Positions 1 to 64,000 of a DNA stretch of 64,000 nt are shown here, piece by piece. The position numbers and the translations under genes were made by a program. This DNA comes from an uncultured Gemmatimonadales bacterium. Its GTDB lineage: Bacteria > Gemmatimonadota > Gemmatimonadetes > Gemmatimonadales > GWC2-71-9. The notes below the pieces were generated by a model, which worked only from the letters and a program-made list of their open reading frames with translations, was not told the origin of the DNA and searched no databases. Within the stretch, counting starts at the first letter, position 1. Each line of letters opens with the position of its first letter. The DNA is taken from contig CAWGED010000005.1 of assembly GCA_963821525.1 (NCBI GenBank), positions 288,001-352,000 of the forward strand, given 5' to 3'.

Positions 1-478
1 CTGTGAGCTGGATTGTCACCTGGCCTATTCGGTAACTGATGTCCGGGTCGCGGATTCACTCGGGACGGCTGAGGACGGTCTGCGATCGAACGGGCGTTTC
101 TGGCTGGTGACGGTGCGCACCTGGTTCGATCCGAACACGATCTCGGCCCGGCGCTCCCTTACCGAGCCTACCTGGCCGGCACCGCGGAAGGTGGCGCTGG
201 TGAGTGCCGAAGGGGTTCGCTATCCGCCGGTCGAAGACGTGGATTCGGCGTTGTCGAGATCCGGAATCGTTTCTACTCCCATTACGAAGGAGCTTCCTCC
301 TGGCGCCTCATACACCACAACTTTCGTGTTCGATCTCCCTGAGGAGACTGTGGCGACCGGATTGTTGTTGACCGACGATCTCGTGGTGAGTCGCTTTCTG
401 ATCGGACACGAGCGCAGTCCGTTCCACGCCCCCACGCTGCTTCAGTTGCCTTCCACCTCGGTGGCGAAGGGAACCTGA
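1..478 (+). CDS. Hypothetical protein, 5'-truncated by window edge (DUF4352-like beta-sandwich)
   Basis: Frame open from base 2 (CELDCHLAYSVTDVRV...RFWLVTVRTWFD...LPPGASYTTTFVFDLP). The LxPGxSxxxxxVFD pattern resembles DUF4352-type domains. Confidence 0.6.
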   Translation, partial: CELDCHLAYSVTDVRVADSLGTAEDGLRSNGRFWLVTVRTWFDPNTISARRSLTEPTWPAPRKVALVSAEGVRYPPVEDVDSALSRSGIVSTPITKELPPGASYTTTFVFDLPEETVATGLLLTDDLVVSRFLIGHERSPFHAPTLLQLPSTSVAKGT

Positions 479-483
479 CCTCG

Positions 484-648
484 ATGGACGCTGTGCCGCT
501 GGTGGTCGCAGCGATGCTTTCGACCACTCTTGGCTTCTCGCGGTACCACGCCAGGGTCGACACGACTTCCGTGGTGGATCGCCTGGCGTGCTGGGGCTGT
601 TTCCTCGTCGCCATACTGGCGATGCTCGCCTCCATGGCCGGGGACTAG
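484..648 (+). CDS. Small hydrophobic protein (54 aa, two possible TM segments)
   Basis: Hand translation MDAVPLVVAAMLSTTLGFSRYHARVDTTSVVDRLACWGCFLVAILAMLASMAGD; starts 5 nt after the upstream stop. Confidence 0.4.
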   Translation: MDAVPLVVAAMLSTTLGFSRYHARVDTTSVVDRLACWGCFLVAILAMLASMAGD

Positions 649-701
649 CGGTCGAGATACCCTCCCGTTCTGTTTCAGACGGTCTCAACAGGATCGTCTT
701 C

Positions 702-1019
702 ATGAAGCACTATCCGGACTCCTGGCTCCCCGCCATGTTTGGGGTCCTGCTGCTTCCTTCCATTGGAGCCTGCCAGCGCGTGAAGCCAATCGGCAGTGAC
801 GAGATTCGGGTTTCCGGAACCATCGAGCTCACTCCGGTCGGAGTGAATTGCTGGCGGCTGACGGGCAAGGACGGCAAGAACTACGAGCTGCGCGCCGATC
901 AGGCGCCGACCGGATTGCTCACCAATGGCAAGGCGGTAACCCTGGTCCTCAAGCTCCGGTCCGACCTGATGAGTGCCTGTCAGGTGGGCCAGATTGCCGA
1001 TGTGGTGCGGGTGGAGTAG
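702..1019 (+). CDS. Small putative lipoprotein (OB-fold-like)
   Basis: Hydrophobic stretch plus IGAC lipobox-like motif, then GTIEL...NCWRL...YEL...MSACQVG with a Cys pair. Confidence 0.6.
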   Translation: MKHYPDSWLPAMFGVLLLPSIGACQRVKPIGSDEIRVSGTIELTPVGVNCWRLTGKDGKNYELRADQAPTGLLTNGKAVTLVLKLRSDLMSACQVGQIADVVRVE

Positions 1020-1097
1020 CGAACGAAACTCCCACCCCCAACGCCCCGTAGGCTTCCCCCGACCCGCAGGTTGGTCCCTATGAGCAGTCCCTCTTTC

Positions 1098-2813
1098 ATG
1101 GAGAAACGCGTGTCTCCCATTGGACGGCAGTTCGGGGCCGGAGTCGCCCTTCTGATCGCGGTCTCGGGATGCAGTCACGGTGGTGCCAATGTCGCCGCCG
1201 CTCCCTCCAGCACCGATGCGTTCTCTCCCAGCCTGATGCGTACTCGCCTCTTCGCCTATGCCGATGATTCCATGCTCGGCCGGGAGGCAGGTCATCCGGG
1301 CAACGTCAAGGCGACGACCTACATCGCGGGCCAGGTGCAAGCGCTGGGTCTCGAGGCGGCGGGTGACAACGGCACCTATTTCCAGACGCTGCCGCTGGTC
1401 GGACGGGCGCTGGATTCCACCACCAATGTGACGGTTGACGGTGCGCCATTGGAGCTGTGGAAGGATTACGCCCCGCTTCCTCCGATCGAAGGGGTTCCGG
1501 TGGCGGAGAGCGGCGCGCTGAACCAGGTGCCGGTGGTGTACGGCGGCCGAATGGGAGATTCGGTTGCGGTGCTGAGTGCGGATGACGCGAAGGGCAAGAT
1601 CGTGGTGCTGGGCCCGGCGATGGATCCCACCGGGAAAGAGGTCTTCAATCTCTCCATGGGTTCCTTCATTCGCTATCAGGGAGCCGCCGCCATCGCGATG
1701 GCAAACTGGGATCTGGCCCCTCCCGGTGTAGCGGATTTTCTCCGTCAGTCAGGGGCGGAAATGAAGGAAGGCTCCGACGATCCGGCGGCGGCTCGGCCCC
1801 TCGCCATTTTTGTGACGCGCGCGGCTGCGGAGAAGATGCTGGGCGGCTCGGTCTCGAGTCTGCAATCGGGCGCCGCGGGCAAGTCCATCAACGGCAAGAT
1901 TGCCTTTACCGAGACTCAGCCCGAGGCGCCGGCGAGAAATGTGATTGCGATCCTGCGCGGTAGCGATCCGGCCCTGGCGGGTGAGTTCGTGGCCATCGGC
2001 GCTCACAATGACCACATCGGGACGACCGACGAGCCGGTGGATGCCGATTCGATCTGGGCCTTCAACAAGGTCATGCGTCCCATGGGGGCGGAGAACGAGC
2101 CGGGAATTCCCTCTCCCGAGCAGGCGGCGCGGATCAAGAGCCTCATCGACAGCGTGCGGAAGACCCATCCCGCCGGACGGGTCGATTCGGTCTACAATGG
2201 CGCCGATGACGATGGATCAGGCTCGATGACCGTGCTGTCCATAGCCCAGGCGTTTGCCGAGAGCAAGACCAAGCCCAAGCGTTCGATCATCTTCGTGTGG
2301 CACACCGGAGAGGAAGAGGGACTCTGGGGTTCGGACTGGTTCACCCGCCATTCCACGATCCCGCGGGACTCGATCGTGGCCCAGCTCAACATCGACATGG
2401 TGGGGCGCGGTGGGGTCAACGACCTCAAGGGAGGCGGCCCGGGCTACCTCCAGCTCATCGGCTCACGCCGGCTTTCTACCGAGCTGGGGGACCTGGTGGA
2501 GAGCGTCAACAAGAGCGGGAATCACGGATTCACCTTCGACTACAGCTACGACGCGAACGGCCATCCCGACAACATCTACTGCCGCAGTGATCACGCGATG
2601 TACGCCCGCTTCGGCATTCCCATCGTGTTCTTCACCACCGGCGGGCACTCCGACTATCACATGCTCTCCGACGAGCCCCAGCGCATCGACTACACCAAGA
2701 TGAGTCACGTCGGGTCACTGGTCTACGACATCGCGCTCCACGTGGCCGATCTGGATCACCGCGTGGTGGTCGACAAGCCGAAGCCGGATCCGGAGGCGCC
2801 GTGTAAGCAATGA
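1098..2813 (+). CDS. M28 family metallopeptidase lipoprotein
   Basis: Lipobox VSGC; GAHNDH, NGADDDGSG, TGEEEGLWGS, LNIDMVGR, RSDH and DYH motifs of M28. Start could be 1080 or 1098. Confidence 0.92.
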   Translation: MEKRVSPIGRQFGAGVALLIAVSGCSHGGANVAAAPSSTDAFSPSLMRTRLFAYADDSMLGREAGHPGNVKATTYIAGQVQALGLEAAGDNGTYFQTLPLVGRALDSTTNVTVDGAPLELWKDYAPLPPIEGVPVAESGALNQVPVVYGGRMGDSVAVLSADDAKGKIVVLGPAMDPTGKEVFNLSMGSFIRYQGAAAIAMANWDLAPPGVADFLRQSGAEMKEGSDDPAAARPLAIFVTRAAAEKMLGGSVSSLQSGAAGKSINGKIAFTETQPEAPARNVIAILRGSDPALAGEFVAIGAHNDHIGTTDEPVDADSIWAFNKVMRPMGAENEPGIPSPEQAARIKSLIDSVRKTHPAGRVDSVYNGADDDGSGSMTVLSIAQAFAESKTKPKRSIIFVWHTGEEEGLWGSDWFTRHSTIPRDSIVAQLNIDMVGRGGVNDLKGGGPGYLQLIGSRRLSTELGDLVESVNKSGNHGFTFDYSYDANGHPDNIYCRSDHAMYARFGIPIVFFTTGGHSDYHMLSDEPQRIDYTKMSHVGSLVYDIALHVADLDHRVVVDKPKPDPEAPCKQ

Positions 2814-2956
2814 TGAATGAGAGAATGGCGGAATGGCGGAATGATGAATGGCGGAATGTTGAACGCAGGAATGTCGAATGGAATGCCTGTAGTCCTCGAC
2901 CATTCCGGCATTCCTCCAATCCGCCATTCGTCAATTCGCCATTCCGCCATTCATCA
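2811..2956. repeat. Inverted pair of (GAATGGCG)-type 8-mer tandem arrays between convergent genes
   Basis: gaatggcg-gaatggcg-gaatgat-gaatggcg-gaatg... followed by ...cattccggcattcc...ccgccattc...cgccattccgccattcatca. Confidence 0.85.
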
Positions 2957-5790
2957 ATGCTCCCCAATCATCTCCGCCAGCCTCCGCTTCGCCTCCGCCA
3001 CCTGGGGCTGCAGCTCGGGTCAGCGTTCTTCCATAGTTCGATGAACTTCTGGAGATGCTGCGCTGCCTTCTCCCGGTCGCCGCGCTGGGCATACAGCTCG
3101 CCTAGCCGCTTGTGGGTGAACGCCAGATACTGGGCGTCGATTTCGAGCTGATCCTCCATCGGTGACACCAGGTATTTCTCATAGGAAGCGATGGCCGAGT
3201 CGGGCCGGCTGGCCGCTTCCCAGGCTCGTGCCAGCTCGGCCAGCACGCAGCGTTCGCAGGGAGCGGCTATGGTCGCTGCTTGCAGTTGACGCACGGCCGT
3301 CTGCGGGTTGTTCTCGGCGAGTGCGATCATTCCCAGGACGCCCTGATAGTACGCCTCGCTCCGTCCCCGGATCTCGAGCGGCGACTGCTCGTACTCGCGG
3401 AGGGTGGCGCGGGCACGGTCGGGTCGGCCGACCATTGCCTCGAGGTACGCCACGTCGAGATAGGGACGGTCCACCGAATCGAGCTGGGCGTAGGGATAGC
3501 GGCGGAGCGCGGTATCCAGAATCCGGATCGCGCCTGAGCGATCCCCCTCGAACCATCCGGCGATGCCGACGAGCATAAGTTCCGAACCGAGGGCATAGTT
3601 CAACACGCCCGCCTGAGCCGCTCCTCTGCTGTTTTCCGAAATGAGTTCTCTGGCCTCCCCCAGGTGACCTTCCAGGAGCTTCACCTGTGCCAGGTTTGCT
3701 GTTGCGCGCACCCTTCTCCTCCGGGCTGATCTCGGGCGACGTCCTGAGACCGGTGTAGATGACTCGGGCTGTATCGTATCGCCCCTGTGAAACAGCGAGT
3801 TCAGCGGCGATCCACGGTGTCCCGCTGTAGTCGGGGAACTTGTTCGACGCCTGCCGCAATAAGGCCGTCGCGCTGTCCGATTGGCCGGAAGCGATAAACC
3901 CCTGGACCAGGTTGAACCAGGCGGTGGCGGGGCTGGAATCGGCTGCGATGGCGCGGTGATAGTACTCGTTTGCCTTCTCAGGGTTCTTCAGCCGGGCATA
4001 GACCAGCCCCAGATTGTTGAGCGCTGGATGTTGTCCGGCTCAATGTCGAGCAGGGCATTGTAGGCGGAAAGCGCCTTCTGCGGTTGGATATCGACCCGGG
4101 TGTAATACGTACCGAGCGTCAGGTAACGCTCCCGTTCGGTAAGCCGGTCCTGATGGCGTAGCGCGTTCTGCATCGCGTGACGCTGCTTTGCCCGCTCGCC
4201 GACGTTGCCGTAATTCACGCCGAGCTTGCGCCAGGCCATGGCGAATCCGGTATCGAGCGCCACGGCCTCTTCCAGAAGCTGGTCAGCCCGGCTGGAAGCT
4301 CCTGCCGTGGCGCCAATGCGCATGGCCTGCGAGTACTTCCGCAATGCTTCCAGTGATGGTGTGGTCACCTGCTCCAGCGGTTGGCCCACGCCGATGCTCT
4401 TGAGCGACTCGCCGATCTTCCGCCTGAGCTCGTGTGACACTTTGCCGATGGTCTCGATCAGTTCGGTAGAGTCCTTCGCCACTTCGCGAAATGCGGCCAG
4501 TGGCTCCCCGTTCGCGGCCGAAATGATTTGAGCCGAAAAGGTGAACGAGGGACCGACGGAGGCGATGTCTCCTGTGATCACCGCCTTCACGCCTTCTCGC
4601 TGAGCGATTTCCCGCGCCAGTGCTGGGATCGATGGCCGAGCTGTCGGGCCGCTGCATTCGCTCGAGCGCCGCCGCGATCTGCGCCGGGGAGAACACCGTC
4701 ACCGTGCGCGATTGGGTGAGGTCTACTCGAAGTGCCTCTCCCGCAGCGATACCCAGAGTCGAATCGCGAGTGCGATTGGTGATATCGGCGAGGAGCACGG
4801 GATCCCGTGCATCGAGCACGCCCTGCGCGACGAGGGACCTCCCGGGTATGAGCCCGGCGAAGTACCCGCCGAGGAGCACGGTGAGGGCCAGCGCGCTTGC
4901 GCCGAGGAGCACGGTTCGTTTGCGGCGCCGGGGGACCGGGGTGAAGGCTCCGCTCGAGAGTGAGCTCAGCCGCTGCCGCACCTCGTCGGCCGAGGCGGGC
5001 CGCAGGTCACGATCCTTCTCCAGGCACTGCATCAGAAGGGCGGCCAGCGGTGGCGGGCAGTCGGGCCGACCCAGGGTGACGTCAGCCGGTTTTTCGGTGA
5101 GATGCGCTGCAAGCAGCTCCTGCGGAGTCCGTCCGGCGAACGGCGCCTTCCCGGTCAGCATCTCGTAGCCCAGCGCGCCGAAGGCATAGAGGTCTGCGCG
5201 ATGGTCGATGTTGGGATCGGCGGCGATCTGTTCCGGCGCCATGTACGCCGGAGTTCCCATCGAGAGCCCTGCCGAGGTGAGCGTCCCGCCTGGCGCAACG
5301 CTTCCAGCGCCTTCGCGATCCCGAAATCGGTGACCACCGCGTGCTGGCCGCTGAGCAGGATGTTTTCCGGCTTGATGTCGCGGTGCACCACGCCATGCCG
5401 GTGCGCGTAGGCCAGCGCGTCGGCGACTTCTCCAGCAGGCTGACGACATCCGCCGTGGCGAGTTCGCTCTTCCGGTTCGAGCGGGGCCCGGAGCGATTCC
5501 CCCTCGACGAAGGGCATCGTGTAGTAGAGCGTCCCGCCGGCTTCTCCGGCCGTCAGCAGGGGGACGATATGAGGATGGTGCAGCCGCGCTGCGAGCTGGA
5601 TCTCGCGGCGGAACCGGTCCGCCGAGAGATCGCCGGCGTATTCAGGCGGAAGGACCTTGATCACTACTTGGCGGCCCAGCGCCGTCTCCTCGGCGACGAA
5701 GACACGGCTCATCCCTCCACCACCCAACTCGCGTTCGAGGCGGTAGGCGGTGCCAAGGGCCTGCTGTAAGCGGTCTTGTAGTTCGGTCAA
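2954..5790 (-). CDS. Hanks-type Ser/Thr kinase - TM - TolB-N-like - TPR protein, broken by several frameshifts (probably sequencing errors)
   Basis: LGGGGMSRVF, VVIKVL, HRDIKPEN, DFGIAK and GTPAYMAPEQ motifs plus TM and TPR segments spread over ORFs 5155-5790, 4283-5449, 3988-4590, 3179-3859 and 2968-3711. Reconstructed end ...AKRRLAEMIGEH*. Confidence 0.88.
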
Positions 5791-5891
5791 GGAACTGGGG
5801 TGAGGGTGGTGAAAGTTACCGAAATCAGTGGTCCGTGGGCAGGTGTCGGACCGGGAATGGGCCGGGCTCGGCGGTATTACACTTGAGCGTA

Positions 5892-6767
5892 ATGCGCTCC
5901 TTTCATATCTCCCGCCGAGGATTCCTCCTGGGTGCCGCGGCGACCGCCGGAGCTCTCGCGACCGACGCGTTCGGGATCGAGGGCCGTCGAGTCTACATCA
6001 CCCGCCACGATGTCGAGATCCCGGGTCTGCCCGATGCTCTCGACGGGCTCCGAATCGCGCAGGTGACTGACATGCATCTGCATGGAGGTCTCCATGCCGC
6101 GGCCCGGGCCACGATGGAATTGATCCAGACCGAGAAGCCTGAGATTACCCTCCTCACCGGAGACGCCTGCGAGCATCAGAGCTACCTGCCCGATGTCACA
6201 ACCTTCACGCGCGAGTGCCGTGGTTCCGTTGCGACGCTGGCATTGATGGGGAACTGGGAGTACTTCGTGGACATCAGCTCGACGCAGGCCGAGGCCGCCT
6301 ACAGTGCGGCCGGCGCCGAACTCCTGCTGAACCGGTCACGCCGGATCGAAATCGGAAACGCGTCGCTGAATATCATCGGGCTCGATGATCCGGTTCGCGG
6401 CAAGCCGGACCTTCAGCAGACTCTGAAATACGCCCTTCCTGCAGACATCCAGATCTGGGCCTACCATGCCCCCGGCTACGCCGACGTGATCCCGCCCGGC
6501 ATCGGCCCGCCGCCCGCGTTCATGCTGGCCGGTCACACCCACGGCGGCCAGATCCGCCCGCCCTTCTTCCCGCCCTTCCTCCCGTTCGGCAGCGGGCGTT
6601 TTGTCCAGGGCTGGTACCGCGACACTCTGGCACCGCTCTATGTCTCCCGCGGCATCGGGACGACCACGATTCGGGCCCGGTTCCGGTGTCCGGCGGAGCT
6701 GCCGGTGTTCGTCCTGCGGAAAGGGCAGGGACGTGGCATAGTGACGAGGGAAAGGGCTGAGGACTGA
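5892..6767 (+). CDS. Metallophosphoesterase (YkuE/YaeI-like) with Tat signal
   Basis: SRRGFLLG twin-arginine motif; TDMH, GDAC, GNWE, AGHTHGGQ and YVSRGIG motifs. Confidence 0.9.
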   Translation: MRSFHISRRGFLLGAAATAGALATDAFGIEGRRVYITRHDVEIPGLPDALDGLRIAQVTDMHLHGGLHAAARATMELIQTEKPEITLLTGDACEHQSYLPDVTTFTRECRGSVATLALMGNWEYFVDISSTQAEAAYSAAGAELLLNRSRRIEIGNASLNIIGLDDPVRGKPDLQQTLKYALPADIQIWAYHAPGYADVIPPGIGPPPAFMLAGHTHGGQIRPPFFPPFLPFGSGRFVQGWYRDTLAPLYVSRGIGTTTIRARFRCPAELPVFVLRKGQGRGIVTRERAED

Positions 6768-6811
6768 GGACTGCGTGAGAACCGTGGGCGGTGTACCGGA
6801 ACGGGCTACGG

Positions 6812-6924
6812 CACCTCATCCCGAGGACACCCCGAGCGAAGCGAGGGGGTCTGAGGGATCCAGCCTACTTGGCTTGGCACATTGGTTAAGAGGGTAGGTC
6901 CCTCGCTTTGCTCGGGATGAGGTG
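6812..6924. repeat. REP/RPE-like palindromic element between convergent genes
   Basis: CACCTCATCCCGAG (6812-6825) pairs perfectly with CTCGGGATGAGGTG (6911-6924); CCCGAGCGAAGCGAGGG pairs with CCCTCGCTTTGCTCGGG. Confidence 0.8.
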
Positions 6925-6970
6925 TTGGAGCAGTTCGCGTCTTTTCCCCGTTCCCTGTTCCCGCTCTTTA

Positions 6971-8638
6971 CTACTTCGCCCTTTCCATGTCCGCCAGAAT
7001 GGCGCCGGGCGCCAGCGGCCGGCCGAGGAACTGCTCCAGCACGGTCAGCGAAGGTCGCTCGAGGCCGAAGCGATAGATCTGGTCCGAGGCCCAGGGATAC
7101 CAGGTCGAATCGCTTGCAATGAAGGGGCCTCTGAGCGTGCGCATCCGGGCCCTCAGGTCCGCTGTGATGATGGCACCGATCGCGTAGTTCACCAGGTAAC
7201 CCGGCCCGTCGATCAGCTGACCTCGCATCGCCCACCACGACCACTCGGGATGGGGCCGAATTCTGAAATAGGTACTGGTAATATCGGTCCACAGCTGGTT
7301 GGGATCCTGGGACGGGTTACGGTCCATCCGCAGCTCGAAGAGCCCCCAGGCCACGTCGAACACGATCCCTGCGTACTTGGCCCGCAGGGATTCCGCGATT
7401 GTCACCGAATCGCCGAGGAAGCGGATCTGCCAGGCCGGCTCGTACAGCTCCATTGCTGGGAAGTCGGCTAAGGCTTCCGTGAACGTGTCGTTGTCGGGCC
7501 AGTCCATGTAGGCGGGGCGAGTCCGGATCGCCGCGATGTGGATCGCGTGGCCGGTCTCATGCAGCAATTCGGCGAGGTTGTCGAAACTGCCCGCGAGATA
7601 CGAGGTGAAGACCCAGGGCTCGCCGGAATTCCAGCGACCGTCCACTTGTCGCGGTCGGGCACCGAAGTCGGTGTATGCTACCGGATACTTCCCTGCGCGC
7701 GCCTCCAGATCATAGTGCACACCCAGGGTGACCGGAGTGGCTCCCAGCATCCGGTAGTAGTCGTCATTCACTCGGCGCATGTCTGCGAGTGTGGCCACCT
7801 TCGGGCTGAGCCGCCGGCTCGCTGCACCGGTCTGATAGTAGAAATTCCACGGCTCGAGTGTCGAATCGGGAGAGATCGAGCGCCAGGTCTCCAGGATTCG
7901 GACCAGCCAGCCTTCCATCTCTGTGCTGGGGACACCGAACGCGGCCGCCTTCTGTGCGATCGGAGAGACCTTCCCCTTCAATTCTTCGTGATACATCCGG
8001 GCGAGGATGCGATAGGGGCTGAGGGAATCATCCTGACCGTTGATGCTGCGCCAGACCGGTTGCAGCGCCAGAAACAGCCGCTCCCGCTTCGCTGCGTCAT
8101 CGGTACGTCCCAGTCGTCCCAGGATTTCGAGACGGTTGAGCCGCTCTCCATCCACCTCGATGTTTTCCGTGGCCTTGCCGTAACAACTCAGCACTCGCGC
8201 GGAGAGGAGGGAGATGCCCTCAGGCTGGCGCGCCAGGCTGTCCGGCGCGTAGTCGCACGATTCAGTGGCGGTTTCTCCCGAGCTCGAGTCCGAGTCTGAC
8301 GCCAGGAGCGAACGGCTCGATTCTCTAATTACCTGGAGGGCGGCACTGTCGGCCGGCGTGAGATCCTTCGGCACAGCCGCGAGCCGATTCTGGAAGACGG
8401 CTCGTGCGCTATCGCGACTCCTCTCCAGGGTGGCAACGGTGACCCCGTGCACGCTCTCGCTCGCTCCGCGCGCCTCGGTTACGCCAATCTGGTCCTGCCA
8501 GAAGCGGAGGGATTGGTAGCTGTCTTCGAGCGGAGCGAGTGGAGACGAAGCTGGTGCGACAGTGGGAGACGAATGGCAGCCTGTCGCGACCGCGAGGCAG
8601 GTCCCCATCACCGGGAGAAAAAAAGAAGGCCGCAGCAT
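6971..8638 (-). CDS. Gluzincin-type (M2/M3/M32-like) zinc peptidase, putative lipoprotein
   Basis: VATGC lipobox-like motif; LLHETGHAIH (HExxH) and downstream TFTEALA third ligand; YLVNYAIG. Confidence 0.75.
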   Translation of the reverse strand: MLRPSFFLPVMGTCLAVATGCHSSPTVAPASSPLAPLEDSYQSLRFWQDQIGVTEARGASESVHGVTVATLERSRDSARAVFQNRLAAVPKDLTPADSAALQVIRESSRSLLASDSDSSSGETATESCDYAPDSLARQPEGISLLSARVLSCYGKATENIEVDGERLNRLEILGRLGRTDDAAKRERLFLALQPVWRSINGQDDSLSPYRILARMYHEELKGKVSPIAQKAAAFGVPSTEMEGWLVRILETWRSISPDSTLEPWNFYYQTGAASRRLSPKVATLADMRRVNDDYYRMLGATPVTLGVHYDLEARAGKYPVAYTDFGARPRQVDGRWNSGEPWVFTSYLAGSFDNLAELLHETGHAIHIAAIRTRPAYMDWPDNDTFTEALADFPAMELYEPAWQIRFLGDSVTIAESLRAKYAGIVFDVAWGLFELRMDRNPSQDPNQLWTDITSTYFRIRPHPEWSWWAMRGQLIDGPGYLVNYAIGAIITADLRARMRTLRGPFIASDSTWYPWASDQIYRFGLERPSLTVLEQFLGRPLAPGAILADMERAK

Positions 8639-8675
8639 GGCTGAATCTGCGGCCTCCTGAATGGATGCGATACCC

Positions 8676-11600
8676 TTACGGTTGCAGCAGGTCTCCCCGT
8701 CCTTCCAGCTCTCCGCGACTCACCCCACCGGGCGCCCCATCCCACCACCACTGCTTCTCCAGCGTCTTCTTCCGCGGCCACACCTCATCGAGCGTGTTGC
8801 CGTCGTAGAGCCGGCCATTCTTCATCACGTACTTGATCGAGGCGGTGTTATGGATGTCATCCAGAGGATTGGCATCGAGCACGATCAGATCCGCGAGCTT
8901 CCCCGGTTCGACCGAGCCCAGGTCCTGGCCGAATCCGATCGCTTCTGCGCCGAAGATCGTGGCGACCCGAAGCACATCGTGCGGCTTCATCCCACCCGCG
9001 CTCATCGCCCAGAGTTCCCAATGGTCGCCCAGGCCGTCCATCTGGCCGTGGCCGCCCAGGCCCACGCGGCCTCCCGCCTCGACGATCGCCTTGGCGCCGG
9101 CGGCAATCTTCGGGAAGATGTACTGATTTTCGCGGAACCAGGGACGCCGCTCCGCCCGAATGGCGATCTCGTCATAGGGCACGAAGCGCCGGACCTTGGG
9201 GTTCTGCATGATGTCGAAGCGCTCGTAGAAATAGTTCTCGCTCCACGGGCCGCCGTAGGAAACCAGCAGAGTCGGGGTGTAGGTGATGCCTGACTTGGCA
9301 AAAACCTCTACCACGTCCTTGCTGAGCGGTGTGATGGGCAGGCTGTGCTCGTGCCCCGGGTAGCCGTCCATCGCGATGGTCAGGTTCATCTTGAAGTCGA
9401 GCCCGCCCTCCGTCGTGGGCATCAGGCTCTGCTCCTTGGCGGCCATGATGACCCACTGCCGCTGCTTCCGGTTTCCGACCATGTACTGCTTGATGGTGTT
9501 GGTGTGATAGAAGTCGCTGTAGCGCTTGAGCGCGTTCCTCACGTCGTCCAGACTGGTGAAGGGCTCTTCGAAGTAGGTGCCGAAGACACCGGGCCCCGTG
9601 TGATAGATGCGCGGCCCGATCAATTGGCCTGCTTCCACCTGGTCCGCATAGGTCAGGACGTCGGTCGTGTTGGTCTGCGGATCGCGCACGGTCGTAACGC
9701 CGTAGGCGAGATTGGCCAGGTACTTCCAGACCTGTGGCTCGTGGATGCCGAAGGTGGGCCAGGGATGGGCGTGGATGTCCACGAATCCCGGAATGATGGT
9801 CTTGCCCGCGGCGTCGATCGTGCGAGCGCCGGACGGCGCTGTGCAGGCTCCCACGCACACGATACGGTTGTCGGTGACGACGACGTCGCCCTGATCGATG
9901 ACCTCGTCGCCCTTCATGCTGATGATCCGCGCTCCCTTGAGCACGACCGTCCCCTGGGGAACATCGCGCGGGGCGTAGATCGCGATGTCGCGCCTGGACG
10001 GCTCATAGGCCGGTGCCTTGGCCAGCGAATCGTTGCGCGCCTTGGTGGCCGAATCGGGCTTGGCGGTCGTGTCGGCCTTGAGGGAATCGGCCCGGGCCGA
10101 ATCCCGCGTTGCCTTCACCTTCTCCATCGAGTCGGCGGCAGCGGGATCGTACTGGAAGAAGCTCCGTCCCAAGGCCCAGGTAATGCTCTTGCCACCGGGT
10201 CCCCATCCAATGAAATCCCCGCCGATCTTGGTCAGCCGCTTGGCGGGGAACGCCGAGGCCGACGGGTCGGCGATGCTGATGGACAACGGCTCCTGCCCGG
10301 TCATCGGCAGGTTGACCATATAGACGTAGTTGTTGACCAGTGCCACGACCTGCTGGCTGTCCGGGGAGACGAGAATCTCATCCGCCACATTGGGCTCTGC
10401 CATGGGCGCGTTGGCGGTGAAGCCGGTGATCTTGATGCGCGGCCGACGGTCGGTTCCGTCGTAACGCATCGAGACCAGGCCTTCCTCGGGATCGTAAATG
10501 AAGATCAGGTTCGGATCGCTGGAGAAATGCGGACGGCCTCCGGGCCTCATGGGTGAGACTCGGGTGAGCGCACCGCCAGCCGCAGGGAGCCAGTCGAGCT
10601 CATAGCCGGGCCCGAACGCCTCGTTCACCCGAGCCTGGCGGGGACCCCGGATGACGACGATCCGTTGTCCGTCAGGAGACCACGCCGGACCCTGATAGAA
10701 CGCGGGATCCGCACTCAGCCGTTCCGCCTTGCCGCCGGTGGACTTCACCCGTTGGACATATCCGCCGGCATTGCCCCAGGTGATGTACGCGACCCACTTC
10801 CCGTCCGGGGACCAGACCGGGTTCTGTTCGTGCACCGTGTCGGAGGTGAGCCGCTTCGGCGTGCCATTGGGCAAGTCCAGCGTGTACAGCCGATCGAGCG
10901 CCGAAAACAGGAGGCGCTTCCCGTCGGGAGAGAGCGACGGGTCGCGAATCTGCTTCAGCAGGATTTCGCCGGTATCCACCTTGAACTCGAACTTGACGAG
11001 GGGGCCCATCTTGAGATGGACCGCGGCAGAGAAGGGGATCTCGGCTTGCTTACCGGTCGCAACCTCGATCTTGTAGATCTTCCCGTTCCAGGCACTCACC
11101 ACGTAGCGGCTGTCGGGCGTGAAGGACGACCCGGGCAGCAGGTCGCGAGTGAAGCGCGACTCCATGTCATCCCGCTGAATCGGGTAGGCCAGCCACCGCT
11201 CGTCCCCCGTGGCGAGGTTTCGCACCCGGAGGCCGGTCTGCGCATCCCGCCGGTTGCCGTAGACCAGCCATTGCCCGTCGGGAGAGAGCATCGGACGGAA
11301 TGCGCTGCCGTAGGCGTCGGTCTGTGGGAAGACGCGACCGGTGCGCCGGTCGAAGATCGCGAGCTGCCACTGGGTGATGTCGATGTTGTAGCCGAAGCCG
11401 CCCCGCTTCCTGGCGTACCAGACGTAGCGGCCGTCGTTGCCGAACGCCGGGCCCATGGAGTTGATGTTGGTGCCCCGGCCGGTGCCGAGTGCGCCCTGGC
11501 CCTTGTCGTCCTTGGTGAGGGAGACTCCGGGACCACCGTCCTTGTGGAACATCCACAGCTGGTAGCTGCTGCCGATCGGAGAATTGGTCTTCGAGGCAAT

Positions 11601-12020
11601 GATGTAGTTGCCGTCCGGCGTCCACTCCGGCGAGGCGTAGAGCGAATTATCCCCCTTACTGACCAGCTTGGTCTTGCTGCCGTCGGGATCCATGGTCCAC
11701 ACGTTCTCGGCGCCATCCCGATCGCTGAGGAAGACGATCCGTTTTCCGTCGGGCGACCAGCGTGGCTGCGAGTCGAACGGCGGCCCCGAGGTGATCGCCT
11801 TGGTCGTACCGCCGCTGATCGGCATGGTGTAGATGTCGCCCAGCAGCTCGAAGACGATGGTTTGACCGTCGGGCGAGACGTCCAGCGACATCCAGGTGCC
11901 CTCCGTGGTCTCGAAATCGAGATTCCGGTCGGCGACCAGTGGAAGGCTGTCGGTCTTTTTCTTGGTGGTATCGGCGGAGTGGACCAGCGTAGCGAGCGCC
12001 AACGTTCCGATGAGGAGCAT
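8676..12020 (-). CDS. Secreted TolB/PD40-repeat amidohydrolase family protein
   Basis: Repeated SPDG PD40 motifs; PGFVDIHAH metal motif; GSVEPGKLADLIVLDANPL...VMKNG C-terminus. Confidence 0.92.
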   Translation of the reverse strand: MLLIGTLALATLVHSADTTKKKTDSLPLVADRNLDFETTEGTWMSLDVSPDGQTIVFELLGDIYTMPISGGTTKAITSGPPFDSQPRWSPDGKRIVFLSDRDGAENVWTMDPDGSKTKLVSKGDNSLYASPEWTPDGNYIIASKTNSPIGSSYQLWMFHKDGGPGVSLTKDDKGQGALGTGRGTNINSMGPAFGNDGRYVWYARKRGGFGYNIDITQWQLAIFDRRTGRVFPQTDAYGSAFRPMLSPDGQWLVYGNRRDAQTGLRVRNLATGDERWLAYPIQRDDMESRFTRDLLPGSSFTPDSRYVVSAWNGKIYKIEVATGKQAEIPFSAAVHLKMGPLVKFEFKVDTGEILLKQIRDPSLSPDGKRLLFSALDRLYTLDLPNGTPKRLTSDTVHEQNPVWSPDGKWVAYITWGNAGGYVQRVKSTGGKAERLSADPAFYQGPAWSPDGQRIVVIRGPRQARVNEAFGPGYELDWLPAAGGALTRVSPMRPGGRPHFSSDPNLIFIYDPEEGLVSMRYDGTDRRPRIKITGFTANAPMAEPNVADEILVSPDSQQVVALVNNYVYMVNLPMTGQEPLSISIADPSASAFPAKRLTKIGGDFIGWGPGGKSITWALGRSFFQYDPAAADSMEKVKATRDSARADSLKADTTAKPDSATKARNDSLAKAPAYEPSRRDIAIYAPRDVPQGTVVLKGARIISMKGDEVIDQGDVVVTDNRIVCVGACTAPSGARTIDAAGKTIIPGFVDIHAHPWPTFGIHEPQVWKYLANLAYGVTTVRDPQTNTTDVLTYADQVEAGQLIGPRIYHTGPGVFGTYFEEPFTSLDDVRNALKRYSDFYHTNTIKQYMVGNRKQRQWVIMAAKEQSLMPTTEGGLDFKMNLTIAMDGYPGHEHSLPITPLSKDVVEVFAKSGITYTPTLLVSYGGPWSENYFYERFDIMQNPKVRRFVPYDEIAIRAERRPWFRENQYIFPKIAAGAKAIVEAGGRVGLGGHGQMDGLGDHWELWAMSAGGMKPHDVLRVATIFGAEAIGFGQDLGSVEPGKLADLIVLDANPLDDIHNTASIKYVMKNGRLYDGNTLDEVWPRKKTLEKQWWWDGAPGGVSRGELEGRGDLLQP

Positions 12021-12147
12021 GGGGGCGGGATGGGTTGGATGTGGGAATGGAGGGGGGCTTAGCCTTAGGCCTAAACGCCACCTCCTACGGCGACCGACTA
12101 AGCTAACGCCTACGGCTTGCCTTCCAGCGGAGATTCAGAGTCGCACT

Positions 12148-12539
12148 TCAAGATGGGGGGGACCCCGGCTCTTTGCTAATAAAGGAGCCGAGGAATACGC
12201 CCACTACTGCACCGACGCCGGCTCCCAGCAGTGCCGCAGCCGATGGTATTGCCGGTGCAGCCTCCGTTGTCCGCGGTGTCAGAGTCGGTGCAGAGACTGT
12301 TGGCAATCAGTGCCCCCAGCTATTCCCACCGCCCCGGCACCGATCGCCATCCCCTCCCATCGGTAGTCCTTTGCCTTAGTGGTTGCGGCGCTCGACTGGT
12401 CGTTGGAATCCAGGGCCGGGCGCCACTGCAGTTCGGCGAACCGGACAGCTTCCTGCGCGGCGAGGCTCTTGGTCTGTGCCTGAAGCTGGCTGACGAGGAG
12501 GCCGGGGAGAAGCAGGAGCGCAACCAATTCCTGGCGCAT
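12148..12539 (-). CDS. Secreted glycine-zipper-type small protein (two apparent frameshifts)
   Basis: Signal peptide, then YRWEGMAIGAGAVGIAG / ALIANSLCTDSDTADNGGCTGNTIG / AALLGAGVGAVVGVFLGSFISKEPGSPPS*, reconstructed across shifts near 12315 and 12240. Confidence 0.55.
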
Positions 12540-12583
12540 CGATGAGATTCCTTGTCTACGGTGTGCAAGTCGAGATGGGCGTT

Positions 12584-13414
12584 CTACTCTCCTGCCGCAA
12601 GGTTGAAGATCGTTCGGAACGCACGAAATACCTCCCGAAAGTCCTGGTGCTGATACGCCACAGTGCGGGGGCCGGTCCGCGTTACGCCCGGGGCCATCTG
12701 CGCCAAATCGGCTTCGACCGTCACCCGAAAGTCCACCTCGAGCGCAAAGGGAGGCGGCAGCACCAGCGGACGGAGCGCGCTTAAGGACTTCACTGCCTGC
12801 TCCGCGGCGGTTCGGATCCGGTTACAGGCCTCCAAGGGTGAGAGGCTCCGCGCTGCGTTGCGGCTCAACGCCGTCTTCACGATCACGGTCTTCACCGCCG
12901 GACCGAGCAGTTGGCCTGCCTCGGACGCGAGGGCCTGGTCTCCCGATACCAGGACCACCGGCACGTTGTAGGTGCCCGCCAGCAACGCATTCAGGCCCAG
13001 CTCACCCAGAGAAGTCCCGTTCACCCGGACGTCGAGGATGCGGTCGGTGTAGGTGTGATCGAGTATCGCGTTCCGGGTCCCGGCCCGGGCATGATAACCA
13101 ACGAAGAACGCCGCGTCGTGGCCGGCCTCGATGCCTTCCATCATGGACCAGGTCTTGGGGCCTCCGCTCACCAGCTGCGCCGCGGGATGGAGCTGCTCAG
13201 CCAGGAGGTTTCGCATCAGCCAGTGGCTGTCATTGACCACCACCGCGGTGGCGCCACCCGTCAGCGCTCCTTCGATGGCGGCGTTGGCTTCCTCAGTCAT
13301 CTGGGCTCGGAACCGGTTGTACTCGCCGGCACAGCGGGGATCGATGGGATTGGTCTGATCCTCATGCACCACACCCGCGATGCCTTCCATGTCCACCGAG
13401 ATGTAGATTCGCAT
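12584..13414 (-). CDS. dppA: M55 family D-aminopeptidase (B. subtilis DppA-like)
   Basis: MRIYISVDMEGIAG, VNDSH, FFVGYHARAG, LDHTY, GELGLNA and LVSGD motifs. Confidence 0.93.
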   Translation of the reverse strand: MRIYISVDMEGIAGVVHEDQTNPIDPRCAGEYNRFRAQMTEEANAAIEGALTGGATAVVVNDSHWLMRNLLAEQLHPAAQLVSGGPKTWSMMEGIEAGHDAAFFVGYHARAGTRNAILDHTYTDRILDVRVNGTSLGELGLNALLAGTYNVPVVLVSGDQALASEAGQLLGPAVKTVIVKTALSRNAARSLSPLEACNRIRTAAEQAVKSLSALRPLVLPPPFALEVDFRVTVEADLAQMAPGVTRTGPRTVAYQHQDFREVFRAFRTIFNLAAGE

Positions 13415-13446
13415 GGCGACCAATCTAACGTTTGACGGGAGTTCCG

Positions 13447-14445
13447 ATGCGGCGAATACCGACGCTGGGGTTGTTGCTGCTCTTGTCGCTTGATCTGCCC
13501 TATGCCGAGGCGCAGAGCGACAGCGCCGCCACGCTGGTACTGGGACGACGGTACACCCAGCTCTTCTACGCCGACAGCCTGGATCCGATCTGGGCCGCGA
13601 TGACGCCCGAGATGCAGAAAGTCCTCGGTAAGGAGGCCGGCCTCGAGGCGTTCCGTACTCAGGTGACCGAGGAGATTGGTCCGGAGGTCAAGGTGATCCG
13701 GGAGAAGCTGACCGACACACTCGGTGTGCGATTGTATGCCCGGGTGGCCTCGTTCGAACGGTCTACCGCGTCATTCACCGTTCAGTGGACCTTCGATTCG
13801 GCTTCGCGTGTTGCCGGGTTCTTCATCCGGCCGGCACGGGAGGAGGCTCCGTCCAAATACCTCTCCTACCAGACCAAGACCGATCTCCGGCTTCCATTCC
13901 GCGGCGACTGGTATGTGTTCTGGGGCGGTCGCACCATTCCCGAGAACTACCACGCCTTCACGACCGACCAGCGCTTCGCCTATGACCTCGTGATTCGTCG
14001 AGATGGCTCGACTCACACGGGAGACGGGCTCGAGAACAAGGAGTATTTCTGCTTCGGCCAGCCGGTCCTCGCTCCGGCGGCCGGAACTGTGGTCGAAGCG
14101 GTGGATGGAATCCCGGATAATCGGCCCAGCAACATGAACCAAACCCAGGCACTGGGCAACCACGTCATCATCGACCACGGAAACGGGGAGTACTCCTTCA
14201 TCGCCCACTTCAAGAACGGAACGGTGCTAGCGAAGCAGGGACAGCAGGTGGGCCAGGGCGACCAGTTGGGCGAATGCGGCAACAGCGGCAACTCGAGCGA
14301 GCCCCACGTCCACTATCACCTGCAGACAACGGCGGTGTTCGGGAAGGGGGAAGGGCTACCTGCCCAGTTCCAACGCTACTACGCCAATGGGAAGTGGGTC
14401 GAACGAGGCGAACCCACTCGCGGGCAGTCGCTTCGGGTGCCCTGA
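13447..14445 (+). CDS. M23 peptidase with N-terminal DUF3887-like domain
   Basis: Signal peptide; NYH...RFAYD, GNHVIIDHG, GNSGNSSEPHVHY. Confidence 0.88.
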   Translation: MRRIPTLGLLLLLSLDLPYAEAQSDSAATLVLGRRYTQLFYADSLDPIWAAMTPEMQKVLGKEAGLEAFRTQVTEEIGPEVKVIREKLTDTLGVRLYARVASFERSTASFTVQWTFDSASRVAGFFIRPAREEAPSKYLSYQTKTDLRLPFRGDWYVFWGGRTIPENYHAFTTDQRFAYDLVIRRDGSTHTGDGLENKEYFCFGQPVLAPAAGTVVEAVDGIPDNRPSNMNQTQALGNHVIIDHGNGEYSFIAHFKNGTVLAKQGQQVGQGDQLGECGNSGNSSEPHVHYHLQTTAVFGKGEGLPAQFQRYYANGKWVERGEPTRGQSLRVP

Positions 14446-14511
14446 GTGCCTCCTGACGAGAACGCAACTCGTGTTACTAAACCGTGCGACCGACCCAGCA
14501 CCTTCAACAGC

Positions 14512-14618
14512 AAACGCAGAGGCGCAGAGAACGCAGAGGGACCAAATCTTGATTCTGGGTTCTCCCCCCCCCCGAAACCTTTCGCTACAATCTCTGCGTT
14601 CTCTGCGTCTCTGCGTTT
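14512..14618. repeat. 27-bp inverted repeat built from (ACGCAGAG) units
   Basis: AAACGCAGAGGCGCAGAGAACGCAGAG (14512-14538) vs CTCTGCGTTCTCTGCGTCTCTGCGTTT (14592-14618); 26/27 complementary. Confidence 0.9.
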
Positions 14619-14670
14619 CTCAATCTGGGAGCCAATCACCAAGTCGTAGTCCCGTGTTGCAGCTCGGCCC

Positions 14671-15060
14671 TCAGCCCCCAACAATGGCCTCGGCTTCGAT
14701 CTCCACTACCATGTCGGGATGGATCAGACTGGAGACTTGCACCATGGTGGTGGCCGGCCGGATGTCCCTGAAGAACTCGCCGTGCGCTCGACCCACTTCC
14801 TCCCACTTGGTGATGTCGGTGACATAGGTGCGGGTGCGGACGACATCGCGGAGCGTCGCACCGGCCTCGATCAGCGCCTTCTCGATGATCTGCAGTGCCC
14901 GAGTGGCCTGTGCGCCGGCATTGCCTGGCGCCACAACCTTGCCATCGGGGCCCAGGCCGACTGTGCCGGATACGTGCACCGAGTTGCCAACCCGCACCGC
15001 TCGCGAATAACCCACCACCGGTTCCCACGGCGCTCCGCTCGAAATATTCGTTCGGCCCAT
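14671..15060 (-). CDS. RidA/YjgF family protein
   Basis: [33 protein letters not shown] and VEIEAEA motifs. Confidence 0.92.
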
Positions 15061-15389
15061 TAGTAAACTCTGCCTCCCAGAGGTACGTCGCGTTCGCTGG
15101 CGAGAAGGACTACACGTCCCCGCTCATCGGGGAGTCCGAGGACCAGGACCTCGGATTGAAACCCTGCGATGGAACGAGTCCCCAGGTTCACCGCGGCAAT
15201 CACCTGACGCCCGATCAGGTCTTCCGGGGTGTAGAGATCGGTGAGCTGAGCACTCGACGCCTTAACGCCGAGTGGTCCGAAATCGATGCGGAGCCGGTAC
15301 GCCGGCTTTCTGGCAGCAGGATGTGGCTCCGCCTCGGTGATCCGACCTACCCTTAGGTCCAATTGCTGAAAAGCTTCGTAAGCGCTCAT
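15060..15389 (-). CDS. csaA: CsaA tRNA-binding/export chaperone
   Basis: [42 protein letters not shown]. Confidence 0.88.
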
Positions 15390-15543
15390 GTCTATGAATC
15401 CGTGCGTTAGATCACAGACTACGTCACCTGGAGAATGTCGGCAACATTACCTGATTTTGGGGTGCCATTGATATTGGGACTATTGTACTTTGTGAAGAGG
15501 GTTGTCTCGTGAGCCCCCAACCTTAATGAAGAGGTTATGACCA

Positions 15544-15726
15544 GTGCTGATTCTCAATCGCCGCCAGGGAGAGGCGATTCTCATAGACGGCGGCATCCGG
15601 ATAATCGTCCTGTCCAGCGATCGCAGGGGCGCCAGGATCGGGATAGAGGCACCAACCTCGGTAAATATCCAGCGCGAGGAGCTGATAACTCGGGCGGCGG
15701 CGGTGGAGCAAAAGGTAGAGGACTGA
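15544..15726 (+). CDS. csrA: Carbon storage regulator CsrA
   Basis: MLILNRRQGEAILI...ARIGIEAP.SVNIQREEL matches the CsrA consensus; GAGG RBS upstream of GTG. Confidence 0.9.
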   Translation: MLILNRRQGEAILIDGGIRIIVLSSDRRGARIGIEAPTSVNIQREELITRAAAVEQKVED

Positions 15727-15751
15727 GGATCCTGACGTGCCTGGATCTGAC

Positions 15752-15788
15752 AAAAAGAAACGGCCCCTCGAATCGAGGGGCCGTTCTT
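15752..15788. terminator. Intrinsic terminator, probably bidirectional; U-tract strongest on the minus strand
   Basis: Inverted repeat AACGGCCCCTCGA-A-TCGAGGGGCCGTT flanked by AAAAAG and CTT. Confidence 0.8.
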
Positions 15789-15804
15789 CATTGGGATTGA
15801 TCCC

Positions 15805-15906
15805 TTAGCCAAACGAGGTACTGGCGCTCCGTCGCGAAAGGGCCCTCACCACCCGTGCGGCGATCTCGTTACTGCCGAGGATCATCACGAACAACGCTTT
15901 CAGCAT
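15805..15906 (-). CDS. Unannotated 33-aa small protein
   Basis: GGAGGGGG-AAAA-ATG strong RBS; MLKALFVMILGSNEIAARVVRALSRRSASTSFG*; followed by the 15752-15788 terminator. Confidence 0.55.
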   Translation of the reverse strand: MLKALFVMILGSNEIAARVVRALSRRSASTSFG

Positions 15907-16115
15907 TTTTCCCCCTCCGCGATCTGGGACCGATTCAGACGCTACACCGGTATTAGACAAGATTCGGGCCAGAAAGTTCCATCTGCCATACGGCTGGAGG
16001 TCAACGGGAAAAAAGTCTTGGGGGGTATGGGGTTGGGGATTCCATCCGGCTTCGGCCGGTCTCCCACGTCAACGGTTCAAATCGAGACGATGATGAGGTG
16101 TTGAGGACACGCCGG

Positions 16116-17102
16116 TCACTTGGGTGCACCACTGTCCGAGGCATAATGGCACGCAGCTAAGGAGGCGCCGAGCCGGCGGAGCTCGGGCACCTCGCTGGTG
16201 CAGCGCGAGTCCCTGGAGGGGTGAAAGCATCGGGTGTTGAACCGGCACCCGGACGGCGGACGAGACGGGCTGGGAAGGTCCCCTCGCAGAACGATCCGGT
16301 CCCTCTGGTCCGAGGGATTCGGCTCGGGGACCGCCGATAGGAGGGCTTGGGTGTAAGGATGGCGCGGCCGGGCCAGCACCTCCTCGGTGGGCCCGATTTC
16401 CACGATCCGCCCCAGATACATCACAGCGACCCGTTGGGCGATTTGTCGCACCACCGCGAGGTCATGGGCGATAAACAGGTAAGACAGTCCACGCCGTTGC
16501 TGCAGGTTCATCAGGAGGTTGAGTACCTGCGCCTGGACCGACACATCGAGCGCGGAAACCGGCTCGTCGCAGACGATGAACGCTGGCTCAACCGCCAGCG
16601 CCCTGGCAATGCCGATACGCTGGCGCTGCCCCCCGGAGAACTCGTGGGGATAGCGTTTGGCGAACGCCGGATCCAGTCCGACCTCTTCGAGCAGACCCGC
16701 CACTCGCCGGGGAATCTCGGCCTTGGGAGCGAGCCGGTGTATCTCCAGCCCCTCGGCGATGGCGTCGCCGATCGTCATGCGGGGGTTCAGGGACCCGTAG
16801 GGATCCTGGAAAATGATCTGCATGCGACGGCGCAGAGGCCGAAGCGCCCCATGATCCAGGGCAAAGACATCCCGGCCCTCGAAAACAGCCTTCCCGCTGG
16901 TGGGCTCCTGTAGTCTGAGGATCGTGCGGCCAACCGACGACTTTCCGCATCCCGATTCCCCTACCAAGGCCAGTGTCTCGCCCTGACCGATCTCGAAAGA
17001 CACTCCGTCCACGGCCCGCACCGGCGGCGTCGACCGATTGAACAGACCCGTGGCGTGGTAGTGCTTCACGAGGTCGGTGACGGTTAGGATCGGGGTGGAC
17101 AT
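16116..17102 (-). CDS. oppF: Oligopeptide/dipeptide ABC ATP-binding protein (OppF/DppF-like)
   Basis: [29 protein letters not shown] and C-terminal GCRFNTRC. Confidence 0.92.
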
Positions 17103-17104
17103 TT

Positions 17105-17245
17105 AGGTCGGTAGTCGGTCGTGGGTCGATGGTCGATGGTCGAGGTCGTGGTCTCTGGGGTGTCAGTCCTGCGTCTCGAGGTTGGATTGCGGTAGACTGT
17201 AGATCAGGGTCCATGAGACCCAAGACCCATGACTCATGACTCACA
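17105..17245. repeat. Degenerate heptamer repeats (GGTCGAT, CATGACT types) between oppD and oppF
   Basis: ggtcggtagtcggtcgtgggtcgatggtcgatggtcgaggtcgtggtc ... ccatgagacccaagacccatgactcatgactca. Confidence 0.7.
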
Positions 17246-18202
17246 CCCAGCCAACACCTCATCCAATGCTCCGGCTCCACCGACGCAATGGGCGGCTCCG
17301 TGGTGCACACAGGCATCACCTCCGGGCATCGGGGATGAAAGCGGCACCCCTGCGGCCAGGCGGTGGCCGAAGGCACCATTCCCTTGATCGGGGTTAGTGG
17401 CCGGATTGGGCCGGTGAGCCGGGGTATCGAGGCGAAGAGGCCGCGGGTGTAGGGATGCGACGGCTTGGCGAACAGTTGGGCCGTCGGAGCCTCTTCTACG
17501 ATCCGGCCGGCATACATGACTGCGACCCGATCGGCCCGTCCAGCGACGATGCCAAGGTCGTGAGTAATGAGAAGCACGGCCATGCCACGCGCCTCGCGCA
17601 GCCGATCGAGGACTTCCAGGATCTGGGCCTGAACGGTCACATCCAGGGCGGTCGTCGGCTCATCCGCAATCAGCAGTTCCGGCTCAGCGCTCAACGCGAT
17701 CGCGATCATCACGCGCTGGCGCATCCCGCCGCTCAGCTGGTGGGGGTAGCTCTTGAGCCGCTCCTTGGGGTCGGGAATTCCTACCTCGACCATCAGTGCC
17801 TCGGCCCGTTGCATAGCCTCGCGGCGCGACACCGGAAAGTGAGCCAGTATCCCTTCGGCGATCTGGTCTCCCGCGGTGAAGACCGGATTCAGGCTCGTCA
17901 TGGGATCCTGGAACACCATCCCGATCCGGCGGCCCCGAATCTGGCGAAGCGCCTCGCCCTCGAGTGAGAGAACATCGGTGTCGCCCAGGGTGATTCGACT
18001 CCCCTCGTCGATCTCGCCCGGGAGCCGGGAGCAGTCGAAGCACCGCAAGACTCGTCAGGCTCTTCCCGCATCCCGATTCGCCCACCAGGGCGAGTGTCTC
18101 TCCCCGTGCGACCGTGAGGTTCACCCCATCGACCGGCTGAGAGTGGCCACCGGCGGTGGAGAAAGAAACCCTCAGATTCTCAATTCGAAGGAGCGTGCTC
18201 AT
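17241..18202 (-). CDS. oppD: Oligopeptide ABC ATP-binding protein (OppD/DppD-like); frameshift near 18025, 3' end uncertain
   Basis: [14 protein letters not shown]...GESGCGKS in one frame; [24 protein letters not shown] and GCRFHPRC in the next. Confidence 0.85.
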
Positions 18203-19044
18203 GACTCGCGCGGGTCCATGGCGTCTCGCAGCGCTTCGCCGACCAGGTTGACCGACAGCACGGTGAGAACGATCGCGACACCCGGTGCCAGGCTGGTCCA
18301 GGGAGCGGAGATGATATCCGGCTTGGCGTCGAGGATCATGCCTCCCCAGGAAGGGGTTGGCGGTTGCACGCCAAGTCCCAGGAACGAGAGGCCTGCTTCG
18401 AGCAGAATGACGTCTCCGACTGCGAGTGTCGTCGCGACGGCCAGCGGCCCGAGCACATTGGGAAGCAGGTGGCGGAAGATAATGCGCCGGCGACGGGCTC
18501 CGAGCGCTTCCGCTGAGCGAACGAACTCGAGTTGGCGGATTCGCAGCACCTCCGCCCGCACCAGTCGACTGGTCCCGAACCAGCCAGTACATCCGATGGC
18601 CAGGATGAGCAGAGTAAGCGGAATGTGATCCATCACTGCAGCGATGAGCAGAAGCATGAAGAGCCGGGGCACCGCCATGGCACCATCCACCAGGCGCATC
18701 GCCGCGGCATCGACCCAGCCTCCCGCGTAGCCCGCCACCAGGCCAATCAGTGCACCCAAGGTGACCGAGAGTGCCACCGCTCCCGCGGCCACCGCGAGCG
18801 ATACTCGGGCGCCGTGGACTACCCGCGAGAGCACATCACGGCTCAAGTGATCGGTGCCGAGCAAGTGGCTGGCATTGGGTGGCCGGAGCGAGCCATTGAG
18901 AATGTCGGGCTGTGCCCGGGGGTCCTGGAGCATCGGCGGCAGGAGCAGTGCCGCGACGACGATGATCGCGAGGATGGTGAGCCCGATTCGCCCCTCGGGA
19001 CGAGCCCAGGTAACGCGGAGCGCATACCGCACGGACTCCTTCAT
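18199..19044 (-). CDS. oppC: Peptide ABC permease (OppC/DppC-like)
   Basis: HLLGTDHLSRDVLSR, EAA-loop EFVRSAEALGA, GEALRDAMDPR. Confidence 0.92.
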   Translation of the reverse strand: MKESVRYALRVTWARPEGRIGLTILAIIVVAALLLPPMLQDPRAQPDILNGSLRPPNASHLLGTDHLSRDVLSRVVHGARVSLAVAAGAVALSVTLGALIGLVAGYAGGWVDAAAMRLVDGAMAVPRLFMLLLIAAVMDHIPLTLLILAIGCTGWFGTSRLVRAEVLRIRQLEFVRSAEALGARRRRIIFRHLLPNVLGPLAVATTLAVGDVILLEAGLSFLGLGVQPPTPSWGGMILDAKPDIISAPWTSLAPGVAIVLTVLSVNLVGEALRDAMDPRES

Positions 19045-20012
19045 CCCTCGCGAAGCCTCGGATCCAGCCAGCGGTGCGTGAGATCAGCCAGGAGACTTCC
19101 CAGCACGACGACGGCCGAAACCAGGATCGTGCTGCCCATGATCACCGGATAGTCTCGAGTCCCGATCGCCTCGGCGGCGAGCGTTCCCAGCCCGGGCCAG
19201 GCGAACACCGACTCGACGAAGACCGAGCCCGCTACCAGGAGCGGCAGCCAGAGTCCGAAGAGCGCGAGCACCGCCCCGATGGCGTTGCGCCAGGCATGGC
19301 GCCACCGGACTTGCCGTTCCTGGAGTCCCTTGGTCCGGGCCGTACGAATGAAGTCGAGGTGCAACACATCCAGCATGGCGGCACGCTGGTATCGCACTGT
19401 CGCGGCGATAGTGACGAGCGAAAGCGTCGCGGCTGGCAGAATCAGATGGCGGAGCAAGTCGGTCAAGCGGGTCAGTCGGCCGGCGTCGGGAGAGAGCAGC
19501 GGGTCATGCATGAACGCGACCGGCAACAGATGCCACTGGGTGCCGAACAGCCACACGAGACTGAGGCCGAGCCAGAAGGACGGTGTGGCGTAGAGCAGCA
19601 GGGTGAAGATGGTGAGCAGATGATCGGTCTTGCTGCCGCGACGAAACGCCTGCCAGGCGCCGAGCCAGGTGCCGAGCGTGAAGTTGATGAGCAGGACCGT
19701 CCCGCCGAGGATTAGTGTTGCGGGCAATCGTTGGGCGATCAGGCTGTTCACCGAACGATCGGGGTGCTGGATGGAGATGCCGAGGTCGCCGCGGGCCAGC
19801 GGCTTCACGAAGGCGCGAAACTGGGTGAGCAGCGGCTGGTCGAGACCGTAGCGGGCGCGGAGCGCGGCTAACGCGGCGGGAGAGAAGGGTCGCTCGTCCC
19901 CCAGGCGGGAGAGCGGATCTCCGGGGGCGAGTCGCATCAGGAAGAACATCAGGACCACAGCCACCAGGAAGGTGGCGAACGCCTGGAGCATCCGGCGGAA
20001 CGCCCAGCTCAC
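19041..20012 (-). CDS. oppB: Peptide ABC permease (OppB/DppB-like)
   Basis: APGDP, YGLDQP, FIRTARTKGL, RDYPVIMG and LDPRLR motifs. Confidence 0.92.
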   Translation of the reverse strand: MSWAFRRMLQAFATFLVAVVLMFFLMRLAPGDPLSRLGDERPFSPAALAALRARYGLDQPLLTQFRAFVKPLARGDLGISIQHPDRSVNSLIAQRLPATLILGGTVLLINFTLGTWLGAWQAFRRGSKTDHLLTIFTLLLYATPSFWLGLSLVWLFGTQWHLLPVAFMHDPLLSPDAGRLTRLTDLLRHLILPAATLSLVTIAATVRYQRAAMLDVLHLDFIRTARTKGLQERQVRWRHAWRNAIGAVLALFGLWLPLLVAGSVFVESVFAWPGLGTLAAEAIGTRDYPVIMGSTILVSAVVVLGSLLADLTHRWLDPRLREG

Positions 20013-20045
20013 CGTGCGTCCCTCGGTCTCGTCACGCGGTGGGAC

Positions 20046-21685
20046 TCACTCCCGATCCCTCGATGCTTCCTGACCGGGGCGCACTCTCCAGCGCCAGACC
20101 TCAGACCAGGGTGAATCCGGGCGCAGCGTCACCTTCTCGAACCGGGCATCTACGGCGTAGAGGAAGACGGGCGCGTACAGGAAGATTGCCGGCGCGTCGC
20201 CCTCGATCGTCACGACCGCATCCCGCCACAGCTTGCGCGCAGTCTCGGGGGAGCGGGAAGCGCGGGCCAGGAGGGTGTCCACCTGAGGATTGCAGTAGTG
20301 GGCCACGTTGGTGCCGCCGATGCCGGCACAACTCCAGCTCTGGCTGAGCCCGGATGGCGTCGGGTCCTGGGTAACGGCGTAGAGATCGAGATCGAATTTG
20401 CCGCGTTCGGCGAGTCGGCGTGTACAGCGGTGGGTCCAGCGGCTGTACCTCGAGGTCCACTCCGATCCGGCGGAGCTGTTCCTGGGCCTGAAGCGCCATC
20501 TTCCGCCTGGCGCCGCTCGTCGACGGGAAAATGGCCGTGAGGTGCAACGGGCGGCCATCCTTGTCCAGAACGCCATCGCGGTCATGGTCGGCCCAGCCTC
20601 GGGAGGCCAGGATCTCACGGGCCTTGGTCGTGTCATTCCTGGGCGGCGCCGGAGACTCGAGGCGCGTCGCCAGTACTGCTGAAACCGGTCCCGCGGGGAC
20701 CAGTCGAGCTGGGTCCGTAGGTGGACCTGACGATGGTCTCCCGATCGAGGGCAAGGGCCAGTGCCCGGCGCACCGCCGGATCTCCCAGAATAGGATGTGG
20801 CTTGGTGGTATCCGCCGGGTCCCTCTGGTTGAACAGCATGTATCCCACCATCAGGCTCGGCATCGGATAGAGCCGGAACCGCGGGTTCTGTCCCAACCGC
20901 TCGGGATTGGCGAACTGGTAAATGTTGTCTACCGCATCCGCCTCACCACCGAAGAGCAGGTTCATTCTCGCTTCGGTATCGCCGGCGATGAGAAATACCA
21001 CGCGGCTGAGGCCCGGTTTGCCGAGGAAGAAATCGTCGTTCGCAGAGAGCTCGATCAGCTGGCCGGACACCCGTCGCTTCCAGCGGTAGGGGCCGTTACC
21101 GACGGGATTCGCCGCAAAGGACGAAGCTCCTACCGAGTCAGGCGAGACTTTGGCCAGCAGGTGAGCCGGCAGCGGCGGCGCGTGATACACCGCGTCGTAG
21201 AACTGCTCGGCGTAGGGTGCGGTGAACTTGAAGATGACCCGGCGGTCGCCGTCGGCGGTGACGCTGCTGATGCGCCGGAGGAGTCCGGCGAGCTGGCCAT
21301 CCAGTTTCTCCATTCGCCCGCGCTCGATCGCGAAGACCACGTCGGCGGCGGTAACCGGCGCCCCGTCGTGCCACTTGGCCCGCGGGTCGAGCTCGAAGGC
21401 CAGAGTGGTAGGATCGATCCGGCGCCAGGACTTGGCCAGCCGCGGGACGAATCGTGGCTCATCGGTCGTGGCAAGATCCTCGGGGAGATCTGCCAGCCGG
21501 AGGAACATCAGGTCGGACACCTCACGATTCGCCGCATCGCCGCCAAACAGGGTCGGAATGGGCGACATCGCCTCACGAGCCGTGACGATCACGACCGTGC
21601 CGCGCCCGGCTGAGGTCGACTGCGCCAGTGCGGGTGCGGCGATGGTGAGGATGGAAAAACCGAGCACGACGAGAGCACGTCGCAT
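20046..21685 (-). CDS. oppA: Peptide ABC substrate-binding protein (family 5), frameshifted near 20690 and 20430
   Basis: Signal peptide; KWHDGAPVTAADVVF, PVGNGPY, VRRALALALDRE; C-terminal NVAHYCNPQVDTLL in another frame. Confidence 0.85.
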
Positions 21686-21747
21686 TGAGCTAAAGTAGTT
21701 ACGGACGGGGGGATAAAGCTACGGCGGGGGACCTGCGGGTGTTCGGT

Positions 21748-22473
21748 TTAGCGACGCCAGGTCCACTCCGGGGAGCGAAAGTGCTCCACGTGGGGCGAAG
21801 CGGCGCGATCGAGCCATTCTGTCTCTATCGGGGCGGCGCCCGATTCTTCCCTGATCGCGTCGGCGACCTCCTCGAAAGACACTGTGCGGCCCAGCGCCTC
21901 TCTGAGCGAGCTCTCGCTGCCTTCGGGAGCGGGCACCCGGCTCACCCGGGTCACGATCTCCTGAGTTCCTCCGAGGAGAATGCTTCCGTGCTGCAGGAAG
22001 GCATCGCCCTGACGAAGCTGCGCGCTGCCCACGAGTTTGCGATTCCCATACATGATCTCGCCGCCGACTGGAGCACTGAAACACCCGCCCGGTGAGAGAC
22101 CGGGAACCGGCGTCTTTCCCGCGAGCGTGACCTCGGCGCCGAGCCGGCTAAGGGCGGCAGCGAGGAACTGGTGAATTGCGCAGTAGGCGGCACTCAGCGA
22201 GCCGAACTGGTTGACGCGACCCGCTACGGCGTAGGTGATCTCGCTCTCATGCCACACGGCTCGACCACCCGTGGGACGGCGCACGACGTCGAGTCCCAGT
22301 CGCTCGATCTCCCGGCGATCGTAGCGCTTAAGGGCGGATTCATTCCGGCCAAAAGAGAGGCAGGGAGGGTCCCACTGATAGAGCCGTAGCAGTAATCCGC
22401 CCTCAGCCTCGGCCCGGTCCAGCATGGCCTGGTCCCGGGCCATGTTGAGCCAGCCGGGAGCGGGGGGCGACAA
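21748..22473 (-). CDS. Lipoate-protein ligase A / LipM-like octanoyltransferase
   Basis: NMARDQAML, VRRPTGGRAVWH, KLVGSAQ and LQHGSI; downstream of gcvHP. The true start may lie further upstream. Confidence 0.88.
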   Translation of the reverse strand: MSPPAPGWLNMARDQAMLDRAEAEGGLLLRLYQWDPPCLSFGRNESALKRYDRREIERLGLDVVRRPTGGRAVWHESEITYAVAGRVNQFGSLSAAYCAIHQFLAAALSRLGAEVTLAGKTPVPGLSPGGCFSAPVGGEIMYGNRKLVGSAQLRQGDAFLQHGSILLGGTQEIVTRVSRVPAPEGSESSLREALGRTVSFEEVADAIREESGAAPIETEWLDRAASPHVEHFRSPEWTWRR

Positions 22474-22479
22474 CGAAAA

Positions 22480-22558
22480 GCGGGAACAGGGAAAAGGGAA
22501 CAGGGAACCGGGCGTTCCCAGCTGTTCCCGTTCCCTGTTCCCCGTTCCCCGTTCCCGC
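22480..22558. repeat. Inverted (GGGAACA/G) heptamer arrays
   Basis: cgggaacagggaaaagggaacagggaaccggg ... gttcccgttccctgttccccgttccccgttcccg. Confidence 0.85.
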
Positions 22559-22595
22559 AGTTGCTTTCACCTCAGTCCTCAGTCCTTCTTGCTCG

Positions 22596-25509
22596 TCACC
22601 CCGCGCCCGCCCCCACCGCTTCCGGCTCGGCGTACGCCGACACCGGCGGACAGGTGCACACGAGGTGGCGGTCGCCGTAGGCGGCGTCGATCCGGCCCAC
22701 GGTTGGCCAGGACTTGTGTTCCCGGAGACCGGGCATGGGATAGGCGGCGCGCTCCCGCGGATAGGGACGATCCCAGGCATCCTCGATCACCTGGACCAGG
22801 GTGTGCGGCGCGTTGGTCAGGAGATTGTTGCCCTTGGGCGAGCGGCCTTCCTCGATCTCCCGAATTTCCTCCCGGATTCCGATCATCGCATCCACGAAGC
22901 GGTCGAGCTCCTCGCGCGGCTCGCTCTCGGTCGGCTCGATCATCAGCGTGCCGGGTACCGGGAAGGACACCGTCGGCGGATGGAAGCCATAGTCGATGAT
23001 CCGCTTGGCAATGTCCTCCACTTCGATTCCGGCCGAGGCCTTGAACGGCCGCATGTCGAGAATGCACTCATGCGCGACGAGGCCGTGATTGCCGGCGTAG
23101 AGCACCGGGTAGTGGTTCTTGAGCCGGTGGGCGATGTAATTGGCGCTGAGGATCGCGACCTTGGTCGCCTGGGTCAGCCCTTCCTGTCCCATCAATGCGA
23201 TGTAGGCCCAGGAGATCGGCAGGATCGCCGCACTGCCCCAGGGGGCGGCGGAGATGGTGCCGCAACTCTGGGTATGACCCAGCGGGACCACCGGATGATC
23301 CGGCAGGAACGGGGCGAGGTGTGGCGCCACGCAGATCGGACCCATGCCGGGACCGCCGCCGCCATGCGGGATGCAGAAAGTCTTGTGCAGGTTCAAGTGG
23401 CAGACATCGGCGCCGAAATCGCCCGGACGGCAGAGCCCGACCTGGGCGTTCATGTTGGCGCCATCCATGTAAACCTGCCCGCCATTCTGGTGCACGATCT
23501 CGCAGACCTCACGGATGCCTGACTCGAAGACGCCGTGAGTGGAGGGATAGGTCACCATCAGGCAGGCCAGCGTGTCCTTATGCTCCGCGGCCTTGGCCCG
23601 CAGATCCGCCAGATCAATGTTGCCGAGTGGATCGGACTTGATCGCGACCACATCGAGTCCCGCCATGACCGCACTGGCTGGATTCGTCCCGTGGGCGGAC
23701 ATGGGGATCAGGCAGGTCGTCCGGTTGTGCTGACCCCGGGCGCGATGGAAGGCACGGATCACCAGCAGGCCCGCGAATTCGCCCTGGGAGCCCGGCATTC
23801 GGTTGCAACGACACTTTGGCGAAGCCGGTGATCTCCGCCAGTTGGGCTTCGAGCTGGCTGAAGAGCAACTGGTAGCCGGCGGTCTGGTCCCGGGGGACGA
23901 AGGGATGCAGCCGGTTCAGCTCGCGCCAGCTCACCGGCATCATCTCGGTGGTGGCGTTCAGCTTCATGGTGCAGGAGCCCAGAGGAATCATCGACGAGGT
24001 GAGCGAAAGGTCCCTCGCCTCGAGCCGCTTGATGTAGCGCAGCATCTCCGTCTCGGAGTGACACTTGTGGAAGACGGGATGGGTGAGAAACGCACTGGTG
24101 CGGCGGAGCGCCTCCGGAATCGCCGGCTCGGTCGTGGCACCGCCATCGCCGAGCATGTAGGGCAGGGCGACGTCGAGAGAGAAGACGGCGATGACGTCGG
24201 ACAGGTCGCCTACGGAGACCGTCTCGTCGAGCGCCACACAGATCCGGTGTCCGTCGATCACCCGCAGGTTGATGTGCCGGGCCCGCGCCGCATCGAGAAT
24301 CCTGGGCAAATTGGCCGGCTTCACCTCGACGCAGACGGTGTCGAAGAAGTCCTTATGGACCAAGTGGTACCTCAGGCGGTGCAGGGCCGCCGCGAGGTAG
24401 GTCGCCTGGGTGTGGACCCGCTCGGCGATCCGGCGCAGGCCATCCGGGCCGTGGTAGACCGCGTACATGCTCGCCATCACGGCCAGGAGTACCTGCGCCG
24501 TGCAGACATTGCTGGTGGCTTTGTCGCGCCGGATGTGCTGTTCCCGAGTCTGCAGGGCCATGCGTAGCGCCGGCCGCCCGCTGGTGTCTTTCGAGACACC
24601 GATGATCCGGCCCGGCAGGTGACGCTTGTACCCTTCACGAGTCGAGAAGAAGGCGGCGTGAGGGCCGCCGTAGCCCATCGGCACCCCGAAGCGCTGCGAG
24701 TTGCCGACGGCGATGTCGGCTCCCCACTCTCCAGGCGGAGTCAACATCGTCAGTGCGAGCAGGTCGGTCGCGGCGGTCACCAGAGCACCCCCGGCATGAG
24801 CCCGGTCGCACAGTTCGCGGAAATCTCGAATCGCTCCGTCAGTGGCAGGATACTGGACCAGTGCTCCGATGACCGAGCCGCCGAACTCGAAGGTTTCGGG
24901 AGCCGCGACTCGCACTTCGACTCCGCGAACCTCAGCACGGGTCTGCACCACGGCGATCGTCTGGGGATGACAGGCCGAGTCCACCAGGTACACCGGCTTG
25001 CCCTTGGGAGACGCGACCGCTTCGGTCAGGTGCATCGCCTCGGCGGCGGCCGTCGCTTCATCGAGGAGCGAGGCGTTGGCCACCGGCAGGCCGGTGAGAT
25101 CGGCCACGAGGGTCTGGAAGTTGAGCAAGGCCTCGAGCCGGCCCTGCGCGATTTCCGCCTGATAGGGAGTGTACGCGGTATACCAGCCGGGGTTCTCGAG
25201 GATGTTCCGCTGGATCACCTGGGGCGTGAAGGTCCCGTAGTACCCCATGCCGAGGTAGGAGCGGAAGATCCGGTTCTGGGCGGCGAGACCGCGGAGGGCC
25301 TGCAGCACTTCGCGCTCACTCCGGCTGGGTGGCAGGTCCAGTGGCTGGGGCAGCCGGATGTCCGCCGGGACTACGGCGTCGATGAAAGCGTCCAGCGTGT
25401 CGTAGCCCAGTTCGTGCACCATGGCCTGGATATCGTCTCGACGAGGCCCAATGTGGCGAGAGACGAAGCGGTCGGTGCGGAGCAGGGTATAGGCGGTTGG
25501 TTCAGACAT
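22596..25509 (-). CDS. gcvP: Glycine dehydrogenase (GcvP, single-chain), frameshift near 23790
   Basis: [58 protein letters not shown], and [11 protein letters not shown]. Confidence 0.95.
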
Positions 25510-25518
25510 GCGAGGTGA

Positions 25519-25561
25519 TGGAGACGGAAGACGGGAGACGGAAGACGGACGGTAGACGGGA
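25519..25561. repeat. (GGA/GAGAC) heptamer tandem array between gcvH and gcvP
   Basis: ggagacggaagacgggagacggaagacggacggtagacggga. Confidence 0.8.
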
Positions 25562-25627
25562 ACAAAACGGCGCCCCGCAGTCAGAGCCGGAGGCGCCAGG
25601 AGAAGCAAACAACACTGCATCGAAAAC

Positions 25628-26011
25628 CTACCCGCCGATCTTCTGCTGATACTGGGCGGCGGAGAGGAGCGACGATAACTCCGAGGGATCGCGAGGGCGC
25701 AGCTTGATCATCCACCCGGCCCCATAGGGATCACGGTTGATGGCGGCTGGATCGGTGTCGAGGGCAGTGTTGGCCTCGACCACCTCGCCGCTCAGCGGGC
25801 AGAAGAGTTCGGACACGGCTTTCACCGCTTCGACGGTGCCGAAGACTCCCATGCGCTCGAAGGTAGTGCCGGGCTTGGGCAGCTCGACGAAGACGACATC
25901 TCCCAGCTCGCCCTGGGCGTAGTCGGTGATGCCGATCTCGACGACGTCGCCCGACTTGCGGACGTACTCGTGTTCAGGGGTGTAGAGCAGATCGGCCGGG
26001 ATGTTGGGCAC
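25628..26011 (-). CDS. gcvH: Glycine cleavage system H protein
   Basis: [28 protein letters not shown] lipoyl-Lys motif, NRDPYGAGW. Confidence 0.96.
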
Positions 26012-26063
26012 GTTGGCTCCGCAAATTGCGTGGGGGGGAGGATAGAGGAGGGGGGCGGGCCCG

Positions 26064-26681
26064 TCAAGCAGGAACGAGCTGGTCCCAGACCGCTCTGGCG
26101 CGCTGCTCGAGCGCCGCGCGATCGCCCTCGTTTTCGATCACGAATGGGGCCCGCGGCGGGGTCCCACCGACCCAGTCCCGTTTCTCCGAGGCGGGCATCT
26201 GTGTGGCGAGCATGCGGCGGGCTTCGTCTGCCGGGAGCCCACGTGATTCCATCAGCCGCTGGAGCCGCAGGGGCTCCGGAGCATCGACCAGAATCACGGC
26301 GTCGAAGGCTGCCGGATCCGCCGACTCGAAGAGCAGCGGGATGTCGCTCACTACTACCCGCGCACCCTGCCGTCTCGCCGACTCCAGCAGCTCGGCCCGC
26401 CGGCGGTGGACTTCGGGATGAACGATGGCGTTGAGATCGGCTCTCGCCTCCGGGTCCCGCATGACGATCTGCCGAACCTTGCCCCGGTCGAGCTGGCCAT
26501 CAGGCAGGATCACATCGGGGCCGAATCTCGTCGCGATGGCTCCCAACACCGGTGAGCCGGGCTGTTGCAGTTCCCGGACGATCTGGTCGGCGTCGATGAT
26601 GACGGCACCCCAGCTCTGAAACAGCTCGGCGACGGTGGACTTGCCGGAGGCGATGTTGCCGGTGAGGGCGAGGTGGATCAT
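26064..26681 (-). CDS. coaE: Dephospho-CoA kinase
   Basis: LTGNIASGKSTV, IDAD, LNAIVHP and DIPLLFE motifs. Confidence 0.95.
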   Translation of the reverse strand: MIHLALTGNIASGKSTVAELFQSWGAVIIDADQIVRELQQPGSPVLGAIATRFGPDVILPDGQLDRGKVRQIVMRDPEARADLNAIVHPEVHRRRAELLESARRQGARVVVSDIPLLFESADPAAFDAVILVDAPEPLRLQRLMESRGLPADEARRMLATQMPASEKRDWVGGTPPRAPFVIENEGDRAALEQRARAVWDQLVPA

Positions 26682-26689
26682 GGGCTGAG

Positions 26690-26738
26690 TGAGCTAACAG
26701 CTGTAGCTGTTAGCTAATAGCTAGTTAGCTATAGCTGT
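26690..26738. repeat. (TAGCTRT/A) heptamer array, quasi-palindromic
   Basis: gagctaacagctgtagctgttagctaatagctagttagctatagctg. Confidence 0.8.
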
Positions 26739-26741
26739 TTC

Positions 26742-27348
26742 TCACAGCAACGCCGTCTGATCCTCATCCTTCCGCGGCACGCGGTGGCAGTGCCGGCAGC
26801 GGGCTTCGTAGGATTCGCGGCCGCCGATCATGATCGTGGGGGAGTCGTAGCGGGCAGGCTTGCCGTCGACCAGCCGCTGGTTGCGGGTGGCGAGGTCGCC
26901 GCAAACGACGCAGATGGCCTGGAGTTTGTCCACGGTCTCGGCGACGGCCATCAGGTTGCCCATGGCACCGAAGGGCTCGCCGCGGAAATCGGTGTCGGTG
27001 CCCGCGACGATGACGCGGACGCCGCGCGCCGCGAGCGCCGTGGCCACGGTGACGACCTCGCGGATCGAGGAACTGCGCCTCGTCCACCGCCACCATCTCG
27101 GTGTCGGGCCGGACCAGGCGGAAGATCTCGGCGGCGGTATCCACCGGTGTGGCTTCCAGCTCGCGGCCGTCGTGGCTCGCAACACTGTAGAGCCCGCCAT
27201 AGCGGGTGTCGAAGTGGGACTTGAAAACCTGAACGCGGCGGCGGGCGATAATCGCACGACGCACACGCCGGATCAACTCCTCACTTTTTCCGCTGAACAT
27301 CACGCCGGAGATGACTTCTATCCAACCCGGACGCGATCCATGATACAT
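26742..27348 (-). CDS. tdk: Thymidine kinase, frameshift near 27065
   Basis: [14 protein letters not shown] and VDEAQFL in one frame; [15 protein letters not shown] and YEARCRHCH in the next. Confidence 0.93.
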
Positions 27349-27495
27349 CGGCCGCCTCGGTTCGGGGTGCGGCGGAAAATGGCTGGGCATTCCAATGCGG
27401 TCAAGCGAAGCGGTGACGGCTTGCGATCTTTCCGTGCTTCTCCGCATATTCTGCCCCCGCCCCGATCCATACCCGACCGCAAGAAGGAGCCTTGT

Positions 27496-27783
27496 GTGAA
27501 CAAGCAGGAACTGGTTGAAGCCGTCGCGAAGAGCCTGGGCAAGTCCAAGGCCGAGGCGGCCAAGATCGTCGAGGCGCTGTTCGCACCGGGAGGCGTGATC
27601 TGCTCCGAGCTCAAGAAGGGCAGGAAGGTCCAGATCACCGGATTTGGCAACTTCGAAACCCGCAAACGGAAGGCTCGCACCGGCCGCAACCCGCGAACCG
27701 GCCGGGCGATTTCAATCAAGGCAGGAGTAGCGCCGGTGTTTCGGGCCGGGAAGGGGCTGAAGGAACTGGTCAACAAGCGGTAA
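27496..27783 (+). CDS. hup: HU family DNA-binding protein
   Basis: AAGGAG RBS; (V)[10 protein letters not shown]...[20 protein letters not shown]...[14 protein letters not shown]. Confidence 0.95.
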
Positions 27784-27816
27784 CAGTGAAGGGTCGCACC
27801 GTTCACCGCCCGCGCT

Positions 27817-29235
27817 TCACTGGTCTGGCCTCACGCTTGGTCCCGCGCCGCGATCCACACGTGCGGTGACCCGATGGCGGCGAATCGTCAGGCCGTTCAT
27901 CCGGCGCGCGACTTCTTCCGCGTCTTCCGCCGGAACCTCGACCAGACAATAGACCTCCCGGACGTCGATCTTCCCGATCCGGGTTCGGTCCATCCGCAGC
28001 TCGCGGGTCATCGCGGCGACGAGATCGTTCGGGGTGACTTCGTCCTTCTTTCCGCCGCTGACCCATACCCTCGCCGTGGCAGGAGTCGCGACAACCGGAG
28101 TCGCGGGTTCAACCTTCTCGCCGGTTCCGCTCCAAAGCTGGTACAGGGCCGCCGCCACCTGGGCCGGATCGTGCCGCTCGAACAGGGGCGCTATCGCCAG
28201 CAGCGCATTGCTCACTCCCGGCGATTCGACGGTGGATTCGATTCGGGCGCGGCGCGCCGCGGCGACCGATTCTGCCGCCTCGAGCGCACCGGCCAGCCGG
28301 AGCGGCTTGGAGCGCTCGGTCACCAGCTGGAGGTAGGGGAGCGCATGCGGCGGTAACAGCAGGACCACATTGCCGGCCGCACTGAGCTGAGCCAGCCGCG
28401 CAGGTTCGGGAATGTCGTAGCAGATGATCAACTCCGCCGCCGGCGCGTCGCCGGTGACCACGGTCGTCTCACCAGCCACGGGAAGCGCGGCTCGCACCTC
28501 CTCGGCCGAACCGGCATCCGCAGTCCAGATCACAGCGCCAGCTGGATCCAGCATCTCGAGAGCATTCTGAAGCGCCGAGAAACGCGCGTTCCACGCTGTA
28601 ATGACGTACTGCAGCGGCGCGGTGCTCTTGGTTGGGGTTTGAGCAGCGAAGGGCCCGGCCACGACTCCGCGACGCGCGTAACGGTCGGTGAGGTCCCGGG
28701 ATGGGGCAGGGGACAGCGGAATCAGGAGTCGCGGCGCATCCTTGTTCGCATCCTGCAGGATCTGGGTGAGTGTCTCCGCATTCTCACAGCTCTCGGGCCA
28801 GGCGAGAACGATGTGGCTCAACGATTCCGCCTTGAGGGCGCTCCGGCGACACAACTGAAGCGCAACCTCGGGGGTCGTGAGGAGAATCTGGAGACCTCCC
28901 GCGCGCAGACGGCGCGTCGCACGGGCAGGCGTGGATGCTGTTTCGAGGGTCAGTGATGCGGCGCGGGCGAGCGGGACCAGTACCTGGGCCCACTCCTGAA
29001 TGCCGAACGCTGGCACCAGCACCAGAATCCTGCTCTCCGGTCCGGCTGAGCCAAGAAGTCCCGCCATCGCCGGGATCGCATAGCGCGCCGACGGCGGAGA
29101 CAGAAGCACGACGTTCGTGCCGCGGAGCGCCGGCACAGTCGATTCGCGAATTACGGCATCACTCGGAGCGTAGCCGAGGGCTTCCATCAACGCCGAGAGC
29201 GGCGCGGGAAGCGACGAGTCCCAGTTTCCTGACAT
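27817..29235 (-). CDS. Degenerate DEAD-box helicase-like protein with C-terminal DbpA RNA-binding domain
   Basis: RecA-like scaffold (ILVLVP, ILLTTPE, ICYDIP) and C-terminal VWVSGGKKDEVTPNDLV...IGKIDVRE.YCLVEVP DbpA domain; canonical GKT and DEAD motifs absent. Confidence 0.75.
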   Translation of the reverse strand: MSGNWDSSLPAPLSALMEALGYAPSDAVIRESTVPALRGTNVVLLSPPSARYAIPAMAGLLGSAGPESRILVLVPAFGIQEWAQVLVPLARAASLTLETASTPARATRRLRAGGLQILLTTPEVALQLCRRSALKAESLSHIVLAWPESCENAETLTQILQDANKDAPRLLIPLSPAPSRDLTDRYARRGVVAGPFAAQTPTKSTAPLQYVITAWNARFSALQNALEMLDPAGAVIWTADAGSAEEVRAALPVAGETTVVTGDAPAAELIICYDIPEPARLAQLSAAGNVVLLLPPHALPYLQLVTERSKPLRLAGALEAAESVAAARRARIESTVESPGVSNALLAIAPLFERHDPAQVAAALYQLWSGTGEKVEPATPVVATPATARVWVSGGKKDEVTPNDLVAAMTRELRMDRTRIGKIDVREVYCLVEVPAEDAEEVARRMNGLTIRRHRVTARVDRGAGPSVRPDQ

Positions 29236-29290
29236 GACATCCCCTCGATTGTCAAACAGCAGTACAGCAGCGGGCCCGAACATACCAAGA

Positions 29291-29318
29291 TTGTCATCCT
29301 AAGACCAGTTGACATACT
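29291..29318 (+). promoter_or_regulatory. Possible sigma70 promoter for the aminotransferase
   Basis: TTGTCA-N16-CATACT with TG extended -10. Confidence 0.35.
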
Positions 29319-29394
29319 CCGTGTGACGAAGAACTTTTGTGTTCCCGCGTGGTCCGCAGGCCTCGCCCGATCAATCTCTTGCAGGGTTGTGCCG

Positions 29395-30597
29395 ATGCCC
29401 GACGCACTGTCGCAGAATCTCGCCTATATCAGGCCCTCCGAGACCGTCGCTATCAGCGCTGAGACCAAACGTCGCCGAGCTTCAGGCGAGGATGTATTGG
29501 ATCTGAGTGTGGGGGAGCCCGACTTTGATACACCGAGCATTGCCGCACAGGCGGGCATCCAGGCAATCCAGAAGGGTCTCACCCGGTATCCCCCGAACAT
29601 CGGCATTATCGAGCTCCGTGCGGCCATGGCCCGCACTCTCTCGCTGATGTCGGGTGGCCGGCCGGTGAATCCAGACCATATCGTCGTCAGCTCCGGATCC
29701 AAGCAGGCGATCTTCAACGCCTGTTTTTCGCTGTTCGGTCCCAAGGACAAGGTGCTCATCCCGTCTCCGGCTTGGGTTTCGTATCCCCAGATCGTGCATC
29801 TGTGCCGGGCCGAGCCCATCGCGGTCCCGGGCGATCCCGAGTGGGGTCTCAAGGTCAGCGTTCAGGATCTGGAGAAGAACACCGACAAGCTGGTGCGAGG
29901 TCTCATCCTCTGCTCACCCTGCAATCCCACCGGCGCCGTCTACACCGCGGCCGAAGTGAAGGCCATTGCCACCTGGGCCAAGGAGCACGGGGTCTGGATC
30001 ATCGCGGACGAGATTTACCGGCGGATCAGCTACGGGAACGGCCCTGCGGCCTCGTTCCTCGATCTTCCCGACGAGTATCTCGAGCGCGTCGTAGTCATCT
30101 ACGGGGCCAGCAAGGCCTACGCGATGACCGGTTGGCGGATCGGAGCGGCGCTCGCACCGATGCATCTGGCCAAGGCCATGGCGGCGGTTCAGTCTCACAC
30201 GACGACCGGTGCCAACCAACCGGCGCAGTGGGCGGCGGCGGCAGCGTTCAGCGACGAGCGGGTCGAGCAGGACGTTCAGCGGATGGTGGTCGCCTTCCGG
30301 AACCGGCGGGATCGGGTGGTCGAGAGGTTCCGCAGCTCGGCGCCCGGCGTCGAATTCGTGGAGCCGCACGGCGCCTTCTACTTCTTCTTCCGGGTGGACG
30401 GCATTACCAAGGGACTCACCGGGACCAGCTTCTGCGACCAGGCCATGGCCGCGGGAGTCGCGATGGTACCGGGAGCAGCGTTCGGGGATGATCGCTGGGT
30501 CCGGATGAGTTACGCCGTTTCCGATCAGGATCTCGAGAAGGCTCTCGACCGGATTCTGGATCTGGTCGGCCGACTTGCCGCGTCCCAGGCCGCCTAG
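29395..30597 (+). CDS. PLP-dependent class I/II (aspartate) aminotransferase
   Basis: GEPDFDTP, SPCNPTG, DEIY and SKAYAMTGWRIG. Confidence 0.93.
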   Translation: MPDALSQNLAYIRPSETVAISAETKRRRASGEDVLDLSVGEPDFDTPSIAAQAGIQAIQKGLTRYPPNIGIIELRAAMARTLSLMSGGRPVNPDHIVVSSGSKQAIFNACFSLFGPKDKVLIPSPAWVSYPQIVHLCRAEPIAVPGDPEWGLKVSVQDLEKNTDKLVRGLILCSPCNPTGAVYTAAEVKAIATWAKEHGVWIIADEIYRRISYGNGPAASFLDLPDEYLERVVVIYGASKAYAMTGWRIGAALAPMHLAKAMAAVQSHTTTGANQPAQWAAAAAFSDERVEQDVQRMVVAFRNRRDRVVERFRSSAPGVEFVEPHGAFYFFFRVDGITKGLTGTSFCDQAMAAGVAMVPGAAFGDDRWVRMSYAVSDQDLEKALDRILDLVGRLAASQAA

Positions 30598-30691
30598 CTA
30601 GGATGGCGACGATGACCTGGACTCGGCTCCGCCGGGTGGTGGCGCATCTCGGGGCGAGCGGAGAGCGTTAGCAGTATTGTGCCACGAAGTC

Positions 30692-31069
30692 TCAGGCCGC
30701 CTGCAGCGTAAGCGGCTGCAGGCACCGGCTGCACTTCACGGCGCGCGGTATCCGGTAGGAGGAGCCGGTCAGTCCCAATCGCTGCTCGGCACCGCAGAAG
30801 GGACAGGGCCCGGTTGCCCGGTGGAAGAGTTCTCGCGTAAGCCCGCGACGCACCCCGAAGACGAGTCCGGCCACCAGGGCGGCGGGCGGGAAGAAGAGAT
30901 GGACCAGTGGAATCGGCAGAGTGACCAGCGCCATGCCGAATCCGAGCGCCGGTCCGAGCGCTCCTCGCTTCAAGCGCTCCCCCAGTGTCAGAACCTGAAT
31001 TTCGACCTGGGCTTTGGTCGATTTCACACCGAAACCCTCGAGCGGCAACGTTTCAGTGCGAAGGTTCAC
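30692..31069 (-). CDS. Two-TM membrane protein with C-terminal zinc ribbon
   Basis: GTG overlaps the upstream TGA; IPLVHLFF TM pair; CPFC...CSRC. Confidence 0.7.
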   Translation of the reverse strand: MNLRTETLPLEGFGVKSTKAQVEIQVLTLGERLKRGALGPALGFGMALVTLPIPLVHLFFPPAALVAGLVFGVRRGLTRELFHRATGPCPFCGAEQRLGLTGSSYRIPRAVKCSRCLQPLTLQAA

Positions 31070-32658
31070 GGCTGCGGTTCCTGCGCGGGGACGGCGGCTC
31101 CCCCCGTCTGTGCCGCTTGCCGCTGGGCTCGGACGTGCTCCAGGCGATACTCGGCCTCGAGACTCTCCCGATCTCGGCCGATCGTGGCCACCGCGAGTGG
31201 AACTCCGCCCGCCATGTAGCGCTCCTCCCATCCACCCTGCGGCAATCCGTGGTGTCGCTCGATCCCGTCCCAGCGCTCTGCGTGGCCCACGTAGTTGATC
31301 TTCGTGTCGTAGTGCTGGCTCCAGAAGAAGGGCACCGCGTCGAACGGCTCCCTTGCCCCCAGGATGTTACGCGCTGCGGTTTGGCCCTGTCGCTCGGCAA
31401 CCACCCAGTGCTCGACCCTGATGTGGCCTCCGGTGTGCGGGTCCGGCCAGCGCGCGATGTCTCCCGCGGCAAACACACCGGGCAGGCTGGTCTCCAGGAA
31501 CTGATCGACTTGGACTCCCTGGTTGATCACCAGCCCGGCTCGCTCGGCGAGGGCCGTAGCGGGCCGCACTCCGACCCCGATAACGACGACGTCCGCGGGA
31601 TGAACGCTCCCGTCATCCAGGGTCACAGCCTTCTCGGCGATCGATGCAGTGGTCCGTCCCAGGTGGAAAATGACGCCCTTGTCTTCGTGGAGCTTCTGGA
31701 TGTGGCCGCCCAGCTCCGGGCCGAAGACCCGCTCCAGAGGACGGCTGTCCGGTGCCACAACCCGAACAGCGATATCCCGTGCCCGCAACGAGGCGGCGAC
31801 CTCCAACCCGATGAAGCTTGCCCCGATGACCACGGCGTTTCGCGCGGAGCCGATCGACGCAATGATGGCGCGACAGTCAGTGAGAGATCGCAGGTAATGC
31901 ACATGGGGCTGGTCGGCGCCGGGCAGATTGAGTCGCACCGGACTGGCGCCGGTCGCGAGGAGCAGCGCATCGAAGTTGAATGAGCGGCCGTTCTCGAGCG
32001 AGAGCGTCTTGAGTTTGGGGTCCAGCCGAGTAACGGGGCTGCCAAGCTCCATCCGGATCTGCAGCCGCTCCCAATCCTCCCGCGGCTTGAGAGGCAGCCA
32101 ATCTTCCGGCGCGTTGCCCGCCAGATAGTCCTTGGAGAGGTTGGGCCGGTCGTACGGCTCCACTGCCTCGGCACCGATCATGGTGATCCGGCCGGGATAG
32201 CCCTCCTGACGGAACGTGAGCGCGGCCGCAGCACCGGCCGCTCCGGCGCCGACGATGACGATTTGCGCGGGAGTCTTCGGGGAAAGCGTGCGAATACTAG
32301 GTGTCGACACGGTTTGGGTCCGCTTCCCCGTGACGTAGATCATGCCGAGCTCATGCTTGATGTCGTAGCAGGGGATCGGCGACAGTGCCGGGGCTCGCAA
32401 TACCTCGCCGGTCCGCAGGCTGAAACAGGCATGGTGCAGGGGACAGCGCACGGTGTCATTCACCAGAACGCCTTCGTTGAGCGGCCCGCTGTAATGGGTG
32501 CACGTAGCGCCCACAGCGAAGAAGCGGGCCCCCCGACGAGCCACGAGGACCGCGTCATCGCCAAAGTGACCGAGCAGCATTCCATTATCGGGAATCCGAT
32601 CGTCCGGCACACCCTTACGGAGATCGGGGCCCGTAGCCTGATCCTGAGAGCTGGCCAT
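31066..32658 (-). CDS. Rieske [2Fe-2S] + FAD/NAD(P)H oxidoreductase (AIF-like)
   Basis: CTHY...CPLHHACF Rieske motif; IVGAGAAG, YDRPNLSKDYL, IGASFIGLE, AAGDIA and VPFFWS. Confidence 0.92.
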   Translation of the reverse strand: MASSQDQATGPDLRKGVPDDRIPDNGMLLGHFGDDAVLVARRGARFFAVGATCTHYSGPLNEGVLVNDTVRCPLHHACFSLRTGEVLRAPALSPIPCYDIKHELGMIYVTGKRTQTVSTPSIRTLSPKTPAQIVIVGAGAAGAAAALTFRQEGYPGRITMIGAEAVEPYDRPNLSKDYLAGNAPEDWLPLKPREDWERLQIRMELGSPVTRLDPKLKTLSLENGRSFNFDALLLATGASPVRLNLPGADQPHVHYLRSLTDCRAIIASIGSARNAVVIGASFIGLEVAASLRARDIAVRVVAPDSRPLERVFGPELGGHIQKLHEDKGVIFHLGRTTASIAEKAVTLDDGSVHPADVVVIGVGVRPATALAERAGLVINQGVQVDQFLETSLPGVFAAGDIARWPDPHTGGHIRVEHWVVAERQGQTAARNILGAREPFDAVPFFWSQHYDTKINYVGHAERWDGIERHHGLPQGGWEERYMAGGVPLAVATIGRDRESLEAEYRLEHVRAQRQAAQTGGAAVPAQEPQP

Positions 32659-32659
32659 A

Positions 32660-33160
32660 TCAGCCTTCCGAGAAGAAGAATCGAGCGTCCACGTCCTGTG
32701 CCTCCATCGCGCCTACCAGATCATCTACCGCCCGTCGAATGGCCCGAAGCCGTTTGCTGGACATGCCGCCGAGGCCATAAAGGAGCCGTCCCTGGGTTGG
32801 CTCCGGAGCTACCGCGCAGAGGCTCACCGCACGCTCGGTCAGCTCGATGCGCACGAAGCGACGATCGTTCTGCAAGCGCACCCGGTTGACCAGCCCCCGT
32901 CGCTCCAACCGGTCCACCAGGAGCGAGGCGCTGCTGGGGTGTATCAGGAGTATTTGGGCCAGCTGTCCTGTGGTGAGGGGGCCGGTCTTCGCCAGAGTCT
33001 TGAGCGCCCAAAGCTGGGGCGCGGTGAGGCCGTAGGTCCGGCGGACGTCGTGCGAATAGACCTCCAGGGCCCGAACGATGCGCCGGAGGCCTACCACGAT
33101 GCTGGTGATGTCCGGTAGGCGGGAGACGGCGGCAGGCCGCCGGCGGCTCAGGGCAGGCAT
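32660..33160 (-). CDS. MarR family transcriptional regulator
   Basis: GLTAPQLWAL, LVDRLERRGLV.R...DRR.V.I.LT winged-helix pattern. Confidence 0.9.
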   Translation of the reverse strand: MPALSRRRPAAVSRLPDITSIVVGLRRIVRALEVYSHDVRRTYGLTAPQLWALKTLAKTGPLTTGQLAQILLIHPSSASLLVDRLERRGLVNRVRLQNDRRFVRIELTERAVSLCAVAPEPTQGRLLYGLGGMSSKRLRAIRRAVDDLVGAMEAQDVDARFFFSEG

Positions 33161-33172
33161 GGATCGGAGGGC

Positions 33173-33196
33173 AGATGTATTGATATCAACATATCT
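33173..33196. promoter_or_regulatory. Candidate MarR operator (24-bp palindrome)
   Basis: AGATGTATTGAT|ATCAACATATCT, 10/12 symmetric, AT-rich, 12 bp upstream of the likely MarR ATG. Confidence 0.7.
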
Positions 33197-33277
33197 CAAA
33201 TAATCCCCGATTTCCCGCCACGGCAAGGGTGCCCCGAGCCTCTTACAGATCGCAGGTCGTCACTTACCTTTCAGCCC

Positions 33278-34456
33278 GTGAAACTTGCTCACCTTGCCGA
33301 CCTTCACCTCGGCTTCCGCCAGTATCACCGGCAGACTCCAACCGGTCTGAACCAGCGGGAAGCCGATGCTGCCGATGCGTTCCGCCGCGCCATCGATGGG
33401 GTCATTGCGGCCGCTCCCGAGATGGTGATCATCGCGGGGGACCTCTTTCATTCGGTCCGGCCCACCAACCAGGCGATTCTCGTCGCCTACACGCAGCTGC
33501 ACCGGTTGCGCGAAGCATTGCCCGCCTCGCCGGTCATTCTCATCTCGGGCAACCACGACTCGCCGCGGTCACAGGAGACCGGGTCGATCCTCCAGCTCTT
33601 CAAGACGCTCGACGTGGAGGTCGTGGACGAGGGCTCTCGCGCGATCTCGTTCCCGCAATTCGACCTTCGGGTGTTCGCGGTGTCCCACGAGGCGCTGGTT
33701 GGTTCCGCCCGTCCTGCCCTCCGGCCGGAGGGACCGGAGCGATACCAGGTCCTGGTGCTGCATGGCGAAGTCGAGGGCGTGTTCCCGGTCGATCGCTCCG
33801 CCGTCGATTTCGGAGGCGCCTCGTTGCAGCCCGACGAGCTGAATGGAGAGAACTGGAGCTACGTCGCTCTGGGCCACTATCACGTGCAGCACCAGGTGGG
33901 TCCTCGAGTCTGGTACAGCGGCTCGCTGGACTACGTGAGCACCAATCCCTGGGGAGAATTGCAGGACGAAGCCGAGAAGAGAGTGCAGGGGAAGGCCTGG
34001 CTGCTGGTGGATCTGGAATCCGGAGTCGCGCAGCGCATGCCGGTGCAGCTCGCCCGCCGGGTGATCGACTTGCCGCGGCTCGAAGGGATGGGACTGGTGG
34101 CCGAGGAGCTGGATGCCCTGGTCGCGGAGGCCGTTGCCGGAGTGCCCGGGGGCATCACCGACGAAGTGGTCCGGCAGGTAGTCCACAACGTCCCCCGGAG
34201 TGTGGGCCGTGCGATGAACTACCAGACGATCCGTGCCTACAAGGCTCAGGCGCTGCATTTCCAGCTCGATCTCCGACGGCCCGAGATCCAGCGTCAGGTA
34301 GGAGTCGGTTCTCCCGGTCGCAGACAGACGCTACCGGAAATCGTGGAGACCTATCTGAATGGTCGCGACCTTCCGCCCGGTGTCGAGCGTGACGCGCTGG
34401 TCCAGACCGGAACGCAGATCATGACCGCGATCGAGCGGGAGTGGGCCCAAGGCTGA
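33278..34456 (+). CDS. sbcD: SbcD/Mre11 nuclease
   Basis: HLADLHLG, AGDLFH, SGNHD, ALGHYH and YSGS. Confidence 0.92.
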   Translation: MKLAHLADLHLGFRQYHRQTPTGLNQREADAADAFRRAIDGVIAAAPEMVIIAGDLFHSVRPTNQAILVAYTQLHRLREALPASPVILISGNHDSPRSQETGSILQLFKTLDVEVVDEGSRAISFPQFDLRVFAVSHEALVGSARPALRPEGPERYQVLVLHGEVEGVFPVDRSAVDFGGASLQPDELNGENWSYVALGHYHVQHQVGPRVWYSGSLDYVSTNPWGELQDEAEKRVQGKAWLLVDLESGVAQRMPVQLARRVIDLPRLEGMGLVAEELDALVAEAVAGVPGGITDEVVRQVVHNVPRSVGRAMNYQTIRAYKAQALHFQLDLRRPEIQRQVGVGSPGRRQTLPEIVETYLNGRDLPPGVERDALVQTGTQIMTAIEREWAQG

Positions 34457-36882
34457 TGTACATCGAACGCCTGCGTCTCGTGAACTTCCGTCAGCACGAG
34501 GACACCGAGTTGGTCCTCGGCCCGGGGCTTACCGGGATCATAGGACCGAACGGCGCAGGGAAGACGACACTGCTCGAAGCGATCGCCTGGGGTCTCTATG
34601 GGGCCGAAGCGGCCCGGGGCACCAAGGAGACGATCCGCCGGCGAAGCGCCTCCCCCCGATCACCGGTCCGAGTCGAGTTGGAATTCAGCCTGGGACCTCA
34701 CCGCTATCGGGTGGTGCGCGGGCTGAGCACCGCGGAGTTGTATCAGGACGGGGACTCGACCCCGGTGGCTCACAGCCTGGTCGAGGTGACGGCGCGGATC
34801 GGCCGGATGCTCGGCATGGCCCGCGAGGAATTCTTCAACACCTACTTCACCGGTCAGAAGCAGCTCGCGGTCATGGCCGCGATGCGCCCGGTCGAACGGG
34901 CTCAGTTTCTTTCCCGGGTGCTGGGTTACGATCGCTTGCAGCTTGCGCAGGACCGAGTTCGGGAGCACCGCGTGTCGGTGCGGGCCCGGGTGGGAGCGCT
35001 TCAGTCGAGTTTGACCGATCCCGCTGAACTCGCGGCCGAGGAGGCTCAGGCCCAGGCCCGGCTGGAGGGAGCCCAGGAGGCTGTTGCGCGAGCGAAGGAG
35101 AATCACGAGCGCGCCGAGCAGCGGAGAGCGGAGGTCACGCCGCGCTGGGAGGCGAGCCAGCGGCTCCAGGAGCAGACTCGAGTTCTCGAGGGCGAGTTCC
35201 GGTTGGCGGAGCACAAGGTCCAGGCCGCCCGGGAGACCTTCCAGCGCCTGGATCGCCAGTTGGTTGCCGCGAATGAAGCGCGTGGCCGGCTCGAAGGGAT
35301 GCGGGCGTCTCTCGAACCGCTGGCCGCGCTCCGCGCCGAGCGAACGAAGCTCGACGGCGAGGCGGAGCGCCACTCGGTGGCCCGGGCAGCGATGGCGCAG
35401 GTGCTCGAAGTCCGTAGCTCTCTCACCCAGGTCGAGGAGCGGATCAATCGACTCCCGGCGCCTGAGGTAGTTACCCAGGGGATCGAGCGCGCCGAACAGG
35501 TGCGTCGCCAGCTTACCCAGGTCAGCGAGGAAGCCGAGGAGAAACGGACTGCGTGGGTGCGGGGTCTCCAGGACGCGAGAACCAAGCGAGAGGGTCTGCT
35601 CGACCAGTACAAAGACTTGAAGGAGCAGCAGCAGAGGATCACCGCCGCAGGCGCCGAAGGCATCTGCCCGACGTGCGCCCGTCCGCTCGGCAAGGAATAC
35701 GAGAACGTGGTCGGCATGCTGGATCGCCAGCTGCAGGACGTGCTCTTCAACGGCAACTACTACAAGCAGCGCATCGAACAGCTGGCGAACGAGCCGCCGG
35801 AGCTCCAGGAACTTGATCGCCAGATCGAGGCGCTGGAAAAAGAGGCTGCGACCGCTGCGGCCGAAGGTGGGCGGCAACAGGCGCTGGCACAGGAAGGCCC
35901 TGTGCTGGCCCGCGAGCAGGGGCGCCTGATCGCGCGGATTCGGGAGCTGGAAGAGGTCGTGGCTCGGCAACCGGCCGGATACGATCCGGCCCGCCACGGT
36001 GAGGTCCGCCGGCGCATCGAAGAGTTGGAGCCGCTGGAACTGCAGGCCGAGCGGCACCGGGCCATGGCAGAGCGGGCCGAGGTGCTGGTGTCAGAGGCTG
36101 AGGCAGCCGAGCGCGAGCTTTCGATAGTGGAAGCGCACGCCCTGGAATTGCGGCATCACATGGATGCGCTGGGCTATACCGAGGCCGCCTTCCTCGAGGC
36201 TCGGAGCGCACACGAGGCCGTCGAGCAGGAGCGCCGCGAAGCGGAAATGATGGGCATTCGGGCATTGGTAGAAGTCCAGGCCGCGGAGGATGGGCTGGCC
36301 GCGGTGTCCCGGCGGCGGGCCGAGCGGGCGGTGCGGGAGGAAGATCTTCGGCAGGCCGCGAAGTCACTAGCACTGCATAACGAGTTGGATCGGGCGTTCA
36401 CCGATCTGCGGACCGAGCTGAACCTGCAGTTGCGTCCCGATCTCTCGGAACTGGCCAGCGGTTTCCTCCGTGATCTGACCAACGGCCGCTACACCGAGAT
36501 GGAGCTGGATGAAGACTACATGGCCACGTTGCTGGACGGCGGTGAGGTCAAGCCGGTCATTTCCGGCGGGGAAGAAGACATCGCTAACCTGGCGTTGCGA
36601 CTCGCCATCAGCCAGATGATCGCGGACCGTGCCGGTCAGCCGCTCTCCCTCCTGTTCCTGGACGAAATCCTCGGCTCGCTCGACGAGGAGCGTCGCCTCG
36701 CGGTGATCGAACTCCTGCGGAGCCTGGCAGATCGCTTCCCTCAGGTGATTCTCATCACCCACATTGAATCGATGCGGGATGCCAGCTTCGATCGGATTAT
36801 CCGGGTCGAGTATGATGCGGAGCGTGGCGTGGCACAGGTGCGCGACGAGCCGGAGGGAGTGTTGGATGGCCTGGCAGCTTGA
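34456..36882 (+). CDS. sbcC: SbcC/Rad50 SMC-family ATPase
   Basis: GPNGAGKTT Walker A, coiled coils, CPTC zinc hook, ISGGE signature, LFLDEILGSLD, LITH; TGATG overlap with sbcD. Confidence 0.93.
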   Translation: MYIERLRLVNFRQHEDTELVLGPGLTGIIGPNGAGKTTLLEAIAWGLYGAEAARGTKETIRRRSASPRSPVRVELEFSLGPHRYRVVRGLSTAELYQDGDSTPVAHSLVEVTARIGRMLGMAREEFFNTYFTGQKQLAVMAAMRPVERAQFLSRVLGYDRLQLAQDRVREHRVSVRARVGALQSSLTDPAELAAEEAQAQARLEGAQEAVARAKENHERAEQRRAEVTPRWEASQRLQEQTRVLEGEFRLAEHKVQAARETFQRLDRQLVAANEARGRLEGMRASLEPLAALRAERTKLDGEAERHSVARAAMAQVLEVRSSLTQVEERINRLPAPEVVTQGIERAEQVRRQLTQVSEEAEEKRTAWVRGLQDARTKREGLLDQYKDLKEQQQRITAAGAEGICPTCARPLGKEYENVVGMLDRQLQDVLFNGNYYKQRIEQLANEPPELQELDRQIEALEKEAATAAAEGGRQQALAQEGPVLAREQGRLIARIRELEEVVARQPAGYDPARHGEVRRRIEELEPLELQAERHRAMAERAEVLVSEAEAAERELSIVEAHALELRHHMDALGYTEAAFLEARSAHEAVEQERREAEMMGIRALVEVQAAEDGLAAVSRRRAERAVREEDLRQAAKSLALHNELDRAFTDLRTELNLQLRPDLSELASGFLRDLTNGRYTEMELDEDYMATLLDGGEVKPVISGGEEDIANLALRLAISQMIADRAGQPLSLLFLDEILGSLDEERRLAVIELLRSLADRFPQVILITHIESMRDASFDRIIRVEYDAERGVAQVRDEPEGVLDGLAA

Positions 36883-37834
36883 TCGCGATCTCTACGGTCC
36901 GGAGCGGCCGACGGTCAGGGATATCGAACCCCTGAACCGGGTGTTCTCCGAGTCCTTTACCGATCGCTATCGGCGGGACGGGCTGCTCGGCGTCCGGGTG
37001 CCGCACCTCAATCCCCTGATCTGGCGCTATGCGCTGGAGGACGCGGGAGACGGGGCGATGGTGTGGCGCGACGGTGATGGTGAATTGGCAGGCTTCAACG
37101 TCGTGCACTTCTCGGGCAGCGAAGGGTGGATGGGCCCGCTCGCGGTGCGTCCCGACCGTCAGGGGATCGGTCTCGGCAAGGAGATGATCCGGTCGGGCAT
37201 CGATTGGCTGCACGAGAAGGCGGTGCAGACGATCGGCCTCGAGACCATGCCTCGCACTATCGAGAACATCGGGTTCTACAGCAGGCTGGGATTCCTGCCC
37301 GGGCATCTCACCATCACACTGACCCGGGATCTGCCGCGCAAACCGGGACTCGCCCCGGAACTCGCCTCACACGCGGCGGCAGCGCGGGTGGACCGCGTAC
37401 TGGAATGCCGTACGCTGACGACGCGGCTCGCGCCGGGCATCGACTTCGCCCGCGAAATCCAGCTCACGCTCGAGCTCAAGATCGGCGATGTCGCGCTGGT
37501 CCGGCGAGACGGAGGCGCGCTCTCAGGATTCGCGCTGTTCCACTCGGCGCCCCTCGCCGCGGGACGGCCCCAGGACGAGCTGCGGATTCTCAAACTCGTG
37601 GCGGAGGATGTGGAGAGTTTCGAGGCGGTGATCAGTGCGGCGGAAACCGCGGCGATGGGAATGGGCCTGCGGCGACTCAGCCTGCGCTGCCAGACGGGAT
37701 ACTGCAACGCGTACCTGCGACTGATCCAGGCCGGCTACCGCACCCACTGGACCGATCTCCGCATGACTCTCAACGGTCATCCCGAAGTCGTTCCAGCCGC
37801 CGGTGCGGTGGTGATGTCGAACTGGGAGATCTGA
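36866..37834 (+). CDS. Tandem GNAT acetyltransferase
   Basis: GPLAVRPDRQGIGLGK acetyl-CoA motif A, NIGFYSRLGF; overlaps the sbcC stop. Confidence 0.85.
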   Translation: MAWQLDRDLYGPERPTVRDIEPLNRVFSESFTDRYRRDGLLGVRVPHLNPLIWRYALEDAGDGAMVWRDGDGELAGFNVVHFSGSEGWMGPLAVRPDRQGIGLGKEMIRSGIDWLHEKAVQTIGLETMPRTIENIGFYSRLGFLPGHLTITLTRDLPRKPGLAPELASHAAAARVDRVLECRTLTTRLAPGIDFAREIQLTLELKIGDVALVRRDGGALSGFALFHSAPLAAGRPQDELRILKLVAEDVESFEAVISAAETAAMGMGLRRLSLRCQTGYCNAYLRLIQAGYRTHWTDLRMTLNGHPEVVPAAGAVVMSNWEI

Positions 37835-37844
37835 ACAGCAAAAG

Positions 37845-37922
37845 CGTGAGAAGTGAGAGGTAAGAAGTAAGAGGGTTGCCAGATTCGGCTACCGTCTCAC
37901 TTCTCACCGCTTACCTCTTACG
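37845..37922. repeat. Inverted (GTG/AAGAA/G) heptamer arrays between convergent genes
   Basis: cgtgagaagtgagaggtaagaagtaagag ... tctcacttctcaccgcttacctcttacg. Confidence 0.8.
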
Positions 37923-38103
37923 CTTTTCTCTCGTCTCCCGTCTCCCGCAGCCCCCACCACCTCACAAACAGCGCTCCTGCCAGCCCCAGGAGCAGGTGGA
38001 CGGCGCTGCCGGCGGGACCTAGCGGGAAGAGAAAAGTCAAGCAAATCCAGAGCGTGAGCGACAGCACAGCGGCCACGGGCAAGAGGGCCATCATGACCTC
38101 CAC
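37918..38103 (-). CDS. Small two-TM membrane protein
   Basis: Two hydrophobic helices; VHLLL motif. Confidence 0.55.
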   Translation of the reverse strand: MEVMMALLPVAAVLSLTLWICLTFLFPLGPAGSAVHLLLGLAGALFVRWWGLRETGDERKA

Positions 38104-38362
38104 AGTCGTGATTGACGATGACGGATCGAATTCCTATCTTGTGCATCGACGGCATCGGGGAGACCCGTTATTGAGCCAACAGGTCCGATGAAGGGCCCAA
38201 ATACCGTGACTGATGTCAGGCCCCCCGGGGGAAGACAGACGCTATGGTGAGGGCGCCAAGCATTCTCGTCGGGCTTCAATAAACCCTCTCCGATGTCGCC
38301 GTAGTTGCTTCGAGGCGCCGGCCCCTGGTCGGCGCTTCGTTGTTTATGGTCGTCGTTCAGGC

Positions 38363-38390
38363 TTGACTCCCGGTTGGTCGCTGGCATCTT
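38363..38390 (+). promoter_or_regulatory. Possible sigma70 promoter of the pterin operon
   Basis: TTGACT-N16-CATCTT, 26 nt upstream of the PTPS ATG. Confidence 0.35.
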
Positions 38391-38416
38391 CCACCACTCT
38401 TTGGCTGGATTGACCG

Positions 38417-38830
38417 ATGCCTCTCGCGGCCGTCACCCGGCGCGTCCATTTCAATGCGGCGCACCGTCTCTATAATCCGTCTCGCTCCGAGGAATGGAAT
38501 CAGCAGATCTTCGGTGTCTGCAGCAACCCCAACTACCACGGCCATAACTACGAGATGGATGTGACCGTCGAGGGGCCGATCGACCCCGACACCGGCTATG
38601 TCATCGACATCAACGTACTGAAGAATCTGGTCGAGGAGAAGTTGCTCAACCAGCTCGATCACAAGAACCTGAATCTGGATGTCACCTGGTTCCTGGAGTT
38701 GATTCCCACGGCCGAAAACATCGCTGCCGTCTGCTGGAAAGTGCTGGCCCCGGAACTCCCTGCCGGCCGCCTGCTGCGCATCCGTCTGTGGGAAACGCCG
38801 AGGAACTATGTCGAATACGAAGGTCGGTAA
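38417..38830 (+). CDS. 6-pyruvoyl-tetrahydropterin synthase, PTPS-II (animal-like) type
   Basis: [18 protein letters not shown] (CX5HGH), [16 protein letters not shown] and WETPRN. Confidence 0.88.
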
Positions 38831-39404
38831 GCGAAGGCGTACCGGATCGTTCCAGGCCGAGGTCCGCACCATCCTGACGGCCCTGGGTGAGGATCCGGAG
38901 CGGCCCGGGTTGCTCAAGACCCCGGTGCGAGTGGAAAACTCGTTGCGCTGGCTGACCCGAGGGTACGAGATGTCGGTGGCCGACGCGGTGGGAGACGCGG
39001 TGTTCGAGGAGAACCACTCGAGCATGATCCTGGTGCGCGACATCGAGATGTATTCTCTCTGCGAACACCATCTGCTGCCGTTCTTCGGCCGGGCCCATGT
39101 GGCCTACATTCCGGATCGGCGTATCCTGGGCCTGTCCAAGCTCCCCCGCATCGTGGAGGTGTTCGCCCGGAGGCTCCAGGTGCAGGAGAGGCTGAGCGAT
39201 CAGATCGCCGACGCGATCATGGATGTCCTTCAGCCTCATGGAGTAGGAGTGCTCATCGAAGCGACCCATCTCTGCATGGCGATGCGGGGCGTCGAAAAGC
39301 AGAACTCCCGCACCGTCACCAGCGCGGTGCGGGGCATCTTCCGCAGCGACCTTCGTTCCCGCGAGGAGTTCCTCCGCCTGGTGCATGGACGTCCGTTCGA
39401 ATGA
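38808..39404 (+). CDS. folE: GTP cyclohydrolase I
   Basis: [33 protein letters not shown] and HLCMAMRGV. Confidence 0.96.
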
Positions 39405-40111
39405 GCGGTCTGGCAGGGCGGTTGGCGGTGGTGACCGGTGCGTCGCGCGGGATCGGTCTCGCCGCAGCGCAGGCGCTTGCCGCCGAGGGCGCCACTGTCG
39501 TTCGGCTGGCACGGAGTCTCAAGGACGGCACCCACGATCATTTCCGGGACGTGGCCTGCGATCTGACTCAGTCCGCGGAAGTCGTTCGGGCCAGCACGCG
39601 AATCCTGGGAGATTGGGGTACGCCCCAGATCCTGGTGAACAACGCGGGCGCATTCCTGCTCAAGGCATTTGACGCCACCGATCTTGCCGATCTCGATCAA
39701 CAGCTCTCGGCGAACCTCAAGGCCCCGTTCCTCGTGGCCCAGGGATTTCTTCCCGCCATGTCGGGCGCAGGTGACGGTTTGGTCGTCACGATTGGCAGCG
39801 TCTCGGATCATCATGCCTATCCGGAGAACGCAGCATACGCCGCGAGCAAGTACGGGCTTCGGGGTCTGCACGAGACGCTCGCCGCGGAATATCGTGGCAC
39901 CGGAGTCCGGTTTACTCTAATCTCGCCGGGCCCGACCGACACGAGGATCTGGGATCCCATAGACCCCGATCACCGGCCCGGGCTTCCCCATCGCAGCGAG
40001 ATGCTGCACCCGGAGGACGTGGGGGCGGCCGTGCTGTTCGCGGCGACCCGGCCGTCGCGTGCAACTGTAGAATGGATCCGTCTCATGCCCACGCCGGCAG
40101 GCGGGCGCTGA
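39401..40111 (+). CDS. SDR oxidoreductase, candidate sepiapterin reductase
   Basis: [13 protein letters not shown]...YAASK catalytic motif; ATGA overlap with folE. Confidence 0.8.
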
Positions 40112-40154
40112 GCCGTTGCCGAATCGAATCGCGTACTTCTTTCACCTGGACTCC

Positions 40155-41738
40155 ATGAGTCGACTCGTTTGGCGCAGCATGTGGCGCGCAGCTCTTCTGG
40201 GAGCAACGCTGGGCACCTCAGCCCTCTCGGCGCAGGTCAAGCTTCCACCCGTCCCCGATTCGACGGGGTGGGGAGTGCACGTCCTCACCGTCGCGCGAGA
40301 TCCGCGCGGGGGCCTCTGGGTCGGCACCTACGGGCAGGGTATCCTGCGACTCCGCGCCGGGGCAAATGCCTGGGAACGGATACGGAGTGACACTACCCCG
40401 ACGAGCCTGTCCTGGGATTTCGTTCACGCGTTCGGCTTCGGGAGCCGGGGCGAGATCTGGTACGGTACGGTCGGGAATGGCTGGGGAGTCTCGACCGATG
40501 ACGGCGCCACGTGGACCAACTGGACGCTGAAGCAGCTGGGCCCCGAATGGCAGTACGTGGCCCCCAATGGGATCGCTACCCGGGGTGATACCGTATGGAT
40601 CGGAACGGCCGACGGCATTCAGGTCACCAGCGACGGCGGCCACCATTGGATCGCGCTCGGCGACAAGACCGGCCCGGCCGCGAAGGGGCCGGCCGATACC
40701 GCGTTCGCGATTCTCAACAACGAATATGTGAAGCGGCTGGGGATCGATCGCCGGGGGGTCCTGGTCACGACACCCAAGGGGAACGAGCTGATCACGTCCA
40801 CCTCCGAAGGCTGGGTGAGCCAGGGCATCACCACGGCCGCATTCGCTCCCTTGAACCGCATCGTGATCGACGGGCAGGCCGTGCGCGGCACACCCTGCGG
40901 GCTCCGGCTCGCGACCGACACGATGCCGTGCTACACCCGCGCCTCCAAGGCCGCCGATCCGCCTCGCGCCCTGCTGACGACCTGGTTTGCCCGGCCCATC
41001 GACCGGTCAGACAACTCCTATATCGACCAGACGTATCGGTACGGCTCGACGATGGGAGGGAACTTCCAGCAGCATCAGGGCGTCGAATTCAACAATCCCG
41101 ACGGGACACCGGTGCACGCGATCGGCGCCGGCAAGGTGGTCTATGCCGGACCGGCTGAAGCGGGTGCGCTCACCGTCGCCATTCGGCATGACACCACGGT
41201 GACCGGCGCAGACGGGAAGCTGCGCATCTTCTCGGTCTACTACCACAACTCCTCGCTCGCGGTGAAAGTGGGACAGCGGGTCGCTGCGGGTGCCGTGATC
41301 GCCCGCGTCGGCAATACCGGACGTGCGACGAATGATCACCTCCACCTCGAAGTACACGCGTCGCCGACCGACTCGGTTCCCGCCATCGTGGATTCGCTAC
41401 AGCGGTTCCCCCCTTATACCACCAATCCCGAGCTCTGGATCGAGCCGCTTCCGGGGACCGGGATCGTGGCGGGGCAGGTCTTCAACGCCGCGGGAGAACC
41501 AATTCCCCAAGCCCGGATCTACGGGTTGGTGAAGCCCGAACCGATCGAAACACCGTTCTCCTACGCCGAGACGTACGGTGACAAGGCCCATCCCCATCCG
41601 TTGTACGGAGAGCATTTCGCGGTGGGCGACGTTCCGCCGGGAGTCTATATCATGGGAACGGAGATCGAGGGGAAGAAGGTCTTTCGAAGGGTGACAGTGG
41701 AGGCGGGGAAACTCAGTTGGGTGGTGTTTAAACCGTAG
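40155..41738 (+). CDS. Secreted beta-propeller + M23 peptidase + C-terminal beta-sandwich protein
   Basis: Signal peptide; GLWVGTYGQG / IWYGT / STDDGATW propeller repeats; HQGVEF...GNTGRATNDHLHLEV. Confidence 0.85.
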   Translation: MSRLVWRSMWRAALLGATLGTSALSAQVKLPPVPDSTGWGVHVLTVARDPRGGLWVGTYGQGILRLRAGANAWERIRSDTTPTSLSWDFVHAFGFGSRGEIWYGTVGNGWGVSTDDGATWTNWTLKQLGPEWQYVAPNGIATRGDTVWIGTADGIQVTSDGGHHWIALGDKTGPAAKGPADTAFAILNNEYVKRLGIDRRGVLVTTPKGNELITSTSEGWVSQGITTAAFAPLNRIVIDGQAVRGTPCGLRLATDTMPCYTRASKAADPPRALLTTWFARPIDRSDNSYIDQTYRYGSTMGGNFQQHQGVEFNNPDGTPVHAIGAGKVVYAGPAEAGALTVAIRHDTTVTGADGKLRIFSVYYHNSSLAVKVGQRVAAGAVIARVGNTGRATNDHLHLEVHASPTDSVPAIVDSLQRFPPYTTNPELWIEPLPGTGIVAGQVFNAAGEPIPQARIYGLVKPEPIETPFSYAETYGDKAHPHPLYGEHFAVGDVPPGVYIMGTEIEGKKVFRRVTVEAGKLSWVVFKP

Positions 41739-41760
41739 GGGCTCAGGGAACTGGAACCCG

Positions 41761-42357
41761 GTGTTCATCGAACTCACCGATCATCTTCGTTGTCCCGCCC
41801 CGCACGAGGAGGCGTTCCTCGTCCTGGTGCCGTATGAGATGGACGGTCGCATGGTAGTCCGTGGAGTGTTGGGGTGTCCGATTTGCCAGCGGGAGTTCCG
41901 AATCACCCGCGGTGTCGCGGTCTTCGAGCTGAACGGGCGCACCGGCGAGGCGGCTCCTGGTGTGACCGCCTCGATCCCGACAGACGCAATTGTGGCTTTC
42001 CTGGGGCTCGAGGGGCCGGGAGGCTACCTGGGACTCTTCGGGGACGCGTCGGGGTTTGCGGCAGGCCTGGAGACAGCTCTGCCAGGCGTTCACCTGGTCG
42101 TGCTCAATCCGCCTGACGGAGGGACCAGTTCCCCTTCCGTAAGCATTCTCCGTGGACCGACGGCACCCATCAAGTCCCGGTCGCTGCGTGGGGTGGTACT
42201 GGGCGGTGATATCGGGTCCAGCCCGGAGTGGCAGAAGGAAGCGGGTCGGTGTGTGCTGCCCGGCCTCAGAGTCGTTGGAGAGGGAACTCCGCCGCGACTG
42301 CCGGAACTGGAATCGCTGGCTGAAGCAGGAGGTTGGTGGGTGGCGCGAAAGGGCTAG
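41761..42357 (+). CDS. Hypothetical protein with Trm112-like N-terminal zinc knuckle
   Basis: LRCPAPHE...GVLGCPICQREFRITRGVAVF. Confidence 0.65.
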   Translation: MFIELTDHLRCPAPHEEAFLVLVPYEMDGRMVVRGVLGCPICQREFRITRGVAVFELNGRTGEAAPGVTASIPTDAIVAFLGLEGPGGYLGLFGDASGFAAGLETALPGVHLVVLNPPDGGTSSPSVSILRGPTAPIKSRSLRGVVLGGDIGSSPEWQKEAGRCVLPGLRVVGEGTPPRLPELESLAEAGGWWVARKG

Positions 42358-42369
42358 CGAGCGGAGCCG

Positions 42370-44196
42370 CTAGACGTCGTGTGAGCCGCCGACCGACTCC
42401 GAATAGAGCGCCTCGATCTGGCTCTGATAGTTCCGCTCCACGACTCTCCGTTTGACCTTGAGCGTCGGCGTCAGCTCTCCCCCTTCGATACTGAAGTCGC
42501 GGGCCAGCAGCATGACCTTCTTCGGCATTTCGAAGTGGGCCAGGTCGCGCAGCTCCTTTCTCATCTCCCGCTCAATCTTGTCTCCCGACTGAGGAAGCTC
42601 GATGAGGCTCGCCTCGTCAGCGAAGGCGAGATTCTTGGCGTGAGCCCAGGCCTTCAGGTTGTCCATGTTGGGGACGACGAGCATGATCGGAAACTTGCGC
42701 TTGTCCCCGATCATGACCGCGTTCGACACGAACTTGTTGCTCTTGACCCGGTTTTCGATTGGCTGCGGGGCGATGTTCTTGCCCCCTGCGGTGACGATGA
42801 TGTCCTTCTTGCGGTCGGTGATCTTGAGAAACCCATCGGCGTCGAGCAGTCCGATGTCTCCGGTATGGAACCAGCCATCGGCGTCGATAGCCTCTTTCGT
42901 CGCATCCGGCTTGTTGAAATACCCTTTCATGATATGAGGACCGCGGGTCAGGATCTCTCCATCCGAGGCGATTTTCACCTGGACCCCGGGGATCGGCTGG
43001 CCCACGGTGCCGAGCTTAAGATGTTCGAAGGTGTTGACGGCGATGACCGGCGAGGTCTCGGTCAGACCATATCCCTCGAGAATCGGTAGTCCTGCCGCGT
43101 AGAAAAACTTGGCGATCTCAGCCGACAACGGGGCTCCGCCCGACACGAAGATTCTGAGTCGTCCCCCTGTCGCCGCCTTCAGCTTGCCGAACACGAGGCG
43201 GTCGGCGATTCGCTTCCTGAAGCCAAGGCCTCCTGGGACCGGCCGGTGCGCCAGCGTGTACTCCGCCCAGAGTTCCGCGGTCCGCTTAGCCCAGAAGAAG
43301 ATCCGGCGTTTCACGGAGGAGCCGGCGAGCGCGCCCTCCAGCACCCGGGCGTAGATCTTCTCGTACAACCGCGGCACCGAGGCGACGATCGTAGGCCGCC
43401 GCTCTCTCATCTCGGCCGAGACCGCGTCGACGCTCGAGGCGTAGTTGATGATCACGCCGCTATGGAACATGCAGTAGTGGCCCAGCATCCGCTCGAATAC
43501 ATGAGAGAGCGGCAGGAACGACAGGCATTCATCCGACTGGGCGTTGAGCTGCACGATGCTCATCGAGGTGACCACGTTGGACGTGATGTTCCCGTGGCTG
43601 AGCATCACGCCCTTGGGGTCTCCCGTCGTGCCGGAGGTGTAGATCAGGGTGGCGAGATCGTCGGGATCCACCTCCAGCGCCTCTTCGCGCCAGCGGGGAT
43701 ACTTCGCCAGTGCCGCCCGTCCCTTGGCGATCACATCGTTGAAGGAGAGGACGTCCCGCCCGATCGCATCCTGGTCGATGGCGATGACGTGCCTCAGCTC
43801 AGGGGTCACGTCGGGGTACCTGATGGCGAGGACCTTCTCGAGCTGGGCGCTGCTCGACACGATGATGGCCGCGGCGCCCGAATCGCGCAAAATGTATCCG
43901 ATGTGCTGTGGCGGGAGTGTGGGATAGATCGGGACGTCGGCGCAGCGCGCCGCGAGGCAGGCGAAATCGGTCCAGGCCCACTCGGGCCGATTCTCCGACA
44001 ACAATGCAACGCGATCGCCGGGTTTGAGGCCCAGCTCGCGCAGGCCGGCAGCGAGGCACTGAACCTGGTCCAGCACGAATCGGTAATCGAAGTCGGTCCA
44101 CGTCCCGCCGAGCTTGGCCCGCATCGCCACCGAAGCGGCCGGATACCGGTCTATCGCGCCGAAGAAGATCTCGTTGAGCGTTCGCGGAGAGGTCAT
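42370..44196 (-). CDS. Long-chain fatty acid-CoA ligase
   Basis: YTSGTTGDPKG, EGYGLTE, GWFHTGD, DRKKD and LTPTLKVKR. Confidence 0.93.
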   Translation of the reverse strand: MTSPRTLNEIFFGAIDRYPAASVAMRAKLGGTWTDFDYRFVLDQVQCLAAGLRELGLKPGDRVALLSENRPEWAWTDFACLAARCADVPIYPTLPPQHIGYILRDSGAAAIIVSSSAQLEKVLAIRYPDVTPELRHVIAIDQDAIGRDVLSFNDVIAKGRAALAKYPRWREEALEVDPDDLATLIYTSGTTGDPKGVMLSHGNITSNVVTSMSIVQLNAQSDECLSFLPLSHVFERMLGHYCMFHSGVIINYASSVDAVSAEMRERRPTIVASVPRLYEKIYARVLEGALAGSSVKRRIFFWAKRTAELWAEYTLAHRPVPGGLGFRKRIADRLVFGKLKAATGGRLRIFVSGGAPLSAEIAKFFYAAGLPILEGYGLTETSPVIAVNTFEHLKLGTVGQPIPGVQVKIASDGEILTRGPHIMKGYFNKPDATKEAIDADGWFHTGDIGLLDADGFLKITDRKKDIIVTAGGKNIAPQPIENRVKSNKFVSNAVMIGDKRKFPIMLVVPNMDNLKAWAHAKNLAFADEASLIELPQSGDKIEREMRKELRDLAHFEMPKKVMLLARDFSIEGGELTPTLKVKRRVVERNYQSQIEALYSESVGGSHDV

Positions 44197-44889
44197 TGGA
44201 ACCTCACGATGAATCGCTGGCCGGAGCCTGGGACGGTGGCTTGGCTGGGGCGGAAGGCAAACACCTCCACGATGACGCTATCGGGTTGTACCACGCCATT
44301 GGTGCGGCGCAGGGTCACGGGGACCAGCGGTCTTCCGTCGGCGCCGGTCTCGGCGCGGAGCGACATTCCGCCGCCCTCGAAGTGCACCAGCCCGAGGCTC
44401 ACGAGACTGTCGAAAACCACATAGCTGATCGAGGTAAAGGGTACGCCGCCGGGGGGATTCAAGGTCTGCACGGCGGCATCGAGCGGGGCGGAAGCGGTGT
44501 CCGCGTCGGGTACCGTCATCGTGTCGGGGCCGACGACCGCCAGGGTATCGGATGGGGGATGAACGATGATCGAAATGAGCGGAGAAAGCAGGCTCCCAAC
44601 GTACGCCTGAACTTCGCCCGTCCCGGTCAGGCTGTCGGTGGTGAGCAGCCCGATCGAATCCACCATCGTCAACAGGGTTCGGATCCGTTGTGCGCCAGTA
44701 GACCGGCTCGCTGACTACATCGCCGTTCTTGTCCAGCGCCTGGGCGACCAGGGTGAGAGTGTCGCCCGGCTCTACCGCGGCATCGGCCGGCGCCTGCACC
44801 TGGATGGCGATCACCCCATTGCCGGTGCTCGTCACATCGCTGCAGGCCAGCACGCCGAGCACTGCCGCGACGTGGCGAAACTGTCTCAC
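44193..44889 (-). CDS. Ig-like lipoprotein, frameshift near 44672
   Basis: VLAC lipobox; beta-rich N part (44278-44889 frame) continues into the 44193-44672 frame; overlaps both neighbours. Confidence 0.65.
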
Positions 44890-45329
44890 GAAGACTCCGA
44901 GGCCGCTTCCGTCTCGATTTCCCGTAACGCCCCTTCGGCGTGCTGCACCCAGCGGTCGGCATCGGGGCCCTTGGGCGGCCGGGCGAGAAAGGCCCGGAGA
45001 TGCTGGGCGGCTTCGGGAAGGTCGCCCCTGGCTTTGAGGCGGAACGCGAGCCCATAGTGGGCGCCCGAGAGGCTCCCATCGAGCTGCAGGGCCCGGCGAT
45101 AAAAACGGATCGCTTCCTCCGGCTGGCCTGTCTTGGTGAAGGCGATGGCCATGCTCTGGAGAATGCGAGGATCGTTGGGGTTGTCACGGAGGGCAAGCCT
45201 ATAGGACGTCAACGCGGCCTCGAAGTCGCCCTGACGCTCGAGCGCCATTGCCTCATTGAGGTAGTCCAGACGTTGGGGCCTGAGAGCCTCCGACTTCCCG
45301 GTGCCGAACAACCGCCGCCAGAAGCTCAT
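44886..45329 (-). CDS. TPR protein
   Basis: Three TPR-like repeats (ALTSYRLAL, AIRFYRRAL, AHYGLAF). Confidence 0.85.
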   Translation of the reverse strand: MSFWRRLFGTGKSEALRPQRLDYLNEAMALERQGDFEAALTSYRLALRDNPNDPRILQSMAIAFTKTGQPEEAIRFYRRALQLDGSLSGAHYGLAFRLKARGDLPEAAQHLRAFLARPPKGPDADRWVQHAEGALREIETEAASESS

Positions 45330-45493
45330 CGCGTCAGACGGATCCTTGAGGAAAGCGGTGAGGAGAAAGGAGTTGGGCCTGCGTCCCTAAGATAGTCCCC
45401 GCAGAAAAGTGCCGCAACGCGGTTGATGGCTCGGTAGTGCACCAGTAGGTTACTGGTCCACGGCGGCACTACGAAGCGAAAGACGATCTGCTC

Positions 45494-46009
45494 ATGAAGC
45501 CACCCATCTCACCGGTCCCTCGCGGAGTTCTCGAGGTTGATTGGGCCTTCTTCGGGGAAATCTGCCGCGCCCTCGCTCTCAAGGTGGCACGGGAGTTCGA
45601 TCCCGAGGTGGTGCTCGGGGTGGCCAAAGCCGGCGTGATCCCCGGTGTGGTTGTCGCCTCGATCCTGCAGCGCGAGTTCACCTCGATGGTGGTCACCCGC
45701 AAGGACGAAGGTGAAGAACCGGTGCTCATCGCCGGACCTCCTTCCACCATCCGGGGCCGGCGGGTCCTCATCGTGGATGAGACCTGCGATACCGGCAGCA
45801 CCATGAAACTGGCGCTGAGCGAAGTCCGCGCGCTCAAGCCGGCAACGGTCAAGACGGCAGTCTCTTTCAAGACCGGGCCGTACCAGCCTGACTACTATGC
45901 TTTCGAATCCGAGAACTTCATCATCCTGCCCTGGGATCGCGAAATCATTCAGGGAGGTGAGCTGGTAGTGCGGCCGGAATACGTGGGAAAGCTTCGAGAA
46001 GGTCGATAA
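45494..46009 (+). CDS. Type I phosphoribosyltransferase
   Basis: RVLIVDETCDTGSTM PRPP loop; ILPWD C-terminus. Confidence 0.88.
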   Translation: MKPPISPVPRGVLEVDWAFFGEICRALALKVAREFDPEVVLGVAKAGVIPGVVVASILQREFTSMVVTRKDEGEEPVLIAGPPSTIRGRRVLIVDETCDTGSTMKLALSEVRALKPATVKTAVSFKTGPYQPDYYAFESENFIILPWDREIIQGGELVVRPEYVGKLREGR

Positions 46010-46112
46010 CGAGTCGAGCCTCGAGTCTCTGCCTCCGGCCTGGATGATTCCCGGCGCCTGAGGCGGACGGCTTGGGGCTTGGTGTCACCTGCCTCCGATC
46101 ACGATCTCGAGA

Positions 46113-47486
46113 ATGCATAATCGCCTCGCCGAAGCCATCGCGTCTTCGCGCGCCGACTACACCGAAATCCGTCTCGAGCGCTCCTGGCTCACTGCCGTGG
46201 CCTACCGCGGCAGCCGTCTGGAGGGAGCCAACAGCAGCCTCGACCTGGGTGGATTCGTCCGCTGCATGTCGAGGGGGTACGGGTGGGGTGCCGTGTCCTT
46301 CAACGGCCTGGACCACCTCGACGCCATGGTGTCCCGGGCCCATGAGCTTTCTCTCGCGGTTCGGCTGGATCAGCCCATTCGGCTGGCCGAGCTGCCCGCC
46401 CGGCGTGATGATGTGCGGGCCGATCTCGACGGCGATGTCCGCGGGATCAGCCTGGCCGAGAAGCAGCAACTGCTGGAGCGACTGAACCAGGAAATGCTCG
46501 CGGTGGACCGCCGGATCGTGGACACCCAGGCCGCGTACCGCGATGAAGTCACCGAGTACTGGTTCGCCAACTCCGACGGAACCATGCTCTACGAGCTTCG
46601 GCCCGACGTGACGCTCTCCGCCGTGGCTCTGGCGCGGGACGAGGGAGTCGTCGAGCGTGGGCTCGAATCCGTCGGAGTGCGCGGTGGCTGGCGCTCGGTC
46701 CAGGAATGCGACCAGCTCTTTCGCACCGCGGCCCGCCGCGCAATCCAGCTGCTCACCGCTCCGCGAGTCCGCAGCGGTACCTACCCGGTGGTGCTGGATC
46801 CCCGGCTGGCCGCCATTCTGGTCCACGAAGCTATCGGGCACATGAGCGAAGCCGACGTGATCGCCGACAACGCCGAGGCCCGCGCGATGATGACCCTGGG
46901 ACGGAGGTTCGGCTCCGAGCTGCTGACCGTGGGTGACGATGGCAGCGCGGCCGGCCTCCGTGGTTCACTCCCCTATGACGACGAGGGCACGCCGACGCAG
47001 AACACCCTGCTCATCCAAAACGGCGTGCTGGTAGGCCGGCTCCACTCCCGGGAGACCGCCGCACGGATGAACGAACGGCCCACCGGAAATGCCCGCGCGG
47101 TTTCCTTCCGCCATGCACCGATCGTCCGGCTCACCAACACGTACATCGCGAACGGCCGGGGAAGCCTGGATGACCTGCTCAAGGGCATCCGGTTCGGGGT
47201 CTACTGCTGCGACGCGCTGGGCGGCCGGAGCCACCTCGAAAACTTTTCCTTCACTTCGGGCTACGGCCACATGATCCGGGACGGCAAGCTGGCCGAGCTG
47301 GTCAAACCGGTCGTCCTGGCGGGGAACCTGTTTGAGACGCTGGACCGGGTGGACTCGGTAGCCGGGGACTTCCGCTGGAACCAGCTCGGGGGAGGCTGTG
47401 GGAAGGGAGGCCAGGTGCCGCTTCCGGTAGCCGAGGGCGCGCCCCACATCCGGTTGTCCGAGGTCGCTGTAGGTGGTGGCCAGTGA
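46113..47486 (+). CDS. tldD: TldD metalloprotease
   Basis: VHEAIGHMSEAD, YDDEGTP, TGNARA, PIVRLTNT and GGCGKGGQ. Confidence 0.92.
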   Translation: MHNRLAEAIASSRADYTEIRLERSWLTAVAYRGSRLEGANSSLDLGGFVRCMSRGYGWGAVSFNGLDHLDAMVSRAHELSLAVRLDQPIRLAELPARRDDVRADLDGDVRGISLAEKQQLLERLNQEMLAVDRRIVDTQAAYRDEVTEYWFANSDGTMLYELRPDVTLSAVALARDEGVVERGLESVGVRGGWRSVQECDQLFRTAARRAIQLLTAPRVRSGTYPVVLDPRLAAILVHEAIGHMSEADVIADNAEARAMMTLGRRFGSELLTVGDDGSAAGLRGSLPYDDEGTPTQNTLLIQNGVLVGRLHSRETAARMNERPTGNARAVSFRHAPIVRLTNTYIANGRGSLDDLLKGIRFGVYCCDALGGRSHLENFSFTSGYGHMIRDGKLAELVKPVVLAGNLFETLDRVDSVAGDFRWNQLGGGCGKGGQVPLPVAEGAPHIRLSEVAVGGGQ

Positions 47487-48773
47487 TCGGGACGCTGCTG
47501 GAGCGCGCTGCGCGCCGGACTCAGGCGGCCGATCTCACCTCCAAGTCCGACGAGACTCTCACCCTCGGCTTCGATGGTGGCCGACTGAAGTCGGCCGGGA
47601 GACTGCAGGAGCGCGGAGTGAATCTTCGCGTCGTGGCCGGTGGCCGGATGGGTTTTGCCGGTACCACAGACACCGAGCCCGAGCCGCTACTGGAGATGGC
47701 GCTCGCTTCGGCTGCGGTGGGAGAAGAGGTGAAGATCGAGTTGCCGCGCCCGCAACCGCTCCCGCAGGTTGCCACTCACTATCCTCGCGCGGCTGTGGCG
47801 ACGCTCGAGGAACTCGCCCAATTGGGACAGGGCATTCACGATCGCCTCGTCCGGGATGGGTGCCACGTCCGCGTCTCGGTCGAGCGATCGGTCGGCTCGG
47901 TCAGAGTGGCGAATACTGCCGGAGTAGATGCCGGGTACGACGTATCGTCGGTCAGCCTCGGCGCAGAACTGGTCCGGATCCGCGGGGATGATGTGCTCAC
48001 TATTCGTGAGTATTGGGCCGGCGGCGACCTTCCGGGCGATGCGGATCTCGAGTGGCTGGTCGGCGGGATACTCCAGCGATTGAAATGGGCCGAGCGGCAC
48101 GGCTGAGGCGCCACATGGTGCACTGACGGTCTGCTTTACGCCGAACGGCGCCGAAGCGCTTCTGCTTCCGCTGCACGCGGCGCTCCAGGGCAAGGCGCTC
48201 TTGCACGGTGTCTCCCCGCTCATGGTCCGGGGCCGTGCCATCACCTTCGCCTCGAGCTTCTCGCTGACCGACGATCCGCTGCTGGACGGAAGGCCGGGCT
48301 CGAGGCCAATAGATGATGAAGGAGTGGTGAGCCGCCGCACGCCCCTGGTCCACCAGGGGAACGTGCAGGAGTTCATCTACGACCTCGAATCGGCGGGGCG
48401 AGCGGGCACTCAGCCTACCGGTCACGGCCGGAGAACGATCTTCGGAAAGCCTCAGGCCGCGTTCAGCAACCTCATCGTGAGTCCGGGCGAGTATTCGCTT
48501 CCCAATCTGCTCGGCCTGATCTCCAGCGGCGTGCTGGTGGACCGGCTCCACGGAGTGGGGCAGGGCAACCTGGTGAGCGGCACCTTCGCGCACCAGATCG
48601 CGACGGCGTATCGGGTTGAAAACGGTGAAGTCGTCGGCCGGATTGCGAGCGGCACCGTGGCAGGGAATGCCTATGAGCTGCTGGGACGAATCACGACTTT
48701 GGGACGGGATGCACCGTGGCGGGGGAGTACCTCAGTGCCGGCGATGCTGGTGGACGGGGTGACGGTCTCCTGA
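47483..48773 (+). CDS. pmbA: TldE/PmbA protein, frameshift near 48105
   Basis: GTGA overlap with tldD; C-terminal IDDEG, PTGHG, GNLVSGTF and VAGNAYELL in a second frame. Confidence 0.85.
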
Positions 48774-48932
48774 TCAGAAGAGGTAGATCCTGACCAACCG
48801 GTAGACTCCGTACATCGTCGCCAGACCGATCAGCACGATCACAATTTCCCGCAACAGGTTCAGAAACCTCCGAGTCCCTGCCGCGGGGTCGTGATCGACT
48901 TGTCTATTGCTGCGAATGTTGTACGCGCACAT
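48774..48932 (-). CDS. Small single-TM protein (52 aa, not in ORF track)
   Basis: MCAYNIRSNRQVDHDPAAGTRRFLNLLREIVIVLIGLATMYGVYRLVRIYLF*; fills the gap between the V4R gene and pmbA. Confidence 0.45.
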   Translation of the reverse strand: MCAYNIRSNRQVDHDPAAGTRRFLNLLREIVIVLIGLATMYGVYRLVRIYLF

Positions 48933-48962
48933 CGAGCGCTTCCGCGCACTACGGCCCCTCGC

Positions 48963-49526
48963 TCAGCCCCCGATTCCCAGGGCCTCATGGTAGGAATGTC
49001 CCTCGGCCATCCGATCGTAGAGCACCTGCAGGGTTTCCGGCGCTCCCGCGAGGAAGCGGCAACGGTCGTCACCCCTGGAAAGACACTCGACTTCCATGAC
49101 GCCGAGCGTGGAATTGGAGACCCGGCCCAGGACGTCGGCCAGCATGCCGCTGGAGAGATGACAGGAAGGGTACTGCGTTCCGGCTGAGGCGTCTGCCTCG
49201 GACCAATCGGAGGAGTCGAGAGCGATGACCGCCTGGGCGATAGGAGCCACGGTGAGCGTGCCCCAACCGGTTTCCCGGAAAAATCCCGAGAGGGTCTCGC
49301 CGAGGTGGCGCACATCGAGCCCGGCCGGGGAGTCGATGCCATAGCGACCCGCGAGCCAGCCGCGATAGGCCTGATAGACCGCCTCTCCACCGGCGAATCC
49401 GGCCTCCTGGAGGTATGCCGCTGTCTGAAGCCCGGTGTCACGCTCCAGGCTGGCGCGAAGCTGATGCAGGCTCCGCCGACTCAGGGCGAGACAGTTGGGC
49501 GAGACGAGGAGTGCCGTGGCCGTCAT
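48963..49526 (-). CDS. Stand-alone V4R (4-vinyl reductase) domain protein
   Basis: GWGTL, CHLSSGMLAD and EVECLSRGDDRCRF. Confidence 0.88.
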   Translation of the reverse strand: MTATALLVSPNCLALSRRSLHQLRASLERDTGLQTAAYLQEAGFAGGEAVYQAYRGWLAGRYGIDSPAGLDVRHLGETLSGFFRETGWGTLTVAPIAQAVIALDSSDWSEADASAGTQYPSCHLSSGMLADVLGRVSNSTLGVMEVECLSRGDDRCRFLAGAPETLQVLYDRMAEGHSYHEALGIGG

Positions 49527-49615
49527 TGGAAGGAGCCGCGATTAGGGTTGGCGCAAAGTAGGAATGTAATGGGGCCTGCCGCAAGGTCACTATGTCCTTT
49601 TCAGCGGCGCTGGTC

Positions 49616-51664
<2,049 letters not shown>

Positions 51665-51672
51665 CTAGTGAA

Positions 51673-51791
51673 GCGGGAGTGGGGAGTGGGGAGTGGGGGG
51701 AGGGAGTAGGGAGTAGGGAGTAGTGAGTAGGGAGTGCGGTGGAGAGCCTGGGTGTGGCCCTACGCCCTACTCCCTACAACCTACTCCCACT
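51673..51791. repeat. Inverted (GGGAGTA/G) heptamer arrays upstream of ligA
   Basis: gggagtggggagtggggagt...gggagtagggagtagggagtagtgagtagggagt ... ccctacgccctactccctacaacctactccc. Confidence 0.88.
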
Positions 51792-51794
51792 CAA

Positions 51795-52589
51795 CTAGCG
51801 CGCCGCCGCCTCCTGCCCCAGCACCGTGAGCGCCACCCCGACCAAACGCTCGATCTCCTCCGCGCTGGCCTTGGCCAGGATCCCTTCGCTCCAGGGGCCC
51901 TCCCGGGCCGCGAACTCGTCGAGGAGCCGGCGGAGGAAGCCGATCAGCGCCGCCCGCTCCCGCTCGGTGGCCCGGTGTGCCGGGGACGGAGACTCCCCCA
52001 CCCGCTGCTGCAGCCGTTCGAAACGGTGGGCGTTCCGGAGCGACTTCGCCGTGAGGCTGGCCACGACCTGGCAGAAGGCCACGTCGTTTTCGGAGAAATT
52101 GGGCCCGTCCCGGAAGGTTCGCAGGAAGATGGCCCCGATGGCCGCACCCCGCCACGTGATTGGGACGACGGTGATGGCCTTAACCCGGCGGAGCTGCAGG
52201 GCGCTCCGCACGTGCTCCAGCGATTGATCCTTCTCGACGTCCGGGATGAACACCGTGCGACCGGTCTTGATGGCCTGAGCCAGCTCCGGATAGCGGTCCA
52301 GGTCCACCATGTAGTTCCGGATGCCCGGGTCTTCGTAGCTGGCCACGAGGCGAACGGTCTTTCCGTCCCGCTCCGCCAGGAAGATCGAGCAGCGGTCCAG
52401 CCCGAATGCCTCCCCCAGCCGCCGCGTGATGGACTGCATGATGTCCACGAAGTGGAGCGACCCCGCGATTTCCTGGAGAATCTCGATGATGGCCAGGAGG
52501 TGCTTCCGTTCGTGCTCCAGGTCCCGAACCTGGGCCTGAAGGCGCTCGGCGTCCTCAGCGGTGACAGCCGCTGCCGAAGTCACGGTCAT
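51795..52589 (-). CDS. GAF domain protein without recognisable output domain
   Basis: Coiled coil, LDRCSIFL, TVFIPDV, ITVVPI...IGAIFL, FSENDV.F...VA. Confidence 0.82.
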   Translation of the reverse strand: MTVTSAAAVTAEDAERLQAQVRDLEHERKHLLAIIEILQEIAGSLHFVDIMQSITRRLGEAFGLDRCSIFLAERDGKTVRLVASYEDPGIRNYMVDLDRYPELAQAIKTGRTVFIPDVEKDQSLEHVRSALQLRRVKAITVVPITWRGAAIGAIFLRTFRDGPNFSENDVAFCQVVASLTAKSLRNAHRFERLQQRVGESPSPAHRATERERAALIGFLRRLLDEFAAREGPWSEGILAKASAEEIERLVGVALTVLGQEAAAR

Positions 52590-52708
52590 GGACTCATCCG
52601 GTATGGGATGGCGAAGTTTCGCCGGGGGAGTGGAGGGGGTCAAGCGTGAGTAGCTTGCTCAGGATCTTGACGGTAATTTTCTGACGGTACGGTACACGGA
52701 GGCAGACA

Positions 52709-53038
52709 ATGCTTGACGAAGAAGACAAGGGGGGTCGCGAGGGTGGCGGCTTTCTGACCGGTTTGGTGCTCGGGGCGGCTGTAGGCGCGGTCGTGGCCCT
52801 GCTCTTTGCCCCGGCCAGCGGGGAGGAAACCCGGCGGTTGGTGCGGAAACGGGCCAGGGCGATCGAAAAGAAGGCCGCCTCGGCGTGGGTCGCTGAACGG
52901 GACGCGGCACGCCACGCGATGCGACGGCGCCGCAAGCAGCTCCGGGAGAAGCTCGAGTCCGCCGCTTCGAGGGCGGACGAGGTTCTGGGAGACGTGAAGG
53001 ACCGGCTGGGTGACGTGAAGGACCGGCTGCGCGGCTGA
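52709..53038 (+). CDS. YtxH domain protein
   Basis: FLTGLVLGAAVGAVVALLFAPASGEETR; GGAGG RBS. Confidence 0.88.
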   Translation: MLDEEDKGGREGGGFLTGLVLGAAVGAVVALLFAPASGEETRRLVRKRARAIEKKAASAWVAERDAARHAMRRRRKQLREKLESAASRADEVLGDVKDRLGDVKDRLRG

Positions 53039-53043
53039 GACCG

Positions 53044-53835
53044 CTAGTCCTTGTCCTTCTTGTTGGCGATCCGTTTCAGCAGTGCCGCCGCCTCGGCTTG
53101 ATACCCGGGGTCGGCGGCATCGAAGACCGGCAGCTCGGCGATCTCGGTGAGCTGTTGCCTGGCGTCGCTGTAGCGATCGACGTCCACATAGATCTCGGCC
53201 AGGTCAAGGCGGTGGTACACGCTTTCGGGATTGAGCGCCACCGCCTTCTGCATGTTATCGATCGCTCCCTGCCAGGACGCGGCGTCGAATACCGCGCCGC
53301 CCAGAAAATTTTTCGCGAAGAAGCGAGTGAGCCCGGAAAGCCGCATGATTTCGGCGTTCCACCGGCCCAGCACATGGTAGGCCTTGTCATGGTTGGGGTC
53401 CAGCGCGAGAGCCTTGAGCGCCTCGTTCCGAATCTCGGCTGCGCGCTTGACCCGCTCCTTCTTGCTCTTGGTCAGGGAGGCGCGCCCGATCGCGGCGGCG
53501 AGGATGAAGTGGCCATCAGGGCCGGTTGAATCGGCCTTGACCGCGGCTCGTGCCAGGGTCTCGGCCCGGGCGTAGAGTGAATCCCGCGCTCGCGACTTCA
53601 CGCTGTCCGGAGTCTGCTTGCCGATATCGACCAGCGCCTGAGCGGCGCCCCAGTTCGCTTCGTAGTTGGTGGAATCAACCGCCAGCACCGCTTCGAATTC
53701 TGCCAGAGCCGCGGTTGGGTTCCTGGTCGTGAATTCGCGGCCTGCGGCGAGGTGGTCCTCCACCGACTGGCCCAGCAGCTTCGAGCCTGACCCCATCAAC
53801 AGGGCGGCGATCAACAACTGGGTGCGCGGTGTCAC
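53044..53835 (-). CDS. Secreted TPR-like protein (RMDN-like)
   Basis: Signal peptide; helical repeats KALALDPNHDKAYHVLGRW and KAVALNPESVYHRLDLA. Confidence 0.75.
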   Translation of the reverse strand: MTPRTQLLIAALLMGSGSKLLGQSVEDHLAAGREFTTRNPTAALAEFEAVLAVDSTNYEANWGAAQALVDIGKQTPDSVKSRARDSLYARAETLARAAVKADSTGPDGHFILAAAIGRASLTKSKKERVKRAAEIRNEALKALALDPNHDKAYHVLGRWNAEIMRLSGLTRFFAKNFLGGAVFDAASWQGAIDNMQKAVALNPESVYHRLDLAEIYVDVDRYSDARQQLTEIAELPVFDAADPGYQAEAAALLKRIANKKDKD

Positions 53836-53882
53836 GACGAGTTCGCTCCGCGTTTGGACCAGAGTGAGGAACCGGCGGCTGA

Positions 53883-55220
53883 ATGGTGATCCAGCCTCTA
53901 ATTGAACGCAAGCGCGACGGCGGAGAGCTCACCGCCGCCGAATGGACCGCTCTGGTCGAGGGATTCACCGCAGGAGCGGTGCCTGACTATCAGATGTCGG
54001 CACTGCTCATGGCGGTTGTGCTTCGGGGAATGAGCGCAGCCGAGCTCAACGCTCTCTGCGAAAGCATGCTCCACTCGGGCCAGACCCTCGACTTCGGTAC
54101 CTGGGCGGTTCCCCGGGTAGACAAACATTCGACTGGCGGCGTCGGCGACAAGGTTTCCCTGGTGCTGGCACCGCTCGTCGCAAGCTGCGGTGTTGCGGTC
54201 CCCATGATTTCCGGCCGCGGGCTGGGACACACCGGCGGGACCACCGACAAGATGGAATCGATCCCTGGATTTCGGACCGATCTTTCGCTCGCGGAGACCC
54301 GGGACCAGGTCCAGCGGATCGGCGTCGCGATGGTCGGTCAGACCGCGGAGATTGCCCCGGCCGACGGCCGGCTCTACGCACTGCGCGATGTGACGGGAAC
54401 CGTGCCCTCTGTTCCCCTCCTCGCCGCGAGCATCATGGCCAAGAAGCTCGCCGAGGGGCTGAATGCGCTGGTGCTGGATGTGAAGACTGGAAGCGGTGCC
54501 TTTCTTCCGGAAGCAGAGCGAGGTATCGAACTCGCGCGCACGATGGTCGGCTTGGGCGAGGCTCACGGTTGCCGAACCGTCGCCTACTTGAGCGCGATGG
54601 ATCAGCCGCTCGGCCGTGCGATCGGAAACGCTCTCGAAGTGGAAGAGGCGCTCCTCGCCCTCGCTGGCGAGGGTCCCGAAGACCTGTCCCGTCTCACTCG
54701 AACTCTTGCCATCGAGATGCTGCGGGCGGGCGGCGTCGTTAAGGACCGCAAGGAGGGAGCAGCCAGGGTCGATGAAGCCCTGGGCTCCGGTAAGGCTCTC
54801 GACACCTTCCGGAAAATCATCGAAGCGCAAGGCGGCAATCCCGCGGTAGTTGATGATCCCGGCGTGCTGCCTCAGGCCGAGGAAGTAGAGCTCTTTCCGG
54901 CACCGATCGGTGGTACGATTCGGCAGATCGAGCCACGAGCGTTGGGCGAGGCCATCGTGGAGATGGGAGGCGGCCGTCGCGCCCTGGGGGACGCGGTGGA
55001 TCACTCGGTTGGGTTTGTGGTGACGGTGAAGCCTGGAAGCAAGGTGATCGCCGGGGAACCGATCGCTTCGGTGTTCGCCAGGGACAAGGCAGGAGTCGAG
55101 ATCGGGCTCGCCGCGCTGAGGAGCGCGATCAAATTCACCGGAACGTCTGATCCACTTCCACTGGTGTCGCACCGAATTACTGCTGACGGGGTCGAAACTC
55201 TCGAACGAGGATACCTATGA
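53883..55220 (+). CDS. deoA: Thymidine/pyrimidine-nucleoside phosphorylase
   Basis: DKHSTGGVGDK, SGRGLGHTGGT, YALRDVTGTV and DVKTGSGAF. Confidence 0.94.
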   Translation: MVIQPLIERKRDGGELTAAEWTALVEGFTAGAVPDYQMSALLMAVVLRGMSAAELNALCESMLHSGQTLDFGTWAVPRVDKHSTGGVGDKVSLVLAPLVASCGVAVPMISGRGLGHTGGTTDKMESIPGFRTDLSLAETRDQVQRIGVAMVGQTAEIAPADGRLYALRDVTGTVPSVPLLAASIMAKKLAEGLNALVLDVKTGSGAFLPEAERGIELARTMVGLGEAHGCRTVAYLSAMDQPLGRAIGNALEVEEALLALAGEGPEDLSRLTRTLAIEMLRAGGVVKDRKEGAARVDEALGSGKALDTFRKIIEAQGGNPAVVDDPGVLPQAEEVELFPAPIGGTIRQIEPRALGEAIVEMGGGRRALGDAVDHSVGFVVTVKPGSKVIAGEPIASVFARDKAGVEIGLAALRSAIKFTGTSDPLPLVSHRITADGVETLERGYL

Positions 55221-55441
55221 GCGGTGGGCTTCTGCTGCTGCTCGCAATCGCCGTCTTCCTTGCCTGGTTGATGCGGCCCGGTCGTCACTCCCGGGATCCA
55301 TCAAACCTGGAGGAGCCGGACCAGGATGAGCTGGAGGCTGCCGAGCGGGAGGTCCGCGACCTCGGCGCTCACCAGCGGCCGGAAGATGGCTTCGAGGGAG
55401 ACGACTGGGGCCCAGGCGCAGGCAACCCTCGCGTCCAGTAG
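55217..55441 (+). CDS. Small membrane-anchored acidic protein
   Basis: ATGA overlap with deoA; N-terminal TM, acidic tail DDWGPG. Confidence 0.7.
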   Translation: MSGGLLLLLAIAVFLAWLMRPGRHSRDPSNLEEPDQDELEAAEREVRDLGAHQRPEDGFEGDDWGPGAGNPRVQ

Positions 55442-55676
55442 CGCCGAAAGCGAGGCCTCAGGAAGTCCGCCACCTTCCGATCCGCCGTTTAGAAACGTGC
55501 TACTCGTCCCTCCCTCGCTGCACGAGGGCACGCCTTCCCGAGCGACAGTGTTGAATTGCCTGACACCCGCCGCGAGCTACTCGCGAGTCCCGCCACAAGT
55601 TGGCCGCTCTGACCACTCTCTTTACAGCACCATTTCGGGGCTGGCGACGGCGGCTCAGGGATGAGCCTGACGGCCG

Positions 55677-55693
55677 TTGGTACGCCAAATGCT
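55677..55693 (+). promoter_or_regulatory. Candidate sigma54 (-24/-12) promoter
   Basis: TTGGTACGCCAAATGCT: GG-N10-GC spacing, close to YTGGCACG-N4-TTGCW. Confidence 0.6.
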
Positions 55694-55810
55694 GACAATG
55701 ACTTAGCTGGTCCACTCAAAGCAGTATGGTAGCGATCCAAGAGTAGACAACAATTCGGGACCCGCGATGCGGGCCGACACGGGTACCGATCTGTGACGGG
55801 GAGGTAGGAC

Positions 55811-56920
55811 GTGGGGGTCACGCGCGAACAGACGCGGAGGCTTGCTCCGCGGACGCGGTACGGGAACGGACCGAACGGTGGCCACGCCGGGAACACGGCG
55901 GCCCGAATTCTCGTGGTTGATGATGAGGCGTCCAACGTCGAAGCACTGATCCGGATTCTCAATCGCGCCGGATTCCGTCACGTGAAGGGCACGACTGATT
56001 CGCGCTCCGTTCTCCAGCTGCTCGAAGATCACAATCCCGATCTGATCCTGCTCGACCTTCACATGCCGAATATGGACGGTTTCGCGGTGCTGACCCAGCT
56101 CCGCGCCGCGATTCCTTCCGATTGCTATCTGCCGATCCTCATGCTCACCGCCGACGACAGCGCTCAGATGAGACAACGGGCGCTTTCGATGGGAGCCAAG
56201 GATTTCCTCGGCAAGCCGTTCGACGTCCCCGAAGTGCTCCTCCGGATTCGCAACCTGATCGAGACCCGCACGTTGCACCTCGCCCTGCAGTCCCAGAACC
56301 AGAGTCTCGAGCGCCGAGTGGCCGAGCGCACCGCCGCGCTGGAGCGGACTCAGGTCGAAGTCCTGGAGCGCCTGGCGGCCGCTGCGGAGTTCCGGGACGA
56401 CGCGACCGGGCGGCACACCCAGCGGGTTGCCGCGCTGGCGGGCGCCCTCGCCGTCGATCTGGGCGTGGGAGAGACCGTCTCCAGCCTGATTCGGCGGGCG
56501 GCACCACTGCATGACGTGGGGAAGATCGGAGTGCCTGACCGCATCCTGCTCAAACCCGGGAGGCTTACCCCTCGCGAGCTGGGGGTGATGCGGACTCATA
56601 CGACGATCGGTGCCCGGATCCTGGGCGGAGGCAAGTCCGCGATGATCCAGATGGCGCAGCGTATCGCGCAGAGCCACCACGAGCGGTGGGACGGGAAAGG
56701 ATATCCCTACGGGCTGGCCGGGGAGGCGATCCCGCTCGAAGCTCGCATCGTCGCCATCGCGGACTTCTTCGACGCGCTGACTCACGACCGGCCATATCGC
56801 AGCGCGCGGCCGGTGGAAACAGTAAGGGTCGAAATCAGCCGCCGGAGCGGGGCTCATTTCGACCCTCAGGTGACTGAAGCGTTTCTCTCGTTTCAGTCTC
56901 CGGAGCAGATGCTGCGATAG
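55811..56920 (+). CDS. Response regulator REC + HD-GYP c-di-GMP phosphodiesterase (RpfG-like)
   Basis: ILVVDDE, LLDLHMP, KPF; HDVGKIG and HHERWDGKGYP; GGGAGG RBS. Confidence 0.93.
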   Translation: MGVTREQTRRLAPRTRYGNGPNGGHAGNTAARILVVDDEASNVEALIRILNRAGFRHVKGTTDSRSVLQLLEDHNPDLILLDLHMPNMDGFAVLTQLRAAIPSDCYLPILMLTADDSAQMRQRALSMGAKDFLGKPFDVPEVLLRIRNLIETRTLHLALQSQNQSLERRVAERTAALERTQVEVLERLAAAAEFRDDATGRHTQRVAALAGALAVDLGVGETVSSLIRRAAPLHDVGKIGVPDRILLKPGRLTPRELGVMRTHTTIGARILGGGKSAMIQMAQRIAQSHHERWDGKGYPYGLAGEAIPLEARIVAIADFFDALTHDRPYRSARPVETVRVEISRRSGAHFDPQVTEAFLSFQSPEQMLR

Positions 56921-56926
56921 GCCGGT

Positions 56927-58885
<1,959 letters not shown>

Positions 58886-59246
58886 TCAGGGGGTAACGCC
58901 ATCGCGCCGGCGGAACCCGCCGGGCATCCATCGTATCGACTTGATCCGACCGGTCCTGCCCGGCATTGATCCGGGCCAGGATGGTCGGAGTCATCAGGCC
59001 CAGCTCACTCGCCCATGGTGCGCTCGCCACCCGCACGCGGAGCACGCCGTCGGCTGTCACCGAATCGGGCTCCGTCACCCGAGCGATCTGCGGTCCCACC
59101 AGCCGCGCCCACTCGTCCAGCACACTCGCCTGCTGTACTCGGCGCGACAGGCCAGCGGACTTGAGATACTTGTCCAACGCATCTTTGAGCACCGTCGGGC
59201 CGGTGGGAGCAGGAGTCAGACGCCTTGTTTTTCTGGACTCAGCCAT
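58886..59246 (-). CDS. dciA: DUF721/DciA family protein, apparent +1 frameshift near 58962
   Basis: W..LVG..IA..T.P....GVL.V.V.S.PWA.EL pattern between recF and gyrB; corrected end ...RTGRIKSIRWMPGGFRRRDGVTP*. Confidence 0.8.
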
Positions 59247-59300
59247 AAGCCGTAAGCCTTACGCTATAGCCGCTCGGAACCCGGAACTCGGAACTACTCA
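59241..59300. repeat. Short heptamer arrays (AAGCCRT, CGGAACT) between recF and dciA
   Basis: agccataagccgtaagcc ... ctcggaacccggaactcggaactactc. Confidence 0.65.
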
Positions 59301-60383
59301 GTCCTCGATACTCACTACTCCACCCCTCACCCTCCACACCGGCAGCTCCATGCCCGGTCCCAGCTCGTCCGCCCGAGGCGAGGTGATGAACACCTGAGCC
59401 TGTCCTACTCGCCGCAGCCGAGTCGCGAGCCGTTCCTGCCGCTCCTGATCCAGTTCGGCGAAGACATCGTCCAGCAGCAACGCCGGCGCTTCTCCCGCTG
59501 CCCGTCGCAGCGTTTCCAGCTCCAGCAGCTTCAGCGCGATCGCCGCACTCCGCTGCTGGCCGGTGGAGCCGAATTCCCGGACACCGTGCCCCTCGAGGCA
59601 GAGCCGCATATCGTCGCGGTGCGGTCCCACAGTGGTGGCGCCCCTCGCCTGATCCCGCGCCGCCGCCGCGTCGAGCGCGGCGGGCCATGCCTCGGGGTCC
59701 GCGAGCTCTGCTGGTCCCGCATATCCGAGATCCGCCGCGGCGCGAGGCTCGCCCAGAGCCAGCAACTCGTCGCGAAATCCGGCCTGCGCCTGTTCTACCC
59801 AGGCGAGGCGCCCGGCGACCACTCGCGCTCCAGCGCGTGCCAGCGGCGCGTCGAAGGCTCGGGCCAGATCCAGTCGTCCGGCGCGGAGTGCCGCGTTCCG
59901 CTGCCCGAGCGCGTGGCGGTATGTCGCAAGCGCCGTGAAGTATTGCCGGTCGGCCAGCGCCAGCGTGCGATCGAGGAACAATCGCCTCCCGGCCGCGGGT
60001 CCCGACGCGAGCCGTACATCCTCGGGGAGAAACGCCACCGCTACCCAGGTCCCGGCGCCATCGGCCAGCCGCCTCAGCGGCTCGCCATCCAGGACATGCT
60101 CTTTCTTGCGGCCCGCGGCGCGGTAGGTGACGGCCGCATGGTGGGACTGGTCGCGGGCTTCGAAGCGGAGAGCCACGTGAAAACCCGGCTCTCCAAACCG
60201 CACGATTTCCTGGTCCGAGGCCCCGCGCAGCGAGCGAAACAGCACGGGGAAGTAGATCGCCTCGAGCAGGCTCGTCTTACCCTCGCCGTTGGCGCCGAGG
60301 AGTACCGCGCCCTCGGGCCCTGCCTCCAGCGTGGTGTCCTTCAGGTTCCGGAAACTCCGGACTGTGAGCTCCTGGAACCGCAC
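59298..60383 (-). CDS. recF: DNA replication/repair protein RecF
   Basis: FRNL, GANGEGKTSLLEAI, GPHRDD, GSTGQQR and LLLDDVFAELD. Confidence 0.95.
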   Translation of the reverse strand: MRFQELTVRSFRNLKDTTLEAGPEGAVLLGANGEGKTSLLEAIYFPVLFRSLRGASDQEIVRFGEPGFHVALRFEARDQSHHAAVTYRAAGRKKEHVLDGEPLRRLADGAGTWVAVAFLPEDVRLASGPAAGRRLFLDRTLALADRQYFTALATYRHALGQRNAALRAGRLDLARAFDAPLARAGARVVAGRLAWVEQAQAGFRDELLALGEPRAAADLGYAGPAELADPEAWPAALDAAAARDQARGATTVGPHRDDMRLCLEGHGVREFGSTGQQRSAAIALKLLELETLRRAAGEAPALLLDDVFAELDQERQERLATRLRRVGQAQVFITSPRADELGPGMELPVWRVRGGVVSIED

Positions 60384-60811
60384 TACTGAATCGTCAGGTG
60401 ACGGATCGCGGTGTCACCGTGGGTACCGAGCACATCCACCCCGAACACCCGCACGGTAATCACTGCGCCCGAGAGACCGCCGGTCGTGATCGGCAGCCCG
60501 AAGCGCACCGTGTCCGAGCTCGCGATGAACGGTGGAAACCCCGATATCCCTCCCTCGGTCTCGAAGTACACCGTGTCTACCCCGTCGGCGTCCCCCACTC
60601 GCCCAGCCACGAAATACACCGGACCCGCGGTAATCGTGGTGTCTACAGACGGACGGTCGATCGTGCTGGTTGGGCCGCCTGCGGAAGGCCCCGTAGGGGG
60701 AGTAGGGAAGAAGATTCTGTCCCGCTCGTTGCACCCGAGCAGCGCCGTGCTAAGCACCGATATCACAAGGCCTGCGGCCAACTCCGGCAACCCGGGACGA
60801 CCCCTCTTCAT
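60383..60811 (-). CDS. Putative lipoprotein (Ig-like)
   Basis: LLGC lipobox; beta-rich; stop overlaps the recF start. Confidence 0.7.
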   Translation of the reverse strand: MKRGRPGLPELAAGLVISVLSTALLGCNERDRIFFPTPPTGPSAGGPTSTIDRPSVDTTITAGPVYFVAGRVGDADGVDTVYFETEGGISGFPPFIASSDTVRFGLPITTGGLSGAVITVRVFGVDVLGTHGDTAIRHLTIQ

Positions 60812-60874
60812 AGGACACAAATTTAGTCGGTAGACAGAGGGAATTGCAGGGTTGGAACCCCCCTTTTTGCGGGC

Positions 60875-61657
60875 TCATTTCCCTCGGAAACTGGCCTTAC
60901 GCTTCTCCAGAAACGCGGCCATCCCCTCCCGCATATCCTCGGTCGAGGCGAGCAGGCCGAAATGGTTTGCCTCGAGCAAATGGGCGTCCTCGGCGGTCAT
61001 TTCCAGGCCGGCATCCACCGCCTCCAGGACCAACCGGACCGCCAGGGGTCCGTTATCGAGAATGCTCCGAACCAGCTTTTCGGCTTCGGCCAGGAGCTGG
61101 TCAGCCGGGAACACCTTGTTGACCAGTCCTATGCGCCACGCCTCCTGGGCGTCGATCATCTGTCCAGTCAGCAACAGTTCCAGCGCGCGACCTTTTCCGA
61201 CCAGTCGCGGCAACCGGACCGTTCCGCCGTAGCCGGGGCCGATTCCCAGCCTCACTTCCGGCTGGCCGAATTTCGCGTTCTCGCTGGCGAGCCTCAGGTG
61301 GCACGCCATCGCCAGCTCACAACCCCCGCCCAGCGCGAAGCCGTTTACCGCCGCGATGACGGGTTTGCCCAGCCGTTCGATCCGACGAAACACCGCCTGT
61401 CCCTCCATTGCGCGGGCTTTCCCATCGAATGGGCCCTGCCGCGACAGATCACCGATGTCGGCTCCGGCGACGAACGCCTTGGGACCAGCACCGGTCAGGA
61501 TCACCCCGCCCACCGCCGCATCGGTTTCGACTGCCCGGATCGCCAGCCCCAACTCGGCGATGACCGCGTCGTTCAGCGCGTTGAGCTTGTCGGGACGGTT
61601 GACGGTGATGAAGGCGACGCCTTCGCGGATCTCGAGTAACAGGGTCGAGTACGACAT
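60875..61657 (-). CDS. Enoyl-CoA hydratase/crotonase
   Basis: NRPDKLNAL, AFVAGADI, GFALGGGCELA, GQPEV.LG and AFLEKR. Confidence 0.94.
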   Translation of the reverse strand: MSYSTLLLEIREGVAFITVNRPDKLNALNDAVIAELGLAIRAVETDAAVGGVILTGAGPKAFVAGADIGDLSRQGPFDGKARAMEGQAVFRRIERLGKPVIAAVNGFALGGGCELAMACHLRLASENAKFGQPEVRLGIGPGYGGTVRLPRLVGKGRALELLLTGQMIDAQEAWRIGLVNKVFPADQLLAEAEKLVRSILDNGPLAVRLVLEAVDAGLEMTAEDAHLLEANHFGLLASTEDMREGMAAFLEKRKASFRGK

Positions 61658-61799
61658 GGGCTCTCGGGGGGAGGGGGCGGGCGAATTTTAGTCCGGTCGA
61701 AGGCGCCGGGGCAGGACTGTGGTTGGGGCCCTACAGACCTGAGGAGTCGGATAGTGACGCGGGGCCCTAAGGGCTCGGAAATCTTGTCCATAAGCCCTC

Positions 61800-61939
61800 A
61801 CATAGCGACGAAAATACTAACAGCAACTGTAGATATGATATCAATTAACAAATTGTGCTTTAATAACTTATGCTGAAATAGTTGCACTAGCTGTATATTT
61901 TATTGACACCTCATGAAAGCCAACGGCACCTGAGTTGCT
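61800..61939 (+). promoter_or_regulatory. AT-rich regulatory region with sigma54 promoter and IHF-like site
   Basis: CGGCACCTGAGTTGCT at 61924-61939 (GG-N10-GC); CTTTAATAACTTA at about 61858-61870 resembles an IHF site; most AT-rich stretch seen in the window. Confidence 0.7.
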
Positions 61940-62066
61940 CCTCCTCCAGCAGAGGTGCGATTGCCCGATTTTCGCCATGGGTTCTGTCGCCAACGAGGAG
62001 TTCTCTACGATAACCCGGTGTCAGGCTGTCTACGACTACCCTCTGGACGGAAGGCGCGTTGATGCG

Positions 62067-62225
62067 ATGACGGATCTCTACGGTCTGAACGATTATCCCG
62101 CACGGGATTCGATTCAGTACGGCTCGATTGCGGTGAGGGTTATCCTGATCGCGCTGGGTGGCTGGATCGCCTCGAAGGGTTTCGGCTGGCTGTTGACAAA
62201 GCTCGGCTGGGACCAGCCAAGGTGA
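62067..62225 (+). CDS. Small single-TM protein (52 aa; alternative start 61977)
   Basis: GGAAGG upstream; MTDLYGLNDYPARDSIQYGSIAVRVILIALGGWIASKGFGWLLTKLGWDQPR; stop abuts the next gene. Confidence 0.55.
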   Translation: MTDLYGLNDYPARDSIQYGSIAVRVILIALGGWIASKGFGWLLTKLGWDQPR

Positions 62226-62230
62226 AAACC

Positions 62231-62830
62231 ATGAGAGGTCAAGCGCGCGCTGTGGTACGGAACCTGAAGCCGAGTCGTCAGCGCAGCCTCATCGCGCTCG
62301 GCGTCGGTCTGACTCTCGCGCTTGCCGCCATCAGTTGCGGCAGCAGCGACCTTCCGACTGCGGACCCCTCCACTCAAGCAGTGGTCTCGCCCAACTCGAA
62401 TCTTGAGTTGCTGGATCCAGCGAAGGGCCTGCTCGGCACCGGACTCCTGGCTTGCCGAGTTGAACCGTATCAGGTGACTACAAAGACCATCGGTCCGGCC
62501 GGTGGCCGAATCGAGGTCGGCCGGCACGTTCTGGTAATCCCTGCCGGCGCACTGTCTGCTCCGACTCAGATCACCGCCGAAGCGCCGAGCGATCCGGTGG
62601 CCTCGGTTCGCTTCTCTCCTGAAGGCTTGCAATTCAAGGAGGGGCTCGCGGCCCGCCTCACGCTGGACTATTCGAATTGCCCGCTCGGCCGGTTGCAGAT
62701 TCTGAAGCGCATTGCCTACACCACCGAGCGGCTCAACATCCTCAGCTACCTGCTCTCGCGGGACAATCTCCTGCTGCAGCGGGTCAGTGGCGATGTCGGG
62801 CACTTCTCTCGGTACGCGGTGGCCTGGTAG
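62231..62830 (+). CDS. ZU5-like lipoprotein ending in HFSRYAVAW
   Basis: AISC lipobox; IGPAGGRIEV...LVIPAGALSAPTQIT ZU5-type motif; PEGLQF; C-terminal HFS motif. Confidence 0.8.
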   Translation: MRGQARAVVRNLKPSRQRSLIALGVGLTLALAAISCGSSDLPTADPSTQAVVSPNSNLELLDPAKGLLGTGLLACRVEPYQVTTKTIGPAGGRIEVGRHVLVIPAGALSAPTQITAEAPSDPVASVRFSPEGLQFKEGLAARLTLDYSNCPLGRLQILKRIAYTTERLNILSYLLSRDNLLLQRVSGDVGHFSRYAVAW

Positions 62831-62832
62831 AA

Positions 62833-64000
62833 ATGCAGTCCCGGGATAACTCGACTTCCGAGGCTCGGGCCGCCGGCTCGGGGGCGAAGCCTCGCGCCAG
62901 CGAACTTCTCGCCGAAGCCCAGGCCCACGAGAGATCGGGCCGGATCAGCGAAGCACTCGACGCGTACCATGTTGCCATCGCCTCCGCCGAGCGCTCGGCG
63001 GAGAATGCTGTGCTCGCGGAAGCGCTCCGTCGCCTGAGCATAGTCCACCATCACCAGAACGATGGCGATCGGGCCCGCGCGCTGTGCCAGCGGAGCTATG
63101 AAACGGCGCTCGCGATGGGGGAGTCGGGGCTGGCAGCTGAGGCATTGAACACTCTCGGTGGGTATGAGATCGAGCACGGCGCGATGCGGAGCGCCGCGGA
63201 GTACTTCGAGCGCGCGCTCACGCTCGGAGGGGCCGATCCCCGCCTGCGCTGCCGGATCGAACAGAACCTCGGCATCCTCGCCACCATTCGCGGCGACCAC
63301 GCGGCGGCACTGCGGCACTACGGAGCTTCACTCGAGGCTTCGCAGGCCATGGGCGACGACAAGGGCTGCGCTATCGCCTATCACAATCTTGGAATGATCA
63401 GCGCGGATCGTAAGCAGTGGGCCGACGCGGAGCGCTTTTACGAGCAGAGCCGCACGCTGGCTGAGCGGATCGGCGATGTGCACCTGCAGGGTCTGTGTCT
63501 CCTGAACCATTCGGAAGTCCACATTGCCCGTCAGGCCTACGAACTGGCCCGGCGCGACGCGGAGGCTGCATTGGCCATCTTCGACCGGCTCGGCTCCCGA
63601 CTGGACAAGTCCGATGCGTACCGAGTCATCGGGATGGTCTATCGGGACACGGGACGCATGCAGTTGGCGGAATCCCGGCTGCGGAGCGCGATTGATCTCG
63701 CCGTGAGCACCGGTTCGATCCTGAGCGAGGCCGAGGCCTCGCGCGAGCTGGCCTGGCTCTATCAGGCTCAGGGGCGAAATCAGGATGCACTCGGGCTGCT
63801 CAACGCATCCTATCGCCTGTTCCGCCGGCTCGACGCCGCGCTGGACCTGGTGGACGTCCAGGCCAAGGTCGAAGAGCTCGAGGGAACCTTCCTCGCGGTG
63901 GTGCAGGACTGGGGTCAGTCGATCGAATCGGCGGACAGCTACACCTTCGGCCACTGCGGCCGGGTCGCGGAGTATGCGGAGGCAGTGGGCCGTGCGCTCG
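62833..64000 (+). CDS. TPR-repeat + HD-GYP domain protein, 3'-truncated by window edge (absent from ORF track)
   Basis: Hand translation open to the window end: TPRs (AEALNTLG, IEQNLGIL, AIAYHNLGM, AYRVIGM), then SIESADSYTFGHCGRVAEYA, typical of the HD-GYP N-terminus; no signal peptide. Confidence 0.85.
   Translation, partial: MQSRDNSTSEARAAGSGAKPRASELLAEAQAHERSGRISEALDAYHVAIASAERSAENAVLAEALRRLSIVHHHQNDGDRARALCQRSYETALAMGESGLAAEALNTLGGYEIEHGAMRSAAEYFERALTLGGADPRLRCRIEQNLGILATIRGDHAAALRHYGASLEASQAMGDDKGCAIAYHNLGMISADRKQWADAERFYEQSRTLAERIGDVHLQGLCLLNHSEVHIARQAYELARRDAEAALAIFDRLGSRLDKSDAYRVIGMVYRDTGRMQLAESRLRSAIDLAVSTGSILSEAEASRELAWLYQAQGRNQDALGLLNASYRLFRRLDAALDLVDVQAKVEELEGTFLAVVQDWGQSIESADSYTFGHCGRVAEYAEAVGRAL

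Follow-up and report, generated by a model that had tools for sequence, protein, structure and literature searches.

A ZU5/GAIN-fold lipoprotein as a predicted self-cleaving peptide precursor beside a TPR-HD-GYP protein in Gemmatimonadota

The end of the window (the whole 64,000-nt stretch of Gemmatimonadales DNA analysed) raises the question of whether a small lipoprotein could be the precursor of a peptide that is read by the protein encoded immediately after it. A first-pass annotation had described three tightly coupled genes behind a sigma-54-type promoter, and had proposed that the lipoprotein cleaves itself at F|S and that the resulting heptapeptide regulates a TPR-HD-GYP enzyme, directly or through a small transmembrane (TM) protein. 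The idea is partly supported, and its core gains independent evidence: the fold and cut register of the lipoprotein, an invariant motif, synteny, precursors that lack the ZU5 domain, Opp flanks at some loci and a weak complex model. Cleavage, release and regulation themselves stand as predictions.

The coupling holds for two of the three genes. The lipoprotein gene (62231..62830, + strand, 199 aa) stops 2 nt before the ATG of the TPR-HD-GYP gene (62833..64000, + strand, ending outside the window at G000:C5:352446), whose stop codon is overlapped by the gene for a 335-aa TPR-only protein (C5:352443-353450, just past the window). The third, a 52-aa hydrophobic ORF (62067..62225, + strand) with no Pfam match, is carried by a lineage-specific insertion of ~267 bp that breaks into the lipoprotein gene at its ancestral 5' end; among the loci compared, the window, L002 and L003 alone have this insertion, and L004 is without it. 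The L003 copy of the ORF has a frameshifted C-terminus, and no similar ORF was found in the remaining loci compared. The small TM ORF is a recent insertion outside the system, and its confinement to these three loci rules it out as a transducer, leaving regulation via a small TM protein unsupported. The putative -24/-12 promoter site (GGCAC-N5-TTGC, 61925..61938, + strand) is present as annotated, but taken alone it does not exceed chance (1 match versus 0.62 expected per window). The motif nevertheless recurs at homologous genes, where GGCA-N6-TTGC precedes 17 of the 33 distinct ZU5 genes versus 0.3% of random 420-nt windows, and rpoN is encoded in the same genome.

As read from the sequence, the lipoprotein has a hydrophobic N-terminus followed by a lipobox-type Cys36 (62336-62338), which is invariant, together with Cys75 and Cys150, in 95/95 aligned homologs. 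Its C-terminus is GDVGHFSRYAVAW-stop, confirming the H191-F192-S193 motif at 62801..62809 (+ strand). The protein has no Pfam match, no family in NCBIfam or PADLOC and no match to solved structures by sequence search; PF00791 was matched weakly by 40 of the 95 homologs (best E 6e-4), and the ESM Atlas returned unnamed Gemmatimonadota clusters and one cluster with 50% ZU5. The structural model, with pLDDT >90 across most of the domain, is that of a ZU5/GAIN fold, in line with the ZU5-type label originally given: the top Foldseek rows are ankyrin ZU5 (E 1e-4), and VIA aligned 111 residues (Z 11.6, rmsd 2.5). In the model, HFS falls between strands 184-189 and 194-198, in the turn preceding the last strand, and the structural alignment stops at residue 192, opposite NLRP1 1212 and Nup98 863; the consulted portion of PMC3210808 gives NLRP1 S1213 and H862 of the Nup98 HFS. 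A cut is predicted between F192 and S193, and would yield the heptapeptide SRYAVAW (62807..62827, + strand), residues 194-198 of which form the domain's last beta-strand.

Conservation of HFS across homologs had been set beforehand as a test. After exclusion of 2 truncated or frameshifted rows from the 150 of the motif alignment, H, F and S/T were each found in all 148 motif-bearing full-length representatives, with exactly seven residues after the cut site in 143. This invariance within the window's class weighs against a rather unlikely alternative in which the tail does signal but through another circuit: an outside protease would excise it, or its reader would be the TPR-only protein encoded next door or some other receptor with a link to a sigma-54 activator, and the HD-GYP enzyme would act further down the pathway. 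Variants that retain the tail favour that alternative: L061 and L066, linked homologs with S to A in the motif, should be unable to use this cleavage chemistry, and the motif H is lost from L050, L036 and the genome's own C4 copy. The tail is also kept in L051, where the whole motif is lost.

It is also conceivable, if quite unlikely, that the tail is no more than the last structural strand. The lipoprotein would then work uncut, in the periplasm as a sensor or at the cell surface, under shared regulation with the phosphodiesterase, and the short ORFs described below would be decaying remnants. The modelled tail is an integral strand whose alternating hydrophobic pattern fits burial, an orphan frameshifted paralog of the lipoprotein is present at C19 of the genome, and truncated ZU5 copies occur in arrays. 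The products of bacterial MAIN domains, moreover, stay associated, and the C-terminal piece has no known signalling in the part of the preprint consulted (bioRxiv 10.64898/2026.05.12.724683). On the other side, no conserved membrane partner that would connect the compartments was seen in the loci compared.

The predicted adjacency to TPR genes is consistent among homologs. A TPR gene lies directly downstream in 59/62 of the best ZU5 matches, and a ZU5 gene within 5 kb in 86/99 of the best receptor matches, all locus counts including kin whose entries are not independent; a search for related loci with the lipoprotein alone gave only 3 close ones. TPR-HD-GYP is the commonest direct neighbour of the ZU5 gene, which argues against reading by another receptor, whereas the TPR-only genes that often follow ZU5 directly, several with a sigma-54 activator next, argue for it. 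Receptors with no upstream precursor occur at L077, L079-081, L083, L099 and L104.

The multi-TPR protein that was annotated as running into an HD-GYP domain is a complete TPR-HD-GYP protein of 537 aa. Its helical-repeat region covers approximately residues 22-336, with an Asn ladder (N106/N145/N185/N225), a TPR_12 match (E 2e-27) and an all-helical repeat in the model. The C-terminal domain matches Pfam HD_5 (E 5e-37) and is complete in its HD and GYP residues (H374, H406-D407, H435, H459-H460-E461, G467-Y468-P469, D488 and R497xxR500), which we take to be the HD, HHExxDGxGYP, metal-ligand and RxxR/K positions. With c-di-GMP-bound HD-GYP domains as its best fold matches (E 2e-10), it is a predicted c-di-GMP phosphodiesterase with intact motifs, and some relatives of the receptor are fused to GGDEF and STAND-type AAA domains. 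These fold matches and GGDEF fusions, as well as the export signals on the precursors, make it very improbable that the locus is RiPP-like, with a TPR region that binds the precursor and an HD metalloenzyme that modifies the core; that reading draws on a weak match of E 8e-13 to HaaT, a TPR protein, well below the HaaT cut-off, and on the repeated cores of some precursors, which resemble those of RiPP precursors. Among the Foldseek matches listed for the TPR part (ranks to 50), LGN/Pins came first and no RRNPP structure appeared, though the receptor may still be kin to RRNPP proteins. A role as a defence-system protein is unsupported, the PADLOC matches being generic TPR/HD.

Tails of this kind are also found without a ZU5 domain. 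In family f8, which is not the window's family, the gene position upstream of the receptor was compared in 50 loci: 25 have a short precursor there, 20 a ZU5 lipoprotein, and 5 neither or a truncated form. The short precursors are of a secreted type and most end in a like core, which 7 of the 25 repeat two or three times; across the 25 loci the signal peptide and core are kept and the linkers vary. A profile of ZU5 post-cut tails found the core in 14/18 short precursors (p<0.05 versus their own shuffles) and a broader tail profile in 12/23, with no match to the tail profile in a second short-precursor type (L055, L153-155). For one short precursor, the ESM Atlas gave only leads <0.9. The receptors of short precursors do not form one clade (AU p 5e-93), and in the tree the short precursor of L147 (AIYVAAGG) is sister to the ZU5 protein of L145 (SIYTAVGG).

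Within the window's family, the ending SNYA[IV]AW occurs in two ORFs beside TPR genes, one of 56 aa with a lipobox and the other a ZU5 truncated to 100 aa, and in four ORFs of 18 aa that have strong ribosome-binding sites; the short forms of this family have N at peptide position 2. A search of 401 genomes for the tail pattern gave 19 matches in 17 genomes versus 9 for the reversed control, 7 of the 19 being without a stop and 3 chance-like, and no ZU5-less precursor with the exact SRYAVAW end was found in these genomes. The 18-aa ORFs carry 13 synonymous + 4 I/V changes in their last seven codons versus 7 + 26 in the first 11, a substitution pattern which shows purifying selection on those last seven codons. 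Decaying remnants would be expected neither to display such selection, nor to preserve a signal peptide and core in 25 loci whose linkers vary, nor to repeat the core, and the purely structural reading of the tail suffers accordingly. Reading by another circuit gains, in that the short precursors must rely on a peptidase and the 18-aa ORFs adjoin a BTAD-STAND-TPR regulator rather than an HD-GYP protein. The conserved message appears to be the peptide and not the fold, with several lineages encoding it in ZU5-less short precursors.

A model of the peptide-TPR complex scored 0.50, versus 0.02 for the best control. The mark applied is reached by 116/157 solved pairs and 2/215 mismatched pairs, and scores <=0.60 at that mark comprise only 18 solved pairs plus both mismatches; at least 56% of contacts are shared between runs, and the partner pLDDT is at least 43. 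The complex is thus weakly supported by modelling, and the support was obtained with the TPR-HD-GYP receptor, as reading by another receptor would not predict. E114 accompanies Arg2 peptides in 16/18 and 6/6 cases and occurs otherwise in 1/6 and 4/37 (plus 8 Asp), a covariation noted post hoc, with kinship as a confounder, that serves as a lead only. In 12 genomes, 7 of them from one genus, Opp-like transporter genes lie no more than ~4 kb from the receptor, most loci having been examined with ~1 kb of flank; the locus in the window has none adjacent to it. The RNA runs contained <10% of the words searched. Relatives' contigs bridge the lipoprotein-receptor junction in two RNA libraries (X1 record 6, X4 record 25), which demonstrates neither transcription nor a single transcript.

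Taken together, we think it somewhat probable that the lipoprotein is a self-processing pheromone precursor whose peptide is taken up by cells and sensed by a TPR-gated c-di-GMP phosphodiesterase. The unit would be driven from the observed sigma-54-type site, and its lipoprotein exported, lipid-anchored at Cys36 and folded as a ZU5/GAIN domain which, by homology with bacterial MAIN domains, may cut itself at F192|S193 through an N-O acyl shift. Because the tail is an integral strand and MAIN products stay bound, release would need a trigger: SRYAVAW, first held as the last strand, could be freed by slow exchange, unfolding, damage or force. An Opp-type transporter, as suggested by the neighbours of homologs, might then import the peptide, which may bind the TPR groove and switch the HD-GYP phosphodiesterase. 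A possible though doubtful extension is that the ZU5 domain cages a pre-cut pheromone, as a trans-acting counterpart of the aGPCR tethered agonist, with envelope pull, damage or lysis freeing the peptide and broadcasting the cell's mechanical or damage state to itself and its kin via Opp and the TPR-gated phosphodiesterase; lineages that lost the cage, several times, would then have constitutive pheromone precursors.

The evidence points to an undescribed peptide signal controlling cyclic-di-GMP. Titles and abstract openings gave no description of bacterial ZU5/HFS autoproteolysis or of a ZU5 and HD-GYP pairing, and the main text of the MAIN preprint, as consulted, mentions none of ZU5, TPR, HD-GYP, lipoprotein and Gemmatimon- (bioRxiv 10.64898/2026.05.12.724683); the PMC3482391 supplement or the MAIN tables (15,000 homologs) may list such proteins. 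What is new here is that the tail persists without the cutting domain, in short precursors beside the same receptor type. If the proposal is true, a receptor and a signalling role, left open by the MAIN preprint, could be assigned to the C-terminal piece cut from a GAIN/ZU5-type domain in bacteria, and TPR-read peptide signalling with a c-di-GMP output would exist in Gemmatimonadota, a diderm phylum. The evolutionary series that starts with a self-cutting domain, passes through short precursors and ends in 18-aa ORFs would also illustrate how peptide pheromones can arise.

The proposed system is RRNPP-like in its working and not an RRNPP member. Opp-type importers serve RRNPP signalling, and here their genes lie near some homologs. 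Also shared with RRNPP(A) systems (Rap-Phr, NprR-NprX, PlcR-PapR, Rgg-SHP; PMC10075063, PMC11343458, in the parts consulted) are the gene for a precursor, here predicted to be exported, beside that for a cytoplasmic TPR receptor, a short C-terminal peptide, here a predicted one, and, in some precursors, repeated cores (PMC11343458). As described there, propeptides have 10-100 aa, a range that includes the relatives' short precursors but not the 199-aa precursor of the window, and receptors 250-500 aa, which includes the TPR-only neighbour but not the TPR-HD-GYP protein; lipoprotein signals count as Sec export only at a 'relaxed' level. The likeness to RRNPP receptors first suggested for this locus stands in gene adjacency and TPRs and fails in length, with no RRNPP structure among the receptor's listed fold matches. 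RRNPP hosts are Bacillota, and the present system further differs in its predicted built-in cutter, its predicted c-di-GMP phosphodiesterase output, its sigma-54-type promoter and the LGN/Pins matches of its TPR fold.

With MAIN domains, for which self-cleavage by N-O acyl shift has been shown (bioRxiv 10.64898/2026.05.12.724683, in the part consulted), the lipoprotein shares a bacterial GAIN-like beta-sandwich, export and an HF|S cut site, the last two being predicted here. MAIN proteins average 158 kDa, are anchored C-terminally and release an N-terminal ectodomain, whereas the lipoprotein has neither a large adhesion or enzyme ectodomain nor a C-terminal surface anchor: it is a stand-alone domain with an N-terminal lipobox anchor, and the piece predicted to go free is a 7-mer. 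The ZU5-superfamily autoproteases (PIDD, Nup98, NLRP1/CARD8 FIIND, aGPCR GAIN and polymorphic-toxin ZU5; PMC3482391, PMC3210808, as consulted) have the same fold, motif and cut-site register, and in aGPCR GAIN domains the post-cut strand is the agonist. They reside in large proteins whose C-terminal piece stays on an effector or 7TM domain, whereas here only seven residues follow the cut and a different protein, in the cytoplasm, is the predicted receptor. That receptor, finally, has the fold, metal and GYP motifs of known HD-GYP phosphodiesterases (DvhD 9rbz, 4mcw, PA4781 4r8z), and differs from them in its predicted input, a TPR region with which a peptide precursor is linked.

The ORF at 62231-62830 encodes a lipoprotein of 199 amino acids whose C-terminus, GDVGHFSRYAVAW, is followed directly by the stop codon, with the HFS motif at 62801-62809, as the first-pass annotation had it. 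The downstream gene, 2 nt later at 62833, had been read as a TPR-HD-GYP protein, and this also holds in the source genome, where it runs past the window to 537 residues that comprise TPR repeats as well as a complete HD-GYP domain; a gene for a 335-aa TPR-only protein overlaps its stop. The sigma-54-type site proposed as promoter is present at 61925-61938. Taken alone it is no more than chance would give; the motif precedes 17 of the 33 distinct genes homologous to the lipoprotein gene, versus 0.3% of random windows, and rpoN is encoded in the source genome. An AT-rich stretch 5' of this site (61800-61920), partly conserved in three relatives (L002-L004), is a candidate activator or IHF region. 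The small TM ORF (62067-62225), proposed as a third member, has to be given up: it lies inside an insertion of ~267 bp that is common only to the window, L002 and L003 and interrupts what was ancestrally the 5' end of the lipoprotein gene. The ORF does not belong to the conserved unit. Elsewhere in the window, an HD-GYP domain also occurs in a response regulator-like protein encoded 5 kb upstream (55811-56920, + strand; also in L002 and L004), and a small lipoprotein-like ORF (60383-60790, - strand) has a weak Ig-like match (Big_7, E 0.016).

A first search returned 1183 lipoprotein homologs, and 119 of the best 120 end in HFSxYAxxW. Cys36, Cys75, Cys150, H191, F192, S193 and Y195 are unchanged in all 95 aligned rows. 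The cut motif is preserved in 148 of 150 representatives (50% identity), ranked with a profile that contains the motif, and its invariance is that of this class. His and Phe are present in all 148, the nucleophile is Ser in 147 and Thr in one, and the stop codon falls exactly seven residues past the predicted cut in 143. Position 2 of the resulting heptapeptide tail (here SRYAVAW) is variable (Arg in 88, Asp in 20, Gly in 10, and others). Among other loci, L061 and L066 have Ala in place of the nucleophile, the His is missing in L050, L036 and a second copy in the source genome (contig C4), and L051 is missing the whole motif. An orphan paralog in the source genome (G000:C19:371299-371990, - strand) ends in HFSRYAVAW with no TPR gene nearby; it contains a helical insert rich in His, Glu and Lys, and a frameshift separates its signal peptide from the domain.

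The AlphaFold model of the lipoprotein is a beta-sandwich (mean pLDDT 84) with residues 194-198 as its last strand. Foldseek places ankyrin ZU5 first, in keeping with the ZU5/GAIN-like fold suggested initially, and VIA gives a Z score of 11.6 for the AnkB ZU5 domain (rmsd 2.5, 111 aligned), followed by UNC5b (8.8), the CD97 GAIN domain (8.4), NLRP1 (4.9) and Nup98 (3.8-4.6). The VIA alignments end with model residue 192 opposite residue 1212 of NLRP1 (6x6c) and 863 of Nup98 (1ko6). According to the available text of PMC3210808, cleavage of NLRP1 was tested by mutating S1213, and H862 is the His of the Nup98 HFS; Nup98 His mutants, it adds, still cleave. Bacterial GAIN-like (MAIN) domains were shown in the accessible part of bioRxiv 10.64898/2026.05.12.724683 to cut at HF|S, with the products remaining bound. 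Because of the predicted fold, the cut-site register, the motif conservation and this MAIN cleavage, the lipoprotein likely cleaves itself at F|S. As the tail is modeled as a structural strand, release of the peptide would therefore need a trigger.

Of 301 genomes from the phylum, 127 are matched by the lipoprotein profile and 113 by the first 368 residues of the TPR-HD-GYP protein, the presumed receptor. Linkage was counted among the 150 matches listed of each search (72 and 29 further matches were left out). Among these, the consistent adjacency that had been put forward for checking is borne out: a TPR gene lies directly downstream in 59 of 62 ZU5 matches (E<1e-50), and a ZU5 gene lies directly upstream in 74 of 99 receptor matches (E<1e-80) and within 5 kb in 86. 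Distant matches are less often linked (22 of 50 within 5 kb, again among the matches listed). Locus variants include arrays of as many as six ZU5 genes whose tails differ, TPR-only genes, intervening sigma-54 activators, receptors with added GGDEF and STAND-type AAA domains, and some receptors without any precursor gene; peptide class tracks receptor clade. In three relatives (L035, G042:C2; L179, G553:C67; L045, G283:C1), tandem arrays of three to six ZU5 lipoproteins with differing tails surround double-TPR proteins (~670-740 aa) or long TPR-HD-GYP proteins. The source genome has a second module on contig C4 (G000:C4:142384-146291; L135:8384-12291). Besides a sigma-54-type site and a TPR-only gene, it comprises a sigma-54 activator, a lipoprotein-like ORF of 277 aa and a divergent ZU5-like lipoprotein that lacks the His and ends GF-SRYAIAY; upstream, the opposite strand carries an OppA-like gene.

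In a different receptor family (f8), the tail exists without the ZU5 fold. The upstream gene, read at the 30 best receptor matches and 20 of the next 25, is a ZU5 lipoprotein ending HF|S.. at 20 loci, a short precursor at 25, and neither or truncated at five. In the short precursors (~44-87 aa), a variable linker joins a lipobox-type signal to the C-terminal core, which is repeated two or three times in seven of the 25, like some RRNPPA propeptides in the available text of PMC11343458. To read such a layout as a RiPP-like locus seems to us very far-fetched. When a profile of nine ZU5 post-cut tails is run on the short precursors, its best 7-mer falls in their C-terminal part, with p<0.05 versus their own shuffles in 14 of 18; with 20 tails, 12 of 23 pass (three were not parsed), Gly-rich repeats and a second precursor type (L055, L153-155) being missed. 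This second type (L055, L150, L153, L154, L155) is lipoprotein-like, ~44-51 aa long and upstream of the receptor; three members have GVYA-containing tails, and the tail profile is not matched.

Receptors with short precursors do not form a single clade (AU p 5e-93; 26 vs 27 rows); three ZU5-linked receptors (L105, L107, L110) branch among them, and L147 (short precursor, core AIYVAAGG) is sister to L145 (ZU5, tail SIYTAVGG). Across precursor forms, peptide similarity rises with receptor closeness (rho -0.58, permutation p 0.008, kin not being independent).

Within the Gemmatimonadales, 17 of 401 genomes contain the tail pattern without the preceding Phe codon, with 19 matches in all, versus nine for the reversed pattern used as control. 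Seven of the 19 have no stop. Of the other 12, eight carry Asn at the free position, namely two full-length and two truncated ZU5 variants, two ORFs of 18 aa and, behind double-TPR genes, one ORF of 56 aa with a lipobox and one of 41 aa. None of these 401 genomes yielded exactly SRYAVAW in a ZU5-less form. The 18-aa ORFs (L181-L184, e.g. G004:C24:221202-221258) have a strong ribosome-binding site and the C-terminus SNYA[IV]AW, and are divergent from a BTAD-STAND-TPR regulator, a layout resembling Rgg/SHP. They adjoin the four closest regulators (at least 78% identity); next to the remaining 26 of 30 none was seen, at least two of these upstream regions having been cut wrongly. Their last seven codons show 13 synonymous and four Ile/Val changes, and the first 11 show 7 synonymous and 26 nonsynonymous changes. 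ORF and regulator may be a separate system of their own.

In the receptor model (pLDDT 90), the HD-GYP part matches c-di-GMP-bound HD-GYP domains and the TPR part matches LGN/Pins in complex with partner proteins. N106, N145, N185 and N225 form a ladder at least 90% conserved in 94 rows; Asn ladders of this kind bind peptide backbones. When receptor residues 20-350 are co-folded with residues 170-199 of the lipoprotein, the score is 0.50 versus 0.02 for the best control. Of solved pairs, 116 of 157 reach this mark, as do 2 of 215 mismatched ones, but only 18 of the solved pairs stand at 0.60 or under, together with both mismatches. The runs share at least 56% of their contacts, and partner pLDDT is at least 43. 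Binding of the tail to the TPR region is weakly suggested. In 12 genomes, seven of them from one genus, the receptor has Opp-like genes within ~4 kb (99 rows, duplicates included, flanks mostly 1 kb); in that genus, L125-L128 have the order ZU5, divergent oppA-oppB-oppC, receptor. None adjoin the window's locus. Opp homologs are found elsewhere in the genome, one oppA/oppB/oppC-like set being inside the window (about 18200-21700, - strand), where the oppA match is in three pieces, perhaps due to frameshifts. We infer a chain in which the lipoprotein would cut itself, the peptide would be released, imported by Opp and bound by the TPR region, and binding would switch the c-di-GMP phosphodiesterase of the receptor. 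As a whole this chain is moderately probable. The structural role of the tail, the loci with an altered or missing cut motif and the receptors without a precursor gene speak against it. A peptide signal served by another cutter or another receptor is unlikely, and that the tail is only a structural strand, with the short forms as its decaying remnants, is still less likely.

A literature search, with Liao 2014 and supplementary homolog tables outside its scope, found no description of the ZU5 lipoprotein/TPR-HD-GYP pairing. The portions available of PMC3482391 and PMC8195603 place ZU5 domains in toxins and surface proteins of bacteria, or in apoptosis systems, settings that differ from this pairing. 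The MAIN/ZU5 chemistry is alike, but the anatomy is reversed in the lipoprotein, and the accessible part of the MAIN preprint (bioRxiv 10.64898/2026.05.12.724683) states that no signalling is assigned to the C-terminal fragment. RRNPP systems are similar in their way of working; however, the present system departs from two of the five criteria in the available text of PMC10075063 and lies outside Bacillota. A cautious view may see in it a distant variant of RRNPP-type signalling. We rate it as a new kind, since neither RRNPP nor MAIN/ZU5 matches the proposed use of a self-cutting GAIN/ZU5 domain as peptide-signal precursor.
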